Assembly (NCBI GenBank): GCA_040217195.1 | Contig: JAVJNR010000009.1 | Span: forward strand, 160,001 to 224,000 | Length of the DNA stretch: 64,000 bases | Origin: Leptospiraceae bacterium | GTDB taxonomy: Bacteria; Spirochaetota; Leptospiria; Leptospirales; Leptonemataceae | Direction of reading: 5' to 3' | Shown: positions 1 to 64,000 of the stretch, in pieces | Position numbering within the stretch: position 1 is the first letter of the stretch | Layout: every line of letters starts with the position of its first letter | Translations under genes and position numbers: made by a program | Notes under the pieces: model-generated | Database searches by the model: none | Told to the model about the DNA's origin: nothing | Seen by the model: the letters and a program-made list of their open reading frames with translations, nothing else

Positions 1-1
1 T

Positions 2-478
2 AACCTGGTCACCCTGGGTGCGCCCTTCCATGGAACCACTCTTCTAAACTGGCTTCCATTCATTCCTGCATTTCATGATCTAACTCCTGGAAGTGAATAC
101 CTGCTCATCAATCGAATGAATGCACTTCTATTTCCATCCTTCTCTCCTTTTGTTCCCTGGAAAGATGAATGGATTGTTCCATCCGGCCTTGCCCGATTCG
201 GCCAGGGACGGGACCTGATCTTGGACTGGCCTGGACGATTAAATCTTCTTTTCAGTGCCGATGTAGGCGATACCGTAATGGAGCATCTGAATCGAGAATA
301 TCCCTATCCAGTGACCGCAGCTCATATGGCGCAACAGACCCCGGAACCGGAAGGTGCAGTTCCCAGATCCGCTCCAGTACGCCCCACTCAGGTGCAAAGT
401 GCTGGAGCCCGGGTCGCAAAGAAATCGGCTACGAAGAAGACAGTCCAGAAGAAAGCGACCAAAAAGAAGAAGAGATAA
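2..478 (+). CDS. Alpha/beta hydrolase (lipase/esterase-like), C-terminal part; 5' end outside window; Lys-rich tail
   Basis: Frame open from base 2: NLVTLGAPFHGT...DLTPGS...DEWIVP, motifs typical of PGAP1/lipase-like hydrolases; ends VAKKSATKKTVQKKATKKKKR. Confidence 0.65.
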   Translation, partial: NLVTLGAPFHGTTLLNWLPFIPAFHDLTPGSEYLLINRMNALLFPSFSPFVPWKDEWIVPSGLARFGQGRDLILDWPGRLNLLFSADVGDTVMEHLNREYPYPVTAAHMAQQTPEPEGAVPRSAPVRPTQVQSAGARVAKKSATKKTVQKKATKKKKR

Positions 479-565
479 TCGCTGAATCACGAAAGCCAGA
501 ATTCTTTGGGTGCAAAGAAAGACCATGGGGCCGAAACAACTGGCCTGTTGCACACATGAAATATT

Positions 566-1192
566 GTGATTGCTACGCGCCCCAGAGAGAAGCTGGCTCG
601 TTCCACTATAGAACAGCTTTCAGACCTGGAACTCTGGATGCTCATTCTGGGCCGCGGAAGCAGAAATCGAAAACTGGAGCCCCTGGCGCAATCGGTTATG
701 GATTTGCTGGACCGATCCCGGTCCCCCACCCTGCAGGATTTAACTTCACTGAACGGGATCCACACCATCCGGGCCGGAATGATCCAGGCAACTCTGGAGC
801 TTGGTCGCCGACGATATGCCAGAAATGGTCATCCAATTACCGGGCCGGAGGAAGCCTTTCAAATCCTTCGCTCATTGGGAGATCGCAAACAGGAGCATTT
901 TCTCTGTCTCAGCCTGAACGGCGCAGGGGATTTAATTCAATTGCATACGATAACAATTGGCCTTGTAAATCGAACATTGATTCATCCCAGAGAAGTATTC
1001 GCTCCTGCCATGGAAGACCGGGCCGCCTCCATTCTGGTAGCTCATAACCATCCATCCGGCAACCTGGAACCCAGCCAGGAAGACAGAGACATTACCAGAC
1101 GATTACAGGAGGCAGGAGATCTTCTGGGAATTCCAGTGCTGGATCATATCGTTTTTCACTCCAGAGACTTTCGAAGCATCCTTTGCGCTTAG
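566..1192 (+). CDS. radC: RadC/JAB-domain protein
   Basis: RPREKL start, HPREVF, AHNHPSG...PSQED, LDHIV motifs. Confidence 0.93.
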   Translation: MIATRPREKLARSTIEQLSDLELWMLILGRGSRNRKLEPLAQSVMDLLDRSRSPTLQDLTSLNGIHTIRAGMIQATLELGRRRYARNGHPITGPEEAFQILRSLGDRKQEHFLCLSLNGAGDLIQLHTITIGLVNRTLIHPREVFAPAMEDRAASILVAHNHPSGNLEPSQEDRDITRRLQEAGDLLGIPVLDHIVFHSRDFRSILCA

Positions 1193-1312
1193 ACATAAAC
1201 AGGGCCCATTCTGGCCGTTGTCGTTGGTAATAATTCTTGAAAGAATAGAACTCTTATAGTGACACAGAAGGTTTGCCCTCCTGAACCACCCGACAAAATC
1301 TGGTCATAGATT

Positions 1313-1657
1313 ATGCGAGCCACCGTACTTTCTGTCCTTCTTTTGAGCACTCTGGCGCTGGCGAATTGTGCCACATCCAGTGCTGGAATTGCCACTTCCA
1401 ACATTCCTCTTACTGGCAAGAATTACCGAATCGTAGGTAACGGTCAGTCACAGGTGGACTGGTGGAGCGTGGATATCGGGGTTCTTGGCCTGCCTCTGCA
1501 GGAACCACCCATTGACAAAGCTGTACAGGAATTGATCCAGGCCCACAATGGAGATGCTCTTATCAACCTGAGATACAGCACCGATCGATTTATTTTCCTG
1601 TTTATGACCAGGCATCGGTTCACTTTAAAGGCGGACGTAGTCAAAGTTCAAAACTGA
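1313..1657 (+). CDS. Small lipoprotein (TRL/Bor-like)
   Basis: Signal peptide with LANC lipobox; GDALINLR motif; first gene of an overlapping operon. Confidence 0.65.
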   Translation: MRATVLSVLLLSTLALANCATSSAGIATSNIPLTGKNYRIVGNGQSQVDWWSVDIGVLGLPLQEPPIDKAVQELIQAHNGDALINLRYSTDRFIFLFMTRHRFTLKADVVKVQN

Positions 1658-2166
1658 TGTCAGTCAGGTCTTACAATCAGGCCCTTGCTCCGGTGCTCCT
1701 ATCGGCTTGCATCCTTTTCGGCAATTGCTTTCCAGGAGGAATGTCCGAGGAAGGCGGATTCGTAGATCATGCCGGCTGGATTCCGGAAGCCACATTGACG
1801 AACAATGCTCCCTATGACTTTGTCTGTCCGGATCCAGAAGAAGTGAAGCGCCGTCAATCCCTGAAAGAAGAAGGACTGCCAGTACCGGGTGAGCCCCCTG
1901 TAAGATACGTTTCGCCCGAAGAATACACAGGTGGATGCGAACAGACTGCCAGCACCTCCGTCTATTATTTGTTCCATCTCTTTCCCGCCACTCCTCCCAT
2001 GGATGCACACTATGCCCTGGGCCTGGCTGTACAGAAACTGGAAGGCGATACAATGATAAATATCAAAACCTGGCATGAAACCCATTATTATTCCATTTTG
2101 GGGCATGTCCGATTATTCAAAGTAAAAGGACATGTGATTCGCTTTAAGAAGAGGCCAGAAAAATGA
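1657..2166 (+). CDS. Lipoprotein, TRL-like paralogue
   Basis: LFGNC lipobox; GDTMINIK resembles GDALINLR of the upstream gene; TGATG overlap. Confidence 0.6.
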   Translation: MSVRSYNQALAPVLLSACILFGNCFPGGMSEEGGFVDHAGWIPEATLTNNAPYDFVCPDPEEVKRRQSLKEEGLPVPGEPPVRYVSPEEYTGGCEQTASTSVYYLFHLFPATPPMDAHYALGLAVQKLEGDTMINIKTWHETHYYSILGHVRLFKVKGHVIRFKKRPEK

Positions 2167-2459
2167 AACGAGTATGGACCATACTTGCACTGGCCTGCAT
2201 TACCTTCGTAGCTGCTTGTCCGGAAAACACTACGGTTCCGGAAGATGAGGCATGGAGTCAGATTTACGCTGCCATCGACTACAAAGCCCGAGAATGCGGT
2301 AATCAACCCAACTATATTTTGATCGTTCCCCGGGAACCTTCGCAGTACGGAGTGGAGCTCTGTTCCCTTACCATTCTTCGACAGGAATGTCCCTTCAATG
2401 ATTATCCGATTTTCTGTGTGGAAATGTACGAAATTGACCTACCGGGGATAGGCCCCTGA
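2163..2459 (+). CDS. Small Cys-rich lipoprotein
   Basis: FVAAC lipobox, four further Cys; ATGA overlap with upstream gene. Confidence 0.6.
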   Translation: MKRVWTILALACITFVAACPENTTVPEDEAWSQIYAAIDYKARECGNQPNYILIVPREPSQYGVELCSLTILRQECPFNDYPIFCVEMYEIDLPGIGP

Positions 2460-2460
2460 G

Positions 2461-5052
2461 ATGAAAGCGACTCGCAGGATACTTCCGGCCAGATTCGCAG
2501 CTCAGCCTGATGCGAAGAGCAAAGGACCGTTCTGGAAGCGGTCCCCTGGTGGCTTTCGCATCGCCCTGCTGAGTATTGCACTATTTCTTCCTTCCTTACT
2601 ATCTGCCTTTGAAGTACAGGTCCGGGTTTATGATCCAGTAAGTCGTAAGCCTGTACCGGATGCGCAGGTAATCGTCAAAGAAACCGGGCAGCAAACCTAC
2701 ACGGACGGTCGGGGGATGGCTACCCTGGAAGTGCCGGAACCGGGCTTTTATACCGTACGAGCCATATTGCCCGATGGAAACCTTGTCCAGCCAAGACTGC
2801 AGGTCCAGGGAGCCGGGCAGACACTTACAATCTTCACATCAGAGCCAGAGAGCCAGCCAGAGCCTTCCGGCCCGGAAACCCAGGTTGTGGAAGATGAAGG
2901 CATTGTAGTCCGTGGCCGGAGAGATAAACAAAACCTCTCCAGATACAACGTCAGACTGGATGAGGTGCGAAGACTTCCGGGCCAGTTCGGAGAGGCTCTT
3001 CGAGGCATCGAATCCCTGCCAGGCGTAAATGCACCACCGTTCGGCAATGGAGACATTGTATTGCGAGGTGCCAATGAAAACGCAAATACATACCTTTTAG
3101 ATGAACTTCCTCTAGGCTATCCATTTCATCTGCTGGGTCTGAACTCAGTAGTTCAGAACAATATCATCAATAGCATTGATGTGTATTCCGGTTCTTATCC
3201 GGTTAAGTACGGAGATGCCACAGGTGGAGTCATTTCCATTGATACCATCGATTCGGTGGAAAAATTTGGCGGTCATACAACCTTTTCTCTCTGGTCTGCC
3301 AGCGTTCTGCTCAAAGCCCCAATAGGAGAGAAAGGAGAGGATGGATACTGGGTGGCCGGTGTTCGCGGCTCCTATCTGGACAAAACTCTGGGCAACCTGG
3401 TCCCGTCTGGATATACTCTTATTCCTCGCTATCAAGATGCACAGTTCAAACTTCGCTACAATCTAACCAACAGGCAGAGCCTGTACTTCTACGTTCTGGG
3501 AGCAAAAGACACTTTAATTGCATCTGTGGATAATCGTCCTACCTGGGATCCTACCACAGAAATCAGTCCGACTCTGTTCGGAGCAAGCATTGCTCTGGAC
3601 CGTGTTTTTCACACAGAGGCTATTCGACATATATGGCAGCCAAATGCGAAGTTTCAGCTCAAGACTACTCTTCTAAATCATAACAACATCGCCTATACAG
3701 ATGGAACTCTTGGAATCATAGATGCGAAGCAAAACCTGGAAAACGGTTATGCAGCCCTTCGAACCGAAGCCTTTATGGAGCTCTGGAAAGAACATGCATT
3801 TCTGGATGTTGGTCTGGAGGCTCGCCGATTTCGCTACGTATTCGAAGGCACCACGGTTCAGCAGGTAGATGTTCTGGATCAGAATCCGGACCTTTTTGAC
3901 ACAACCGACCCTGACTTCTCGGTGGTACCGGTAGATGATAGAAACTTCGCAAGCTTCAACAGTGGGTATGCAATGCTCACCTTACGAGGCTGGTGGATCG
4001 AGTTCAAGCCTGGAGTTCGAGTGGATTATTTCGGTCCCACAAAGCAACGGGTCACAGATCCAAGAGGTACATTGTCACTGCAGCTTCCTACAGAAACCAC
4101 ATTTACAGCCGGCGGAGGCATCTATCATCGAGTTCCTGATCCAGAGCAATACAGTCCCACCTCGGGCAATCCCAGACTGAAGCTGGAACAGGCGGATCAT
4201 GCTGCCCTGGGTGTAGAGCAGGTTCTGGGAAACTGGATAATCAAGCTGGAGGGCTTTCGCCAGGTATATAGAGATATTGTAATTTCAGATCCTTATGCCA
4301 GGCTTGCCTTTCGAGAAAATCCAGATCCCTACACTCAGTATGAAACTCCAATACTCGTAAACACTCCGGCCTACTATTCCAATAGCGGCTATGGCTATTC
4401 AGAAGGTATAGAATTCTACATTAAGCGCAGTAAACCGCCCAATGAATCAGGCTGGTATGGATGGATTTCCTATACCTATTCCAGAAGCTTTCGAGACGAC
4501 AATCGTTTCCGGCCCAGTCCATTTGCGCCCTCCACTCAGTACACGGCCGATGAGCTTCGCCTTTTGCAGCAGTATGATAACACAGATGCCATTTATGCAG
4601 ATTTCGACCGAACTCATATTATTAATGTAATCCTGGGCTATAAGATCAATCCGGAATGGCAGGTTGGAATTAAATGGCGCTACGCCACCTCCAGGCCATT
4701 CACTGAGATCATTGGCGATGATGGGGCCCAGCAGAATAACGACGGCAGACCCATTTTTGATCCTGTATATTCTCCCTTCGAAAACACATTGCGGTTGAAG
4801 CCCTACCATCGTCTTGACATTCGCATTGATCGATTCTTTAACTATGAATGGGGCTTTGGTAACGTTTTCATTGAAGCGCTAAATATCTATCTCAGGGACA
4901 ATCCAGGAGCTTATTCATTTGATGATAGCCAGCCATTTTCAAAAGCCAATCCATCTGTCACTCCAGAGTTCGGGAATCTGGTTGTGCCTACATCCAACGA
5001 AGCCGGTCTTCGCATTCCTCTGATTAATTTCGGCGTGGAGGTGCAGTTCTAA
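2461..5052 (+). CDS. TonB-dependent outer membrane receptor with N-terminal carboxypeptidase-regulatory-like domain
   Basis: Plug motifs (ESLPGV, LRGA, IDVYSGSYPVKYGDATGGVI), beta-barrel, C-terminal Phe; true start may lie downstream. Confidence 0.9.
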   Translation: MKATRRILPARFAAQPDAKSKGPFWKRSPGGFRIALLSIALFLPSLLSAFEVQVRVYDPVSRKPVPDAQVIVKETGQQTYTDGRGMATLEVPEPGFYTVRAILPDGNLVQPRLQVQGAGQTLTIFTSEPESQPEPSGPETQVVEDEGIVVRGRRDKQNLSRYNVRLDEVRRLPGQFGEALRGIESLPGVNAPPFGNGDIVLRGANENANTYLLDELPLGYPFHLLGLNSVVQNNIINSIDVYSGSYPVKYGDATGGVISIDTIDSVEKFGGHTTFSLWSASVLLKAPIGEKGEDGYWVAGVRGSYLDKTLGNLVPSGYTLIPRYQDAQFKLRYNLTNRQSLYFYVLGAKDTLIASVDNRPTWDPTTEISPTLFGASIALDRVFHTEAIRHIWQPNAKFQLKTTLLNHNNIAYTDGTLGIIDAKQNLENGYAALRTEAFMELWKEHAFLDVGLEARRFRYVFEGTTVQQVDVLDQNPDLFDTTDPDFSVVPVDDRNFASFNSGYAMLTLRGWWIEFKPGVRVDYFGPTKQRVTDPRGTLSLQLPTETTFTAGGGIYHRVPDPEQYSPTSGNPRLKLEQADHAALGVEQVLGNWIIKLEGFRQVYRDIVISDPYARLAFRENPDPYTQYETPILVNTPAYYSNSGYGYSEGIEFYIKRSKPPNESGWYGWISYTYSRSFRDDNRFRPSPFAPSTQYTADELRLLQQYDNTDAIYADFDRTHIINVILGYKINPEWQVGIKWRYATSRPFTEIIGDDGAQQNNDGRPIFDPVYSPFENTLRLKPYHRLDIRIDRFFNYEWGFGNVFIEALNIYLRDNPGAYSFDDSQPFSKANPSVTPEFGNLVVPTSNEAGLRIPLINFGVEVQF

Positions 5053-5636
5053 TGCCAGTCTATTTTTCCTGCGAAATACTCATTCGCAGCCAGAAACTAC
5101 TGGTCATTTCTCTGTTCGCTCTGGGGATATTCTCGGGCTGTGAAACAGATTCTTTTGACGATGTGCCAGACACGGAAGAAACGGCCTCATTTTATTTGCT
5201 GCTGACGGCCCCCACCAGGGAATCGGCTCTTGCAAAATGCATTGAAGCAGAAACCATCGCACTTTCCTGCACCAATGATGGTGGCCGGCAAACCCAGTAC
5301 ATAAATGCTGTAGATAGCACCTACAATCCGGACAGCACATCCACGGATGCAACCGCATTATGCAATTCCGAAATCGATGCTGCAGTATTCAACTCGCCTA
5401 CAATATTCACTTATGGAGCCCGGTACTGTCATTTTGAATGTAACCGACAGTACTGGCAGGCAACCAGAAATAGCTCCCTGTGCAACTCCGCTGGCACATC
5501 TGCGGCCATTATTGATCATCAGCAATGCGGCCCCTCAAACTGGCGAAACGAATGCCAGAGCGAAACATTTAAGACCTGTCTTATCGATTGTTTCATCGAT
5601 GGAACAGATACCTACTTCCTGCCCCAGGGCTACTAA
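5052..5636 (+). CDS. Cys-rich lipoprotein
   Basis: FSGC lipobox followed by 10 Cys; overlaps the receptor stop codon. Confidence 0.6.
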   Translation: MPVYFSCEILIRSQKLLVISLFALGIFSGCETDSFDDVPDTEETASFYLLLTAPTRESALAKCIEAETIALSCTNDGGRQTQYINAVDSTYNPDSTSTDATALCNSEIDAAVFNSPTIFTYGARYCHFECNRQYWQATRNSSLCNSAGTSAAIIDHQQCGPSNWRNECQSETFKTCLIDCFIDGTDTYFLPQGY

Positions 5637-5669
5637 ATCAAAAAAACTCTTCCCGGCGGGCTCGAGCCT

Positions 5670-6140
5670 ATGCAGTTTAACCCTATGAAACGAACTTCCT
5701 TCACCGCCCTACTTCTAGCAGGCATCCTGGCAGGGACTCTCGGATGCACCGAAACCGAGCAGAGTGGCAGCGATGGCATTCCTGAAGCCAGTATCCGGGC
5801 TGCAGCTCTAAACGAAAAAGTCACTGTTTCGATCACCATTCCAGAGGACCATCATGCCTATCTGAACCGGGGGCCGCATGAAAACCTGATACCGGTGGAC
5901 TTTGACTGGAAACCAGCCCTGGAATCCGGAAAAATTCTTAAAGAGCCCGAACTTGAATCGTCTCCGGAAGGAGAAAAGGAAAAAGAAACAGGCGCTGCGG
6001 TATTGCGAGGCACCGGAGAATTTGTTTTTACTGGAATCAGCCCTGCCGCGGATACATCCCTGCGAGTTAGAACACAGATATGCAATGAAATCACCGGGAT
6101 GTGCTTTCGTCCAGCCTGGCAGACGATAACCATTCAGTAA
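5670..6140 (+). CDS. DsbD N-terminal (alpha)-domain-like lipoprotein
   Basis: TLGC lipobox; ITIPEDHHAY and QICNEITGMCFRP match the DsbD-N Cys pair pattern. Confidence 0.7.
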   Translation: MQFNPMKRTSFTALLLAGILAGTLGCTETEQSGSDGIPEASIRAAALNEKVTVSITIPEDHHAYLNRGPHENLIPVDFDWKPALESGKILKEPELESSPEGEKEKETGAAVLRGTGEFVFTGISPAADTSLRVRTQICNEITGMCFRPAWQTITIQ

Positions 6141-6143
6141 GGA

Positions 6144-6677
6144 TTGGATATCGGAATGGAGAATCGGTTTCGCACAATACTTCTAGCTTCCATAGTTGCC
6201 AGCCTCCTGGTGGGGGCTGCCGGAAGTTTTCTATTTCTGTACTTCCAGGACGGTCTGGGAGCCAATGCAGAAAGCCAGACTGACCAGACTCCACCTGAGT
6301 CAGATATAGCTTCCATAGAACATGGAAACCTTGTAGTGCACAGAAATCCGGCAGAAGCCTTTAGAATAGCCCGGCAAAAGAATCGACCGGTATTTCTGGA
6401 TTTCTATGCAGACTGGTGCGCCAACTGTGTTAAGTTCCAGAGCCGCATGCTGGAAGATAAGGCGTTGAACCAGGCACTGAAGAACTCTGTAATCCTCAAA
6501 GTGGTGGATACAGACGTGGCTTTTGACCATTACTCCAGGGAGGGACGATTTTCCGAGCTAAATGAATCCCTTCCGCTGTTTGCCGTACTGAACTCAAGAA
6601 ATGAACTCATCTGGAAAGGCCAGGATTATCTGGACACAGCGGCCATGATCCAGGCTCTCAAGCAGGCAGGACTGTAA
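6144..6677 (+). CDS. Membrane-anchored thioredoxin-family protein (DsbD gamma-like)
   Basis: N-terminal TM; RPVFLDFYADWCANC motif. Confidence 0.85.
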   Translation: MDIGMENRFRTILLASIVASLLVGAAGSFLFLYFQDGLGANAESQTDQTPPESDIASIEHGNLVVHRNPAEAFRIARQKNRPVFLDFYADWCANCVKFQSRMLEDKALNQALKNSVILKVVDTDVAFDHYSREGRFSELNESLPLFAVLNSRNELIWKGQDYLDTAAMIQALKQAGL

Positions 6678-6897
6678 GAGCCTTTTCGCCGTAAAGAAAG
6701 GGCCTTCGGATCAACGAAACTCATCCATAAGCATTCGAAGCCTTGCTTTTTCTGGCTGGTGCCGCAGCTTCAACGAAATCCAAATTGGCGGCAAGAACAC
6801 TTCATATCTCGACGTCCAGAGCTTAAATCCAACAACGAAAACCGAAGCGAACCGCCATTCGAATCCGCGGTTCAAACCTGCAGCCGATCCAGCAGGT

Positions 6898-8046
6898 TTA
6901 ATCTACCCCTTTCCGAATCAGTGGATAAGCATCCATGGCAACAGAAAGAACCGGATTATAGCATTGCAACGACATATGACTCCCGTCTGCAAAGGTATTG
7001 CAATGGAAAGGATCCCCATCTGTAAGATCGATTAACATCTCACCTTTAAGTCTCTGATCCATTCGACGATTCCAGATTCTGGTGTTTTCCTGAATCAATT
7101 CATCCTTGTCGAGAATAGACTGCATGGGCCTGGATACCGGAGGTCGCAGAAATACCAGAGGGGCTTCAGCAGCCCGGGATCGCTCAATGAGCTGGTCCAG
7201 AAAATGCCACTGCCTTTCCGACAATTCATAGTTTCCATAAATCCAGCGCACAGTCATGGCTGAAGTAGCCGCAAGATTCGCATAGTCCCTCTCATAATAA
7301 TCAGGTCTGGGAATCAGAGACATGCCCCCTCCTCGATTCTGGCGTTGAAAGGTATCCATGTTCTCGATGGCGATAAGGAACTTATCTCCGGGATCGGCCA
7401 GACGCTCAAAAGCTTTATCCAGGTGTGGACGAAAACGATACCCTGCGAATAGATTCTTGGCCAGAAACTGACTAACTTCATCCGCAGTAAAACCTCGATC
7501 TCCGGACAATAAATAAAAGTTATTCAAAACATAGGAGAAATCAAAGCTATAAGCCAGGTTGGATTTTACAAAACCGGGAGAGTTTTCGTTGAACTGAAAT
7601 GGATCTGATTCTACGATTACGTAATCGGGCTTCACTCCGGTGGCCAGAACTTCCTGAAGCATATAATCGAAATAGGCAGGCGAACTTACCGGAGCTGAGA
7701 AGTTAAACATTTCCCAGTTCGGATAAGCATGCTTGAAATTTTCGTAATTGAAATAGAGCAAACGAGAACTGCCCAGAACTACCAGGATTCGCTTCCCGGA
7801 ATGGACAGAACAGGGTCCGGTGACATCTTCCAGGCATTTCCCTTCTTCATCCGCCGGCGGAAGCTTGCGAAGCCGATCAAACTCCTTCAACTCATCTAAA
7901 AGCTCGGGCTTATAGTCGTAGTAGATATAGGTTGCGTCGTCCTGGGTATATCTTTTTACCGAATCCAGACACATCAATTTATCCACGGCAAAAAATGAGA
8001 GGAAAAGGGCCACAGGAAAGATAAGAAATCGGCGGCTTTCAGGCAT
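6898..8046 (-). CDS. DUF1574/SGNH-like exported protein
   Basis: N-terminal TM, VLGSSR and FADGSH motifs. Confidence 0.7.
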   Translation of the reverse strand: MPESRRFLIFPVALFLSFFAVDKLMCLDSVKRYTQDDATYIYYDYKPELLDELKEFDRLRKLPPADEEGKCLEDVTGPCSVHSGKRILVVLGSSRLLYFNYENFKHAYPNWEMFNFSAPVSSPAYFDYMLQEVLATGVKPDYVIVESDPFQFNENSPGFVKSNLAYSFDFSYVLNNFYLLSGDRGFTADEVSQFLAKNLFAGYRFRPHLDKAFERLADPGDKFLIAIENMDTFQRQNRGGGMSLIPRPDYYERDYANLAATSAMTVRWIYGNYELSERQWHFLDQLIERSRAAEAPLVFLRPPVSRPMQSILDKDELIQENTRIWNRRMDQRLKGEMLIDLTDGDPFHCNTFADGSHMSLQCYNPVLSVAMDAYPLIRKGVD

Positions 8047-9502
8047 AGTGTGCCTCCTTGCGCATTATGCGCAGTGTAAACAGAATACTCCAGATACAGA
8101 GAATAAACATCAGCCAGGCATGCACGCTGTACATGGCCAGAAGATCACGAAACAGACCGGAGAAGATAAGATTTCCGAATCCGGAAAAAGCGATAAGACC
8201 AATCATCCACTTTTCTTCATTAACTAACGCTTCGGAACCGAATAGACGGAAGGAAAGTGGTAGTAATAGCAGGCTATAGGCATGAAACCAGCTTACACCG
8301 GAGACCAGCAAACTTACAAGAATCAGTGTTTGCACAAAATAGACTCTGGCAAGTCGCTTATCCGGACGCGTGAATTTACGTCTCAGTGCAAATATCAGGG
8401 CCATCGAAGATACAGCGGCTATCAGGCTATATACAATTGTCTTGATTGCAGTGCGAAGCCAGAATGCGCCGGATGCACCAAGGTTCTCCAGGGAATGAAA
8501 TAGCAATGGCAGGCCAGCCACCGCCTGCTTTTCCGGATCGGAGCCGGCCACAAATAGTTTGGAGAAAGCAGCGGATATAGTTTGATTGTTTGCGTACGGT
8601 CGCACCACTCCATATTGGCTGTAGGTATTAATCATTAGATCATACCATTCCAGGTGCCACTGAAGATTCATAGACCAGCCTGCATAGATTGCAGGAATCA
8701 ATAAACAGGCCAGACCGGTAATCACTGCTGCCGCAATGGCGCGAAAGTTTCTGCGGCTCAGCAGATACAATCCCAGGATGGCCGGCATAATCTTGATTAC
8801 CGCAGCCAGCCCCAGCAATGCTCCTCCAATCCAGGCCAGTCTTCGGGATCCGGTATTCTCTGCCTGCCCTCCAGCAAGATCCGGAGATGCAAGGAGCAAA
8901 CCTCCGCCGGTCAGAAAGATAAGCAAGAACCCCACATTTGCATTGGCCGAATTCTCAGATAGAAAGGAGGCCACGGGCAGCATACAGAGCAATGCAATGT
9001 ACCAGAATTTCTCTCGATCCAGGGTTTCATGGTGCCTGCGAAAGAGCACAAAGAAGTACCAGAGCAAAAAGAGCGATGAAATTTGAAATACAATAACCGC
9101 TACTTCGTAGCCCACCAGACTCAAGGGCAGTAACAGAAATGCGAAGAAAGGTAAATAAAGATAAGAACCAGCCCCTTTCAGGGATTCCAGATAGGCTCGT
9201 CCTTCCGGAGTCATGGAAAATTGAAGCAACTCCACTGGATTATTTACATCAATACCAGGGTCAGCTGAGTCTTCCATGCTACGCAATGCTTCCATATTGT
9301 ATAGATCGCCGCGGTCAGCCATCCGAACAGAGGCACTGTAATAATCTTCAAAATCGCTGCGAGCGCTACGAAGCTGCAGTAATCCACCATCTGCCTCATC
9401 CAGCACACGAAGGCCGGCAATAAACAGAGCCAGAAATGCAATCAAAGACAGATAAACTCCGTAACGCTTACAAAATCCGGAAATCTTTTTTAGTAAATTC
9501 AC
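8039..9502 (-). CDS. GT87/DUF2029-family (GT-C) membrane glycosyltransferase
   Basis: DFEDYY, YLYLPFF, LAAVIKIMP, NNQTI and WFH motifs; many TMs; GTG start at 9502 after GGAGG (ORF track extends to 9658). Confidence 0.8.
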   Translation of the reverse strand: MNLLKKISGFCKRYGVYLSLIAFLALFIAGLRVLDEADGGLLQLRSARSDFEDYYSASVRMADRGDLYNMEALRSMEDSADPGIDVNNPVELLQFSMTPEGRAYLESLKGAGSYLYLPFFAFLLLPLSLVGYEVAVIVFQISSLFLLWYFFVLFRRHHETLDREKFWYIALLCMLPVASFLSENSANANVGFLLIFLTGGGLLLASPDLAGGQAENTGSRRLAWIGGALLGLAAVIKIMPAILGLYLLSRRNFRAIAAAVITGLACLLIPAIYAGWSMNLQWHLEWYDLMINTYSQYGVVRPYANNQTISAAFSKLFVAGSDPEKQAVAGLPLLFHSLENLGASGAFWLRTAIKTIVYSLIAAVSSMALIFALRRKFTRPDKRLARVYFVQTLILVSLLVSGVSWFHAYSLLLLPLSFRLFGSEALVNEEKWMIGLIAFSGFGNLIFSGLFRDLLAMYSVHAWLMFILCIWSILFTLRIMRKEAHYA

Positions 9503-9615
9503 CGTACCTCCGCAAATCACTTTCGTGGACAGGGCAGCGCCGAAATATTGAATCCGGCCATGGGTACAATGCCTGAGATCGGCCCATTCTGGCAAAACCA
9601 ATTTACAGCATTCAA

Positions 9616-10665
<1,050 letters not shown>

Positions 10666-10700
10666 CCGTAGGCTGCTTCCAATCTAAGACTCTGGAACCT

Positions 10701-11606
10701 ATGCAGACGTTGGAAGATATCACCAGGGTAGAAATGATACGGGTCCCTCACTTTGAGCTGGATGCATTCCAGAAAAGTGTCCTGGATAATCTATATCTGG
10801 AGTTTTTTCTGGAGCAATGTAGAGTACTTGTTACACCGGACCTGAACTATATGACTACAGGCCCTACATCTGCAGGGGAACTGGAACGACTGGAAGAGCT
10901 GCTGGCCTCGGAAAATGAAACTCTGGATAAACTGAAATGGTATCTACTGTACGATCTCAGCCTGTATTCAGCTCTTCTGGAAACGAATTCCTATTATATA
11001 TCCTCCAATGGCCATGTACTGATATCCAGATTCGTTCCTGTAGAAGGAGAGGATCAGCGCTTCGAAGTAAAACTGTACACCATTGCAGCCAATGACCTGC
11101 CAGAAAACTACAAAGACAAGCTATACCTGGGTCGAGACTTCTTCTCGTTAAAGACTCTCCGAAGGGAGCACTTTGGATTAAAGCTAATTCGCGGCTCAAT
11201 TATCGGGCAATTCTATAAGATGCGCGAAAGAGTCAACCAGTACACTCTTCAGGAATACCACAGCGAACTGGACTCCGAGTACATGAAAGAAATCGAAGAG
11301 ATTTCAGGAGAGTTTGCAGAAGCCAGCGAAAGCATCCTTTCTTCTTTTCCGGTGGACATCTCCACCGATAGCCTGGAAAAACCAGCGCTCATCGAGGCAA
11401 ACCAGAAGTTTCGTGATCTAAAGCATATTCTAATTGAGATGGAAGAATCTTTACGAGAAATGGAAAGTCGACTCTTTGAGCTGGATCAAACCCGGGCTGT
11501 AAGATACGTCACCAAATTCAGAAAAGATATCACAAACTACACGAACTACTTCATCATCAAAGTAAATGGTCGCATCTCCGACGCTGTAAACGGAATCCAC
11601 ATGTAG
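10701..11606 (+). CDS. Hypothetical protein with helical C-terminus
   Basis: ~300-codon ORF with protein-like composition; ATG at 10701 preferred. Confidence 0.7.
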   Translation: MQTLEDITRVEMIRVPHFELDAFQKSVLDNLYLEFFLEQCRVLVTPDLNYMTTGPTSAGELERLEELLASENETLDKLKWYLLYDLSLYSALLETNSYYISSNGHVLISRFVPVEGEDQRFEVKLYTIAANDLPENYKDKLYLGRDFFSLKTLRREHFGLKLIRGSIIGQFYKMRERVNQYTLQEYHSELDSEYMKEIEEISGEFAEASESILSSFPVDISTDSLEKPALIEANQKFRDLKHILIEMEESLREMESRLFELDQTRAVRYVTKFRKDITNYTNYFIIKVNGRISDAVNGIHM

Positions 11607-11607
11607 G

Positions 11608-11646
11608 TACGCTCGAAAAGCTATCTACTGTAGCTTCTCGAGCGTA
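11608..11646. terminator. Long hairpin between convergent genes (probable bidirectional terminator)
   Basis: tacgctcgaaaagcta-N7-tagcttctcgagcgta, 16-bp stem with one mismatch. Confidence 0.6.
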
Positions 11647-11748
11647 AAGCAATAGGCGCAGCTGAGCGCCGACCAGGTCTTAGAAACGATTAATCTACCC
11701 GGCGAGCCAACCCTGGCTCACCTGGTAGGGCCCGGGCTGTAGCTTGCT

Positions 11749-13815
11749 TCAGGCTGATTTCAACAAACCTTCTCGCCGCAGCAATGCATCTGGATCCGGG
11801 TCCCGCCCCCTGAAGTTACGGTATAGCTCGGCCGGGTCCTGGGTATTTCCTTTTTCCAGGATGAATCCACGAAACCTATCTGCACTTTCACGATCAAACA
11901 GACCCTTTTCTTCAAACAACTCGAATGCATCCGCTTCGAGAATCTCAGCCCATTTGTAGGAATAATATCCGGCGGAGTAGCCTCCTGCGAAGATATGACC
12001 GAAGCCAGTGGCAAAGCAGGTCCGGGGTGCATCGTCCACCAGACTGGTTTTCTCTGTGGCCTTCCTTTCGAACTGTTCCACATCTTTGATTTCATCTGCA
12101 GATGCAGTGTGAAATGCCATATCCAGAGTGGCATAGTTCAATTGGGTCATGAATCCCCAACCGGCACGAAATGTTTCAGAGGCCTGCATTTTTTCGACCA
12201 GGTCGGCAGGTATTTTTTCTCCGGATTCGTAGTGCGCGGCAAATAGGTCCAGACCCTCCTTCTTTCGAACCCAGTTTTCCATGAACTGACTTGGTAACTC
12301 CACAAAATCCCAGTATACGTTTGTGCCTGCCAGGCTGCTGTAGGTGCAGCGAGACAGCAAACCATGCAATGCATGGCCGAACTCATGGAAAAGCGTCCTG
12401 ACTTCATCATAGGAAAGCAGGGATGGACGGTCCTTGCCAGGTTTGGTAAAATTGCATACAATCCCTATGTGTGGACGTCGCACCTTGTTGCGAAAGAGCC
12501 CCTGCTCCTGAAAGGAAGTCATCCAGGCTCCGCTTTTCTTGGTTTCCCGCGGGAATAGATCTACGTAGAACAATCCCACATCCTGGCCGGCCCCATCGCT
12601 CACCTGGTAGACCTGCACCTCTGGATGATAGACCTGGATACCTTCCTGGAGTTTAAATTTAAGCCCGTACAGTTTTTCCGCGGTGGAGAATAAACCATCC
12701 ATCACCCGATTCAGAGGGAAGTATGGCCGTAGCTCTTCAGAATCGAATTTATGGATTTTCTGTTTTAGCTTTTCAGACAGAAAACGTATATCATACGGCT
12801 CCACCGATTCATAGCCCAGTTCGCCGGCGAATTCCTCCAGCTCCTTTTGCTCCTTCTTCGCAGCCGGCAGACTTGCCTCAACCAGTCGATCCAGAAAGGA
12901 TATCACATTCTGCGGACTTCTTGCCATCCTCTTTTCTAGTATGTATTCTGCATGGTTGGAGTAACCCAGCAGCCTGGAACGCTTTTCCCGTAGTCGCAGA
13001 ATATCCAGAACCACCGGCCGATTATCGGTATCTTCCGGCTGACCGTAATCAGATGCGAACTCCCCCATACCCCGGCTTCGAAATGCAAGATACATCTGCT
13101 TTCGCAGCTCACGACTTTCTGCATAGGTCATAAATGGCATGAAATCAGGGAACTGAAGTGTATAGATCCAGCCTTCCTTGCCTTCACTGGCAGCGTTGGC
13201 CGCTCCCTGCTCCACTGCCATTTCTGGCAGGCCGGCCAGATCCTTCTTATCTGTGATATGAAGCTTAAAGTGATTGGTGGCCTTTAGCAAATTCTCCGAG
13301 AACCTGGGAGCCAATGCTGCCAGCTCTTGATCGATGGAGCGAAGTTCGTCTCGCCTGGGCTCTGGCAGAGACGCTCCGTTTCGAACAAAGTCCTGGTGAG
13401 TCTCTTCCAGAAGGCGAGACTGCTCCGCATTATCCACGCCTTTTCGCGATTCATACACAGACTTGATTCGCTTAAACAAATCCTGATTCAACGTTACATC
13501 GCTAGAAAACCCCGCAAGAAACTTGGACACCTCGCCGGCAATCTTCTGTATTCCTTCGGTGGCATGGGCGCTAAATAGAACATAATAAATGGAAGCCACA
13601 TGACTGAGCTCTTCAGAGGAAGTTTCCAGGGCCTCGATTGTATTTTGAAAGTCTGGTTCTTCCGCGGATTGAACAATGGAGTTCACGTTTTGCTCCGCTT
13701 CTTTTTTGAAGTGCTCCAGCGCCGGCAGAAAGTGTTCAGCCTGCACCTCTTCAAATGGAATGGTTTCGGAGGGTCCGGTCTTTTTTTCGATCAATGGATT
13801 GTAGTTTTGCGACAT
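11749..13815 (-). CDS. M3 family metallopeptidase (peptidyl-dipeptidase Dcp/oligopeptidase A)
   Basis: HEFGH zinc motif, KKSGAWM, WDFVELPSQFMENW, GYSAGYYSYKWAE; ATG at 13815 after GAAGGA. Confidence 0.95.
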   Translation of the reverse strand: MSQNYNPLIEKKTGPSETIPFEEVQAEHFLPALEHFKKEAEQNVNSIVQSAEEPDFQNTIEALETSSEELSHVASIYYVLFSAHATEGIQKIAGEVSKFLAGFSSDVTLNQDLFKRIKSVYESRKGVDNAEQSRLLEETHQDFVRNGASLPEPRRDELRSIDQELAALAPRFSENLLKATNHFKLHITDKKDLAGLPEMAVEQGAANAASEGKEGWIYTLQFPDFMPFMTYAESRELRKQMYLAFRSRGMGEFASDYGQPEDTDNRPVVLDILRLREKRSRLLGYSNHAEYILEKRMARSPQNVISFLDRLVEASLPAAKKEQKELEEFAGELGYESVEPYDIRFLSEKLKQKIHKFDSEELRPYFPLNRVMDGLFSTAEKLYGLKFKLQEGIQVYHPEVQVYQVSDGAGQDVGLFYVDLFPRETKKSGAWMTSFQEQGLFRNKVRRPHIGIVCNFTKPGKDRPSLLSYDEVRTLFHEFGHALHGLLSRCTYSSLAGTNVYWDFVELPSQFMENWVRKKEGLDLFAAHYESGEKIPADLVEKMQASETFRAGWGFMTQLNYATLDMAFHTASADEIKDVEQFERKATEKTSLVDDAPRTCFATGFGHIFAGGYSAGYYSYKWAEILEADAFELFEEKGLFDRESADRFRGFILEKGNTQDPAELYRNFRGRDPDPDALLRREGLLKSA

Positions 13816-14158
13816 TTCCTTCAATAAAGTCTTCAGGCCACCCTCCAGGCAACCATTTCCATTCTGAAGCATGATCCTTTCAAGTAAGACGCTTGCCTGT
13901 ACGCTTTAAAGGCATTATGCTTGAGGCAGGGCAGTGCTGCATTTGCCGGGCCATGGAATTACTGAAGGTCTGATATACGGCTCAGCTCGAGCTAAAAATG
14001 TAGCAGAATCCATGGATTCCTGCGCCAAAAGGGGTGATTTTCACCCTCCGAAAAGCTCCAGATCGATGAATTAGAAGTTAGTGGCAGCCCCCGACCACCG
14101 CCTGGCGAATTAGCTACATTTTTTGGCCCGGGATAGCCGTTCGAGGTTTTTTGCGCGA

Positions 14159-14174
14159 AGGTACGGAACTTGCA
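14159..14174 (+). promoter_or_regulatory. Sigma54 (-24/-12) promoter of the ATP-grasp operon
   Basis: aGGtACGgaacTTGCA matches TGGCACG-N4-TTGCW with correct GG-N10-GC spacing. Confidence 0.6.
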
Positions 14175-14318
14175 TTTTTAATCCGGGCTACAGGGGAATA
14201 CGAGGGATTCGACTTTCATTGGCACCGACAATGGCAATCGGGGCTGCAATGAGCGACGTTAGTCAGAATTCTCCCTTGTAATCACAGGCCCCATGATATA
14301 GAAAAGGATCGGAACTCT

Positions 14319-15746
14319 ATGATGTTAAAGAACTATGCAACCGGAGCTTTTTTTGATGAAATGTTCGCCGCGGATGGAGAACCGCGACCCGGATATTTTC
14401 CTTTGAGAGATCAGATTCAATCCATGACAGAGAAAGAACTGCAGCATAGAAAGGATGAAGCAGAGCAGGCCCTGATCTCACTGGGAATTACATTTCGTGT
14501 ATACGGAGATGCCAAAGCAGAAGAAAGAATCATTCCATTTGATATTATTCCACGGGTGATCACGCGAAAGGACTGGGACCCCCTGGAAAAAGGCTTAAAG
14601 CAACGAACCACGGCCCTGAATGAATTTCTCAAAGATATTTATGGTGCCAAAAGGATCCTGGAAGATGGTGTCGTGGATCCGGATTATGTGTATTCAAGCC
14701 CCAGCTACCTCAAACAGCTAGAAGGGTTTCGACCTCCCAGAGATATCTGGATTCATGTAGGTGGTACCGACCTGGTAAGGGATGCAGAAGGCACGTTTCG
14801 AGTCCTGGAGGACAATGTTCGATGCCCATCAGGTGTTTCCTATGTCCTGGAAAACAGAGAAGTAATGAAACGCACCTTCCCGGACCTATTTCGCAGTCAC
14901 AAGATCCGCACTATCTACGATTACCCCATTCGTCTGAGAGGAGCCATGGAGTATTTAAGCGATGCAGCAGCACCCTCCTGCGTAATCCTCACCCCTGGTA
15001 TCTATAATTCCGCTTATTATGAACATTCCTTTCTGGCCCAGAAGATGGGTATACCCCTGGTAAGCGGCACAGATTTAATAGTAAGAGATTACAGAGTGTA
15101 TATGCGAACCACCCAGGGGCTAAAACCTGTGGATGTAATCTATCGTCGCATTGATGATGATTTTCTTGATCCTGAGGCATTTAATCCGGACTCCCTGCTT
15201 GGAGTTCCAGGATTATTTGAGGCCTACCGCCGAGGGAATGTAGCCTTGCTAAACGCTCCAGGGACTGGCGTTGCCGATGACAAAGTGATATACACCTTTG
15301 TGCCTGAAATGATTCGGTACTATCTGAATGAAGAACCAATTATTCCCAATGTGGACACCTATCTGTGCTCCAGACCAGACGATCTAAAATTTGTGTTAGA
15401 AAACTTGAAAGATCTAGTAGTTAAAGAAGCGAATGGAGCCGGTGGCTATGGGATGCTAATTGGGCCCAGCGCCTCAAAAGAAGAAATTGAATCCTTTCGC
15501 AAGAAAGTGCAGTCTGCGCCACGGAATTTTATAGCCCAGCCGGTACTGGGCCTGTCCAGAGTGCCCACCATGGTGGATGAAGGTATTGAAGGCCGCCATG
15601 TGGATTTGAGACCTTTTATTCTCTACGAGGAAGAAATCTACATTATGCCCGGAGGCCTGACTCGAGTGGCCCTGCCCCGAGACTCTCTTGTGGTGAACTC
15701 CTCCCAGGGCGGAGGCACAAAAGACACATGGGTAATGGGGACCTGA
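14319..15746 (+). CDS. Circularly permuted type 2 ATP-grasp protein
   Basis: PFDIIPR, LEDNVRCPSGVSY, VDVIYRRIDDDFLDP, GGLTRVAL, VNSSQGGGTKDTWV. Confidence 0.93.
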   Translation: MMLKNYATGAFFDEMFAADGEPRPGYFPLRDQIQSMTEKELQHRKDEAEQALISLGITFRVYGDAKAEERIIPFDIIPRVITRKDWDPLEKGLKQRTTALNEFLKDIYGAKRILEDGVVDPDYVYSSPSYLKQLEGFRPPRDIWIHVGGTDLVRDAEGTFRVLEDNVRCPSGVSYVLENREVMKRTFPDLFRSHKIRTIYDYPIRLRGAMEYLSDAAAPSCVILTPGIYNSAYYEHSFLAQKMGIPLVSGTDLIVRDYRVYMRTTQGLKPVDVIYRRIDDDFLDPEAFNPDSLLGVPGLFEAYRRGNVALLNAPGTGVADDKVIYTFVPEMIRYYLNEEPIIPNVDTYLCSRPDDLKFVLENLKDLVVKEANGAGGYGMLIGPSASKEEIESFRKKVQSAPRNFIAQPVLGLSRVPTMVDEGIEGRHVDLRPFILYEEEIYIMPGGLTRVALPRDSLVVNSSQGGGTKDTWVMGT

Positions 15747-16682
15747 ATGCTTAGTCGAGTGGCCGATTCCGTATACTGGATGAACCGCTATATTGAGCGG
15801 GCCGAAAACTACTGCCGCTTTATGGATGTGAATTTCCAGCTCTCCCTGGATTCACCGGAAAGCGCCAATCAGTGGGGACCCATGGTTACCACCACTGGAG
15901 ACAATGTGATCTTCGAGGAAAGATACGGAGATTACACCCGGGAAAATGTCATTCAATTTATGACATTCGACGGTGAAAATCCCAGCTCCATCTTTTCCTG
16001 TATTCGCAGGGCCAGAGAAAACGGGCGAACCATCCGGGAAAACATAAGCACCGAGTTATGGCAGATTCTAAACGAGCTGTACCTTGAAATAAAGAATCAA
16101 AGCAATATTTCGGATATGGAGCGCCTGGAACGATTCTATACCCGTGTGCGAAGAACCTGTTTGCTTTTCTATGGAACCATGGATGCCACATTGTCCCACG
16201 ATGAAGTGCATCGCTTTGCCCTCACAGGTCGTTACCTGGAACGAGCGGACAAAACCACCCGAATCCTGGACATGAAGTATTTTATTCTACTGCCCAGTGT
16301 TCAGGATGTAGGAACCACTCTGGATCTAATACAGTGGCTTTCTCTTCTAAAGTCAGCCAGTGCCCATGAGATGTTCAACCGAATCTATCAAAAGGTAACT
16401 CCCAAAAACATTGCGGAATTCTTGATTCTGAATCGAGACTTCCCCAGAGCATTGATCTACTGCCTGTCCGAACTGGATCGAAACCTTCGCTCCATTTCGG
16501 GCAACGCCGGCCGGTCCTTTTCCAATGAGGCAGAACGGAAAACCGGCATACTTCTTTCTGACCTGAACTACACAGATATTGATGCAATCTTCGATAGAGG
16601 CATGCACGAATACCTGGACTCCGTTCAAAACCGATTGAATGATATCGGTGGCCACATTGTGGAACGATATTTTGCGGTGTAG
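15747..16682 (+). CDS. Alpha-E domain protein (DUF403)
   Basis: MLSRVADSVYWMNRYIERAEN and GRYLERAD ER motifs. Confidence 0.93.
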   Translation: MLSRVADSVYWMNRYIERAENYCRFMDVNFQLSLDSPESANQWGPMVTTTGDNVIFEERYGDYTRENVIQFMTFDGENPSSIFSCIRRARENGRTIRENISTELWQILNELYLEIKNQSNISDMERLERFYTRVRRTCLLFYGTMDATLSHDEVHRFALTGRYLERADKTTRILDMKYFILLPSVQDVGTTLDLIQWLSLLKSASAHEMFNRIYQKVTPKNIAEFLILNRDFPRALIYCLSELDRNLRSISGNAGRSFSNEAERKTGILLSDLNYTDIDAIFDRGMHEYLDSVQNRLNDIGGHIVERYFAV

Positions 16683-16684
16683 CC

Positions 16685-19600
16685 ATGACCCGTGTTTCGC
16701 TCTATCATCAGACATCCTATCGCTTTGACCGGCCGGTTCAGATTCATCCACATTCGATCCGACTGAGGCCGGCTCCTCATACCAGAGCTCATATCCATTC
16801 CTATTCATTAAAAGTCAGCCCGGAGCATTTTCTCAACTGGCAGCAGGATCCAGCAGGTAATTTCCTGGCTCGAGTTGTATTTCCGGCGAATGCCTGGGAA
16901 CTGCGCATTCAGGTAGATATGGTCGTGGAGTTACGAACCGTTAACCCGTTCGATTTCTTTCTGGAGCCGGCTGCCAGTAATTTCCCCTTCGAATACCCCG
17001 AAGAACTGCTTCAGGACCTGGCCATCTACCAGAGAACCGAACTAACGGATCCGGAGTTATTGCAATGGGAAAAAGAGGTTCGTAGCCAGGTTCTAAAACC
17101 GGGGATGACCACCGTAGACATGCTTGTGGGCATCAACCAGTTTGTAGCCAGTCGAGTGGGCTACGTCATTCGCATGGAGCCAGGAATTCAGAGCTGTGGT
17201 CAGACCATCCAGTCCGGCAAAGGCTCCTGCAGAGATACTTCTTTTCTGTTAATGCATTTACTTCGCAGGTTGGGACTGGCCAGCCGCTTCTGCTCTGGCT
17301 ATCTAATTCAGCTAAAGGCTGATGAGCCTCCCAGAAAAGGTCCGGCCGGACCGGACCAGGACTTTACAGATCTGCATGCCTGGGCTGAAGTATTTCTACC
17401 CGGAGCCGGATGGGTTGGACTGGATCCCACTTCCGGACTTCTAACCGGCGAAGGGCACATACCTCTTTTTTCCGCAGCGGAACCTGCCCGGGCAGCCCCG
17501 GTTAGCGGAGCCACAGATTTCTGCGAATCCACACTGCACTTTGAAATGAAAGTGGAAAGAATTCGAGAGGCTCCACGCACAACCAGGCCCTACCAGGATC
17601 GAACGTTCCAGCATTTCCAGAAAATGGTCCCGGCTATCGATAAAAAACTAAATGAACTGGATATGCGACTGACCATAGGAGGAGAGCCTACCTTCATCGC
17701 AGACGATGATTTTGACAGCCCGGAATGGAATTTTCAGGCCATGGCTCCGGACGGAGACCAGAAAAAACGGGACTTTGCAGAGAGATTGCGAAATCGCATG
17801 GTTCATAATCTGGCTCTTCCCTCTCCTTTTCATGTTATTGGCCAGGGGAAATGGTACCCGGGAGAGCCTCTACCTCGATGGGCTTACTTCACCCACTGGA
17901 GACTGGATGGTCAACCGCTGAGCCTTCTTTATGCGGAGAGCAACGAACGAGACAAAGCCACACCGGAGCATGCAACCACCTTGCTTGAATTATTGGCCAA
18001 ACGTCTCAATCTCTCAGATGAATTTCTGAAACCTCTACATGAGGATCCTCTGGAGCAGCTTAGAAAGGAAGCGTCGCTGCCCGAGAATGCAAAGAAACTC
18101 CAGCAGCTGGAGACGTTTCATGCCCTGGAAAGGAATCGTATCCTCAAATTAATGGAGCAGGACCTGTCCGCCCCATCAGCATTTGTACTTCCCCTGGCCT
18201 TTGAGCCAGAGAGTCAACGGTGGTCGTCTTCCAGATGGGAGAGCACTCGCAGTCATTTATTTCTGCTTTCTGGAGATTCACCGGCCGGACTGAGACTACC
18301 TCTCGGATCTCTGGGCGATGAGTTTCGTAGCGTCTACCTGGAAGACCCCACAGAGCAACCAACCCATCTTCCAGACCCGGAACATCTGGCCAGAGAGCTG
18401 TCCGGATCGAAATACACTCTGAAAGAAGACGAAGGCAGGCCTCCCTTGCGAGTGGCCCTGGTTGTGGAAATTCGAAGGGATATATTGCATATATTCTTAC
18501 CACCTCCATCGTCTGTTATTTCTCATCTGGCACTTATAGCACACCTGGAAAGCTGCTTGCTTGAATTGAAAGTGGCGTACCGATTTGAGGGCCACCCTCC
18601 TCCTTCGCATCCGGCACTGAATCATCTTTCCATTACACCGGACCCTGGAGTTCTGGAAGTAAACCTTCAGCCGTCTAGCTCTCTTGACCAGGCCAATCGA
18701 ATCAGTCAGGTGTTGTATCGGTCCGCAAAAGAAGAAGGCCTTACGACTCAAAAATTCTTAATCGATGGCAGACCGGCTGCCACTGGCGGAGGTAATCACA
18801 TTACGCTGGGAGCAAGAAGCACTCTGGAAAGTCCTTTTCTGCGATTCCCATCTCTGCTGCCTGCTCTGTTAATCTACTGGCAAAAACATCCATCTCTCAG
18901 TTATCTATTTTCCGGACTATTCATTGGACCTACAAGCCAGGCTCCTCGCATCGATGAGGCCAGGATAGACACTCTGTATGATCTGGAAATCGCATTAAAG
19001 GAGCTCTATCAATACGAAAAGGATGGATGCCCGCCCTATATGATCGATCGACTGCTAAGGCATCATCTTACAGATCTTACCGGCAACACCCATAGAGCGG
19101 AGTTTTGCATCGATAAACTATTTGATCCGGGTTCCCTGGGCGGGCGACGAGGCCTGCTGGAAATGCGAGCCTTCGAAATGCCTCCTCACTGGAAGATGAG
19201 TGCCGTGCAGCAAGCACTGATAGGAGCCATTCTTTGTCTTATGAGAAAGAATCCTCCCGGGCCGTCCCTGGTTAGATGGGGACTGGACCTACGAGACCGA
19301 TTCATGATACCTCATTACATAGAGGAAGATTTGCAGGCAGTACTGATCGACCTGAAAGAGATTGGTCTGGACTTTTCCATGGAACTGTTTGAGCCTTTCT
19401 TTGAGTTTCGCTTTCCTGTGTATGGAGAAGTGCAATATCCAGGGATTCGACTGGAACTGAGGATGGGATTGGAACCCTGGAATGTTCTGGGTGAGGAAGC
19501 ACATACAGGTGGCACATCAAGAGCCGTGGACTCTGCCACAGAACGGATGCAGGCAACCCTGGAAGGGGATGCAGCCGGCCGATACCGGCTGGCCTGCAAC

Positions 19601-19978
19601 GGGTATGCAGTGCCGCTCAAAAAAGTCAGCTCAGAGAAGCGGGTGGCCGGCATTAGATTTAAAGCCTGGAATCCCGCCTCCACCATGCATCCACATATTG
19701 AACCGCATAATCCATTGACGTTCTCTGTTTATGATACCTACAACGAACGTTATGTAACTGGCTGCACCTACCATGTCTCTCATCCTGGAGGCCGCAGCTA
19801 TGAAAACCTGCCAGTAAATGCTCTAGAAGCAGAAAGCCGGCGGATTAGCCGATTCCAGTCTGGTGATTTTGGCTCATCCTCGGCCCCTGCACCTGTAGCC
19901 ATAGAGAACCGGGAGTTCCCCTGTACCCTTGATTTAAGGCTGGCCGCAAAACCGCAGGAGCAGTTGTCTGACTCCTAG
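16685..19978 (+). CDS. Transglutaminase-like protein fused to DUF2126 putative amidoligase
   Basis: GSCRD, DLHAWAEVFLPGAGWVGLDPT; GGEPTF, TPDPGVLEVN, TGGGNH, GNTHRAEFCIDK. Confidence 0.92.
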   Translation: MTRVSLYHQTSYRFDRPVQIHPHSIRLRPAPHTRAHIHSYSLKVSPEHFLNWQQDPAGNFLARVVFPANAWELRIQVDMVVELRTVNPFDFFLEPAASNFPFEYPEELLQDLAIYQRTELTDPELLQWEKEVRSQVLKPGMTTVDMLVGINQFVASRVGYVIRMEPGIQSCGQTIQSGKGSCRDTSFLLMHLLRRLGLASRFCSGYLIQLKADEPPRKGPAGPDQDFTDLHAWAEVFLPGAGWVGLDPTSGLLTGEGHIPLFSAAEPARAAPVSGATDFCESTLHFEMKVERIREAPRTTRPYQDRTFQHFQKMVPAIDKKLNELDMRLTIGGEPTFIADDDFDSPEWNFQAMAPDGDQKKRDFAERLRNRMVHNLALPSPFHVIGQGKWYPGEPLPRWAYFTHWRLDGQPLSLLYAESNERDKATPEHATTLLELLAKRLNLSDEFLKPLHEDPLEQLRKEASLPENAKKLQQLETFHALERNRILKLMEQDLSAPSAFVLPLAFEPESQRWSSSRWESTRSHLFLLSGDSPAGLRLPLGSLGDEFRSVYLEDPTEQPTHLPDPEHLARELSGSKYTLKEDEGRPPLRVALVVEIRRDILHIFLPPPSSVISHLALIAHLESCLLELKVAYRFEGHPPPSHPALNHLSITPDPGVLEVNLQPSSSLDQANRISQVLYRSAKEEGLTTQKFLIDGRPAATGGGNHITLGARSTLESPFLRFPSLLPALLIYWQKHPSLSYLFSGLFIGPTSQAPRIDEARIDTLYDLEIALKELYQYEKDGCPPYMIDRLLRHHLTDLTGNTHRAEFCIDKLFDPGSLGGRRGLLEMRAFEMPPHWKMSAVQQALIGAILCLMRKNPPGPSLVRWGLDLRDRFMIPHYIEEDLQAVLIDLKEIGLDFSMELFEPFFEFRFPVYGEVQYPGIRLELRMGLEPWNVLGEEAHTGGTSRAVDSATERMQATLEGDAAGRYRLACNGYAVPLKKVSSEKRVAGIRFKAWNPASTMHPHIEPHNPLTFSVYDTYNERYVTGCTYHVSHPGGRSYENLPVNALEAESRRISRFQSGDFGSSSAPAPVAIENREFPCTLDLRLAAKPQEQLSDS

Positions 19979-22456
19979 ATGGAAACCCTGCAAAGGCAAC
20001 TATTGTCCGGCTATCAACCGATTGCCGGGATTCACGATGAGTTTTTGCAGAACGGACAGATTCGCCCCCACTATGATTTTCTGATTTCCAGCCTGGATAG
20101 CCTGGGCAGCGAACGGCTGAATCAGCGCCGAAATGAAGCCTACCGTTTGCTTCGAGAAAACGGAGTCACCTATAGCATCTACGGCAGCCCCACCGGCGAG
20201 AATCGGACCTGGCCTCTGGATCTGATCCCGGTTATTATTCCAAGTGATGAATGGTCTCCCCTGGAAAGAGGACTGATTCAAAGAGCGGAACTGCTGGATC
20301 TGCTTCTGACTGATCTGTATAATCAAAGAACTGCCATCCAGGAAAAACAGATCCCTGCAGATCTTTTGTTTCGCTCCCGGGCTTTTTTACGCCCCTGTCA
20401 TGATCTTTACGCTCCCAGAAGCAGTGCACTTTCCTATTTTGCCACGGATGTAGGCAGGAATCCGGATGGAAGCTTTGTAGCTCTGGGCGATCGCATTCAG
20501 GCGCCCTCTGGCTCAGGCTACAGTCTGGAGAATAGAATCGTTCTTTCCAGGGTTCTACCCAGCATCTATCGAGATAGCCAGGTACATAGACTGGCAACTT
20601 ACTTTCGTACGCTACGGCGAAACATGATTCGCAGAGCACAGATTCGAAAGAAAGATCCTCTGACCATTCTTTTGAGCCCGGGACCGGCCAACGAAACCTA
20701 CTTCGAACATGCCTACCTGGCTTCATACCTGGGCTTTACCCTGGCCCAGGCAGATGACCTGACCGTGCGCGAGCAGAGGCTCTATCTGAAAACGGTAGAA
20801 GGCTTTCAGCAAGTCGATATAGTTTTTCGCCGGGTGGACGATTCCTTCCTGGATTCCCTGGAATTAAGGGGAGATTCACTTCTGGGAGTACCCGGTCTGC
20901 TGCAATGCATTCGAGCCGGCACGGTTACAGTTCTAAACCCACCAGGATGCGGTATTCTGGAGGATCGGTCCTTTCTCGCTTATTTGCCCGAGCTCAGTCG
21001 CCACTTTCTGGGCGAAGAACTTATACTTCCAAATGTAAAGACCTACTGGCTGGGCGATGAAAGCCACATGCAGCAGGTAATGAATCGAAAGGACCTGGTC
21101 ATCAAACCCTCCATCCGCAGATTGGGTGAAGAGGGCTATTTTCTGGAATACATGAGCGATTCCGATCGAGGGGAGCTATGGGCCAGGATCCAGCAAAGAC
21201 CCTATGATTACATTGCTCAAGAAGTACTATCTGGCTGTGGCTGTCCGGTCATAAACAACGGTGAGTTTATTCCGGCCCGGGGAATCTACAGAACTTTCAT
21301 AGCGGCTGCAGACTCAGGATACATTGTACTTCCAGGCGGCCTGGCACGCTTTACCATCAATCCAGAAAGTTTCATAATCACAAACCAGGCCGGTGCATTA
21401 AGCAAGGATATCTGGATTCTGGCCAGCGAGCCACAGAAAAAGGAAACCCTGCTGTCGGTATCTGCAGATACTACGGAAATCTATCGCAAAGGAATTGGGC
21501 TTCCAGGTCGAGTGGCGGACAATCTATTCTGGTTGGCCCGGTATGCAGAACGAGCGGAGAATCAATGTCGTTTTCTTCGCATGATTGTTGAGAGTTCAGA
21601 CGATGAAACCAGCACCACAGCCCTGCAAACCGAGCTTTCAGGTTTACTAACCGGACTGGCCGGCAGTGCCGGCCCGGGCTACAATCAGGACATTGTATCG
21701 TTCATGCTCGCAACCAGCAATGACAATGGCTCCATGGCCCATGACCTGCAAGCTCTGGTTCGAGCCGGACGTAGAATCCGGGATAGACTTTCAGAGGATA
21801 CTCGCAGGGTAATCTCAGGCCTGGAAAGCACTCTTGCCTCTCTGAAAGACGATGATGTAGTGGAGGCCTCCGAAGCGCTGTTTCAAATCATCCTGCTGCT
21901 TACTTCTCTCACAGGGCATTTGTCCGAGAATATGAGCCGGGAAGCCTCGTATTTCTTTCCCAGAATTGGAAAGCGCCTGGAAAGATCGCTCTTCATACTT
22001 CGTCTGGTGTATTCCATGTCCCGGTCCGGATCGCTGGGCTGGTGGGACCTTCTGGATGGTATTCTTAGAATCAACGACATCAGTATTACATACAGACGCA
22101 GATATCGCAACCGAATGGATGTTCGCAGCGTGCTGGACATTCTTCTGTTTGACCGCACCAATCCCCGTTCTTTGATCTTTCAAGTGGACGAAATGTATTC
22201 CATGACCGAGCAACTCCCAGGAGTGGAGAATTCGGACAAGAGCCGACAACGCAAGCTGGCTCTGGAGCTGTATACCAGGGTTCACCTCACAGAAATTGAA
22301 TCCCTGTTTGCACCGGATGGCACTCTTCTGGGAGAGGAACTGCAGGCTTTTTCCTTACAATGTCAGAAGCTAACCCATTCTCTCTCGGATTCAATCAGCG
22401 ATCGGTACTTCCAGTATATGGAGCAAAGCCAGCAACTGGAGGATCTGGGTGCCTGA
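19979..22456 (+). CDS. Circularly permuted ATP-grasp fused to alpha-E domain
   Basis: DRIQAPSGSGYSLENR, RRVDDSFLD, KDIWI, then RVADNLFWLARYAERAE. Confidence 0.92.
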   Translation: METLQRQLLSGYQPIAGIHDEFLQNGQIRPHYDFLISSLDSLGSERLNQRRNEAYRLLRENGVTYSIYGSPTGENRTWPLDLIPVIIPSDEWSPLERGLIQRAELLDLLLTDLYNQRTAIQEKQIPADLLFRSRAFLRPCHDLYAPRSSALSYFATDVGRNPDGSFVALGDRIQAPSGSGYSLENRIVLSRVLPSIYRDSQVHRLATYFRTLRRNMIRRAQIRKKDPLTILLSPGPANETYFEHAYLASYLGFTLAQADDLTVREQRLYLKTVEGFQQVDIVFRRVDDSFLDSLELRGDSLLGVPGLLQCIRAGTVTVLNPPGCGILEDRSFLAYLPELSRHFLGEELILPNVKTYWLGDESHMQQVMNRKDLVIKPSIRRLGEEGYFLEYMSDSDRGELWARIQQRPYDYIAQEVLSGCGCPVINNGEFIPARGIYRTFIAAADSGYIVLPGGLARFTINPESFIITNQAGALSKDIWILASEPQKKETLLSVSADTTEIYRKGIGLPGRVADNLFWLARYAERAENQCRFLRMIVESSDDETSTTALQTELSGLLTGLAGSAGPGYNQDIVSFMLATSNDNGSMAHDLQALVRAGRRIRDRLSEDTRRVISGLESTLASLKDDDVVEASEALFQIILLLTSLTGHLSENMSREASYFFPRIGKRLERSLFILRLVYSMSRSGSLGWWDLLDGILRINDISITYRRRYRNRMDVRSVLDILLFDRTNPRSLIFQVDEMYSMTEQLPGVENSDKSRQRKLALELYTRVHLTEIESLFAPDGTLLGEELQAFSLQCQKLTHSLSDSISDRYFQYMEQSQQLEDLGA

Positions 22457-23336
22457 GTACATTGTTACACACATATCCAGGTACGACTATGAGCAGACGG
22501 TATCACTGTGCCAGAATCTTGCTTTGATGGAACCTCAGGACAGCAAGATCCAGACTGTTCGAAGTTTTACGCTGCAATGCGAACCTGTTCCTGCCGTTCA
22601 CGATAGAAGGAAGGATTATTTCGGAAATGCTGTGCATTACTTTTCCATTGAGCAGCCCCATTCCCACGTTCAATTTGTGAGCACTACAGACCTGTTTACG
22701 GAAGATCCGAAACCTCTGGATCTGTCGGGCACTCCTCCGTATGAGCAGGTAAGAGATCAAATCCGCAGAGCCCTGCAGCCGGAGGAGCTGGAAATTGTTC
22801 AGTATACTCTTCCGTCCCGATTCGTACCCACCGGACCGGAATATGCAGAGCTGGCCGCCCAGGATTTCAGCCCGGGTCGACCATTTGCAGAGGCTGCACT
22901 TTCTCTCACTCGTCGAATCTACCGGGAATTCAAATACGATTCTGGAGCAACGACCATTCTAACTCCCCTGCAAGAAGTTCTCGAGATTCGCAGGGGAGTC
23001 TGTCAGGACTTCAGCCATATATTTCTGGCCGCACTACGAAGCCTGGGCCTGCCCTGCCGCTATGTTAGCGGCTACATTGAAACTTACCCACCACCGGGGC
23101 AGCCCAGGCTCCAGGGGGCCGATGCCAGCCATGCCTGGGTTTCAATCTATTTGCCGGGACAGGGATGGATGGATCTGGATCCTACAAATGGAAAGCTACG
23201 CACCCATGAATACATTCAGGCTGCTGTGGGAAGGGATTACCAGGATGTTAGCCCGCTTCGAGGAGTTCTCTTTGGCGGGGGCAAGCATAAGGTTCATGTA
23301 TCGGTGGATGTTAAGCGAAAAGAAGGTATAGCCTGA
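22449..23336 (+). CDS. Transglutaminase family protein
   Basis: GVCQDFSH, RYVSGY, SHAWV, LDPTN, GRDYQDVSP. Confidence 0.93.
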   Translation: MPEYIVTHISRYDYEQTVSLCQNLALMEPQDSKIQTVRSFTLQCEPVPAVHDRRKDYFGNAVHYFSIEQPHSHVQFVSTTDLFTEDPKPLDLSGTPPYEQVRDQIRRALQPEELEIVQYTLPSRFVPTGPEYAELAAQDFSPGRPFAEAALSLTRRIYREFKYDSGATTILTPLQEVLEIRRGVCQDFSHIFLAALRSLGLPCRYVSGYIETYPPPGQPRLQGADASHAWVSIYLPGQGWMDLDPTNGKLRTHEYIQAAVGRDYQDVSPLRGVLFGGGKHKVHVSVDVKRKEGIA

Positions 23337-23418
23337 TTGATAGCTAAAACCGGGAAGGCTTACACTGTTTACACAGGTCAGTTCGCCCCTCTATGGCCTG
23401 ACAAGATCGCTTGTGACT

Positions 23419-23862
23419 TTACCGCGGCTCCTGCAGCATAAAAGTAACCGGTCCATCGTTAATCAAATGGACTTTCATATCTGCACCAAATTCCCCTTTC
23501 TTTACAGAGATCCCATCTTCAGCCAGATAGCTACAGAATTGATCGTATAGTTGCCTGGCTTTACCCGGAGCCGCAGCGGGACCAAAGGAAGGTCGATTTC
23601 CACGAGACAAATCGGCACAAAGGGTAAACTGTGAAACCACCAGGATGGCCCCGCCAGACTCCTGGACCGAAAGATTCATCTTACCCTGACTGTCTTCAAA
23701 GATACGGAATCTGCCTATACGACCGGCCAGCGCCTTTGCATGTTCCAGGGAATCTTCCTGAACAGCTCCCAGAAAAATCAGCATCCCCGGGCCAATGGAT
23801 GAAATGACTGCACCATTCACTTTGACGCTGGATTCCAGAACCCTCTGAATCAATGCATACAT
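23419..23862 (-). CDS. dtd: D-aminoacyl-tRNA deacylase
   Basis: ALIQRV, SQFTL, GNRPSF, NDGPVT; ATG at 23862. Confidence 0.96.
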   Translation of the reverse strand: MYALIQRVLESSVKVNGAVISSIGPGMLIFLGAVQEDSLEHAKALAGRIGRFRIFEDSQGKMNLSVQESGGAILVVSQFTLCADLSRGNRPSFGPAAAPGKARQLYDQFCSYLAEDGISVKKGEFGADMKVHLINDGPVTFMLQEPR

Positions 23863-23872
23863 AGAAAGAAAA

Positions 23873-25054
23873 TCAGGAATGCACAGACTGCAAAAACCGA
23901 TCCGCTTCCGGATCTTCCACACCCAGTTCCCTGGCGGCTCGCAGTTCCTGAAAGGCAGCTTCTTTTTTTCCCATTCTTAAATAGAGCATTCCCATATCAA
24001 ATAGAGCCCGACCCAGGTAAACCCTGGCTCGCTGCAGTTGCTCCACTTCGCTTCCAATTCTTGAAAGCAGAATCTCTTCTTTGAATACCCCGGAACGAAT
24101 AATGCTGTTTACCCGGTCTCGGATATTATCCAGGACCTGCTCCAGCCTGACCGCCTGATCCACTCGATTCAGGCGGTTGGCAAGATCGATATTCTTACTT
24201 ACCAGAGCATCATACTTCTGAGACAGCAGGCTATACTCCTGCTTCAGACTTTCCATTTCCGATGCATCGCCTCTGGTCACAATTGTAGTAGGCGCCGATA
24301 TGATCTGCTCGGCCAGTCGCTGCACTTCCTCTTCCAGAAGATCTGCCCTTGTAGTTTCGCGTTTCAGCTGAGCTCTAAGATCATCCTCTTGCTCCAGAAC
24401 TTCCTCAAGACGCTTTTTTAGATCTGAATCCGGAGTCCTTACATCTCTTACTTTTTCATTGCGAATTTCATGAGTGCCTTCCAGCACATCCTCTCTCTGC
24501 CGCACAAGATCTCTCAACGCGAGAAAGATGGACCATTGAATCTCAGAAGATTCGGCCTTCTTCAAGTTCTTCTCTACAGTAAGCTTATTCTTGAGGGTCT
24601 GAAGTTTCTTATAATGCTTTTCCTTTTCTTTTTCCCTTTCCTGACGCTTTAGCTCGGCTGCAGAAACATTCTTCCCCTTCTTTTCGTTGAGCACTGTACG
24701 GGTGGCTCTTTGCAGGGCAGTACCTTTCTTTTTTTGCCGGGGCCTGAACTGTTTTTGAAATTCATTCAAATAATAACATAAAACCAGGGGATGCTCCGGG
24801 CTGTCTGCATCCGGCCCAGTCCAGTGATGAAAAAGCCCCTGCAGAACCTTAATTCGATCATCCACTTCGACTAAAGGATAGGGGATCTCTTTCTTGCCCT
24901 TCTTGATTAGATAATCGGCAGAAAAATGGCTGGAATAATTATCCGGCCAGAGGATGGCCTCTATGGGCACGGCCTTGCATTGATGCAGGAAATCCTGCTG
25001 CAGGGAACGGTCTTTGTGATAGTCTTCAATTTTTTTCTGGACCCGGGCTGACAT
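23873..25054 (-). CDS. Hypothetical coiled-coil protein with C-terminal TPR-like helix pair
   Basis: 393 aa, K/E-rich heptads; ALFDMGMLYLRMGKKEAAFQEL. Confidence 0.7.
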   Translation of the reverse strand: MSARVQKKIEDYHKDRSLQQDFLHQCKAVPIEAILWPDNYSSHFSADYLIKKGKKEIPYPLVEVDDRIKVLQGLFHHWTGPDADSPEHPLVLCYYLNEFQKQFRPRQKKKGTALQRATRTVLNEKKGKNVSAAELKRQEREKEKEKHYKKLQTLKNKLTVEKNLKKAESSEIQWSIFLALRDLVRQREDVLEGTHEIRNEKVRDVRTPDSDLKKRLEEVLEQEDDLRAQLKRETTRADLLEEEVQRLAEQIISAPTTIVTRGDASEMESLKQEYSLLSQKYDALVSKNIDLANRLNRVDQAVRLEQVLDNIRDRVNSIIRSGVFKEEILLSRIGSEVEQLQRARVYLGRALFDMGMLYLRMGKKEAAFQELRAARELGVEDPEADRFLQSVHS

Positions 25055-25111
25055 AGAATTGCTCCGTTATAAGATCGGAACAGCGGCCGTTTTGCCGCAG
25101 TAAAAACCAAA

Positions 25112-25705
25112 ATGATGCTAACACTGTTTCTAATCGCCATAAACGTACTTGTCACCCTCATTTATATGCAAAAGGAGGAACCCAGAGATTTTCTGTTCTT
25201 TCCGTATCTGGTGGCAAAAGGCCAGGGCATCCGGGGACTAATCTACTCTCAGTTTTCCCATAGCGGATGGAGTCATTTGATCTTCAATATGATCACTCTA
25301 TTCTTTTTCGGAAGGAGCCTGGAAGAAACTGCCCCGGGAGTATTCCTGCTGACCTACTTTTTTGCAGCGGTGGGCGCGGACCTGGCAACAATTCTCATAC
25401 ATTCGAAGAATCCAAATTATGCAAGTCTGGGAGCCAGCGGATCTGTGGCCGGCGTTCTGTTCTGTTCCATTGTATTCTATCCAGCAAATGGAATTATTAT
25501 TTTCCCGCTGCCCATACCGATTCCTGCTCCAATCTTTGCTATTCTTTACATTGCCGGAAGCATCTACATGGCCCGAACCGAGGCAAGAAACGTTAACCAT
25601 GAAGCGCACATCGGCGGCGCCCTGGTGGGTTTTGTAATTGGAGCCCTCTCGGCACCAGGAGGCCTGAGCGGAATAATCGATTACTTTCGAAACTTTATCG
25701 GATAA
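25112..25705 (+). CDS. Rhomboid intramembrane serine protease
   Basis: HLIFNM, GASGS, AHIGG motifs. Confidence 0.93.
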   Translation: MMLTLFLIAINVLVTLIYMQKEEPRDFLFFPYLVAKGQGIRGLIYSQFSHSGWSHLIFNMITLFFFGRSLEETAPGVFLLTYFFAAVGADLATILIHSKNPNYASLGASGSVAGVLFCSIVFYPANGIIIFPLPIPIPAPIFAILYIAGSIYMARTEARNVNHEAHIGGALVGFVIGALSAPGGLSGIIDYFRNFIG

Positions 25706-25852
25706 CAGGCGGCCATCTTCCAACGATTTAACCCAATACATTATCGAACGGACTCACCGATCTGTATACGGGCCTCCCACCTGACCGAAGGTCACACCCG
25801 CACCCGGCCAGATTTCTCCTTGACCCGGCCCCAGGAACTTGCATGATTATTT

Positions 25853-26740
25853 ATGCATTCAACTTTCAGAATAATAACGGTTATTCTCATCTCGCTTGCC
25901 GCCTTCCAATGCAGCGCCAATACGGCGCTCATAGATGCGCTGATTGATGGGCGCGTCCCCGAGGCGCGAAATCTTGCTCAATCCAGCGAAGACTTTGCCC
26001 GGATGGGGGAATGCTTCAATGCGCTGATGGTTGCTTCCGGGATTGGAGACACACAAACGGTTCGCACCCTTCTGAAAAGAGGCATGGACCCAAATACACG
26101 ATCACCGGTCTGCTACCCAAGAGGAGCCACCTCAGCGTCTTCCGGGGAAGGTGGAAAAACGGCTTTAATGTTTGCCGCAAACTCAGATATTGCCCGATTG
26201 CTCCTGGAGGCCGGTGCAGATCCGGACGAAAGGACCACCAGGGGACATACCGCCCTGTACGAAGCACTGTGGTCCAATAATTATGAAGTGGCCATGGTCC
26301 TCATCTCAGGCGGTGCCGATGTAAACGTATTTGATACCTGCGGCGACAATGTTTACCTTAAGCGCATGGCCTGGCAGAAAAAGAAAAACGAATATGGCCC
26401 GAAAGCGCAGAGAATACAACAAATGCTAGTCTCCCGAGGGGCAAAAGATCTGACCTATAACCCCTCCGTAGGTAATCTTGAAGGTTTGCCCGATGATGAG
26501 GTGATTCATACGAGAACGGGTATCAAATACCCTCTGGAGAAGTTCGGACACACCGAAGATTTCTTTCTCAAGTATCCACCTGATTATTATATTACGGATG
26601 TTCCAGAGAGGCTTAACAGATTTCATCCAAGTGAATTCAAATGGGCCTCCACGGGCAACTCTCTACTATACTGGGAAGCTCAGCGAAAAATGAAAAAGAT
26701 CAGGGACAAAGGAGATACTTCCGGCTGCGCTCGGCCCTGA
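25853..26740 (+). CDS. Ankyrin-repeat lipoprotein
   Basis: AFQC lipobox; GKTALMFA, LLEAGADPD, GHTALYEA, GADVN. Confidence 0.85.
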   Translation: MHSTFRIITVILISLAAFQCSANTALIDALIDGRVPEARNLAQSSEDFARMGECFNALMVASGIGDTQTVRTLLKRGMDPNTRSPVCYPRGATSASSGEGGKTALMFAANSDIARLLLEAGADPDERTTRGHTALYEALWSNNYEVAMVLISGGADVNVFDTCGDNVYLKRMAWQKKKNEYGPKAQRIQQMLVSRGAKDLTYNPSVGNLEGLPDDEVIHTRTGIKYPLEKFGHTEDFFLKYPPDYYITDVPERLNRFHPSEFKWASTGNSLLYWEAQRKMKKIRDKGDTSGCARP

Positions 26741-26824
26741 TTCAAACTCCGGGTCTATCCGCACAGTCCGCTCCCGCCTGCACTTGCACAGCATCCGCCG
26801 CTTGACCAACCGGCCACCACATAT

Positions 26825-26864
26825 AAAAAAAGCCGGCTCCTTACTCAGAAGCCGGCAGTTTGTT
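26825..26864. terminator. Bidirectional intrinsic terminator between ankyrin gene and metH
   Basis: A8-gccggct...agccggc followed by a T-rich tract. Confidence 0.65.
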
Positions 26865-26915
26865 TTAGAACCCTGAACCAGCCAGGTCCAGGATTCCTGT
26901 CTTAGCAGAGAATCG

Positions 26916-29900
26916 TTATCGATCGTAGGCCAGGTTTGGTCCCAGCCATTTTTCCATTTCATCCAATGGCATGTCTTTTCGTTTTGCGTAGTCCTCTAAC
27001 TGGTCTTTGTTTAATTTACCCAGATTAAAATACTCCGCATCCGGATGCGAGAAGTACAGTCCGCTTACGCTGGCAGCGGGCATCATGGCCAGGCTCTCGG
27101 TAAGCTGAACACTGGCATCCTCGGTAGCATTCAAAATCCTGAACAGATCTAGCTTTTCCGTATGGTCTGGTTGAGCCGGATAACCTGGTGCCGGTCGAAT
27201 TCCCTGGTATTTCTCTTTTACCAGCTCTTCATTGGACAGGCTCTCTCCAGAACCAAAGCCCCAGATTTCCTTTCGCACCTTTTCATGAAGGTATTCTGCA
27301 AAGGCTTCCGCCAGACGGTCCGCCATTGCCTTGGAAAGGATGGAATTATAATCGTCCTGATTATCGTCAAATTCCTTAACCAGAGCGTTTAGCCCAAGTC
27401 CAGAAGTGACGACAAAGCCGCCCAGCCAGTCTTTCACGCCAGAGTCTTCGGGAGCTACATAGTCCGCCAGAGACCGGTTGGGCTGCCCGGACCGCTTTTT
27501 CGCCTGCTGACGCAGGCAATGGATTACAGCAAGCTCTTCCTTTCGATCTTCATCTTTATAGAGCTTAATATCTTCTCCGGTAGAATTGGCAGGAAAAATG
27601 CCATATACACCTCGGGGGCGCAGCAGTTCTTCTTTAACAATTCGGTCCAGCAACTCCTTTGCATCATTATGAAGCTTGGTTGCTTCCTCGCCCAGCCGGG
27701 GATCTTTTAAGATATCAGGATACTTTCCGCGCATCTCCCAGGTTAAGAAGAAAGGAGTCCAGTCAATGTAAGGAATCAAATCTTCCACTTTAGGTTCGAT
27801 CTGGAATACTCCGGTCATTTTTGGCTCAAAGGTATTTCCTTCAAACTTCACTTTATGTTTGTTCGCTACAGCCTTTTCGAAGGATAAAATCTCCTTCTCA
27901 TCCTGGCGATTTTTATGAGTTTCCCGCACACCTTCATACTTTTCTCTGATTTGTGCCACAGTCTTATCCCTGTGAGTATCCGAGGCCAGGTTTGCCACCA
28001 TGGGAACGCTCAAGGAAGCATCCAGTACATGGACGGTTGCTCCTGAATAGTGGGGCTCAATCTTCACCGCAGTATGCACTTCACTGGTGGTGGCTCCACC
28101 TATCAATAAAGGAAATTGCATCTTACGCTTTTCCATCTCTCGGGCCACTTCCACCATCTCATCCAGAGAAGGGGTAATCAGCCCGGAAAGACCGATGACA
28201 TCCACCTTTTGCTTTTCTGCTTCATCCAGGATTTTATCCCGGGGCACCATCACTCCCAGGTCAATGACATCATAACCATTACATGCCAGAACCACGCCCA
28301 CAATGTTTTTACCAATATCGTGCACATCGCCCTTAACAGTGGCAAGAAGCACCTTGATGGCTTCCTTTTTGGAACCAGGGTTCTTTCTTTGCTCCTCTTC
28401 CATGTATGGAATTAGATAGGCCACAGCCTTTTTCATAACCCGTGCACTTTTAACAACCTGGGGCAGAAACATCTGACCGGAACCAAATAGCATGCCCACA
28501 TGATTCATTCCATCCATGAGAGGACCTTCGATCACATCCAGAGGCTGATCGAACTTCTGACGGGCTTCTTCTGTATCCTCTTCGATAAACTCTACAATTC
28601 CTTTTACAAGTGCATGACGAATTCGCTCACCCACATCAGCTTCCCGCCAGGCATTCTCTTTTCCTTCATCCTGTTCACCCTCATCCTTGTAGCTTTCTGC
28701 GAAATCCACAAGCTTCTCTCCAGCTTCGGGATCCTTGTTAAGCACCACGGCCTCTACCAGGTCCCGAAGATCCCGGGGAATTTCATCGTAAACATCCAGC
28801 TGGCCCGGATTTACAATACCCATGTCCATACCGGCACGAATTGCATGGTACAGAAACACCGAGTGCATGGCCCGGCGCACCGGTTCATTTCCTCTAAAGG
28901 AAAAGCTCATGTTGGAAACCCCACCGCTCACTCTTGCATGCGGCAGATTCTCTTTGATCCACTTCGTTGCATTGATGAAATCTACGGAGTAATTGTTATG
29001 CTCCTCAATTCCGGTAGCGATAGGGAATATGTTCGGATCAAATATGATATCCTGGGCGGGGAAGCCCACTTCCTCGGTAAGGATTTTATAAGCACGACCA
29101 CAGATCTCGATCATTCGCTCATAGCTATCCGCCTGGCCCTTATCATCAAAAGCCATTACAATGACGCTGGCACCGTAGCGCATGACCTTCCGGGCCTGTT
29201 CTACGAATTGCTCCTTCCCTTCTTTCATGGAGATGGAGTTAACAATGGCTTTACCCTGCACACATCGAAGGCCGGCTTCAATAACACTGAATTTGGAAGA
29301 GTCGATCATGATAGGCACTCGGCAGATGTCCGGTTCTGCACCAATCAGATTCAGGAACTTCACCATGGCAGCCTCGGAATCCAGCATACCCTCATCCATG
29401 TTCACATCAATAACCTGGGCACCGTTTTCCACCTGATCCAGGGCTACAGCCACAGCCTCTTCATAGTTCTCTTCCCGAATCAATCGGGCAAACCTTTTGG
29501 AACCGGTTACATTTGTACGCTCTCCTACGTTCAAAAAGTTGGCCTCCGGTCGAACCACCAGGGGCTCCAGTCCGGAAAGTCTTAAAAAAGGCTCCTGTTT
29601 GGCAGGCTGTCTGGGCTGAATCCCTTCAACGGATTTAGCCATGGCTGCAATATGATCGGGTGTGGTTCCGCAGCATCCTCCAATGATGTTTACCCAGCCT
29701 TCGCTGGCATAGTTGTGGATTTGCTCTCCCATATACTCGGGAGTCTCATCGTATCCACCAAATTCGTTGGGAAGACCTGCATTGGGATAAAGACTAACAC
29801 GGCATCCGGCCACCCGGGAAAGCTCCTGAATAAATGGCTTCATCTGAGCAGAGCCAAGGGCACAATTCAAACCTACACTTAGCAGATGCGGCATATGGGA

Positions 29901-30620
29901 AATGGAAATCCAGAACGCTTCCGTAGTCTGACCAGAAAGGGTTCTACCGCTCTGATCCACAATCGTTCCAGACACCATGGTTGGCAGGGTGTAGCCGATT
30001 CGATCGAATACATTCTCGATGGCAAATAAGGCTGCCTTGGCATTCAAAGTATCAAACACTGTTTCCACCAGAAGGATGTCCACTCCACCTTTGATCAGAC
30101 CCTCTACCTGTTGTTCGTAGGCCAGAACTACTTCCTGGTAGGTTACTGCTCTAAAACCCGGGTCATTTACATCCGGAGATAGAGACAGAGTTTTATTCGT
30201 CGGCCCAATGGCGCCGGCCACAAAGCGAGGTTTGGCAGGATTTTTCTCGGTGTACTTATCCGCTGCCTTGCGAGCCACCCTGGCTCCTTCGATGTTCAAC
30301 TCATCCACCAGGCTTTCCAGGTCATAGTCTGCCTGAGAAATTGTGGTGCAGCTAAAGGTATTTGTTTCTATTATATCCGATCCTGCTTCCAGGAACTCTT
30401 CATGAATTTCCTGGATTAATTCAGGCCTGGTTAAGGTAAGAAGGTCATTGTTGCCTTTCAATTCTCCCGGATAAGCCTTGAATCGATCTCCGCGAAAGTC
30501 TTCTTCTTCCAGCTTGTGCTTCTGAATCATGGTACCCATGGCACCATCGAGCACCAGGATGCGCTTTTCCAGCTGCTCATAGAGTAACCTGGTTCTATCC
30601 TTTGTTTCTGTCTGACTCAT
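26916..30620 (-). CDS. metH: B12-dependent methionine synthase
   Basis: [43 protein letters not shown]; 1234 aa. Confidence 0.98.
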
Positions 30621-30745
30621 AATGTCTCCTTTTCTCTATGTAATGAAGTCTGCACCGACTTCGAGGCGACCCGGCGGGTCCAATGAGCTCCATTCGAATT
30701 GGTCGAAAGCCCTTGATTTTGAATAATGTATAATTGCAAAAGGCT

Positions 30746-30764
30746 GCCCCGGCCTGGCCGGGGC
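30746..30764 (-). terminator. GC-rich hairpin just after ahcY
   Basis: gccccggc-cag-gccggggc followed by agcctttt on the minus strand. Confidence 0.5.
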
Positions 30765-30773
30765 GCATAGTTT

Positions 30774-32126
<1,353 letters not shown>

Positions 32127-33158
32127 TTAGCCAGAGACAGCACTGGATGCAGTTGGAGCCACATCCCTGTCCCTGGTCTGGTTTTCTTGAGGTTGCTTGC
32201 TGGCTCTGTAAAATAAGCAGGCAAGACTGCCCTCACCCTGACCGGTATGTCGATCATCCACCTGGAAGCCTGCATCGGCTAAATCCTGCTCCAGGGTGTC
32301 CTGTTCGAATCCCAGCCAGAAGTCTGCAAAATTGCTTCGCATCACTTCTTCATTATGATGATCCAGGTCCGCCAGAATCAATAGCCCTCCTGGCTTGAGA
32401 ATCCTGGAGGCCTCCTTTAAAGCTCCCGATGGCTCGGGCACATGATGCAAAACCATAGAAAGAACGGCCACATCCACTTCTTCATTTGCAAGAGGCAGAT
32501 GCTCCATGGAACCCAGACGAAAATCCAGATCCCCTTCTTTTACGTCGCTCAGGGATTTGCGAGCCTCATCGAGCATCGCCTGGCTTTGATCCACCAGTAT
32601 GATACTTCGACCTGGCCCGGCCATAGTCAGAGACAACTCACCGGTACCGCATCCCAGATCCACAATGGAAATCGGGCCATCCGGAAGCATGGATACAACT
32701 TCGCTTCTATAGAAAGGGGCATCCACGTAATCTCTCTGCATTTCATCCTGCAAAGCTCCGTACCGAAAGAAATGATCCAGGGTCTGGCTTTTACGGGCAT
32801 CCAGTACATTGGCCAGGCGGTCGAAATCTCGCAGAGATTCCTCCGGCAACCACATTCCCGGCCGCGTGGCGGCCCCTTCTTTCAGCTCGAAGTAGCCAAG
32901 CATCATTTCTAAAGAAGAAAGCAGGTCCGATTGACGAATCTCCGGACTAATACCATAATAAATGCGGGATCCCTCTCTTCGCCCGGCCAGCAATCCAGCA
33001 TCGGCCAGGATCTTAAGATGTCTGGACACCCGGCTCTGCCCCATCTGGAGCACATCCAGGATTTCATTTACATGAAGAGGTCCTTTCAGCAGCAGCCGAA
33101 CGATTCGAAGTCTGGACTCATCGGCCAGAGCTTTCAGGATTTGCACGCCCTCGGACAT
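32127..33158 (-). CDS. sahR: ArsR-HTH plus SAM-binding methyltransferase-domain regulator (SahR)
   Basis: KALADESRLRI...SRHLKIL HTH; VDLGCGTG domain; upstream of ahcY-metH with palindromic operator. Confidence 0.85.
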   Translation of the reverse strand: MSEGVQILKALADESRLRIVRLLLKGPLHVNEILDVLQMGQSRVSRHLKILADAGLLAGRREGSRIYYGISPEIRQSDLLSSLEMMLGYFELKEGAATRPGMWLPEESLRDFDRLANVLDARKSQTLDHFFRYGALQDEMQRDYVDAPFYRSEVVSMLPDGPISIVDLGCGTGELSLTMAGPGRSIILVDQSQAMLDEARKSLSDVKEGDLDFRLGSMEHLPLANEEVDVAVLSMVLHHVPEPSGALKEASRILKPGGLLILADLDHHNEEVMRSNFADFWLGFEQDTLEQDLADAGFQVDDRHTGQGEGSLACLFYRASKQPQENQTRDRDVAPTASSAVSG

Positions 33159-33167
33159 TACATGACC

Positions 33168-33195
33168 ATTATATCAAGATATCTTGATATGTCAA
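33168..33195 (-). promoter_or_regulatory. Sigma70 promoter overlapped by SahR-type operator
   Basis: Minus strand TTGACA-N16-TATAAT; perfect palindrome ATATCAAGATATCTTGATAT at 33171-33190. Confidence 0.88.
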
Positions 33196-33387
33196 CAAAA
33201 AAGAAATCCGCAGCTGCACTTTAAACTAAGGGAAAAAGGAAATTCCGACAAGCAGCAAGCCGCACCACTCTGGCCAATCGATGCTAGAAGAATCAGGCAA
33301 GACCGAAACACAAAGGCTCCATCCAGACTTTCTGGAGGACGGACAGGGAGTTCAGGCCTTCAAAGAAGACCTGTCAGGATAGACTCA

Positions 33388-34011
33388 TCAATTGGATATA
33401 CGAAGGATGTATTTCACGCATCGCAATGCCTGTATCAGGCTTTCATCTTCTCGGCCCTGGTCCCGAACGGAAAGCTCAATCAGATAGGCGGTTAGAGTAT
33501 GGTTTACGCAGATTTTGAGTTCTTCCTGGTTATTCTCAGGATCCCATTTTTTAAACATCCTTTCAATGACACCGGTCATCTCAGGACCATAAAGCTCCGC
33601 ATACTCATCCCGTAGATTGTCTGGAGCAGAATAGATCAAATTTCCCAGCAAATGCAAGGCCCCTCGCCTATCCTTATGGAATTCCATAAACACATTGAAG
33701 ACCTGGATAACATCCTCTGCCAGATCCTTTCCATTTCCGGTTCTGGAATTAATGAAATCCATCATCTCTTTATGCGATGAATTCAAAGCATTGCGAAACA
33801 GATTCTCTTTACTGTCAAAATGATGGTAAATGCTGGGCTGCTTCAACCCGCAGAGGTTGCTGATCTGCCGAATTGATGTACCAAAGTACCCATTCTGTGA
33901 AAAAGCCTTCCGGGCAGCGTCCAGAATCCGCTCCCTTGCAGAACGATCCTCCGTTTCTGCTATTGGCCCTTCTATTTCATTTTCCATTTCTGTTCCGACT
34001 TCTGTTTTCAT
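33388..34011 (-). CDS. TetR/AcrR family regulator
   Basis: RERILDAARKAFSQNGY...SIYHHFDSKENL. Confidence 0.92.
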   Translation of the reverse strand: MKTEVGTEMENEIEGPIAETEDRSARERILDAARKAFSQNGYFGTSIRQISNLCGLKQPSIYHHFDSKENLFRNALNSSHKEMMDFINSRTGNGKDLAEDVIQVFNVFMEFHKDRRGALHLLGNLIYSAPDNLRDEYAELYGPEMTGVIERMFKKWDPENNQEELKICVNHTLTAYLIELSVRDQGREDESLIQALRCVKYILRISN

Positions 34012-34199
34012 GGTTATCTCTCATCTGAACCGTGTTACACTCAGCATGCCTGGCAAACCATTTTCGCAAAAAAGACTTATTGACTACGGGATAAATGTAG
34101 CCACTGAGATTTGATCGCAGAATGACAATCCAAAAGCGACGTTGGAAGGCAGTGAGCCTGCAGATTATCTTCAATAGACAACCAGGAATTTTCGGATTA

Positions 34200-35957
34200 C
34201 TATAGCTTTACTGCCATCAGGGTTGTATCATCGGATGGCTCAACCCCATCCCGGAACGTTGCAACCTCTTCAATTATCCGGCGAGCCACTTCCTGGGGCT
34301 CTTCCTCGCCAATAGTGGGGACCAGAGCAAACAACCTTTCTTCACCGTATAACTCAAAGTCTTTATTATGAGCTTCCGTAATCCCATCCGTGTAAAGAAT
34401 CAACAAATCGCCAGGTTCATAATGAACAATGGTCTCTTTATAATTCGCATTGGGAAATGCGCCCAGAGGCGGACCTCCGGCTGACAGGCTTTCAATATCA
34501 CCTGTAGCTCTACGATACAGAATTTGATGATTATGCCCGGCCGATGCTATGCGAAAACGGGAAAGATCCCGTTCCACCTGTATAAGCATGGCAGTAACAA
34601 AAAGACCCATTCGCGACCCACGAAAAATCTCTTCATTCACCTTTTCCAGGGTGCGCACTGGATGAAGAAATATTGGAATATTGGACGCAAGTAACGTCTT
34701 GGAATACTCCATAAACAGAGCAGCCGGGACTCCTTTTCCTGAGACATCGGCCATTACCAGAGAAAGGATTCGATCTGAATGATAATGAAAATCATAGAAA
34801 TCGCCACCCACATCACGACAGGCCTCGTACCTGGCAGCCATGCGAATGCCGGCAATCTCTCCCGGGATTTCGGGCAAAGAATTCATTTGAATCTGAGCTG
34901 CAGTTTCCAGATCTTTTCTATACTGACGAATTTCGGATTCTCTGCGACGGGCAATAATTCTCAAATAAGCACTGGCAAGTTGTGAGCCTACCGTTGATAG
35001 TACTTTCAGCTCGAACTGGTCAAAAGGCATTCCATTTTTCTTATCAGCCGCATTTAACAGTCCGATTACTCGATCATCCTGCATTATGGGAACCGAGATA
35101 AAAGATCCGGTTTTATACCGGCTGGCATTCTCCGGAGTAAAGCCAAGGTCTTTCTGAACATCACGTACCAGCAATGGCTTGCCGGACCGCAGAACAATAC
35201 CGGCCACTCCCTGGTCCGGTCCAATCCGGATATCATCCTCTGCAACATCAAAGCCTCGAGTCCGAGTAATGCGATAGCCTCCCTCTTCGGACTGATCTTC
35301 CATCATAAGAGACAACCTTTCCAATTCAAGGACCCTTTCGATGGCACCCAGAATCGAGTTCAGAAGCTCATCAATGGTATCATGCTGCTGAATCGTTCGA
35401 GAAATCTCATAAATACAGTTAAGCTCTTCTACCCGACCCTGCAGGTCCTGGTAGAGTTTTCGGTTATGTATAGCAATTCCTGCCATTCCAGAAAGGAATG
35501 TCAGAAGCCGCACATCCTTGGAGTCAAAGTCCCGGCCATCCAGAGTATTCACACTTTCCAGAACTCCGATCAATCGGTCCCGGGCAAGCATTGGAACTGC
35601 AATTAGATTTCGGGTTACAAAGCCGGTAGCTTCATCCACTGATTTTAAAACCCTGGCATCGTTCTGGGCATCTTCTACAATAATGGGTCTGCGATTTTCA
35701 GCGCATTGACCGGCAATGCCCAGGCCTTTGGGGATACGCCGGGCCGCCAGTAGCTGGCTTCGATCACCCCGGGCAATATCAAAAATCAAATCCCCGGAAT
35801 CTTCATCGTAGAGAAGCAGGGATGCGCCTTCGGTATGAAGCAACTCCCTGGCAGCATCCATAATCACAGTCAATAGACTGTGCAGATCCTGCTCGGAATT
35901 GATTCTGGTTGTAATATCGCTGATTTTAGCCAGCGTTAGCACATTGTCCCTGCTCAT
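34200..35957 (-). CDS. GAF-GAF-PP2C (SpoIIE/RsbU-like) phosphatase
   Basis: Two GAF domains; VGGDFYD, ADVSGKG, YTDGITE, DDTT. Confidence 0.93.
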   Translation of the reverse strand: MSRDNVLTLAKISDITTRINSEQDLHSLLTVIMDAARELLHTEGASLLLYDEDSGDLIFDIARGDRSQLLAARRIPKGLGIAGQCAENRRPIIVEDAQNDARVLKSVDEATGFVTRNLIAVPMLARDRLIGVLESVNTLDGRDFDSKDVRLLTFLSGMAGIAIHNRKLYQDLQGRVEELNCIYEISRTIQQHDTIDELLNSILGAIERVLELERLSLMMEDQSEEGGYRITRTRGFDVAEDDIRIGPDQGVAGIVLRSGKPLLVRDVQKDLGFTPENASRYKTGSFISVPIMQDDRVIGLLNAADKKNGMPFDQFELKVLSTVGSQLASAYLRIIARRRESEIRQYRKDLETAAQIQMNSLPEIPGEIAGIRMAARYEACRDVGGDFYDFHYHSDRILSLVMADVSGKGVPAALFMEYSKTLLASNIPIFLHPVRTLEKVNEEIFRGSRMGLFVTAMLIQVERDLSRFRIASAGHNHQILYRRATGDIESLSAGGPPLGAFPNANYKETIVHYEPGDLLILYTDGITEAHNKDFELYGEERLFALVPTIGEEEPQEVARRIIEEVATFRDGVEPSDDTTLMAVKL

Positions 35958-35976
35958 ATCCCCCGCTTGGCCAGGC

Positions 35977-36852
35977 TTAATTAATGGCCTTCAAAATTGT
36001 TGAAGTTGCCTGGCTCTGATTCAATGTATAAAAGTGAATACCAGGCGCCCCACCCTTCAGCAGATCTCTACACTGCCGAATGGAAAAGCCCAGGCTCACT
36101 TCTAGAAGCCTGCCCCGATCCTCACCACATGCTTTAATATCTTCGATCAACTCATTGGGTATCTCACATCCAGCCATTTCAGTAAACTTCTGAATCTGGT
36201 TGAATGAAGTAATGGGCATGATCCCGGGAATGATGGGCACGGTAATTCCGACTTCCCGGCACTGTTTCACATAGCGAAAATAGTGATCATTCCTGAAAAA
36301 AAGCTGTGTCACTATAAATTCGGCACCGGAGTCCACTTTCTTCTTTAGATTTTGCAAATCCTGATCGGCGGAGGGAGCTTCCTGATGGGTCTCAGGATAT
36401 CCTCCTCCACCAAGACTGAAGTCCATTCCAGTGGATTTGATAAATTTAATGAGCTCGCTACCATAGGCAAATCCATCTTCCGGCGGAGTAAAGTTCTTCT
36501 CACCTTTTGGAGGATCCCCTCGCAGAGCCATAATGTTTCGAATACCATCCGAATACAGATCTTTGAGATTGGACAGAATCTCATCTCGACCATGTCCAAC
36601 GCAGGTATAATGGGCCATGGCCGTAATATCATGTTTATCCTGGATATCCTTTACCCACTGACGGGTTTTTTCCCGGGTGGAGCCACCTGCTCCATAGGTA
36701 ACGGAAACAAAATCCGGATCAAGAGACTTCAGTCGCTGGATTGTATTCATCAGCGTCTGCTCACCCTCCGGCTTCTTGGGAGGGAAGAATTCAAACGAGA
36801 AAACAGGTCTCTTTCCGGCTTCTTCTTTGAGAATTTCTGCAATTTTCTTCAT
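35977..36852 (-). CDS. metF: Methylenetetrahydrofolate reductase
   Basis: SFEFFPPK, SVTYGAGG, ALRGDPP, TQLFF, HFYTLN. Confidence 0.97.
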   Translation of the reverse strand: MKKIAEILKEEAGKRPVFSFEFFPPKKPEGEQTLMNTIQRLKSLDPDFVSVTYGAGGSTREKTRQWVKDIQDKHDITAMAHYTCVGHGRDEILSNLKDLYSDGIRNIMALRGDPPKGEKNFTPPEDGFAYGSELIKFIKSTGMDFSLGGGGYPETHQEAPSADQDLQNLKKKVDSGAEFIVTQLFFRNDHYFRYVKQCREVGITVPIIPGIMPITSFNQIQKFTEMAGCEIPNELIEDIKACGEDRGRLLEVSLGFSIRQCRDLLKGGAPGIHFYTLNQSQATSTILKAIN

Positions 36853-36918
36853 TGAACTACCGATATTGCATTCAGGCCGGGTAATTCAAGGAAAAGAAAG
36901 CCCGCAATCCAGGACACA

Positions 36919-38007
36919 ATGTCATTTCGCAGCCGCGGCACAGCCTTCCTCTCCCATCCAGTGTATAACCTGTTCTCGGTGGCACTGACTTTTACCGGTA
37001 TTCTTCTATTATTAGGTACTGCCGTTGCAGACTTGAAATTAAGCACGGCCCAGTTGCTCAAGCATGCAGATATGCTCCTTTTGAGCCTCTTCTTTCTGGA
37101 AACACTGCTACGGATTATCTTTCAAAGAGGTCATTATGCACGCAGTTCCTTTGTGCTCGATGCCTGGGCCTTGCTTCCGCTTCCAATTGTATTTGGACTA
37201 AACATAGCCGCAGATGGGCCTGCAGACTATCCGCCAGGGTTATTATTACTGGAAGGTGGCCGGTTTTTGCGACTTGTGCCTGCTCTAAAATATTTCAGGC
37301 AGCAAAAGCAGGCTGGACTGAGGCCGGATTCATCGAGCACTCTGGACGGTCTGTCCCTGCGAACATCGCTGGTTGCATTTTTATTCCTATTTCTTGGAGG
37401 CCTGGCAACCAGTCATCTACACTCCAGGATGATTGAAAGCGAAACCAAGGTTAGAACGGAAACAGTTAAGAAATATGCCCAGGCCGAAGGCATTCAAAGG
37501 CTGCCATTTCTGATCCCGGAATGGATTATAGGCGTAGAAAAAGCAGGCTCAGACGGTGGTTTTGAAATCTATAATGTGCCCAAAGAGAAAATCAGCGAAG
37601 GCGATGAAGTAACCTATCGGTATGAGCGAGACTTCCTCTATTTACCCGGTCCAAATCCAGGAGAAGGCATCTATCTCAATTTGAAAGATCTACACAGAAG
37701 ACAGAAACTTCTGGAACTAATGATTCTAATTACCGGATTTGTCATGATTTCCGCTCTATTACTCACCAATAATACCTTCCTTATCCGAAAAGTCATTCGA
37801 CCGGTGGACCATGCAAGACGCGTGGCCCAGCTACGAATGGCAGGTGAGGAAATTCAGGATGAGCAGAAGGTTCCGGAAAACGAAGTGGGCCAGTACATAC
37901 TGGCTGCAAACGAACTCTACCAGGAACTTAGAGCACCGGCCATCAAACAAGATTCCACTGACAGCCGATCCGGCTGCCGGCTCCAGAAGCTATCGAATGG
38001 AGATTAG
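36919..38007 (+). CDS. Membrane protein with ion-transport (voltage-sensor-like) N-terminus and HAMP-like C-terminus
   Basis: FFLETLLRI, LDAWALLP, GRFLRLVPALKYFR; further TMs; VIRPV...NEVG HAMP pattern. Confidence 0.55.
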   Translation: MSFRSRGTAFLSHPVYNLFSVALTFTGILLLLGTAVADLKLSTAQLLKHADMLLLSLFFLETLLRIIFQRGHYARSSFVLDAWALLPLPIVFGLNIAADGPADYPPGLLLLEGGRFLRLVPALKYFRQQKQAGLRPDSSSTLDGLSLRTSLVAFLFLFLGGLATSHLHSRMIESETKVRTETVKKYAQAEGIQRLPFLIPEWIIGVEKAGSDGGFEIYNVPKEKISEGDEVTYRYERDFLYLPGPNPGEGIYLNLKDLHRRQKLLELMILITGFVMISALLLTNNTFLIRKVIRPVDHARRVAQLRMAGEEIQDEQKVPENEVGQYILAANELYQELRAPAIKQDSTDSRSGCRLQKLSNGD

Positions 38008-40521
38008 AGCCGGCACAATACCATCGCCCTTTTCATGGAACCCCAGAGATTTGGCAACAACGGATAATGCTGCATCGTTATCAGAGGCCTTCTCACAGCA
38101 ACCTGGCTGGTAGGATGAAATGAGAGAATCCCCGGGAACGATCTTGCCTGCCTCGGCCGAAACCCGGACCGAAGCTATGCCAAAAAAGGCTACCAGCTCC
38201 ATCCCTTCCGGTTTCTGTAAGCCGCTTCGATTATGAACCTCCGGAAGGTAATCCACCGGCGGGTTCAATATCATCGCAGCTTTTTCCACAATAACTCCAA
38301 TCACTCGACGACTGGCTTTCTGCGAACATCGAGCCAGAACCCCAGACTCATCTGTGGCAACCAGGACATCACCAATCCCCAGAACTTCATTCTGTCGAAC
38401 TGGCATGAAAGCAGCCACCGGAGCCTGCAGGCTTTCTCCGCTTTTGCCGGCAAAGATGGTGCCAGAGAATCGACTGAGCCCCTTAACCCATAAACCCAGG
38501 TCAGAAACCGGAAATCCCCGGTCATCATGTCCGCCGGCTATCAAAGAATAAAAACTTTCGGAAAGGAAGCGTCCGCCAGGACCGGAACCGGCTGCACCCC
38601 GGACCCCCTCCCCTTTTCTGGACAGACCCAGAAGGCCGGACTGTTCCCCATAGCCAAGCACGCCGTCACCCTCGGAACGGCCGGTAACACCGGATCCATC
38701 GCTCTTATTGACACCCTGCACTGGAGCATGCTCAACCGGAGGAGGCGAAACACTGTCATAGGATTTACCCATGGTGGACTCGATGCGAATCGTACCCGTA
38801 TGGCTGGAAAAATCATGCTCTCTGGCGGCATAATCATGCTCATGCTCCAGGGGCTTGCGCGAATCACTGAGTCGGGGATCCGTGGACTGAACCACATGAC
38901 CGGAAAGCACAGCTCCTTCCGGGGCCAGCTTTACAATTCCAGAATGATCCGATGTAGCCTGCTTGAGTCGTGCGTCCGACCCCTGCACCGCCACACCTTT
39001 CCTGGCCTCTCCATCGGATGCAAGTTCCACAATACCTGGAGTCTCTTCAGATGCCAGACGTAGCCTGGGATCACTTCCCTGAACCGCTGTTTCAGCCTCT
39101 GCTTCCCCGGCACGGGCAAATCGCATAATCCCCCTGGTTTCCGTTGTTGCATCCCGAAGCCGCGGATCGTTTCCCTGCACAGCTTCCGATGGCCGGTTCC
39201 CTCCTCCGGGAGAAAGACGCACGATACCGGAGGCCTTTTCCGAAGCATATTTTAGCCTGGAGTCATTACCCTGAACCACAACATTGGCTCTGTCTTCGCC
39301 ATCCTCGGCCAGCTCCACCAGACCAGGTCTTTCATCGGTGGCCGGTTTCAGACGATCATCATCGGCCTGAACTGCATGCAGGCCGCGTTCCTCTCCATTT
39401 CTGGCCAGTCGAACAATACCGGCCAGGTCCTCACTGGCAGGACGGAGCCTTCGGTCACTGCCCTGAACGGCAACCCCTTCACGATCCTCCCCATCAGATG
39501 CAAGCTCTACAATACCTTTGAAGTCTGTGGTAGCATCTCGCAACCTTCGATCACTACCCTGAATGACCACACCATCTCTGGCTTCTCCATCCAGCGCCAG
39601 CCGGACTATTCCGGACCTTAAAACGGAAGCATGCGGTATGGGCTCGGCGGGCAGAGTTCGATCCTGTTTCTCTACCGGGTCGGCGGAGGCAAATAGCTCC
39701 AGTTCGATGATCTGGGAAAGGAACTTCCCTTCTCTGGTTCGGGCACTTTCAAAGATTGTTATTTGAATGTAGCGTATATTTAAAGGAAGGAAACGCCATC
39801 TGTACCATTGCCCTGGCTCCGCAAGAAAGCCACTTTCTTCCATTAAGTGGTGCCAGGAAATATTGTCCTCACTATAGGAGATGTGGAACCCCTCGGGAAA
39901 AAGAGGATCCTCCCCGTCACGAGACAGAAGGCGAATTTCGCTTACCCGGTTTACGGAGCCCAGGTCCAGACGAATAAACTCATCCTCCTGACGGCTTCTC
40001 AGGGGACTTGACCAGCCATAATCAGTTCTCTGATCGATCAGGTTATCTTTTACCCACAGCCGGTCCAGCTCTCCAGACACCTGTACATCCACAATGCCGG
40101 AAACCATCACCCGGAAACTGCCGAAGGCTGAGATGTAGCCTTCTTCAGACTTCTTGTCTCGAATAAACAGAAACTTAATATAACGAGCTGTAATAAGAGG
40201 AAAGTTCCAGGTCATTACCTCCTTTCCTTCATGCCGAAAATCGGATTCTCTCAGAATAGGCTCCCAGACCTGACCGTCCTGAGAGATTTCGAACCTGAAA
40301 TTATCAGGAAATGCATTCTTATAATCCGGATGTTTCTCCAGCACGATTTGATTAAAGAAGATATCGTCGGTGAAGCTACCCATACAGGCCACGAGTCCGG
40401 GGATCTCGGATGCTTCGCTTACCCAGGATTTAACCCGACCCTCTTCAATCTCGCCGGTGCCTGGACCGGAGAAATCCTGGAACGGATAAATCTGCGGATG
40501 AGAAATTCGAATAGGTTTCAT
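37990..40521 (-). CDS. Discoidin (F5/8 type C) domain protein with eight ~32-aa phage tail-fibre-like repeats
   Basis: Two discoidin-like domains (FEISQDGQVW, IRLDLGS...YSEDNISW); repeats A(S/T)xxxxGIVxLAxxGE...VQGxDxRL; 4-bp overlap with rep stop. Confidence 0.8.
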   Translation of the reverse strand: MKPIRISHPQIYPFQDFSGPGTGEIEEGRVKSWVSEASEIPGLVACMGSFTDDIFFNQIVLEKHPDYKNAFPDNFRFEISQDGQVWEPILRESDFRHEGKEVMTWNFPLITARYIKFLFIRDKKSEEGYISAFGSFRVMVSGIVDVQVSGELDRLWVKDNLIDQRTDYGWSSPLRSRQEDEFIRLDLGSVNRVSEIRLLSRDGEDPLFPEGFHISYSEDNISWHHLMEESGFLAEPGQWYRWRFLPLNIRYIQITIFESARTREGKFLSQIIELELFASADPVEKQDRTLPAEPIPHASVLRSGIVRLALDGEARDGVVIQGSDRRLRDATTDFKGIVELASDGEDREGVAVQGSDRRLRPASEDLAGIVRLARNGEERGLHAVQADDDRLKPATDERPGLVELAEDGEDRANVVVQGNDSRLKYASEKASGIVRLSPGGGNRPSEAVQGNDPRLRDATTETRGIMRFARAGEAEAETAVQGSDPRLRLASEETPGIVELASDGEARKGVAVQGSDARLKQATSDHSGIVKLAPEGAVLSGHVVQSTDPRLSDSRKPLEHEHDYAAREHDFSSHTGTIRIESTMGKSYDSVSPPPVEHAPVQGVNKSDGSGVTGRSEGDGVLGYGEQSGLLGLSRKGEGVRGAAGSGPGGRFLSESFYSLIAGGHDDRGFPVSDLGLWVKGLSRFSGTIFAGKSGESLQAPVAAFMPVRQNEVLGIGDVLVATDESGVLARCSQKASRRVIGVIVEKAAMILNPPVDYLPEVHNRSGLQKPEGMELVAFFGIASVRVSAEAGKIVPGDSLISSYQPGCCEKASDNDAALSVVAKSLGFHEKGDGIVPALISIR

Positions 40522-41315
40522 ATCAGTTGATTCCAGTGTCTGTGGCGCTCCGTAGTAACGCCAGGTCTCTGTTCAGGTTCAAATAGAATTTGGTCGCATA
40601 TCTGCAATAGAATCGTCTTCAGGTACTCGGGAACTTCATCGCTAAGGCGAATCCAACCATTCTGCTCTCCCAGAAAGCATCCCTGCAACAATCCAAGGCT
40701 GCCGTCGGACATCTTCCCCCGGAGCTCATCCAGAACCTGATTCCAGGCCATTGGCCCAGTCCCTTGTTCGCGGGACAGGATTTTTTGAACATTCTCATTG
40801 GTGGGCGGGATTCCAGCCATCAAGCATTCGTTTCTGGCCTTGTCCCACTCCCCGGGTCTAGGTACTGGCTCTGATTGATTTTGTATGGATATATGGATCT
40901 GGTTGTACGCACCCTGCTCGGCTGCGCCTCTGAGAGTGCCCGGGTCGACGGGCTGAGGGGTCCTCTCGGCTTCCCGAGGGAGTTGTCTGTTCGCACCTCT
41001 CGGGGGTGCTCCATCGCCCTGCAGAGAGTCGAAAATGAAGTGGTATGTACTGTTTGTTCGGCCAGAACCCGTTCTGACTATGATCAGTCCGGCCTCCTGA
41101 AGCTCTTCTCGGGCTCTTCTAAGACTGGATTTCTGCTTAAAGCCAGTCAGTTCTAGTAGTCGGTTGGAGCCCGGAAAAACAGGCGAAAAATGCCGGTCCG
41201 AAAAACTTAAAAGGACCGGGTACAACGCTCTTGCGGCCGGGGATAGCCCGGCCCAGAGTCCAGATCGTATAATATCTGAAACAAACTTAAAATATTGCAG
41301 CTCATCTGCTGACAT
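40518..41315 (-). CDS. Winged-HTH replication initiator (Rep) candidate
   Basis: LSPAARALYPVL...FPGSNRLLELTG...SLRRAREELQEAGLI, an HTH_36-like fold typical of phage/plasmid initiators; downstream of parAB. Confidence 0.7.
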   Translation of the reverse strand: MSADELQYFKFVSDIIRSGLWAGLSPAARALYPVLLSFSDRHFSPVFPGSNRLLELTGFKQKSSLRRAREELQEAGLIIVRTGSGRTNSTYHFIFDSLQGDGAPPRGANRQLPREAERTPQPVDPGTLRGAAEQGAYNQIHISIQNQSEPVPRPGEWDKARNECLMAGIPPTNENVQKILSREQGTGPMAWNQVLDELRGKMSDGSLGLLQGCFLGEQNGWIRLSDEVPEYLKTILLQICDQILFEPEQRPGVTTERHRHWNQLI

Positions 41316-41357
41316 CTCGCCACCTCATCTGCTTGATGAGAGGCTCCCAAAAAAAGG

Positions 41358-41385
41358 TTGACATGCTCTATAATCAGGTCATTAT
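41358..41385 (+). promoter_or_regulatory. Antisense sigma70 promoter in rep leader
   Basis: TTGACA(41358-63)-N16-CATTAT(41380-85). Confidence 0.55.
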
Positions 41386-41390
41386 GTCGC

Positions 41391-41449
41391 CAACCATTCA
41401 TTCCCAATGGAAGCCCCAGCCCCTCAGATTCCTGAGGGGTATTTTTTTT
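41391..41449 (+). ncRNA. Putative counter-transcribed (antisense) RNA of rep, ~59 nt
   Basis: Own promoter; small stem ccatt/aatgg; terminator cccctcag-attc-ctgagggg followed by T8, oriented opposite to parB and rep. Confidence 0.6.
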
Positions 41450-41482
41450 GCGCTTTTATATTTTTATGAGACGCGCGACTGG

Positions 41483-41510
41483 ATTATGTCGCATAACCTA
41501 CATCTGTCAA
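41483..41510 (-). promoter_or_regulatory. Sigma70 promoter for rep
   Basis: Minus strand TTGACA(41510-05)-N16-CATAAT(41488-83), overlapped by TTATGTCGCATAA. Confidence 0.6.
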
Positions 41511-41527
41511 GTACTTTAAAGTACGTA

Positions 41528-42379
41528 TCAATTCGGGGTGTGCTGGATATTCTTCTTTAGCCAGTTCTCCAGGCTGCGTGCAGAGCGCGCATCCCCGGCA
41601 TCGATTGTGATGACGCTGCCCTTGCGGGTTATGGTTCGCTCACTGGTGCTGGCTGGTTTTTGCGGTGAAACGTGGCTGGATTTCTTGCTTTCGCTGGAGG
41701 GTTGAGTCTCCGAGTCGGCTTCTTTCTGTTCATCGGAAAAGAACTCTCTTGCGGAGCGGACTGTGCGGATAGACCCGGTTTCGTAGGCCGATAGAAACTC
41801 ATTGAATCGATTCTTTCTGTGGGCCTGGACGGCCTGGATGAGGAGGTTCTTATTTTCCAGCCCCGCTTCTCTGCAGCGACGAGCCGCATCCGCTGGAAGG
41901 CCCGCGATTCCCAGGATCTCTGTAATGTAATTTCTTGATTTCCCTACAAGCTGAGCCAGTTCGGCATCGGAGTAGCTTTCCTGTTGCTTCAACCTGAGGA
42001 GCGCTTCCGCCTCTTCTTGAGCGGAAAGATTTTCTCGCTGAAGGTTCTCAATAATAGCAATTCGGTAATAATCCCGCTCTTCCCGGGAAATAATTCTGCA
42101 TTCTGCTTCTTTCCAGCCCAGTCGGTTCAGGGCATGAAATCGGCGTTCTCCGGCAATGATTCGGTACCCCTCCCCTGCTCTGGTTACAACAATGGGAGAC
42201 AGGAGGCCGTCTTTCTTGATGCTTTCTGCCAGCTCGTCGACCCCAAGGGTTCGGTCCTTACGGGGCTGCTCCTCGGAAGGATGGATGCGGTCCAGTCGGA
42301 TCCGGGTTATGGTGCCATCCAGGGACTCGGCCTGAAAAATATCGGCCAGGGTACCCAGCTTTTTATGTTTCGAGCTCAC
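41528..42379 (-). CDS. parB: ParB/Spo0J partition protein
   Basis: QPRK, LAESIKKDGLLSPI, IAGERRFHA, IENLQRENL, HTH; probable GTG start at 42379. Confidence 0.95.
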   Translation of the reverse strand: MSSKHKKLGTLADIFQAESLDGTITRIRLDRIHPSEEQPRKDRTLGVDELAESIKKDGLLSPIVVTRAGEGYRIIAGERRFHALNRLGWKEAECRIISREERDYYRIAIIENLQRENLSAQEEAEALLRLKQQESYSDAELAQLVGKSRNYITEILGIAGLPADAARRCREAGLENKNLLIQAVQAHRKNRFNEFLSAYETGSIRTVRSAREFFSDEQKEADSETQPSSESKKSSHVSPQKPASTSERTITRKGSVITIDAGDARSARSLENWLKKNIQHTPN

Positions 42380-43118
42380 GTAGAAGTTCCTCCAGGAAGT
42401 CCGAGTATTCTTTAGCCTGCTTGGATTCTGGAGCATAGTCAAAAATGCTCTTTCTTGCCAGGTGACTTTCTCCAATGGCAACGCCGGCGCTGATGTTGGA
42501 TTCGAATACATGAAAGAACTGGGATACCACTGGAAGGATGGTTTTGGTCAGCACGGTCTTGGCCTTGATCTGGGTTACTACGGCGCCGGCCACTTGCAAC
42601 TCCGGGTTGATTCGGCGCTTGATGCTGTTGATTGTCGTTTGAAGGCCGGTCATTCCATCAATGGAGAATTTCTCGGCCTGGGCCGGAACCACAACGTGAG
42701 TGGCGGCCACCAGGGCATTTACCGTGAAGATCGAAAGGCTTGGCGGACAATCGATGATAATGAATTCATAGTCTCCTACAGATTGCAGCGCATCCCGCAG
42801 GATGTACGGTGCATCCACGTTCTGGCCCATGGACTCAACCTCGGCCAGAGTGATTTTGGATGGAGCGAGCCAGAGATTTGGCTCGCCAGTTTCAATCACT
42901 GCATCCTTCAGTGCCCGGCCCTGGCTGAAAACATTGTACAGGGTCACATCCAGGCTGTCCGGATTTGCGAATAATCCGGTAGTGTTGGCCTGCGGATCCA
43001 TATCCACCAGCAACGTTTTCTTTTCTTTCTTTGCGAGCCCAAAGGCCAGGTTAATGGCGGTGGTGGTTTTGCCTTCTCCGCCTTTCTGGTTTGTGATCGC
43101 TATGATTCTGGTTTTCAC
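42363..43118 (-). CDS. parA: ParA/Soj ATPase
   Basis: NQKGGEGKTTT, DMDPQAN, IIDCPPSL; probable GTG start at 43118. Confidence 0.96.
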   Translation of the reverse strand: MKTRIIAITNQKGGEGKTTTAINLAFGLAKKEKKTLLVDMDPQANTTGLFANPDSLDVTLYNVFSQGRALKDAVIETGEPNLWLAPSKITLAEVESMGQNVDAPYILRDALQSVGDYEFIIIDCPPSLSIFTVNALVAATHVVVPAQAEKFSIDGMTGLQTTINSIKRRINPELQVAGAVVTQIKAKTVLTKTILPVVSQFFHVFESNISAGVAIGESHLARKSIFDYAPESKQAKEYSDFLEELLRELET

Positions 43119-43201
43119 AATTAATGCGACATAATAATAAGGAAGCATTTTTTCAAGAAACTTTTAATTGCGGATGAAAAAATCGCAAAACTCGGCTGAG
43201 T

Positions 43202-43421
43202 TGTCGGACATCCGACTATTTGGACTCCTGGTCTCGTTCCGTTTTCTGTCTCGGGCGCCGGTCGCCCAGGCCCGAGTTCCAGTAGTTGGGAGTCGCTATT
43301 TGTCGGACGTCCGACCTGTCCTGGCTGGCGGTGCCGATTCGTCTGCCCGGAGGCATGGCGCAGGCCGGGTCCGATCATGAATTAGGGCTCCTGAGGTTTT
43401 GAGGGTGTCGGATGTCCGACA
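43202..43421. repeat. Three 16-bp palindromes, parS-like centromere
   Basis: tGTCGGACATCCGACt 43202, tGTCGGACGTCCGACc 43301, tGTCGGATGTCCGACa 43406. Confidence 0.75.
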
Positions 43422-43479
43422 GTTGCCGGTAGCGCTCATCGTTGAATTTCAGGGAGTCACAAGTCGATACTAACAGAGT

Positions 43480-44748
43480 ATGGCTGAGCAGGAATTGCTA
43501 AATAGGCTTCTAGGCGGATCGTATCGCTCGGGCTTTCTTTCGGCCCTGGGGGATCAGTACAGTTATGTGCTCTTTGGCAGGCGCTCGGGGGCTTTTGCCC
43601 CGGTTCAGGGGCTCCCTGGTGCCGAGGCTGGAAAGCGCTATGGCTTTCTCCAGTCTGATCCGGCTCGGTGGGATCAGGCCCGCCGTCAGGGGTATCAGAC
43701 GATTCCCGGAAGCCTTGTGGGTCTTCCTGGTCGGGATGTTTTCGTGGGCGTTCAGGGCGGTGCCAGCGTGGAGCATCTTCTGGTGGTGGATGCCCCGGAA
43801 GGGACTCTGCCTTCGCCTGAGTTTTTGCAGCTGCTGTTTCTGGCGGAGCTGGGAGCTCAAGAAGGAGGAGCGGACCCGGTGGATCTGCCTGTCTGGCTTG
43901 AGGATTCCCTGTCATATTTAATGCGAGTTCCATCTCCGATTCTCATTCTGTCCGAGCCTGGCTCTGCCGCCGAGCTCCTGGTGCAGGCGCTTGTGGATGG
44001 CCGCTTTGGCATGGACGATACTGTGTTTTTCCATCCCGGCCGTCTGTCCGAAGAGGTGCAGCTCAGAGAATTTTTCGGGGACCAGGCAAGCGCCCGCCTG
44101 GGGGATGCCTCGGTGGTGCCTGTGCTGGAGCGCGGTGCCCGGGCCATCATTATCGATGAGGTGTCTGATCTTTCCCAGTCCATGCAATTGAGAATACTGG
44201 CCCTGCTCTCGGATCCGGATAGCCCTGTGTCCTGGATCTTTACCAGCTCCAGGGATCTGGGGGCCATGGCTGAGGCCGGTCGTTTCCAGCCAGCTCTGCT
44301 GCGCGCGATTCGGGAAGGTGAGCTGTTGCTTGCTCCGGTGCGAAACCAGCGAGACAGAATTCCAGAGGAAGCGGAGAGGTTGCTTCGGATGTTTCGGCGG
44401 CAGTTTGGTCGCAATATCACTGTGACCGGGGAGGCCCTGGAGGCTCTGCGAGGGTACGATTGGCCAGGAAACTGGCAGGAGTTTCGGGACACTTTGAAAT
44501 CTGCATTTCTTTTATGTCCTGGGTCCGAGCTCAGACGGGTGGATCTGCAATTCGGCAACTGGAACCAGGGGCAGGCCGATGATCTGAATCTTCGCCACCG
44601 TACCGCGGAGCTGGAGAAATCTCTGTTATTGCAGGCCTATGCATTACATGGTGGCAATCAGGTGCAGATGGCCCGGGCGCTGGGGATCTCCCGGGGGTCT
44701 CTTCAATACAGAATGAATAAGCTTGGCCTTGGTGGAAGAGAAGAGTGA
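43480..44748 (+). CDS. Degenerate sigma54-activator-like AAA+ protein with Fis-type HTH
   Basis: IIDEV, QLRIL, YDWPGN, GNQVQMARALGISRGSLQYRM; Walker A and GAFTGA degenerate. Confidence 0.8.
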   Translation: MAEQELLNRLLGGSYRSGFLSALGDQYSYVLFGRRSGAFAPVQGLPGAEAGKRYGFLQSDPARWDQARRQGYQTIPGSLVGLPGRDVFVGVQGGASVEHLLVVDAPEGTLPSPEFLQLLFLAELGAQEGGADPVDLPVWLEDSLSYLMRVPSPILILSEPGSAAELLVQALVDGRFGMDDTVFFHPGRLSEEVQLREFFGDQASARLGDASVVPVLERGARAIIIDEVSDLSQSMQLRILALLSDPDSPVSWIFTSSRDLGAMAEAGRFQPALLRAIREGELLLAPVRNQRDRIPEEAERLLRMFRRQFGRNITVTGEALEALRGYDWPGNWQEFRDTLKSAFLLCPGSELRRVDLQFGNWNQGQADDLNLRHRTAELEKSLLLQAYALHGGNQVQMARALGISRGSLQYRMNKLGLGGREE

Positions 44749-45722
44749 CAGAGCATAAGGAAATGGTGACCCCCGCCGGATTTTCAATCCGCATTTTTAC
44801 GGACCGGGGGGTTTGCAATGTCTCCCGAGATGGTCGCCTTGAATTTCCGCAGGGTGGGGCGGCATCCTCCGATCAGCAGATCCCCGGGGTGATATTCATT
44901 GGTAAGTCCTTCGAGCCTTCCCTGAATCCGGATCAGTACCTCCTGGTTCCCAATCGGTCCAGAAGGCTTATCATTCCCTATCGCCTGGGGGATAGCATGG
45001 GGCGGCATATTCTATTGCCCTGTGGTTCCGCAGCAGACCAGTTTCCAATTGTGGTGGCATACTTCGCCTCGGCCCGTCAGCTAATTGATGCTGGAACACT
45101 CTATCGCGGAGCCCCCTGGCGTTATGTGGTCCTGGAGCCTCAAGTGGCGAGAATCGATTTGATGAGCCTGAAGGTTCATCGGCCGGACCTCAAAACATTT
45201 CTTTTAAAAGACCAGTCAGGTGAGGCGGCCGAGCCGTCCCCTGCTGCAGAGGAGAAGGTTCGGGCCACGGATATTGTAAATCAGGGTGGGGCAGGGGAGC
45301 ATGCTTCGAACCCGGTTTTCCAGGCCAGGCTCCATCTGCGAAACCTCGCCCTGGATCGAATGGCCGAGCTTCCCGTTCGTTTTAATCTTAAATCCGAGGA
45401 AGTGGAGTTTATACGAACCTTTCTGGGCATCATGATTCAAAATGAACGCGAAAATCCGGAGCTGGACCGAGTCAAAGAAAGACTTCAGCGTCTGGATGAG
45501 TTCTATCGCCTGCTATCTGTGGCTCTCCAGGATTCCGACGAATTCGACCGCGCTCTGGAAAAGGGCCTGGATAAGCCCCTGGCCACCGAACTTTTGCCGG
45601 TGGTGCGCAATATGCGATCTTTGAGCTCGGACAGGGAAAGGCAAATCCGGTACTGGGAATGGGAATACCGGCTGAATGAGCTGGCGGGTGGCCCGGAATC
45701 GGAGAAAAACCCGCCCAGCTGA
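44745..45722 (+). CDS. Hypothetical protein
   Basis: 325-aa ORF, GTGA overlap with upstream gene. Confidence 0.7.
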   Translation: MTEHKEMVTPAGFSIRIFTDRGVCNVSRDGRLEFPQGGAASSDQQIPGVIFIGKSFEPSLNPDQYLLVPNRSRRLIIPYRLGDSMGRHILLPCGSAADQFPIVVAYFASARQLIDAGTLYRGAPWRYVVLEPQVARIDLMSLKVHRPDLKTFLLKDQSGEAAEPSPAAEEKVRATDIVNQGGAGEHASNPVFQARLHLRNLALDRMAELPVRFNLKSEEVEFIRTFLGIMIQNERENPELDRVKERLQRLDEFYRLLSVALQDSDEFDRALEKGLDKPLATELLPVVRNMRSLSSDRERQIRYWEWEYRLNELAGGPESEKNPPS

Positions 45723-46392
45723 AGCAAAAAAATGATTGCTAAACCGGCGGAATGACTATGGAGTAAGCATAAGATGTTCTGGGCAACTGTCATTTTGTCA
45801 GCCGGAATGCTTTCAGGGGGGTCTCCTGAAAGCCCGCCCGAGCTGCGCCCGAACAATGTCGAAGTTCAGGCCTCGAATTCCGGCCTGATGGACCATACCA
45901 GAGTCGTGGCCAGGGATCGGGGGCAACTCCTGGCCCGAAACTCGGAAAAAGGGAAGGCTATTAACCAATCACAGAATCCCTCACAGGTGGTCAGGACAGA
46001 CCGGGGGAGTCCGGTTTTGCCATCCGGGCAAATATCTAAACCAGGGGATGCTCCGAAAGAGGGGTTTTCCCCGGGCTTCCTGCAAGACCTGGAAGACGGG
46101 CAAGTTCAAATCCTTTACCCGGATTCCAATGGGCTTTCAGCTCTGCAGACTGCCGGGAAGTCCGAGCGGGGAAGGGTTTTACTGGCAGAAAAGGGCCTCC
46201 TGAAGGCCCGCAAGTTGCGAAAAAACTCCAGTGTGCCGATGAAGAATGCTACAGTGGCCCGGCCAATGGAGCCCCTGTTGGCCGCCCAGTTGACGGAGCA
46301 CCGGTCCCAGTATTCGACTAGAAACACGGTTGCCCGGCTACCTGTCCCTGTAACTCTGGCCTTTAAACCCCAGATAGAGAGGCTTTGCCGTT

Positions 46393-46788
46393 ATGTCGAG
46401 GAGCAATCCCGGCGTGGCTCGACTTCTGTCGGCCATGAAAAAACTGAACCGAGAAGTGAACGATCAGGAGATCTGCCGTCGGCTAGAAATACTGATCAAC
46501 TCGGAGAAAGAGGATCTTCCCCCATCCTTTGTAAAGAGTCTGCTGGAGAGTCCTGCGGATTTCGATCCTTCTGCGGTGTCCGAACCCTATACCCAGTACG
46601 TGAAGCATTATCTTTACATGGTAAAAAGAGAGGACCGGGCCAGAGAGAAGCAGAGGCAGGAGACCGAAAGCAGGAAGCAGGCTGGCACCGGAGCCAGGAA
46701 AAAAGCCTCACGAAAGGGCGGCGCCACGCGAAAGAAATCGGCAGTGGCCAAGAAGAAAGCTTCAAAGAAGAGTTCTACAAGCCAATAA
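46393..46788 (+). CDS. Small hypothetical protein with Lys-rich histone-like tail
   Basis: Globular helical N-terminus, then RKKASRKGGATRKKSAVAKKKASKK. Confidence 0.65.
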   Translation: MSRSNPGVARLLSAMKKLNREVNDQEICRRLEILINSEKEDLPPSFVKSLLESPADFDPSAVSEPYTQYVKHYLYMVKREDRAREKQRQETESRKQAGTGARKKASRKGGATRKKSAVAKKKASKKSSTSQ

Positions 46789-49045
46789 ATCTTTCCCTGT
46801 GGCAGCCGGGGAATGCGAGCGGGAATCGTTCCATGTACGAATTCATTGGTCGCCCCTTCGCTCCCTCAGTCGTTGGCCCCCGAAAAGCAATTCTGCTATT
46901 CTGAATCTAAATCTGAAATAAAGACCTGGAGAGCGTCGCCTCCCCGGAGCCTGGCCGAGGCCCTCCGGTTGCAGTAGACCGTGCCTGCAATTCGGCCCGG
47001 TTCCAATGTATCCAATTCCCTGGAGCCTGGAGCTGCCATCCACCAATCTCTAATACCTCAGTTACTCCTCTGTTCCAACCGGCCGGTGTAGCTGGTTGCA
47101 GGGGGGGGAGCCGCTGGCCAGATGGATCCTTCGGCCCCCCCAGGCTACAGCCGTGGCCCGGACAAATTCTTCTCTGTAGAAGCATCCACAGTCTGAGCAC
47201 CGGCGAATGGGTCGCCCATTTTTGGGCATAGCTTATGAATCTGCCTGGTTCTGGGCCTTTGATCGCGATTGCTTCGTAATCGGCATGTGTCCAGCAGCCA
47301 CCGAATACTAATCAATGAGAAATGAATCATCCATTTAAGCACACAGTTTTGGCGATGGGCTGCTGCTCTCTCCAGGCTCCTGGCCGGGCCTTGCCGTTGT
47401 TTCTACCAGTCTTCCTGTATCCGCATATTACTCCATAGGATTTCTATTATGCAGATCCATATTCAGACTCTTGCTATGGTCAGGCACATTGGCTCCTCCC
47501 GCAAGCTCAACGAATGCGAACAAGGACCCTGGTTTTAGAGTGCCCATCTATAATAGGCCGATGCAGTCCTGGAAGAACTGAGCTACCTACATAGCCTCCA
47601 TGGCATCCCCGAAGCCCAGATACTACACAAGTTCCTTTTACTCCAAGCCAGTCTCAAGGAGGGCGGGCCACTATTACAGCCGGATTCCGCCTACAAATCA
47701 GGATGATTTGCTATTCAGGAGCCCGGGTGCACGGCAAAAGAGATTCTCCCGGAATCATAAAAGGCGGCCTTCAAATCATCCTCGCCCATCTACAGGGGGC
47801 GCCATTTCTGGCATCGCTGCCGACCAGGTGGCAGAAGCCGGGCATTTACGATAATATATGCCCATTTATAAACACTTATTCGGACACGGGTCAAAGCAGA
47901 ACACTTCTCAATCCAGGCCCCCGAATCAGCACAGATAGCGTCCGTCTGGGCAGGATTCGAGCAGATAGGACCCTCTGTCACAACTGTTCGACAAAGAGCG
48001 ACCTGTAAATGTTCCCTGGGTGTCAGCATTGAGGGTCTGGCCTAAGTGTTCCCGGATCGTTGCTTGGCAAGTGGTCGGGACAGACTTAGCCTGGCCTGAA
48101 CCGCAAATGAGGCCCATTCGGGCACTAAAAACAGGGACTGAACCGAGATCTGGCCATAAGTGTTCCCAATTAGGCACCTGGGGGCAAAAAAGATCCGTTT
48201 GAGCAGAGGTTAGCATAGGCCAGACCAGCCTTAAGTGGGAATCCGGGGGATTGGGGCGGGTTATGCTGCAATCCGAAGGGGGCTGTCGGGCATCAGTTCA
48301 TGCAAGGAGACAAAAGGGCAGGAGAGAAGGAAGGAAGAACTATGTATACTGCCAATATGGCATGTGCATGTCGGACAGCCTGCGGATGACAGGATGGCGG
48401 GCTGTGTTCTGTGGGGGGCCGGGTGTTATCGGTGGTATAATCGGCGGTTCGTCCATGCCAGAAGGTCGGGCCGCTGCCGGAGCAGGTCGTAGATCTGGCT
48501 GAAGTTGAATGTTTTTTAATTGGGGGGGTGCCGAAAAATAGGCAATGATGACAGTCCTTGGCGAGAGGAACGGGCGGAAGGAGCACCTGTAATGGTCTCT
48601 GCATTCGATGAGCTTTCTGGAGGCCTGCTTGGGTCCGTGTTTCAGAGGCTTTTTGGCTGATGTGTGCTTAAGGTTAGAGGGCCAGGCAAGGGCACTTTTC
48701 CGGAAGGGTTCGTGGCAACCGTGGTATAAGACGGGTCGACCCTGGAAATGGGGGGCTCCTGGTAGGGTCGCCGAGACTGGAGGTGGTGAAAAATGGGCAG
48801 TAATAGCTGCGGCCAGACTGGTTTGGCTGAATAGAGTGGTGAGGAATAAGTAAAAGAGTGTGGGTGGAAGCTGGCCGGCATATGACTGCCGAGAGATAAG
48901 CACATTAGCTCGATCGGAGGCTTAGCCGGATAGGGCTGCGTAAAAATCAGCAGTAGCGCCACACGGAATGAATAATTGCACCGGTCCGGTGGAGAAAGGT
49001 CCGGTTTTGGCTTGTTTTTCTTCTTTGTCGGGTTGAAATTGGGTT

Positions 49046-49261
49046 ATGGCGGAGTCCATTCGGGTTAAAGTGAAATGTCATGCATGCGGGAATGAAATCC
49101 GCGGAACGGCCAAATATGGGTCCGGTCACTACGTAGCAGAAGGGGTTCCATTTGATTTTATTGCCACGGGCAAGATTGAATCGGATAAGGGCCGCCGGGT
49201 AAAGGGAGAGGTGATTTGCATCTGTCCCAGCTGTACCGTGAAGAACAAATTTCAGATTTAA
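49046..49261 (+). CDS. Small zinc-ribbon protein
   Basis: CHACG and CICPSC motifs in 71 aa. Confidence 0.65.
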   Translation: MAESIRVKVKCHACGNEIRGTAKYGSGHYVAEGVPFDFIATGKIESDKGRRVKGEVICICPSCTVKNKFQI

Positions 49262-49329
49262 ACTCATCCACAGAAAGCAATCTTGATTTAGGTTGCCGCC
49301 ACGCTCCACCGCACATTTTATGAAGCCAT

Positions 49330-51129
49330 ATGGGCAAACAGATGACCGATTTTCCCGTCTCAACCCGCAGGCACAGCGCTGCACATGTTCTGGCACAGGC
49401 CATTACGGAGAAATACCCGGGTGCCAGGCTGGCTATCGGGCCGGATACAGAGCATGGTTTCTTCTACGACGTAATGACAGATCCGCCGGTGCTCCAGGAG
49501 GATTTGAAGGACCTGGAACAGCGCATGAAGCGTATAGCCAGGCAGGGCCAGGTCTTTGAAAGGTATGAGCTGCCGATCGATGAGGGCATTGCTTATCTCA
49601 AGCAAAACAATCAGTCCTTTAAAATAGAAATGGCCCGGGCTCTCAAGGAAAAGGGAGAAGTGGACCTGTCATTTTATAAGAATGTGCTTAAAAATGGGCA
49701 AACTGAATTCATAGATATGTGTAACGGGCCTCACGTTAATAAGACATCAGAACTGGGTGCTTTTAAGCTGATTTCTGTGAGCGGCGCCTACTGGAAGGGG
49801 GACTCTTCTGGCCCCCAGCTTCAGAGGGTTAGCGGGCTATTATTCGAAACCCAGGAGGAGCTGCAGCAATACGAATGGATGATGGAGGAGGCTCGAAAAC
49901 GGGATCACCGGAAACTGGGGCAGGAACTGGAGCTGTTTACCACCAGCGAGAAGATCGGGCCAGGATTGATCCTCTGGCTCCCCAGAGGAAATGTGATTAA
50001 AGATCAGCTAGAAGAGTGGGCAAAAAAAACCGAGAAAGCGGAGGGTTATGCCAGAGTCACCACCCCTGTGATCACAAAAGAGGAGTTGTTCTACACATCC
50101 GAGCACCTGCCGCACTACGCGGACCATATGTTCCCGCCAATGGAGATGGACAATACACGGTATTATATCAAGCCCATGAACTGCCCATTCCATCACACCA
50201 TATTCAGCGACCGTCCCAGGAGCTATCGAGAATTACCCTTGAAGCTTACCGAGTACGGAGTCTGTCATCGATATGAAGACTCCGGCTCACTCTTCGGCAC
50301 TATGCGCGTTCGAGCAATGTGGATGAATGATGCTCACATCTATTGTGCGGAAGAACAAGCAGTTGAGGAGTTTAAGAAAGTGATTAAACTTCATGAGTAT
50401 TATTACAGAATATTGGGCATCAATGAATACCATATGGTATTGTCTCTTAGGAATCCGGAGAACGATAAATACCATGGTGATGAGGAAATGTGGCGCCGGG
50501 CAGAGGCGCTGACCCGCCAGGCAATGGAAGAGTCCGGGGTGGACTTTGTGGTTGAGGAAGATGGAGCGGCCTTTTACGGCCCCAAGATGGATTTTCAGAT
50601 CAAGTCCTCCATAGGAAGGGAGTTCACCGCCAGTACCTGTCAGCTGGATCTGTTCATGCCCGAAAAATTTGATCTGAGCTATGTGGCTGCAGATGGCACC
50701 TATAAAAGGCCCGTATGTATTCATCGAAGCCCGCTGGGTACTCATGAAAGGTTTATCGGATTCCTGATCGAGCACTTTGCTGGAGCCTTTCCTTTGTGGA
50801 TGGCCCCGGAGCAGGTGCGGATTCTGCCGGTGAGTGACGGATTTCTGGATTACGGCCGATCCCTGGAGGCATTCTTTCTTGAGAATGATATCCGGGTAAC
50901 CCTGGATATAGGGGAAAGCCTTGGAAAGCGTATTCGTAATGCCGAAAAAATGAAGATCCCCTATATGCTGGTTGTGGGTGAAAAGGAGCAGAGCTCTGGT
51001 CATATCAACGCCAGGAATTATTTCAGCGGGGACCAGAAGGACTATGACAGGCAGGAATTTCTGAGTATGCTTCAGTTAGAAATCAAGGAAAAGAAGATCC
51101 TGGAGCGAGCTGAAAAGAAGCAAAGCTGA
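49330..51129 (+). CDS. thrS: Threonine--tRNA ligase (no N-terminal TGS domain)
   Basis: RHSAAH, DMCNGPH, RDHRKLG, KPMNCP, AFYGPK, HERFIG. Confidence 0.97.
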   Translation: MGKQMTDFPVSTRRHSAAHVLAQAITEKYPGARLAIGPDTEHGFFYDVMTDPPVLQEDLKDLEQRMKRIARQGQVFERYELPIDEGIAYLKQNNQSFKIEMARALKEKGEVDLSFYKNVLKNGQTEFIDMCNGPHVNKTSELGAFKLISVSGAYWKGDSSGPQLQRVSGLLFETQEELQQYEWMMEEARKRDHRKLGQELELFTTSEKIGPGLILWLPRGNVIKDQLEEWAKKTEKAEGYARVTTPVITKEELFYTSEHLPHYADHMFPPMEMDNTRYYIKPMNCPFHHTIFSDRPRSYRELPLKLTEYGVCHRYEDSGSLFGTMRVRAMWMNDAHIYCAEEQAVEEFKKVIKLHEYYYRILGINEYHMVLSLRNPENDKYHGDEEMWRRAEALTRQAMEESGVDFVVEEDGAAFYGPKMDFQIKSSIGREFTASTCQLDLFMPEKFDLSYVAADGTYKRPVCIHRSPLGTHERFIGFLIEHFAGAFPLWMAPEQVRILPVSDGFLDYGRSLEAFFLENDIRVTLDIGESLGKRIRNAEKMKIPYMLVVGEKEQSSGHINARNYFSGDQKDYDRQEFLSMLQLEIKEKKILERAEKKQS

Positions 51130-51530
51130 GGCTTCGGGGGCCTTAAAAGAAGACCTTCTTCTATAGAAAGGTGCTCAGTAGGGGTGCCTGGGATTCCAAT
51201 GGGCGTTTCTCTTCTACAGTATTTTGTCGAACCGATGTACAGAATGGTCCCGGGGTGGGTTTCTTCTATAATACTAACCGGAAACAAAGGTCTGCCAGAA
51301 GGTTCTGTCCAAAAATTCAATCAAAGTAAGCTGGAGCTGCGGCCCAGATCTGAGAGAATCCATGGGCGGACCGGATTTTCAGTTTTGCCATCAAAGTTCT
51401 GCCGATTCTACGGATTTGTATTCCATCCATACTACCTGTTCCCGTTCTGACGGTATTCGTTTTGAGACTGCGTCGCAGTTTTGTTCCGTATCCTTCGCCG
51501 AAATTAATTTTTGATGGAAATCACAGCCGC

Positions 51531-51547
51531 CTTAGATTAGTTCTAAA
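51531..51547. promoter_or_regulatory. Fur-family (PerR/Irr-like) operator upstream of rubrerythrin
   Basis: cTTAGAttagTTCTAAA, AT-rich near-palindrome 58 bp before the ATG. Confidence 0.55.
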
Positions 51548-51604
51548 TCCAGAATGATTCAATCCGACGGGATGGTCCCGTTCTCAGGATGATAGGAGAT
51601 TTAT

Positions 51605-52024
51605 ATGGCAGAACTTAAGGGGAGCAAGACCCATCAGAACTTGAAAGATGCATTTGCCGGGGAGTCCATGGCAAACCGTCGCTATCTGTTTTTCGCAAAG
51701 CAGGCTGACGTAGAAGGATTTCCTGATATTGCCGGGCTGTTCCGTGACACAGCGGAAGGTGAAACCGGGCATGCTCACGGTCACCTGGAGTATATGAAAA
51801 AGATCGGTGATCCTGCCACAGATCTTCCCATTGGCGATACTGAACTGAACCTGAAAGCAGCTGTTGCTGGCGAAACCCATGAATACACAGATATGTATCC
51901 TGGAATGGCCAAAACGGCTCGAGATGAAGGTTTCGATGAGATCGCTGACTGGTTCGAAACTCTGGCCAAAGCCGAGAAGTCTCACGCTGGTCGATTTGAG
52001 CAAGGGCTCAAGTCTATCAGTTAA
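51605..52024 (+). CDS. Rubrerythrin (short form, no rubredoxin domain)
   Basis: [37 protein letters not shown]. Confidence 0.95.
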
Positions 52025-52109
52025 GTTATGGTAGGGCCGGCTGCAAGGCCGGCTCACCCATTTTTCAGATTTCTAAATTATCAGGTAATGAACCGGTGGG
52101 AGAGACTCT

Positions 52110-53480
52110 TTGATACAGCAAACAGATACAAGCAATGCCATCTATGATCCCACAGATGTAAAATACTGGGACCCTCAGTCCTTGCAGGCTGAGCTAGAAC
52201 GTTCTTTTGATATATGTAATGGATGTCGGATGTGTTTTAAATACTGTCCGAGTTTTCCCACTCTGTTCAGCTTCATGGATGGCTATGCAGACGGGGATGT
52301 GAAGCAGATCAAGAAAGCCGACCAGAATCAGGTCATCGATGAATGCTATCATTGCAAAATCTGCTACGTTGCCTGTCCTTATACAGATAAGGATGATCAT
52401 GCCTTTAATTTGAATTATCCTGCATTGATGCAGCGAGCTGTAATAGTGAGGGCCAAAAAGCAGGGAGTGCCCATTCGTCGCAAGATGCTGCAGAATGCGG
52501 ATCTTCTGGGAAAGGTAAATACTGGTCTGATTTCCCGGTTGGCCAATAAGGCTCTGGCCAGCAATTTTCACCGGGCCATAGCGCAGACGATTGTAGGAAT
52601 CCATAAAGAAAAGAAACTGCCAGATTTCCATCGTACCAGCTTCCACAGATGGTTCCATCTGCGAAAGAAGCGCATGGAGAAGGATGGCCGTTCTCTGGAA
52701 GTGGATCCGGCCAACAAAGTTGTGCTATTCTCTACCTGTTTTGTGAACTACAACAATCCGCAGGTGGGCAAAGATGCTGTGGAAGTACTGGAGCGGCATA
52801 AGTGTGAAATTCAATGTCCTTCCCAGAACTGCTGCGGAATGCCCGGGCTGGAAAGCGGAGATCTAAAATGGGTTCGTAAGAAGATGCGCGCCAATCTGAA
52901 ATCTCTCTATCCTTTTGCCGAGCAGGGATACCGTATTCTGGCGATCAATCCTACCTGTTCTTTGACTCTAAAAGAGGAGTATCCCAACTTCCTGGAAGGA
53001 GAAGAAAGGGAGAAAGCAAAGCTTATTTCAAAGCAAACCAGAGATCTTCATGAATTCCTTTTTGAACTTAAACGAGAGGAGAAATTTGATCGGAACTTCA
53101 AGAGCTCTCCCGAATCGGTGGCCTATCATGTGCCCTGCCATTTAAGAGCTCAGCACATTGGCTTTCGTAGTCGGGATTTGATGAAGTTAATTCCTGGAAA
53201 CAAAATAGGGCTGGTTTCAGAATGCTGCAGCCATGACGGAACCTGGGCCATGCGAAAGGAATACTTTGAACTAAGTATGAAGCAGGGCAAGAAGGCCTTT
53301 GATGAACTGAAAGAGCAGCAGGCCAACGTAGTCACTACAGACTGCCCTCTGGCTGCCATTCAGCTGGAGCAGGGAATGGAGCTTGATGAAAGGCCAATGC
53401 ATCCGGTGCAAATTCTAAATCGGGCCTACAAATCTCCGGATGAAGGCGGTTTTCCCAGCGCCGTTTTGGAGAGTGAGTAA
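52110..53480 (+). CDS. Fe-S oxidoreductase (GlpC/CCG-domain)
   Basis: CNGCRMCFKYC, CYHCKICYVAC, CCGMP, HVPCH. Confidence 0.9.
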   Translation: MIQQTDTSNAIYDPTDVKYWDPQSLQAELERSFDICNGCRMCFKYCPSFPTLFSFMDGYADGDVKQIKKADQNQVIDECYHCKICYVACPYTDKDDHAFNLNYPALMQRAVIVRAKKQGVPIRRKMLQNADLLGKVNTGLISRLANKALASNFHRAIAQTIVGIHKEKKLPDFHRTSFHRWFHLRKKRMEKDGRSLEVDPANKVVLFSTCFVNYNNPQVGKDAVEVLERHKCEIQCPSQNCCGMPGLESGDLKWVRKKMRANLKSLYPFAEQGYRILAINPTCSLTLKEEYPNFLEGEEREKAKLISKQTRDLHEFLFELKREEKFDRNFKSSPESVAYHVPCHLRAQHIGFRSRDLMKLIPGNKIGLVSECCSHDGTWAMRKEYFELSMKQGKKAFDELKEQQANVVTTDCPLAAIQLEQGMELDERPMHPVQILNRAYKSPDEGGFPSAVLESE

Positions 53481-53631
53481 TCCATGGGTGGCGTAGGATC
53501 CATCAGGAAGAGTCCTGCAAAACCGACGGACGAAGCAAAACCGATGGCCGAACCATTGAAACTGTATTATTCGAATTAGTACCATACATACCGTGCAGTT
53601 CTATCGCAAAGAACTGGCGGAGGAGGAAACC

Positions 53632-54219
53632 ATGGCAAAGATCCAGCCAGCTGACATTATGCCCCTGGAACAGTATGACAGTGTCCGGGATGAATACAGA
53701 CAGAGAATCTTCGAAATCAAGAAGCATCGTCGCGTCTACGTTGGAGATTACTTGAATTTCCTGTTTGAGAATGCGGATACGATGAAGTATCAGATTCAGG
53801 AAATGGCTCGCGTGGAAGTGATGAAAGATGCGGAAGCCGTAAAGCATGAAATTGAAACCTACAATGAGCTGGTGCCCGATCCAAATGAAATCACGGCCAG
53901 CCTGTTAATTGAAATTGATGATCCTGCCGCCCGGGCATTCAAGTTGAGAGAACTGGTCGGTCTTCAGGACTCAATTAGCCTGCTCATCGACAAGGACTAT
54001 CAGGTGCAGGCGGAATTTGATGACCGTCAGATCACGGATGGAAAAATCTCCTCGGTTCATTATCTGCGTTTCCCTCTGGGGCAGAAAGCAGCGGATGCAT
54101 TCCTGTCCACTTCAGATGTGGAGATTCTGATTACGCATCCTGCCTGCAGTTATCGCCAGGCCATCAATAGAGAACAGTTAGAAGCGATGAAAGAGGATTT
54201 GCAGGCCAGCCGGGCCTGA
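53632..54219 (+). CDS. DUF3501 family protein
   Basis: KKHRRV, FLFEN, YQIQEMAR, EIETYNEL, SSVHYLRF; context rbr plus Fe-S; ATG after GGAGG. Confidence 0.85.
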   Translation: MAKIQPADIMPLEQYDSVRDEYRQRIFEIKKHRRVYVGDYLNFLFENADTMKYQIQEMARVEVMKDAEAVKHEIETYNELVPDPNEITASLLIEIDDPAARAFKLRELVGLQDSISLLIDKDYQVQAEFDDRQITDGKISSVHYLRFPLGQKAADAFLSTSDVEILITHPACSYRQAINREQLEAMKEDLQASRA

Positions 54220-54233
54220 GTTGCCGGTTTTCG

Positions 54234-55898
54234 TTGGACTCCGGATGCTACCAGTCCATTATCCGTCCGATGTCCAGATCCTTCCTTTTCCTGAATAATC
54301 CGGCAGCCGGGGCAACCAGGATGCTTCGGGGAGCCGGCCATAGAATTATCCCGGCCCATAGAATTCGATTCAGGCTAATCCCCCGAAGCAGTAAATTCGT
54401 TCTGAGCGGGATCTGTGTTCTGTTGCTGTCCCTTCTTGTTTTTCCAGCCGCGCATGCAGAGAAAAACTCCGAAGACTTCTCCCGGATTTCAGAGTCAGTG
54501 GTTCAGATCAATGTTGAATCTATTGCCTATTCTTATACGGATCCCTGGCAGTCCCCGCAACTTCAGGGTAGTGGAGGCACAGGCTTTATTATAGAAGGAA
54601 ACCGGATCATGACCAACGCTCATGTCGTGAGTGGAGCTGTGCAGATTCGGATCAAACGTCCCTCCCAGAAGAGAGATTATCCGGCCCGGGTGGCCTTTAT
54701 TGCTCATGATTGCGATCTTGCCATACTGACCGTGGAGGATCCTGACTTTTTTACCGGTTCTCGACCGCTGGAAATTGGAAGCCAACCTGCCTTGAATACT
54801 CCTGTGACGGTACTGGGGTTTCCCATTGGAGGGAATCGTCTTTCCATTACCAGAGGAGTGGTATCCAGAATTGATATGGATGTGTACAGCCACAGTGGCG
54901 TGGATGCACATAGAATTATCCAGGTAGATGCTGCCATAAATCCAGGAAATTCCGGAGGGCCGGCCATCCAGAATGGTAAAGTGATTGGTGTTGCCTTTCA
55001 GGCCATTACTTCCGGGGAAAACCTGGGTTATCTAATCCCTCCTGTGGTGGTGCAGCGTTTCCTGGAGGATGTTAAGGACGGAACGTATGAAGGCTATGTT
55101 GAGTTTGGTGTTCTGGACAGTCCGGTTCAGAATCCGGCCCAGATTCAGGCTCTAGAAATTGCTACCCGTCCATCGCCATTCTTTGGAGTTCAGGTCTATC
55201 GGGTCATTCCGGGTTCTACGGCGGCTGCAGCCCTGAAGCCGGGAGATGTTCTGATTTCCATCAATGGGCATGAAATTACCGGAGAAGGCGATGTTGAAAT
55301 AGAGGGGGCCCTGTATCCCTATCTGGAGCTGGTGGACCATGTATTCGAAGGTGATACCATTGAGATTGAGTACATCCGAAATGGTAAGAAGGGTAAGGTT
55401 TCTCTAGAGTCCAGACGAAGTGATGTGCTAACATTCAAAAGACGGACCTACGGTAAGCCACCGCAGTATCATCTTCTACATGGATATCTGTTTCAACCTC
55501 TGGATGCAAACCTGATGGATGCCATGGGCCGCCAGTGGTCTTCCGAAGGCAGAGTGCAGCTTTTGTATCGCTATCACTATCATTTGTTCCATGGGCTCTA
55601 TAAAGAAGGTAATGTGGATGTGGTTTTGACCAGACGTCTGGCACATCCTGTGAATGCATACGGGGATAGGTATCTGAATCAAATTGTAGAGTCGGTCAAT
55701 GGTAAGAATGTCCTGGATTTTGGGCATTTTTCCAGACTGGTGCAGCAGGGCAGAAAGAAAGGCGATGTAGTTATTCGATTCCGGGACTCAGAGGTGCCTC
55801 TTGTCCTGGATGCGGCTCAGCTGCAAGGGGATGCCGACCAGGACATTGCCAGCCGGTACGGGATTAAGAATCTATTTCACACGGATAAATCTCCATGA
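54234..55898 (+). CDS. HtrA/Deg-type serine protease with PDZ domains (start uncertain)
   Basis: TNAHVV, DCDLA, AAINPGNSGGP catalytic triad. Confidence 0.92.
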   Translation: MDSGCYQSIIRPMSRSFLFLNNPAAGATRMLRGAGHRIIPAHRIRFRLIPRSSKFVLSGICVLLLSLLVFPAAHAEKNSEDFSRISESVVQINVESIAYSYTDPWQSPQLQGSGGTGFIIEGNRIMTNAHVVSGAVQIRIKRPSQKRDYPARVAFIAHDCDLAILTVEDPDFFTGSRPLEIGSQPALNTPVTVLGFPIGGNRLSITRGVVSRIDMDVYSHSGVDAHRIIQVDAAINPGNSGGPAIQNGKVIGVAFQAITSGENLGYLIPPVVVQRFLEDVKDGTYEGYVEFGVLDSPVQNPAQIQALEIATRPSPFFGVQVYRVIPGSTAAAALKPGDVLISINGHEITGEGDVEIEGALYPYLELVDHVFEGDTIEIEYIRNGKKGKVSLESRRSDVLTFKRRTYGKPPQYHLLHGYLFQPLDANLMDAMGRQWSSEGRVQLLYRYHYHLFHGLYKEGNVDVVLTRRLAHPVNAYGDRYLNQIVESVNGKNVLDFGHFSRLVQQGRKKGDVVIRFRDSEVPLVLDAAQLQGDADQDIASRYGIKNLFHTDKSP

Positions 55899-57460
55899 GA
55901 CTTTCTTCATTACATCATACGATTCTGGCATTCTGTATTCTGGGTCTGGCCTTTCTGGGCTGGCCATTGCTGGCGGATAGTCAGGGCGTTTCCTCGTCTG
56001 TTTCAGGATGGTCCTTTACCCAGGATCGCATGCATGCAGGCCTGGTTCGGATTCGGATCAGTACCGTGCAATATAATCCGGCCCGTCCCTGGAGCAAAGA
56101 GGTTGGTCCTACTTTCGATGTGACGGGACTGGTTCGACCGGGGAATCGGATTTTACTGTCTGCGGGCCCGGTGCGGGATGCGGCCAATATTGAAGTTACC
56201 CGACATGGATCGTATAGAAAATACCAGGGCCAGGTCATCCTGATCGACTCCGAAGCCAACCTGGCAATGATTACCGTGGATGATCCGGAGTTTTTCAAAG
56301 GCCTGGAGCCCATCCCATTCTCCAGAGATCCTCTTCTGGGGCAGACCTATCGCGCTGCTCGGATCGACAGTAGCTTCAGTATTGAAAGTACAGATGTTAC
56401 CGTTTCTGAATTATTGCCCGTAGCGGATTACGGCTTTACCCGTCTTCCGGTGGCCATATTCCGCTCCGCGCCCAGATTTGAATCTGGAGGCCTGATACTG
56501 GATGGGGAAGGCATTTCAGGAATGATTGGCTTCGTGGATGGCCAGGACCAGGCAGAGGCCGTTTTTGCCTCCAGACTGCAGCACTTTGAAGGCATGGTGG
56601 ATTCGGTGCAGTCCCTGCCAGTTCAACGAAAAAAAGAGAAGTACACAGGATTTCCGGTGCAGGGATTTTTTTATTCTCCACTGGAGGACCCTTCGCTCAG
56701 AAAGCATTATGGATTGGAAAATTCTCAGGATGGAATTCTAATTACTACGGTTCTGGATGGCTGCTCTGTAACCGGAAAATTGCAATCCGGCGATGTGCTG
56801 ACCCGGGTGGATGGATACTCGGTGAATCCGGCCGGGGACTACAAAGATCCGCAGCTGGGCTGGCAGCCGGTGGATTTGCTATTCGTAAGGGATATAAAAG
56901 GGGCTCTTCGACGGGTTGGCCAGGAACTAAAACTGGAAATTGTGCGAAGCGGAGAAACAAAGAAAATCACAATCAAACTCCAATCGTATAAAGGCGGTGC
57001 AGAGCGTATCGCCTGGACGGAGCCGGAACCGCCGCCTTACGTGGTTCATGAAGGATTGATCTTTGTGGAACTCAGCGTGCCTTTTCTAAAGGAAAGGTTT
57101 GGTGCAGAATGGCAGAACCGGGCCCTGGCTCTGGCCGCTGTATACGATTCCTCTAAATACTATAAACCGGGCGAGACAAAGGATCGAATCCTGGTGCTTT
57201 CCGATGTGCTTCCTGCAGAGTCTACCCGTGGATTTGAACGCCTGGCCGGGGAGCAGTTGATGCGAATTGACGATGAAAAGGCTCAGTCTCTTTTTCAGCT
57301 CAAGAAGGCTCTGGAAAACTCCACCGATTCCATCATCGTACTGGAGTTCAGATCCGGCCGTAAGATCTATGTTCGCACAGGAAAAGGCAATCCTGAGCTT
57401 CGTGCGGACTACGGCATCCAGGAGAAATCCAGAATGCGCAAGACCATTCCAGGAAATTGA
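55895..57460 (+). CDS. HtrA/Deg-like PDZ protein lacking a recognisable catalytic triad
   Basis: Collinear with upstream paralogue but LSAGPV, EANLA and RFESGG replace the H/D/S motifs. Confidence 0.75.
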   Translation: MRLSSLHHTILAFCILGLAFLGWPLLADSQGVSSSVSGWSFTQDRMHAGLVRIRISTVQYNPARPWSKEVGPTFDVTGLVRPGNRILLSAGPVRDAANIEVTRHGSYRKYQGQVILIDSEANLAMITVDDPEFFKGLEPIPFSRDPLLGQTYRAARIDSSFSIESTDVTVSELLPVADYGFTRLPVAIFRSAPRFESGGLILDGEGISGMIGFVDGQDQAEAVFASRLQHFEGMVDSVQSLPVQRKKEKYTGFPVQGFFYSPLEDPSLRKHYGLENSQDGILITTVLDGCSVTGKLQSGDVLTRVDGYSVNPAGDYKDPQLGWQPVDLLFVRDIKGALRRVGQELKLEIVRSGETKKITIKLQSYKGGAERIAWTEPEPPPYVVHEGLIFVELSVPFLKERFGAEWQNRALALAAVYDSSKYYKPGETKDRILVLSDVLPAESTRGFERLAGEQLMRIDDEKAQSLFQLKKALENSTDSIIVLEFRSGRKIYVRTGKGNPELRADYGIQEKSRMRKTIPGN

Positions 57461-57506
57461 GGAAATGACAAAAGAATGACTGGAGGACTGGGCCCGGCGG
57501 AGCGGC

Positions 57507-58319
57507 TTATTCAATGAAATATTTCATCCCAAAGCGGGCTTTGAGATCACTTTCCACCGGCGCCGAGCTGGACTGATCCGGTCGCAGGTCATAGGTATGC
57601 ATGGGCACTTCCAGGGTTGCTTCCAGGATCAGTGAGTTGGTGGAGATTTGAATTCCGGGAGTGAAAAACAGAGTTCCGTATTGAGCGCCAATAATCTGAT
57701 TATCCCGGAAAGGATCAGTGATTTTATGCCTGGATTGTAATCCAAGGAGCACCGAAACGGGAGAGCGTGAACTCAGACCATAGCCCAGGGAAAGTCCAGC
57801 CGAAAGACGCTGGTCCGGATCTTCATCTTCCAGAGCCAGGTCCTGCTCATGGCCCAGGTCAAATAGCAGGCTGAACCGGCTGCTTCGGATTTGAAATAAC
57901 AGGTCCATTTCTCGGGCCCGGGAGCCTGGAATATAGGCACGTCTGGGATCCAGCAAAGTGAGTTCCATGGCTGCTCTGTGATAGAGTCGGCTTTCCCTGA
58001 ATTGTACTGCAAAGCTACCGGAATCATCGCTCATAGATAGATAGCGGTTACTGTTTCGGTAGATAGGGTTCTGCGTGGGCTGAATGTCCCAGAGCTTCAA
58101 ATCTCCCTTTGAGCCGCCCTGAAGTTTATACTCATAAAGGTCTGCTTCCAGGGGCAAAACCAGAGGAACATTGGTGATTCCTGATGGACCGCGAAACAAT
58201 GGATCCATGGCCGGATTCGGCAGGGAAGTGGCAAACCGATCCATGGGTGCCGAAAAAGCGGCTGTATGGGCCAACCCCAGAACCAGGGTAGCCACCGTAT
58301 ATTTCCTGAGCCCGAACAC
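57507..58319 (-). CDS. Exported hypothetical protein, possible outer-membrane beta-barrel
   Basis: Signal peptide, amphipathic strands, C-terminal ARFGMKYF. Confidence 0.6.
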   Translation of the reverse strand: MFGLRKYTVATLVLGLAHTAAFSAPMDRFATSLPNPAMDPLFRGPSGITNVPLVLPLEADLYEYKLQGGSKGDLKLWDIQPTQNPIYRNSNRYLSMSDDSGSFAVQFRESRLYHRAAMELTLLDPRRAYIPGSRAREMDLLFQIRSSRFSLLFDLGHEQDLALEDEDPDQRLSAGLSLGYGLSSRSPVSVLLGLQSRHKITDPFRDNQIIGAQYGTLFFTPGIQISTNSLILEATLEVPMHTYDLRPDQSSSAPVESDLKARFGMKYFIE

Positions 58320-58562
58320 CTGCTTACAGAATCGTGGAGATCTACTTCTTTTTCCAGTCTATTTTAGTTTCCAACACCTGGCAACCTTGTTTGAAGCGTA
58401 CCTTTTTTGCCACTATTTCAGGCCTCCGCTACCGGGGGTTGGTTTTTGCCGGCTCAACTCGGGTACTCTGGCATTTGCTGTTCGGTCCTTCTTTGATGGG
58501 TTTTCCGGCCTTTCCGAAATTTTGATTCTTAGGTCTGGATTCTACTGGAACCTGGAAAGGCA

Positions 58563-59573
58563 GTGGCACCAATGGCGGCCAGAATGATCCCGGAACCATT
58601 ACAGCCATACATACCATACATCGTATTTCTCCCAGGCTTCTTTCTGCTGATAAAGGGGGCGGACTGGCTTGTGGAAGGAGCCAGTTCCATTGCCCGAAGG
58701 CTTCATGTGTCGGACCTGATCATTGGACTTACCATCGTATCCTTTGGTACATCGATGCCCGAACTGGCAGTGAACATCATAGCCAGTTTTGAAGGAAGTG
58801 CGGACCTGGCTGTCTCTAACGTTGTTGGAAGTAACATTGCCAATATCCTCTTAATTCTGGGGATTACAGCCCTGGTTCGGCCGCTGGTAGTTCAATCCAG
58901 CACAGTATGGAAAGAGATCCCGTTTAGTTTCCTGGCTGTACTGGTTCTGTTCGTGGTGGCCAACGATCGACTGCTGGATGGGGCAGAAAGTAATCTACTG
59001 AGCCGCAGCGATGGGCTCACGGTAATGCTATTTTTTGCAATCTTCATGTACTATGTTGTGAATATGGCCATGAAGGGCCAGGCAGATGCCCTTCTGGATG
59101 ATTTACCCGAGGAAACCCTGGGTGTTGGCAAAGCAATTTTCTTTACCATTCTAGGAATGCTTGCTCTTCCTCTGGGCGGGGACTGGATTGTTCAGGGCGC
59201 CGTAACCATCGCCCGGGACCTGGATGTTGGCGAAGATATCATAGGACTATCCATTGTGGCTGTGGGAACCAGCCTTCCTGAGCTGGCAGCATCGGTGGTG
59301 GCTGCGCGAAAAGGGAATTCGGATATTGCTGTAGGCAACGTAGTTGGCAGTAACATATTCAATATCTTCTGGGTACTGGGTCTGAGTATGACCATTCGAC
59401 CAATCCCATTTTCGAAAGCGGCCAATCAGGATCTATTCGCTGTAATCGTGGCCAGTCTGTTTCTTTTTCTGTTTATCTTTGTGGGAAAAAAGCATACCCT
59501 GGAAAGAAGTCAGGGAATTATCTTTTTGCTATTGTATGCCGGTTATCTGTTCTTCCGTGCCCTGACTGGATAA
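58563..59573 (+). CDS. Calcium/sodium antiporter (YrbG-like)
   Basis: Two alpha repeats GTSMPE/GTSLPE and GSNIAN/GSNIFN. Confidence 0.93.
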   Translation: MAPMAARMIPEPLQPYIPYIVFLPGFFLLIKGADWLVEGASSIARRLHVSDLIIGLTIVSFGTSMPELAVNIIASFEGSADLAVSNVVGSNIANILLILGITALVRPLVVQSSTVWKEIPFSFLAVLVLFVVANDRLLDGAESNLLSRSDGLTVMLFFAIFMYYVVNMAMKGQADALLDDLPEETLGVGKAIFFTILGMLALPLGGDWIVQGAVTIARDLDVGEDIIGLSIVAVGTSLPELAASVVAARKGNSDIAVGNVVGSNIFNIFWVLGLSMTIRPIPFSKAANQDLFAVIVASLFLFLFIFVGKKHTLERSQGIIFLLLYAGYLFFRALTG

Positions 59574-59627
59574 GCTTTCTATTCCACTGGACCTGGCGGC
59601 CAGAAGAACCAGATTCATTAGGAGCTC

Positions 59628-60452
59628 TTAAAGAGCGTCGGCCTGTCTGGCCCGACGTTCCAGCTCCTGCATGGCCTGCAGGCCTTCCTCTCCCATGTTC
59701 AGGGAATAGTCGTTAACATACAGGGCTATATGATCCTGAATCGCCTGATCATCCATGGCCTGAGCGTGGCAGCGGATGTATTCCATTCCTTCTGCAGGGG
59801 CATTGTTTGCCTGTTTCAAGCTCTTGCGGATTATTTCTGTGATCTGCTCTTTACTGTTCAGGTGGTCGTTTCGAATGGCGATCAAACCCAGAGGAATGGG
59901 AGACCCTGTAGTTTCTTCCCACCATTGTCCCAGATCCTGTACCAGACCGGCCTGGAAGGAAGGATACGTAAATCGTTCTTCATGGATGATCAGTCCTGCT
60001 TCAAATTCTCCGGCCTTCAATGCTGGAAGGATTCGATCGTAACGTAAAAACTGCAATGGAACTTTCAGGCCCAGGGAATCCAGATACATTCGCAGCATTA
60101 GCGCCGCGGTGGTCTCCATCCCGGGAATGAGTATGGGTTTTTGATTCCGGGCCAGATATTCGAGCAATTCTGCGGAGTTTTTTTCCGAGGCTTCTGTTGT
60201 GCCGGAACTAACCAGCAATGGTCCGCATCCGCGGCCAAGAGCGCCTCCGGCTTCCAGCATGGTGTATTGGTCTTTAAGTTTTAGATAAGCGTAGCAGGAA
60301 AGTTTAGTTAGCTCATAAAGGCCCTGGCTGGCAGCTTCATTCAACTCCTGGATATCCAGATACACCGGCTTAAATCCTGGGTTTTGCTGATGATGAATCA
60401 TCCAGTTAAAAATATAGGTGTCGTTGGGGCAGGGAGAGATTGCTAATTTCAT
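59628..60452 (-). CDS. mqnD: 1,4-dihydroxy-6-naphthoate synthase (futalosine pathway)
   Basis: SPCPNDTYIF, GALGRGCGP, IIHEERF, DLGQWWE, HIALYVN. Confidence 0.93.
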   Translation of the reverse strand: MKLAISPCPNDTYIFNWMIHHQQNPGFKPVYLDIQELNEAASQGLYELTKLSCYAYLKLKDQYTMLEAGGALGRGCGPLLVSSGTTEASEKNSAELLEYLARNQKPILIPGMETTAALMLRMYLDSLGLKVPLQFLRYDRILPALKAGEFEAGLIIHEERFTYPSFQAGLVQDLGQWWEETTGSPIPLGLIAIRNDHLNSKEQITEIIRKSLKQANNAPAEGMEYIRCHAQAMDDQAIQDHIALYVNDYSLNMGEEGLQAMQELERRARQADAL

Positions 60453-60937
60453 TTCTTTCCAGGTATAAAGCCAATCAGTGTGAGCATTATTCCAAAGCAG
60501 GCAATTCCAGCTGCCAGCAGAAATAGAAGCGGATTGTCCTTCTGCGGAGGATTGTCTTTCAGGCGTATATGCGGAACTCCTCTGGAATCAACATAGCGAA
60601 TGGCTTCCAGATTTTCCCCATCTTTATGGAGATAGTACAGATCCACCGACACTTGCTCGGTTACTGTGTAGTTTCTTCCATTATAAAGATAACTGTAAGT
60701 GTAAAAATAGGAGACCTCCGGTGCTGGAAGGAAATCGGGCCCCGCTTCCGGTATCAGTGATTTCTTTTTTCTCTGCAGTCGGCTAAGATAGACGAAGGTT
60801 GTTCTTCCATTCCGCTCAATTTTCTGCTGCAGGCTTTGATCCAGGGAATGTTGCCAGTACAGAATCAATGCCAGGCTGCCAAAGACCATAGTCCAGAGCA
60901 GGCCAGCTATTCGGTACGGAGCGCGGGCCGGACTCAT
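60449..60937 (-). CDS. Two-TM membrane protein (DUF3592-like)
   Basis: TM-beta domain (YTYSYLYNGRNY)-TM; overlaps both neighbours by 4 bp. Confidence 0.6.
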   Translation of the reverse strand: MSPARAPYRIAGLLWTMVFGSLALILYWQHSLDQSLQQKIERNGRTTFVYLSRLQRKKKSLIPEAGPDFLPAPEVSYFYTYSYLYNGRNYTVTEQVSVDLYYLHKDGENLEAIRYVDSRGVPHIRLKDNPPQKDNPLLFLLAAGIACFGIMLTLIGFIPGKK

Positions 60938-61914
60938 ACTCCCTGTGGGCCGGATTTCATGGCTGCAAGATCGAATTCGGCGCTTTCTCGGGCCAGAAAT
61001 ATCCTGGGACTGGAATGCTGAAGCGCCATCCGGTGCTCAATGGCATTCTTGAAGTTTTCAAATACCTTTTCATCGGTGTAAGCTGGCTCATGGTGGGTCA
61101 GTACCAGGTTTTTAACCTTCCAGTGTACGGCACAGTTTACGGCCATGGTGTAGCTGGTATGGCCCCAGTCGAACTTGGAGAACGATTCATCCAGTGTGTA
61201 CTGAGCATCCATAATTAGAAGGTCTGCCTGATGGAAAAAAGCAGCGTCATCCGGTCGGCTCATTAGATCTTCGCCGGTGAACTCTGCATCTGTTGCGAAA
61301 ATGAAGGTTCCGGCCTCTGAACGGAAGCGATAGGCCTGACTTCCGCCCGGGTGCTTCAGTGGATGTGTATCCAGTTGTAGCCCATCCAGTGCAATGGGCT
61401 GACCTTGCTTTAGCTGATGAAAATGCTTGGAGCTCGCTGAATCATGAAATGGCATGGGAAAGAATCGATCTGTGGTTTGATAGGCCATTCGATCTTCCAG
61501 GTCTGGAAGAGGTGAGTATAGATGTAGTTCGTTTCCCGGTATATAGATTGGCTTGAAGAAAGGAAGTCCCTGAATATGATCCCAGTGCGTATGAGTGAAG
61601 AATATATGAATCTTTCCCTGACCTTTGCCCCAGGGCCCGGACATTAGTTCATCGCCCAGAGGACGCAACCCGGTACCGGCATCCAGGATAAATATCTCTC
61701 CAGAATCGGATTCTACGCGAACACAGGTGGTATCGCCGCCCACCACATGGGAAAGATGTCCTGGAAGATGATCCAGAAAGGAAGAGATCTGCTCTTCATT
61801 GGTCAAACCAGAGGCGATGGAACGTCTTAGAATCTCCTCCAGTTTTGATCGATACTCGGTATTCCTCAGTGGTGCCGGCAACGATCCCCTTACTCCATAA
61901 AGCTTGACTTTCAT
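60934..61914 (-). CDS. MBL-fold metallo-hydrolase
   Basis: YGVRGS, LDAGTG, THTHWDHIQG, WGH, THHEP; ATG at 61914. Confidence 0.92.
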   Translation of the reverse strand: MKVKLYGVRGSLPAPLRNTEYRSKLEEILRRSIASGLTNEEQISSFLDHLPGHLSHVVGGDTTCVRVESDSGEIFILDAGTGLRPLGDELMSGPWGKGQGKIHIFFTHTHWDHIQGLPFFKPIYIPGNELHLYSPLPDLEDRMAYQTTDRFFPMPFHDSASSKHFHQLKQGQPIALDGLQLDTHPLKHPGGSQAYRFRSEAGTFIFATDAEFTGEDLMSRPDDAAFFHQADLLIMDAQYTLDESFSKFDWGHTSYTMAVNCAVHWKVKNLVLTHHEPAYTDEKVFENFKNAIEHRMALQHSSPRIFLARESAEFDLAAMKSGPQGV

Positions 61915-62174
61915 TATTCTTGCCTTCGGCTGCCGGACCTGTCCGGAATGTCTTTGTAGATTGGCCGCACAGGAAAGCAGCCTATTTTTCCTTTTTGCTG
62001 CTTTTCGGACAGATCCAGGCATGCAACCCCGTATGCACCACCGTCATAATTTGAAGATGTACCCAGGGCCTGCATCCAGATACGGTTCACAGGTCCCATT
62101 CCGCTTTTGATGCAAAGTGTTTTTTGTTTACCCCGTGGCCGCCTAAAAAAATTTGGTCATGGAGGGTAACAAAT

Positions 62175-62636
62175 ATGAAGGAGACCAGCAAAATGTCATC
62201 AGCCAGTTCTTCCACAGCAACCGTGGATATGGAGTCCCCGGAAGAGAGAGTTCAGCCAGAGGAAGTTCAGCCAGAAGAGCTCACCATGGAGCAGCTTGAG
62301 CAGGTCTTCGATGTGCTTTCTGAAATCACTGATCGTATATCCCTCATGAATAGCGTCTACGAATCCAATCTGGAGCAGGCATTCGATGATCTGAAGCAAT
62401 TCAGTCTTACCGTGCGCCAGTGGTCCGCAGAGCAGATTCCTCAGGAAATTCGCCGATTCTATCTCAGCCATCTCACCTTTCACAGGGAGATCATCGCCGA
62501 TATTATTGCAGAAGCTCGTAGCCTGCTGATGGAAGAGCGACGGGAGTATCTGAAGACTCTGGTACGATATCATAAAGACTACTGTGCCTGGCTGGATACT
62601 ATGGAAAAGGCTTTGAGCCGATCCGCAGCGTCCTGA
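62175..62636 (+). CDS. Hypothetical helical protein
   Basis: GGAGG RBS before ATG 62175; acidic helical sequence. Confidence 0.65.
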   Translation: MKETSKMSSASSSTATVDMESPEERVQPEEVQPEELTMEQLEQVFDVLSEITDRISLMNSVYESNLEQAFDDLKQFSLTVRQWSAEQIPQEIRRFYLSHLTFHREIIADIIAEARSLLMEERREYLKTLVRYHKDYCAWLDTMEKALSRSAAS

Positions 62637-62712
62637 TCGCCTGTCCAGGGATTCCAGGAAGCGAAATTCTTCCTGGTTGCCGGGCATAATCCGGGAACCG
62701 GATAACAACCGC

Positions 62713-62741
62713 TTGACAATGGAATGGTCGGGGGGTATACC
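62713..62741 (+). promoter_or_regulatory. Sigma70 promoter
   Basis: TTGACA-N17-TATACC just upstream of ATG 62754. Confidence 0.5.
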
Positions 62742-62753
62742 CTGAGCATTCCT

Positions 62754-64000
62754 ATGGCAAGGTCCTTATTTCTTCCCCTCACAATCTTTCTGGTAGCGAG
62801 TTGCGCCGGCCTTCAGCAGGTGGAGCAGCCCACGGCGGCAAATCTGAGCTTTCCGGAGGTCCAGTATTACCCATTACCGGATCGGCCGGTGGCCAGTCTG
62901 GCCGAACTGGAGCAGGAACCCGTTACTCTGGCTTATTCCATCGATTTTGAATCCCTGGATTCTCCGGAGCTTCGTCGAATCGTGGAGCAGCGCATCCACG
63001 GATGGCTTCGTAATATTCAGATCCGTGGAGCTGTGCTGCCAACCTTTAGAATTTCAGCCAATGACTCTCCTCCGCAGGGCTATCCCTATACGCTTCGGAT
63101 TCAAATTAAATCCGAGGCAGAAAATGAGTATTCACTGAATGCAAAGATGGAGCATAATCCCTCCGGCCGATCTTACGCCGTATTCAAGCGAAACTTTGGC
63201 CTGGATCCAGGCGGCGATCATGAGGGTCTTGCACTGTTCAGTGGCCTTTCTGCATTCCTGTCCGATGGCACCGGCCCATCCATGTCCTTTCCTGCATCCA
63301 GCGGCGATGAGTTGCGAGACTGGGTCTCTCTTCTGGGAACCGGTCAGGTAAAAGTAATTTCAGGCCAGGAAGCTTCTGTCCAGATCAGGAACAGAAATGG
63401 ACAGTCGGTGCATTCCGGCCAAACGCCTGTTGTGCTGGATCTTCCTGCCGGTGCCTATGAATTTACAATTAAGCGAAAGGGCATGCAGCCTCGCATTAGA
63501 ACATTGATTGTTCGTCCCGCCGCCCAGGATGTGCTACTAATGTCCTGGCCAGACGATGAAAGTGCCAGTTCTCTTTCTGTATTTACGTCTCCTCCCAGAT
63601 TGCAGGTCGCTCTGGAAGGTACGGTGCAGGGGGCTGCTCCGCTGGCTTTTCCTTCATTGATGTCCGGTGAAATCCAGGTAGAGATTGCCCGAAAGGAAGA
63701 GGATTCCGGTGAAGCTTTCGTAATGCGAAAGAGCACAGTATCCATGGGCGAGGGAGAAGACATTACTCGATATTATCCCTTCGATTACTACATTGATTTT
63801 CAAAGAGCGCCGGAAGCCGGAAATCTATGGGCTTCCAATCAGGCATTAAAGGCAGTTCGTAAGGATTCAGATCAGCTGAAGCTGGAAACGGTTCGCAATC
63901 AGGACGGTCTGCCTCCTGGATTGCTTTCTCATCCTCTGGAAGCCATGGATCAGCGAATTCGAATCAGCTTCCTGCCAGGCAAGGACTGGAACTTTGGTCT
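62754..64000 (+). CDS. PEGA-domain lipoprotein, 3' end outside window (absent from ORF track)
   Basis: MARSLFLPLTIFLVASC lipobox; GQTPVVLDLPAGAYEFTIKRKG and VFTSPPRLQVALEGTVQGAAP PEGA-like segments. Confidence 0.75.
   Translation, partial: MARSLFLPLTIFLVASCAGLQQVEQPTAANLSFPEVQYYPLPDRPVASLAELEQEPVTLAYSIDFESLDSPELRRIVEQRIHGWLRNIQIRGAVLPTFRISANDSPPQGYPYTLRIQIKSEAENEYSLNAKMEHNPSGRSYAVFKRNFGLDPGGDHEGLALFSGLSAFLSDGTGPSMSFPASSGDELRDWVSLLGTGQVKVISGQEASVQIRNRNGQSVHSGQTPVVLDLPAGAYEFTIKRKGMQPRIRTLIVRPAAQDVLLMSWPDDESASSLSVFTSPPRLQVALEGTVQGAAPLAFPSLMSGEIQVEIARKEEDSGEAFVMRKSTVSMGEGEDITRYYPFDYYIDFQRAPEAGNLWASNQALKAVRKDSDQLKLETVRNQDGLPPGLLSHPLEAMDQRIRISFLPGKDWNFG

Follow-up and report, generated by a model that had tools for sequence, protein, structure and literature searches.

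Window positions 40.5-43.4 kb (the window being the whole 64-kb stretch of DNA that was analysed) hold a parA gene, a parB gene and a winged-helix gene side by side, and the question that they raise is whether these three, with the short elements around them, maintain the replicon on which they lie. The initial annotation read the locus as a spirochaete chromid origin that had converged on repABC-style control. We think it probable that this is a chromid's maintenance module, close to the origin and orthologous to the parA-parB-rep region at the head of Leptospira chromosome II, and that it works by the whole of the mechanism put together in the sections below.

The replicon and its parA, parB and rep genes

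The contig (C8) has ends overlapping by 141 bp and so closes into a circle of 234,289 bp, with a GC content of 0.494 compared to 0.482-0.486 in the large contigs of this 4.61-Mb genome. The only genomic match to thrS above the family cut-off is on C8, which also encodes pyk, htpG, argB, alr, folE, rph, queA, ahcY and metF (core-gene scan covering 140 of 176 chosen ORFs at E <= 1e-40). Cumulative GC skew over the whole contig, taken in 200-bp steps, reaches its minimum at C8 201,600, which is window position 41,600, and within the window alone at 40-42 kb, in agreement with the turn of the plus strand from C-rich to G-rich that had been noted at the locus. Circularity, skew minimum and core-gene content are direct observations and, because a plasmid-type parAB-rep module lies at the skew minimum and thrS is single-copy, the identification of C8 as a circular 234-kb chromid of a Leptospirales bacterium is supported. 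The description of the genes as pointing away from the locus was true of most of them, with exceptions on both flanks (to the left, a plus-strand ORF at 36919-38007; to the right, minus-strand ORFs at 48.3-49.4 kb) and only a weak strand bias contig-wide.

Pfam and NCBIfam annotation bore out that parA, parB and the winged-helix gene share one orientation, all being on the minus strand. parA (42363..43118) encodes a Walker-type partition ATPase of ~251 amino acids (AAA_31 at 1e-51), 60-93% identical to the ParA proteins of relatives; its ORF (43148..42363) is open back to an ATG at 43148, but the true start is likely to be GTG 43118 because the same-genus locus L020 lacks the upstream ATG and because a predicted -35 box precedes ATG 43148. 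This box (TTGAAA, 43156-43151) would belong to a putative parA promoter at 43124..43156 on the minus strand, in which the 12-mer ATTATGTCGCAT (43135-43124) covers the -10/start region, and of the 17 loci from the window's own family 13 show the same arrangement before parA. parB (41528..42379, minus strand, ~283 amino acids, ParB_N at 1.6e-17 followed by HTH_ParB) has an ORF (42511..41528) open back to 42511, and its likely start is GTG 42379, with a 17-nt overlap at the parA stop, since the frames of relatives carry stop codons upstream of that point.

The third gene, rep (40518..41315, minus strand), encodes a putative initiator of 265 amino acids. The protein has a winged helix at its N-terminus (HTH_36 at 3.5e-8), followed by a linker rich in Pro and Gly, the conserved motif YNQIHISI and, at the C-terminus, an alpha/beta domain. 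The gene is single-copy in the genome, with homologues in 37 of the 41 genomes of the order. We infer that Rep is the initiator, one which would open a candidate origin nearby, and weighed this against its being an ordinary transcription factor, for example a repressor of parAB, of itself or of the overlapping downstream gene, the chromid then being initiated by DnaA, by the DnaA paralogue on C5 or by an unrecognised factor, while the antisense RNA described below tunes a regulator. Rep matched none of the curated initiator families, its only Pfam match being a generic HTH and NCBIfam giving nothing; public databases name its family non-committally (“helix-turn-helix domain-containing” or “hypothetical”), and a tblastn search against phages gave no match. 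Its predicted structure (pLDDT 70.7) gave no Foldseek rows at E <= 0.001, the matches being generic winged helices, the MarR type among them, with the staphylococcal plasmid initiators 4pql, 4pt7 and 5kbj as the best, weak, rows, and VIA-align (Z ~8) left ORC, TFIIE, CodY and RepA_N tied. A regulatory role would also suit the overlap of the rep stop with the start of the next, discoidin-domain gene, a neighbour kept in L. interrogans and T. parva, and the genome does have a second dnaA-like gene. Set against these, Rep matches phrog_270, “replication initiation protein”, at 4.9e-9, and the skew minimum is without any other plasmid-type initiator. The locus holds no DnaA-box cluster (in 4 kb a single box, itself with one mismatch), though it also lacks iterons and any marked AT-rich stretch by which an origin might be placed (GC of the parB-rep gap, 0.44). 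The position of rep after parAB is constant across the order, on chromids and on a 25-kb plasmid alike. Leptospira p74 and LE1 share this layout, and autonomous replication of the p74 region is described in the available text of Picardeau 2008 (PMC2229662); the available part of a 2018 review (PMC6090056) presents antisense-RNA control of a leader as a hallmark of rep genes. We therefore regard a purely regulatory Rep as unlikely.

Palindromes upstream of parA

The palindromes that had been seen upstream of parA proved to be three 14-bp copies of GTCGGAYRTCCGAC, all within ~220 bp adjoining the gene: GTCGGACATCCGAC nearest to it at 43203..43216, GTCGGACGTCCGAC at 43302..43315 (a perfect 14-mer that extends to a 16-mer with its flanks) and GTCGGATGTCCGAC farthest away at 43407..43420. 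A pattern scan found these to be the only three exact copies in the genome, and when one mismatch was allowed the window held 4 matches where 0.11 +/- 0.31 were expected (0 of 100 shuffles reached 4). The canonical parS, GTTTCACGTGAAAC, is limited to the main-chromosome contigs C2, where it lies 1.3 kb from the chromosomal parB, and C5. The palindromes keep the TGT..ACGT..ACA frame of what we take to be the canonical site and differ from it in the inner triplet. The same palindrome precedes parA at 20 of 20 compared loci and on T. parva pTURPA.01, and wherever the ParB orthologue occurs there are 2-4 copies beside parAB.

ParB sites commonly double as centromere and operator. ParB may bind the three replicon-specific 16-bp palindromes, segregate the chromid together with ParA and, probably, also repress parAB. 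They could instead be operators of another regulator, such as the product of the divergent Fis-type gene, for they sit in the intergenic region that parA shares with this sigma54-activator-like gene and one of them overlies the -10 region of the mapped parA transcription start site (TSS) in L. interrogans. Given the frame shared with parS, the restriction to this replicon, the constant company of parAB and the usual double role of ParB sites, we consider operators of that kind very improbable and prefer candidate ParB sites. Burkholderia cenocepacia and Vibrio cholerae (parS2) provide a parallel, each replicon having its own ParAB and a palindromic site absent from the others; here, similarly, the canonical site is on the main-chromosome contigs and the variant on the chromid only, but the candidate sequence is a different one and there are only three sites, in the ~220 bp next to parA.

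The predicted antisense RNA and the rep leader

Both parts of an antisense promoter/terminator unit, as initially proposed between parB and rep, were found on the plus strand of the 212-bp gap. The promoter-like element (41358..41385, TTGACA-16-CATTAT, 10 of 12 consensus matches) contains ATTATGTCGC and would give rise to a counter-transcribed RNA of ~58 nt (41388..41449, plus strand), with a 5' end predicted at 41388-41393, that runs into an intrinsic terminator at 41419..41449 (hairpin 41419-41440, a 9-bp G+C-rich stem with a 4-nt loop, then T8). In its predicted fold (-20.1 kcal/mol, z -3.7) a 5' stem-loop, whose UUCC/GGAA stem is conserved, is followed by a conserved single-stranded stretch and then by the terminator hairpin; no Rfam ctRNA family matches it.

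The unit, 81-105 nt from -35 box to T-run, was present in 20 of 20 loci, with the TTGAC of its promoter invariant in all 20 aligned units and its terminator detected by scan in 18; a scan of the sense strand in the 20 loci gave only weak, non-conserved matches, in 6 of them, and no terminator matching the antisense one. In an alignment that had been fitted to the model, 100% of the cells of the terminator helix are paired and 4 of the 6 modelled pairs show double, compensatory changes (reached by 0 of 500 shuffles), while helix 1 shows no covariation. The covariance model CM R1 has a single match in the window's own genome (73 bits), the antisense RNA itself, and across the class finds one match each in 97 of 151 genomes (that genome counted), all in two families (f2 91/103, f1 5/13, other families 0/34). 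Under its strict filters 8 of the 13 genomes of the window's own family gave no match, and it missed locus L036, where the unit is visible only by eye and regular expression.

On the opposite strand, rep has a predicted promoter of its own (41483..41510, read 41510-41483, TTGACA-16-CATAAT, 11 of 12 consensus matches), where ATTATGTCGCAT reads on the other strand (41483-41494). This conserved 12-mer, present at all three promoters, also occurs outside this replicon and, not being private to it, was ruled out as a Rep operator. Transcription from the rep promoter would yield a leader of ~160 nt (41316..41476, minus strand; -61 kcal/mol, z -3.0), complementary at nt ~29-86 to the antisense RNA. 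Just upstream of ATG 41315, a hairpin at 41319..41344 on the minus strand, partly formed in the minimum free energy fold, may be capable of occluding the Shine-Dalgarno sequence of rep (GAGG, 41326-41323). We suggest that the antisense RNA is made constitutively, pairs with the leader and probably throttles rep, the likeliest routes being that the leader refolds and so locks the Shine-Dalgarno sequence in the hairpin, and/or that it is cleaved or ended prematurely; copy number and incompatibility would, if this is true, be set either way.

In L. interrogans the CM R1 match (L042 1171-1230, minus strand) begins exactly at TSS 727700, as placed by sequence-based coordinate mapping, which is the predicted 5' end. 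This minus-strand antisense TSS is an orphan in Table S4 of Zhukova 2017 and carries no interpretation in the text found there; the accessible sRNA table of that study has no antisense entry for the stretch from parB to the rep-like gene, where the TSS alone is recorded. The same data place the orthologous rep sense TSS inside the promoter motif, with a coverage of 34, the strongest among the TSS rows listed for the locus, and a sense “sRNA_37_8” ending at the hairpin. The initial annotation knew of no description of these elements: our literature searches found no paper describing the palindromes, the antisense RNA, the rep leader or the promoter 12-mer, but as a bare entry in the 2017 supplement the antisense TSS was already on record.

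The transcript might be real and yet not throttle rep, acting instead as an insulator or roadblock between parAB and rep, as a trans-acting sRNA, or as a positive element. The last could apply in the window's genus, where an 8-bp hairpin with U7 behind it stands in the leader just past the target region; the antisense RNA, whose 5' end is complementary to the 5' arm of this hairpin, could pair with that arm and so prevent premature termination. The conserved single-stranded stretch could serve trans pairing, and when the target was blocked in silico the predicted accessibility of the Shine-Dalgarno sequence fell in 11 of 20 loci and was unchanged in 9. The leader hairpin with its U-run is, however, confined to the window's genus, other genera having A-runs there on the sense strand. 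In every case the element is single-copy and lies antisense to the rep leader, and RNAs facing other rep leaders act negatively. In the available part of the L. interrogans data (Zhukova 2017) sense coverage breaks and further sense 5' ends lie within the overlap, with coverage of rep below that of its leader, which fits down-regulation, and antisense RNAs of the repB-repC gap act negatively according to the review text seen (PMC6090056). We infer, then, a negative effect on rep; an RNA with no such effect seems to us slightly less probable even than a purely regulatory Rep.

Relationship to repABC and other replicons

Convergence on repABC-style control with a non-RepC protein, as first suggested, is the right description, because none of the three proteins passes the RepA, RepB or RepC model: ParA scores 93.7 bits against TIGR03453 (cut-off 348), ParB 29.9 bits against TIGR03454 (cut-off 201.5) while passing the general TIGR00180 (110 bits, cut-off 58), and Rep has no RepC match. 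The module is an analogue of repABC, judged on these models, and not a member. Both combine replication and partition in one locus used by chromids, with the order partition ATPase, ParB-type protein, initiator, with parS sites, and with a counter-transcript of ~50-60 nt ending in a terminator stem-loop in the gap before the initiator gene. The placing of parS upstream of parA and of the antisense RNA in the parB-rep gap mirrors repABC as presented in the available text of PMC6090056, in which the alphaproteobacterial ctRNA is called RepE, IncA or inc-alpha. The differences, besides the phylum, are that rep has a strong predicted promoter of its own in the gap whereas repC is expressed from promoters upstream of repA, and that the origin, which lies inside repC in those replicons, may here lie inside rep or elsewhere.

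The nearest relative is Leptospira chromosome II, for which, as for p74 and LE1, a partition operon with a downstream putative rep is given in Picardeau 2008 (PMC2229662). The link to it had already been drawn, and our comparison agrees: the module is the orthologue of that operon and its downstream gene. All 19 loci whose flanks were long enough keep the gene order, L. interrogans has the same parA-parB-HTH-discoidin order, the Rep homologues of complete Leptospira-type genomes are found on contig 2, at ~2 kb, and the skew-defined origin is at the same place. Our replicon comes from another family, with a different GC content and a size of 234 kb, and PMC2229662, in the text available to us, gives the genes only, with no mention of palindromes, antisense RNA, rep leader or promoter 12-mer.

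The fold of Rep invites one more comparison, as the best structural neighbours of its N-domain include the RepA_N initiators 4pql, 4pt7, 5kbj and 4pta. Antisense RNAs control the rep leaders of Gram-positive plasmids (pSK41-type RepA_N RNAI, pT181, Inc18), and there too a small, constitutive stem-loop RNA is complementary to the leader of the rep mRNA. Rep differs in having no sequence-family membership beyond HTH_36, its weak fold match being tied with unrelated winged helices, and the locus differs in having no CopR-like second repressor nearby and in its linkage to a chromosomal-type parAB.

The partition genes, their palindromes and their neighbours

The module occupies 40,518-43,421 on the minus strand and consists of three genes, of which parA encodes a ParA ATPase (AAA_31 at 1e-51), parB a ParB protein (ParB_N at 1.6e-17 together with HTH_ParB, and TIGR00180 of NCBIfam at 110 bits where the cut-off is 58) and rep a putative initiator of 265 amino acids whose sole Pfam match is HTH_36 (residues 23-78, 3.5e-8). 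Judged from the sequences of relatives, the most likely start of parA is GTG 43118, as the same-genus locus has no upstream ATG, and that of parB is most likely GTG 42379, giving a 17-nt overlap with the parA stop, because in relatives the frame is interrupted by stops further upstream. The pair has the Walker-type ParA and the ParB with ParB_N and HTH domains by which a ParABS system with chromosomal-type ParB and short ParA is recognised, and palindromic sites that are near parAB and specific to the replicon were found as well.

These sites are three copies of the palindrome GTCGGAYRTCCGAC, at 43203, 43302 and 43407 (spacings of 99 and 105 bp), upstream of parA where the initial annotation had noticed them. 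With one mismatch allowed there are 4 matches in the window against 0.11 +/- 0.31 expected, a number reached by 0 of 100 shuffles, and the exact palindrome has only three copies in the 4.61-Mb genome, all three at the module. In each of the 20 loci compared (that of the window counted) parA has the palindrome upstream of it, as it does on the Turneriella parva plasmid pTURPA.01. With its flanks it makes a 16-mer which, set against what we take to be canonical parS, shares the outer TGT..ACGT..ACA frame and differs in the inner triplet. In a genome scan the canonical GTTTCACGTGAAAC was confined to two other contigs, C2 and C5, and the C2 copy adjoins the chromosomal parB, with dnaA about 37 kb off on the same contig.

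On the far side of rep a gene for an 843-amino acid protein with a discoidin (F5/8 type C) domain (37990-40521, minus strand) begins 4 nt before the rep stop and so overlaps it. A discoidin-domain gene lies directly 3' of the rep-like gene in L. interrogans chromosome II, and one follows the rep-like gene of the T. parva plasmid with one small ORF between; the neighbour is conserved and is possibly co-transcribed with rep. Divergent from parA are a sigma54-activator-like gene (43480-44748, plus strand) and then an ORF of 325 amino acids (44745-45722, plus strand) for which no family match was found. The sigma54-activator-like protein has AAA_lid_14, HTH_8 (a Fis-type HTH) and a weak Sigma54_activ_2 match, and its Walker A and GAFTGA motifs appear degenerate beside what we take to be the consensus. 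The same pair of genes flanks parA on pTURPA.01 and a Fis-family regulator does so in L. interrogans; the sigma54-activator-like gene may be part of the origin module.

The replicon that carries the module

The last 141 bp of C8, the contig that holds the window, repeat its first 141 bp, so C8 closes into a circle of 234,289 bp. A cumulative G-C curve over the contig, a check suggested by the initial annotation, reached its minimum at C8 201,600 (41,600 in the window), on the module itself, the curve being flat within about 1-2 kb, and its maximum near 60-65 kb. The genes were also said to point away from this locus, which is clear locally, while beyond the locus a strand bias is not clear.

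A scan of 140 of 176 chosen ORFs (E <= 1e-40) showed that C8 bears thrS, pyk, htpG, argB, alr, folE, rph, queA, ahcY, metF and others, and the only thrS match above the family cut-off in the genome is on C8. Its GC content is 0.494, compared to 0.482-0.486 for the large contigs. A chromid combines plasmid-type maintenance with core genes and a host-like composition, and as C8 has parAB-rep at its skew minimum, the only thrS and a GC content near that of the chromosome, it is a chromid. Relatives probably have replicons of like size, to judge by sister contigs of 184-250 kb in assemblies that are almost closed.

Nothing at the locus marks the origin itself: iterons are absent, DnaA boxes do not cluster (a single box, with one mismatch, in 4 kb), the parB-rep gap has a GC content of 0.44, and the region of the module has no repeat family besides the palindromes and a promoter 12-mer. 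Another contig of the genome, C9 (81,963 bp, GC 0.531), carries DNA methyltransferases, a ParB-like/HTH_3 gene and a transposase-type HTH. Neither the palindrome nor the 12-mer nor any match to the covariance model of the antisense unit was present in the 12 kb examined there, and as the neighbouring genes also differ, this ParB-like locus was rejected as a relative of the module; C9 is probably a plasmid or phage-like element.

The predicted antisense RNA and the rep leader

Two near-consensus promoters, found by scanning 40.4-43.6 kb, face one another across the 212-bp gap between parB and rep: that of rep (TTGACA-16-CATAAT, 41510-41483, minus strand) and one for an antisense RNA (TTGACA-16-CATTAT, 41358-41385, plus strand), the latter followed by a terminator of 9 pairs with a T8 tail (41419-41440, plus strand). 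The initial annotation had proposed just such an antisense promoter and terminator here, and both elements were recovered, but the same scan gave in total 4 promoter-like sites against 2.2 expected and 8 terminator-like sites against 4.4 expected, so the case for the unit rests on its conservation and not on such counts.

A Rep homologue was found in 37 of 41 sampled genomes of the order (the window's own counted), which in complete Leptospira-type genomes lies some 2 kb into contig 2, and in the synteny check suggested by the initial annotation all 19 of the 20 fetched loci that had enough flank have the order parA-parB-rep; the twentieth is a 1.7-kb fragment and was left outside this count. 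An antisense-strand unit running 81-105 nt from a -35 TTGAC box to a T-run is present in 20/20 gaps, with TTGAC invariant. Scanned for terminators, 18 of the 20 loci gave the antisense hairpin, the remaining two having visible imperfect stems, and all matches on the sense strand were weak and non-conserved. A covariance model built from the antisense units of 15 of the 20 loci gave a single match in the window's own genome. Across 151 genomes of the class it gave one match apiece in 97 (again counting the window's own), distributed as 91/103 in the Leptospira-containing family, 5/13 (with strict filters) in the window's family and 0/34 in seven others. In the alignment fitted to this model the terminator helix has compensatory double changes in 4 of 6 pairs with 100% of cells paired, which 0 of 500 shuffles match, and the 5' helix shows no covariation.

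The predicted RNA (about 41388/41393-41449, or some 58 nt) folds into two stem-loops (-20.1 kcal/mol, z -3.7) and is complementary to nt ~29-86 of the rep leader, which is about 160 nt long. It has the features of a counter-transcribed RNA (ctRNA): its own promoter, an intrinsic terminator, full complementarity to the rep leader and, in L. interrogans, an orthologous transcription start site (TSS). An Rfam scan of 40-44 kb (E <= 1) gave no ctRNA family, its sole row being a chance lncRNA match.

The L. interrogans start sites come from the dRNA-seq study of Zhukova et al. 2017, of which supplementary Tables 4-7 and 9 were used and whose coordinates were mapped onto the annotated record of that species. 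These tables give a primary TSS for parA, with the palindrome over the -10 region in the upstream sequence; an 'orphan' sense TSS at 727451, inside the promoter 12-mer in reverse and the strongest among the TSS rows examined for the locus; and an 'orphan' minus-strand TSS at 727700 with the orthologous TTGACA promoter before it. The covariance model match in L. interrogans (1171-1230, minus strand) begins at this mapped antisense TSS. Also tabulated are a sense 'sRNA' (sRNA_37_8, 727514-727656) that ends at the hairpin and sense 5' ends at 727651/727654 and 727681, within the antisense overlap (727651-727681 correspond to ~1182-1212 of our L. interrogans locus, L042), which those authors class as TSS, primary or secondary, for the rep-like gene. 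These 5' ends and the end of sRNA_37_8 could reflect processing of a duplex rather than true starts. Neither 'parB' nor 'replication' occurs in the main text of that paper, so the antisense element was recorded there and not interpreted. That the initial annotation knew of no description of these cis elements agrees with the literature found, apart from that antisense TSS in the 2017 supplement: literature searches on Leptospira turned up no account of the palindromes, the antisense RNA or the rep leader, the Leptospira passages of a 2026 marker-frequency/Hi-C study and of a 2018 replicon-classification preprint do not include them, and the main text of a 2026 L. borgpetersenii sRNA paper has no mention of parB, replication or partition.

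In our working model ParB on the three palindromes would act with ParA in segregation of the chromid, and would probably also auto-repress parAB, while rep would be transcribed from its own promoter and pairing of the antisense RNA with the rep leader would result in less Rep. How pairing might do so can be approached from predicted folds. When the leader is folded without constraint, a stretch within the antisense target pairs with the sequence directly 5' of a hairpin able to hold the Shine-Dalgarno sequence, and blocking the target in silico reduced accessibility of the ribosome site in 11 of the 20 loci (5/5 in the window's genus), left it unchanged in 9 and raised it in none; this modelling lends weak support to occlusion of the Shine-Dalgarno sequence, our leading guess. 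Cleavage of the leader, or its early ending within the duplex, would be an alternative route that fits the 5' ends mapped in L. interrogans equally well. A negative effect on Rep synthesis, copy number and incompatibility is hinted at indirectly by these sense 5' ends, by a break in coverage within the overlap and by the modelled occlusion in 11 of the 20 loci. An attenuator in the leader (a hairpin then U7) was dropped as a general mechanism because it is confined to the window's genus. The module is real and conserved, and its proposed working is mechanistically plausible.

Rep, repABC and the promoter 12-mer

A match to phrog_270, 'replication initiation protein' (4.9e-9), covers residues 21-149 of Rep. 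Four parts can be told apart when 19 orthologues are aligned: a conserved winged helix at the N-terminus, a linker rich in Pro and Gly, a YNQIHISI motif of which the N..I.I core is invariant, and a C-terminal domain. Foldseek with the AlphaFold model (pLDDT 70.7) ranked plasmid initiators of staphylococci (4pql, 4pt7, 5kbj) first or close to it, with weak E values of 3e-3 to 1.4e-2 (4pql_B at 2.9e-3 and 4pt7_B at 4.7e-3 heading the list), interspersed with CodY and MarR-type regulators and with no row at E <= 0.001. A wide VIA-align search gave ties at Z ~8 that cover only residues 6-99 in the N-domain, 4pta_D (Z 8.3) being level with unrelated winged helices. A Rep profile reached a best E of 0.047 against PDB sequences, and tblastn of Rep against phages gave no match. 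The profile found 338 proteins at E <= 0.001; among the best 120 of these the named sources are Leptospira, Leptonema, Leptospiraceae, one 'Spirochaetaceae bacterium' and one 'bacterium', and the annotations are 'helix-turn-helix domain-containing' or 'hypothetical'. From its position, the PHROG match and the precedent of p74/LE1 we infer that Rep is an initiator; the p74 region replicates autonomously according to the account of Picardeau et al. 2008 (PMC2229662), from which the gene layout was already known.

A 2018 review of chromid replication (PMC6090056) distinguishes, in its relevant passages, two chromid types, iteron and repABC, and there cites Leptospira merely as an early chromid example. 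The module resembles repABC as set out there in having partition genes, a ctRNA in the gap (about 50 nt in repABC), an initiator and parS sites, all on a chromid, and its antisense RNA is an analogue of the repABC ctRNA, encoded on the opposite strand in the gap before the initiator and not homologous to known families. It differs in that ParA scores 93.7 bits against the RepA model TIGR03453 (cut-off 348.45), ParB scores 29.9 bits against the RepB model TIGR03454 (cut-off 201.5) and Rep has no RepC match, its matches being HTH_36 only in Pfam (E <= 0.01) and none in NCBIfam; rep also has a strong promoter of its own, for which the orthologous sense TSS is mapped in L. interrogans, and may in addition be reached by read-through from parAB, the three repABC genes being one operon served by promoters upstream of the first. 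The module would therefore work like repABC and is not a member of it, upholding the proposal of a repABC-like order around a non-RepC initiator. Compared to RepA_N or iteron-type initiators, it lacks a RepA_N or Rep_3 match (Pfam, E <= 0.01) and has no iterons by rep. It is a variant of ParABS with putative antisense control of rep, the same as the module of Leptospira chromosome II.

Control of secondary-chromosome replication is largely uncharted outside the Proteobacteria, and the locus offers a testable Leptospirales chromid model with a private centromere sequence, a separately promoted rep with a long leader and a conserved counter-transcript. The same elements are found in Leptospira chromosome II, where the antisense TSS stood uninterpreted in the supplement of the 2017 study. 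Were the model confirmed, chromid copy control would gain a third solution, reached by convergence, the incompatibility seen between replicons of Leptospira would have an explanation, and the parS sites, rep with its leader and the antisense RNA would become available as defined parts for stable low-copy vectors of saprophytic Leptospira.

A 10-12-mer, ATTATGTC[GA]C(AT), covers the core of each of the module's three promoters and recurs in the same places in relatives; in the window the form ATTATGTC[GA]CAT is at 41381-41390 (antisense), 41483-41494 (rep) and 43124-43135 (parA). Elsewhere in the genome it occurs at C3:167638-167746, C4:333226-333573, C10:730675-731018, C1:567760-567841 and C5:325144, including arrays with 30-40-bp periods in intergenic DNA beside the housekeeping genes dnaX, gcvH/gcvP and rpsD, which are unrelated to the module. 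There are 18 copies of ATTATGTCGCAT in the genome compared to about 0.6 expected, and 21 of 30 copies of ATTATGTC[GA]CAT are outside ORFs of at least 100 amino acids, DNA that makes up 7.8% of the genome. Against a reversed-pattern control the 12-mer is enriched in 10/10 tested genomes of the order, three of them without a detected rep homologue (19 copies against 0 in G024, 4 against 0 in G008 and 4 against 1 in G020). Since it is not private to the chromid and is enriched where no rep homologue was found, a reading of the 12-mer as an operator or iteron private to Rep was rejected. It was also considered as a DnaA box, for which no cluster was found near dnaA on C2. We suspect that it is the site of a host factor. 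A far-reaching proposal, which we put forward as speculative and rather unlikely, is that the ~58-nt antisense RNA sets copy number and incompatibility of the second chromosome across the Leptospira and Leptonema families, pathogenic Leptospira included, and that additionally the 12-mer ATTATGTCNCAT in the parA, rep and antisense promoters, strongly over-represented in the intergenic DNA of the order, may bind a global host factor through which the chromid's replication and segregation are tied to the cell cycle. If this were true, repABC logic would have been reinvented in ancient times, independently and around a winged-helix initiator unrelated to RepC, and the 12-mer factor would be a functional counterpart of CcrM/CtrA or of crtS-type coupling in proteobacterial chromids.

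One 12-mer copy lies about 217 bp upstream of a second DnaA-like gene (C5:323659-324927, minus strand), whose product has Bac_DnaA and Bac_DnaA_C and scores 148.7 bits with TIGR00362, below the cut-off. G040 represents one genus of the Leptospira-containing family; there the covariance model gave no match to the antisense RNA, and the 12-mer is very abundant, with 69 copies. Its rep homologue (G040:C2:1186153-1186473) is about 1.19 Mb into a contig of more than 1.3 Mb, in a 3.4-Mb genome of 4 contigs, and this contig could be a fusion, or else a second replicon of far greater size.

Follow-up and report, generated by a model that had tools for sequence, protein, structure and literature searches.

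The parA-parB-rep locus described here raises the question of how synthesis of a replication initiator is held in check on the second replicon of a spirochete. The locus lies within a 64-kb stretch of DNA (64,000 nucleotides; hereafter the window), for which a reading of the sequence alone had proposed that a short RNA, transcribed against the rep leader, controls copy number or incompatibility. The contig containing the window as its positions 160,001–224,000 (C8, 234 kb) had overlapping ends and was thus a circular second replicon; it held the genome's only tblastn matches to thrS and metF. At the locus the gene order was parA-parB-rep, all on the minus strand: parA (longest ORF 42363–43148, with a probable GTG start near 43118; AAA_31, E = 1e-51), parB (longest ORF 41528–42511, the true start probably being later; ParB_N and HTH_ParB) and rep (40518–41315), a putative chromosome II initiator of 265 aa (Pfam HTH_36, E = 3.5e-8). 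The cumulative GC-skew minimum of C8 fell at 201,432, i.e., at 41,432 in the window and within the rep leader, in a trough about 4 kb wide (199.6–203.5 kb of C8) that spanned rep, its leader and parAB.

Homologues of Rep were present in 54 of 61 relatives and, in a sample from the whole class, in 128 of 151 genomes. Among the relatives, parB was upstream in 53 of the 54 loci, the remaining locus being interrupted by a contig end. In four near-complete genomes the homologue lay some 2 kb into C2, and an HTH protein on two L. interrogans replicons (350–394 kb) showed 44% identity over 55% of the query. The origin of L. biflexa chromosome II has been described as a partition operon with a putative rep gene downstream (PMC2229662); in the available text of that 2008 genome paper, a role for Rep in cII replication was proposed, and only parAB and the putative rep were named. 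Given the circularity of C8, its sole thrS and metF genes, the Rep homologues on named replicons and this description of the origin, the replicon was therefore read as chromosome II of a Leptospirales bacterium. The HTH_36 protein would be its initiator, judging from its position and from the rep regions of related Leptospira plasmids, which drive autonomous replication (PMC4338851).

The predicted structure of Rep (model pLDDT 74) consisted of an N-terminal winged helix (HTH_36), a low-confidence linker and small C-terminal domains. A Foldseek search returned no match at E ≤ 0.001 and barely covered the C-terminal half; the best matches to the N-terminal domain were weak (E about 0.01–0.02, Z 8.3) and tied with other winged helices. 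The top matches included entries titled as an initiator or a Rep-DNA complex (4pt7, 4pta and 5kbj), which we take to be staphylococcal RepA. No phage homologue of Rep was found.

The antisense unit was located on the plus strand, opposite parB and rep, where the sequence-only reading had put it. Its promoter, of the sigma70 type, TTGACA-N16-CATTAT (41358–41385; TTGACA at 41358–41363, CATTAT at 41380–41385), agreed with the consensus at 10 of 12 positions. The transcription start was set at 41391 by the register of a published start site, which is the 34th base counted from TTGACA, giving a predicted counter-transcribed RNA of 59 nt (41391–41449, plus strand) with a single-stranded 5' tail, a weak UUCC-CAAU-GGAA stem (41401–41412) and an intrinsic terminator. 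The strong terminator that had been claimed was also in place (41419–41449, plus strand): a 9-bp stem at 41419–41440 with a 4-nt loop, then TA and a T8 run (41442–41449), the arms of which covary across relatives. On the minus strand, the predicted rep promoter was confirmed as TTGACA-N16-CATAAT (41483–41510; 11 of 12 consensus positions), with a predicted leader of about 161 nt that encloses the antisense unit. The 5' end of the antisense RNA lay 76 nt upstream of the rep ATG and did not overlap the ribosome-binding site.

The 59-nt RNA (41391–41449) folded at -20.1 kcal/mol (z = -3.67), and none of 200 shuffled sequences did as well. The small ccatt/aatgg stem of the earlier reading was present (41394–41398 with 41406–41410), but it was weak (-2.6 kcal/mol, equalled by 16% of shuffles) and its register was not conserved, occurring in 7 of 42 distinct RNAs; the UUCC-N4-GGAA stem could pair in 32 of the 42 and corresponded to the alignment-consensus register. 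In a scan for local patterns, 3 promoter-like sites were found against 1.0 ± 1.0 expected, which is weak evidence alone, and 3 terminator-like sites against 2.1 ± 1.5, which is near chance; it is through conservation, rather than local pattern counts, that the unit stands out from chance. Two other readings of the sequence were discarded. As had been argued from T-tract polarity, the T-run is on the wrong strand to terminate parB, and a same-strand unit was absent from all of 37 loci. Nor does any plus-strand gene end at the unit, as had also been said: a 75-aa ORF (41333–41560) runs straight through it, and its frame gave 14–105 aa in 5 loci of the same genus, so that a small plus-strand gene was not kept.

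Conservation was assessed with a fixed rule, requiring, on the strand that faces rep, TTGAC and then a hairpin and T-run. By this rule the unit was found upstream of rep in 53 of the relatives' 54 Rep loci, and the 54th had a unit with a broken T-run, recovered under a looser T-run rule. Among 37 further loci, picked mostly where the RNA model was blank or weak and not at random, the unit occurred in 31 (two being identical in sequence), compared with none on the rep strand and none in 370 shuffles. Of the six misses, two had a unit further upstream, in three the conserved promoter and 5' part could be made out by eye, and the sixth (L081, G112:C30) had none. This last locus has a Rep homologue, and its leader keeps the upstream promoter and motif without an antisense unit by the rules used; it is possibly a natural loss. 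Across the class, the terminator was placed 81–106 nt from the antisense -35, a near-fixed distance. TTGAC was invariant in 40 aligned units (selected on TTGAC), and the predicted RNA was 48–72 nt long, with a median of 59 (42 distinct RNAs).

A covariance model built from 42 RNAs among these loci, where kin are not independent, matched 53 of the 61 relatives and none of the 7 genomes without this Rep. At E < 1e-5 the model also picked out 97 genomes of the 151 sampled from the class, and the 68 strong matches in newly sampled genomes all lay on the strand opposite to rep, 95–108 nt upstream of the gene. The search for covarying stems across the parB-rep gaps of relatives, which the sequence-only reading had put forward as a check, revealed compensatory changes in the terminator stem: 96.9% of cells were paired, with two-sided changes at 7 of 8 pairs and a covariation of 0.42 against at most 0.13 in slid controls, values that come from a model-fitted alignment biased towards structure and from kin that are not independent. 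The terminator arms varied from CCCCTGG to GGGCATG and GGGGAAA; a locus' own arms paired at 6.6 of 7 positions, while swapped arms paired at 3.4. The RNA could not be assigned to a known family: the best Rfam match for the window was suhB (15.9 bits where 41 are needed, E = 2.4), and there were no matches at E ≤ 1 in 9 loci. Comparative sequence evidence of this kind indicates that the antisense unit is a real element, and class-wide.

Some variation among loci was seen in passing. In L031–L033 and L043, 6 nt separate inverted GACATAA copies in the spacer of the antisense promoter; these are reverse-complemented in L033 relative to L031 and L032, and the L043 variant is similar to that of L033, a pattern such as is left by micro-inversion. 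In L031–L053, the bases preceding the terminator hairpin could pair with those immediately beyond the T-run to give an outer stem, whose sequence differs among genera (by eye and by folds); lying outside the 59-nt RNA, it would be part of the rep leader or of a read-through RNA. Seven relatives (G002, G008, G020, G024, G031, G033 and G036) had neither Rep nor an RNA match, including one of the same genus with 94% completeness, and may be without a second chromosome. Two Rep copies were present in two genomes (G075:C1, 12312–13092 and 35793–36573; G083, C102 and C22), which may reflect assembly duplication; both G075 copies had an antisense match.

The genes flanking the locus encode a discoidin (F5/8 type C) repeat protein after rep (37990–40521) and a sigma54-activator-like protein divergent from parA (43480–44748). 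Both neighbours were also retained in L063 (NC_018021.1), a 25-kb replicon named as a Turneriella parva plasmid, which carries genes for a Fis-type regulator, parA, parB, rep and a discoidin protein, and has an antisense unit with a different terminator sequence. The presence of this cassette on a 25-kb plasmid means that the cII replicon exists also in the form of a small plasmid. A third replicon, L060 (G000:C9; 82 kb, circular, 53% GC), has parA and a divergent HTH_36 gene; the interval separating the two genes contains two GACATAA motifs, and the search there gave no antisense unit.

Transcription of the homologous unit was evident in published data from two Leptospira species. Among the starts in Table 4 of a dRNA-seq study of L. 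interrogans is tss_25063, an orphan on the minus strand at 727700, in the gap separating parB from an HTH gene; its coverage, 11.4, is equal to that of the parA primary start (PMC5243855). The sequence upstream of tss_25063 holds a homologous promoter, and the start is the 34th base from TTGACA, corresponding to 41391 in the window; start-site calling in that study was permissive, with identifiers beyond 25,000. Table 9 assigns two antisense sRNAs to tss_25063, sRNA_30_210 (727459–727653) and sRNA_37_152 (727496–727614), and sense sRNAs to a start at 727450 (PMC5243855), which lies behind TTGACA-17-TTTAAT, the homologue of the rep promoter. In L. borgpetersenii, JB_C2_N05 is a minus-strand RNA at positions 1982–1882 of chromosome 2, constitutively expressed at 214–474 normalised counts in all 16 samples, with homologues in 951 of 1054 Leptospira accessions (PMC13224635); it contains the hairpin and T-run of the antisense unit. 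These three RNAs were found in supplementary tables only, anonymous and without a link to replication, and JB_C2_N05 is not named in the available main text of PMC13224635.

All three published antisense RNAs overran the T-tract, by 59 nt in JB_C2_N05 and to 727459–727496 in L. interrogans, and all three omitted the 5' end; the short 3' end is absent from the published extents. A search of the published sRNA supplements with the 5' motif accordingly gave no match, since the catalogued RNAs lack that end. The L. interrogans library was fragmented and selected at 150 bp (PMC5243855), which would under-represent a 60-nt species and may explain the long ends. The sequence-only reading had made itself depend on there being a transcript and on retention of promoter and terminator by relatives; an antisense start exists in two Leptospira species, and the unit is kept. 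An antisense RNA in the rep leader is consequently supported by conserved promoter, spacing and terminator, by one-to-one co-occurrence with Rep and by transcription in two species, and the element is very likely transcribed in the organism of the window too.

Folding of the leader suggested how such an RNA could act. Three segments on the minus strand are concerned: A, GGGGCTTCC (41409–41417), inside the antisense target; B (41335–41348), the switch, whose predicted partner is A in the ON state and C in the OFF state; and C (41319–41329), which contains the Shine-Dalgarno sequence GAGGTG (41326–41321) and forms the 3' arm of the OFF hairpin. In the free leader, where the antisense RNA is absent, GGGGCTTCC of A (41417–41409) paired with GGGAGCCTC of B (41348–41340). 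The duplex was mimicked by holding the antisense target unpaired during folding, and when the target was blocked in this way B paired with C (41329–41319), and in the complete leader of the window the Shine-Dalgarno sequence then cost 11.9 kcal/mol to open, up from 5.9. A shorter window model gave a rise from 8.4 to 11.8 kcal/mol, which none of 10 shuffles reached. The Shine-Dalgarno sequence of the window is partly paired even without the RNA (5.9–8.4 kcal/mol).

The opening cost rose by more than 1 kcal/mol in 37 of 53 loci. Loci of two families, f1 and f2, and 30 further loci were each compared with 10 shuffles of the B region; the rise exceeded every shuffle at 22 of 24 f2, 13 of 28 f1 and 12 of the 30 further loci (1 in 11 being expected by chance), with median rises for f2, f1 and further loci of 4.3, 2.9 and 2.2 kcal/mol against 0.0, 0.7 and 0.3 for shuffles. 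In 9 of 28 f1 loci, 2 of 24 f2 loci and 11 of the 30 others the change stayed below 1 kcal/mol; one in three distant loci shows no switch. The folding tests excluded L025, which has no unit by the strict rule, and the shuffle test excluded L026, with its long leader, and one duplicate. Equivalent pairings were made by different sequences, GGGGCTTC with GAAGCCCC in f1 and CCCGAAG with CTTCGG in f2, and B and C changed together among f2 loci (e.g., L035 compared with L037). A locus' own B:C pairing ranked in the best 10% of foreign B segments at 25 of 78 loci, and A:B at 14 of 78, which is modest. As predicted by these folds, therefore, the switch is clear in Leptospira and the window's genus and patchy in distant relatives, and translational attenuation is the best predicted reading for the window genome and Leptospira.

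Two other devices in the leader were set aside. A leader peptide with translational coupling did not fit, as upstream ATGs had no constant frame or stop relative to rep across 83 loci; f2 loci share a 6-codon ORF, which is caused by invariant sequence. An attenuator formed from the GGTTGGC/GTCAACC stem and a U7 run gave z = 0.12, and the U-tract was not conserved.

Further elements common to the promoters of the locus were apparent. The motif GCGACATAAT lay over the -10/+1 of the antisense promoter (41381–41390, minus strand), where it is a candidate site for a DNA-binding protein, with a second copy on the rep promoter -10 (41483–41492, minus strand) and a third on the parA promoter (43126–43135, plus strand). 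A longer form of the motif, AATG[ACT]GACATAAT, was present on all three promoters of the replicon and at least once in 49 of 52 parB-rep gaps. It occurred 29 times genome-wide against 0.18 expected under an order-4 Markov model, often as same-direction tandem arrays in intergenic positions at a spacing of 29–81 nt, the main chromosome included (e.g., L055:2124–2528, L056:2130–2238, L057:2170–2583, L058:2190–2351 and L059:2290–2356). A parS or replicon-specific iteron was not favoured, as the 66 copies of GCGACATAAT were spread over all 10 contigs; copies adjoin genes such as those for ribosomal S2 and S4, a chaperonin and FliP. The published LexA consensus, CTnnACnnnnGTnnAG, did not fit when compared by eye, and a literature search by title found nothing on AATG[ACT]GACATAAT. 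The longer form is likely, on its distribution, to be a candidate site of a global regulator rather than parS. Two GTAC sites lie directly upstream of the rep -35 (41511–41524). Two sites in 212 nt are unremarkable alone, being found in 8% of genome windows; across 52 parB-rep gaps there were 152 GTAC sites against 38 expected from the flanks, roughly a fourfold excess, with at least two sites in 45 of the gaps. GTAC is methylated in L. interrogans, a modification attributed by prediction to an orphan methylase that is ubiquitous in Leptospira (PMC7708080). As inputs to replicon control, both the motif and GTAC are leads only.

The mechanism that best accounts for these observations as a whole, with a probability of about 0.6, is an antisense RNA coupled to a translational switch on the initiator gene. 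The antisense promoter and terminator would yield an RNA of about 59 nt that limits initiator synthesis. In the free leader, pairing of A with B would weaken the hairpin over the Shine-Dalgarno sequence and leave rep ON; on pairing of the antisense RNA with its target, including A, B would be released to form the B:C hairpin and bury the ribosome-binding site. By analogy with plasmid systems, the level of the RNA would track replicon dosage and so provide negative feedback, holding the second chromosome at roughly the copy number of the main one; in L. biflexa the large replicon and the chromosome are maintained at a ratio of about 1:1 (PMC13342612, a 2026 survey). The motif shared by the parA, rep and antisense promoters, and the clustered GTAC sites, would be candidate protein and methylation inputs. 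It is likely that the antisense element represses rep, with sequestration of the Shine-Dalgarno sequence as the probable means; copy-number or incompatibility control by the antisense RNA would be its putative role.

Three other explanations were considered. The antisense promoter opposes the rep promoter at a distance of 125 nt, and with a leaky terminator, collision or occlusion could dampen rep in cis, the RNA being secondary. The published antisense extents do overrun the terminator, coming within about 10 nt of the rep start in L. interrogans (727459 against 727450), both promoters bear the same motif, and the switch signal is weak in distant relatives. Against convergent transcription are a covarying terminator maintained 81–106 nt from the -35 throughout the class, a conserved 5' transcribed part, and A:B and B:C complementarity preserved with different sequences in two families, and it is regarded as unlikely. 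The conserved block might instead function mainly as DNA, as part of an origin or an operator array, with the short transcript incidental or an aid to origin opening. Consistent with this, the GC-skew minimum and the cluster of GTAC sites are here, and the 5' part, which belongs to inverted repeats around the GACATAA motif, is better conserved than is usual for a cis-antisense RNA. Yet the skew trough, at about 4 kb, takes in rep and parAB as well, and a stem that changes sequence while keeping its pairing, next to a strand-specific T-run, behaves as an RNA terminator; a role at the DNA level is very improbable.

Premature termination is the mode of action of repABC RepE and pT181 RNAI. Antisense pairing could act in this way at rep, or through cleavage of the duplex by RNase III, rather than by blocking translation. 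The sense sRNAs of L. interrogans end at 727652–727656, inside the duplex region, with extra 5' ends at 727651 and 727681, and the rep strand of the window has a U7 run (41350–41356). Nevertheless, there is no U-run after the predicted OFF hairpin in the window, the U7 lacks conservation (of 83 loci, 25 are T-rich over the 12 nt that follow the -35, 24 are A-rich and 34 mixed), and the ends of the sense sRNAs coincide with the start of the rep 5'UTR assigned by the pipeline, which may make them bookkeeping. Termination or cleavage is accordingly judged distinctly unlikely, and the translational switch is preferred.

A likeness to the repABC ctRNAs had been suggested from sequence, and this was borne out for layout and size and not for membership, the initiator not being RepC and the predicted output being different. 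The repABC ctRNA, found in Alphaproteobacteria, is RepE of pTiR10, IncA of pSymA and inc-alpha of p42d (PMC6090056). Both systems have the order parA-parB-rep, an antisense RNA (about 50 nt in repABC) with a terminator in the parB-rep gap, refolding of the mRNA near the initiator ribosome site by binding upstream (predicted here), use by chromids, and methylase target sites at the control region, GANTC in repABC and GTAC here (PMC6090056). They differ in the initiator, which is HTH_36 in 41 of 41 aligned members, RP-C being matched by 1 of 41 at E = 0.0088 and not by the window protein. The Leptospirales RNA matches no curated ctRNA family in Rfam, rep has its own promoter behind parB, and the host is a spirochete. 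The predicted output is Shine-Dalgarno sequestration rather than a new terminator; in the window, on folding only, no U-run follows the predicted OFF hairpin. The repABC origin is inside the initiator gene; the skew trough here, some 4 kb wide, includes rep together with its leader and parAB.

In its predicted output, the system is closer to RNAI of the staphylococcal plasmid pSK41, which is likewise antisense to a rep leader, some 100 nt before the start, and which has been proposed to induce a hairpin sequestering the RBS (PMC5703833); here that hairpin is predicted in the window and in 22 of 24 f2 loci, and more weakly elsewhere. In both, pairing is upstream of the RBS and not over it (+1 being 76 nt before the ATG in the window). 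The likeness of Rep to RepA_N is in the N-terminal fold, at a weak winged-helix level, and the RepA_N Pfam domain was matched in 0 of 41 Reps. At about 59 nt, and with a single strong stem, the RNA is shorter than RNAI (83 nt), and the unit resides on an essential second chromosome directly behind parAB. The Leptospira replicons LE1, p74, LaiGI and lcp1-3 also have parAB followed by an HTH rep, and rep regions of this type replicate autonomously and show incompatibility (PMC2229662, PMC4338851). In four rep leaders of other types and the 82-kb circular C9, the antisense unit was found in 0 of 5 by the rule used, with the GACATAA motif present. The anonymous Leptospira sRNAs (PMC5243855, PMC13224635) share locus, strand and homologous sequence with the antisense RNA and differ in their longer ends. 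The system would therefore resemble the repABC ctRNA in its arrangement and size, and pSK41 RNAI in its predicted effect, while falling outside both groups.

A search within the open-access literature found no antisense or ctRNA role at the origin of Leptospira chromosome II, nor any description of plasmid-style antisense control of an initiator for spirochetes. A 2018 review of chromids discusses ctRNA for Alphaproteobacteria and has Leptospira once in its available text (PMC6090056), and the 2026 survey, in its available text, reports the 1:1 ratio and is silent on antisense regulation (PMC13342612). The coordination of chromosomes II and I in Leptospira was unexplained in the literature found, and the antisense unit offers a concrete regulator, promoter, target and set of three leader segments. 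It also provides a candidate function for Leptospira sRNAs that are already catalogued, and defines an RNA family that Rfam does not contain. That initiators can be under antisense control is textbook knowledge; what is surprising is the lineage and the essential replicon, not the class of mechanism. These results suggest that, beyond the Alphaproteobacteria too, a second chromosome came under antisense control. More tentatively, and with less than even likelihood, all leptospires, including the pathogens, may control chromosome II by an ancient, class-wide antisense switch on a non-RepC initiator, tied to the cell cycle through a global DNA-binding protein (at the AATG[ACT]GACATAAT sites of the three replicon promoters and of the main-chromosome arrays) and GTAC methylation. 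If true, this would be a third design for the control of chromids, beside Vibrio iterons and repABC, and one reached independently.
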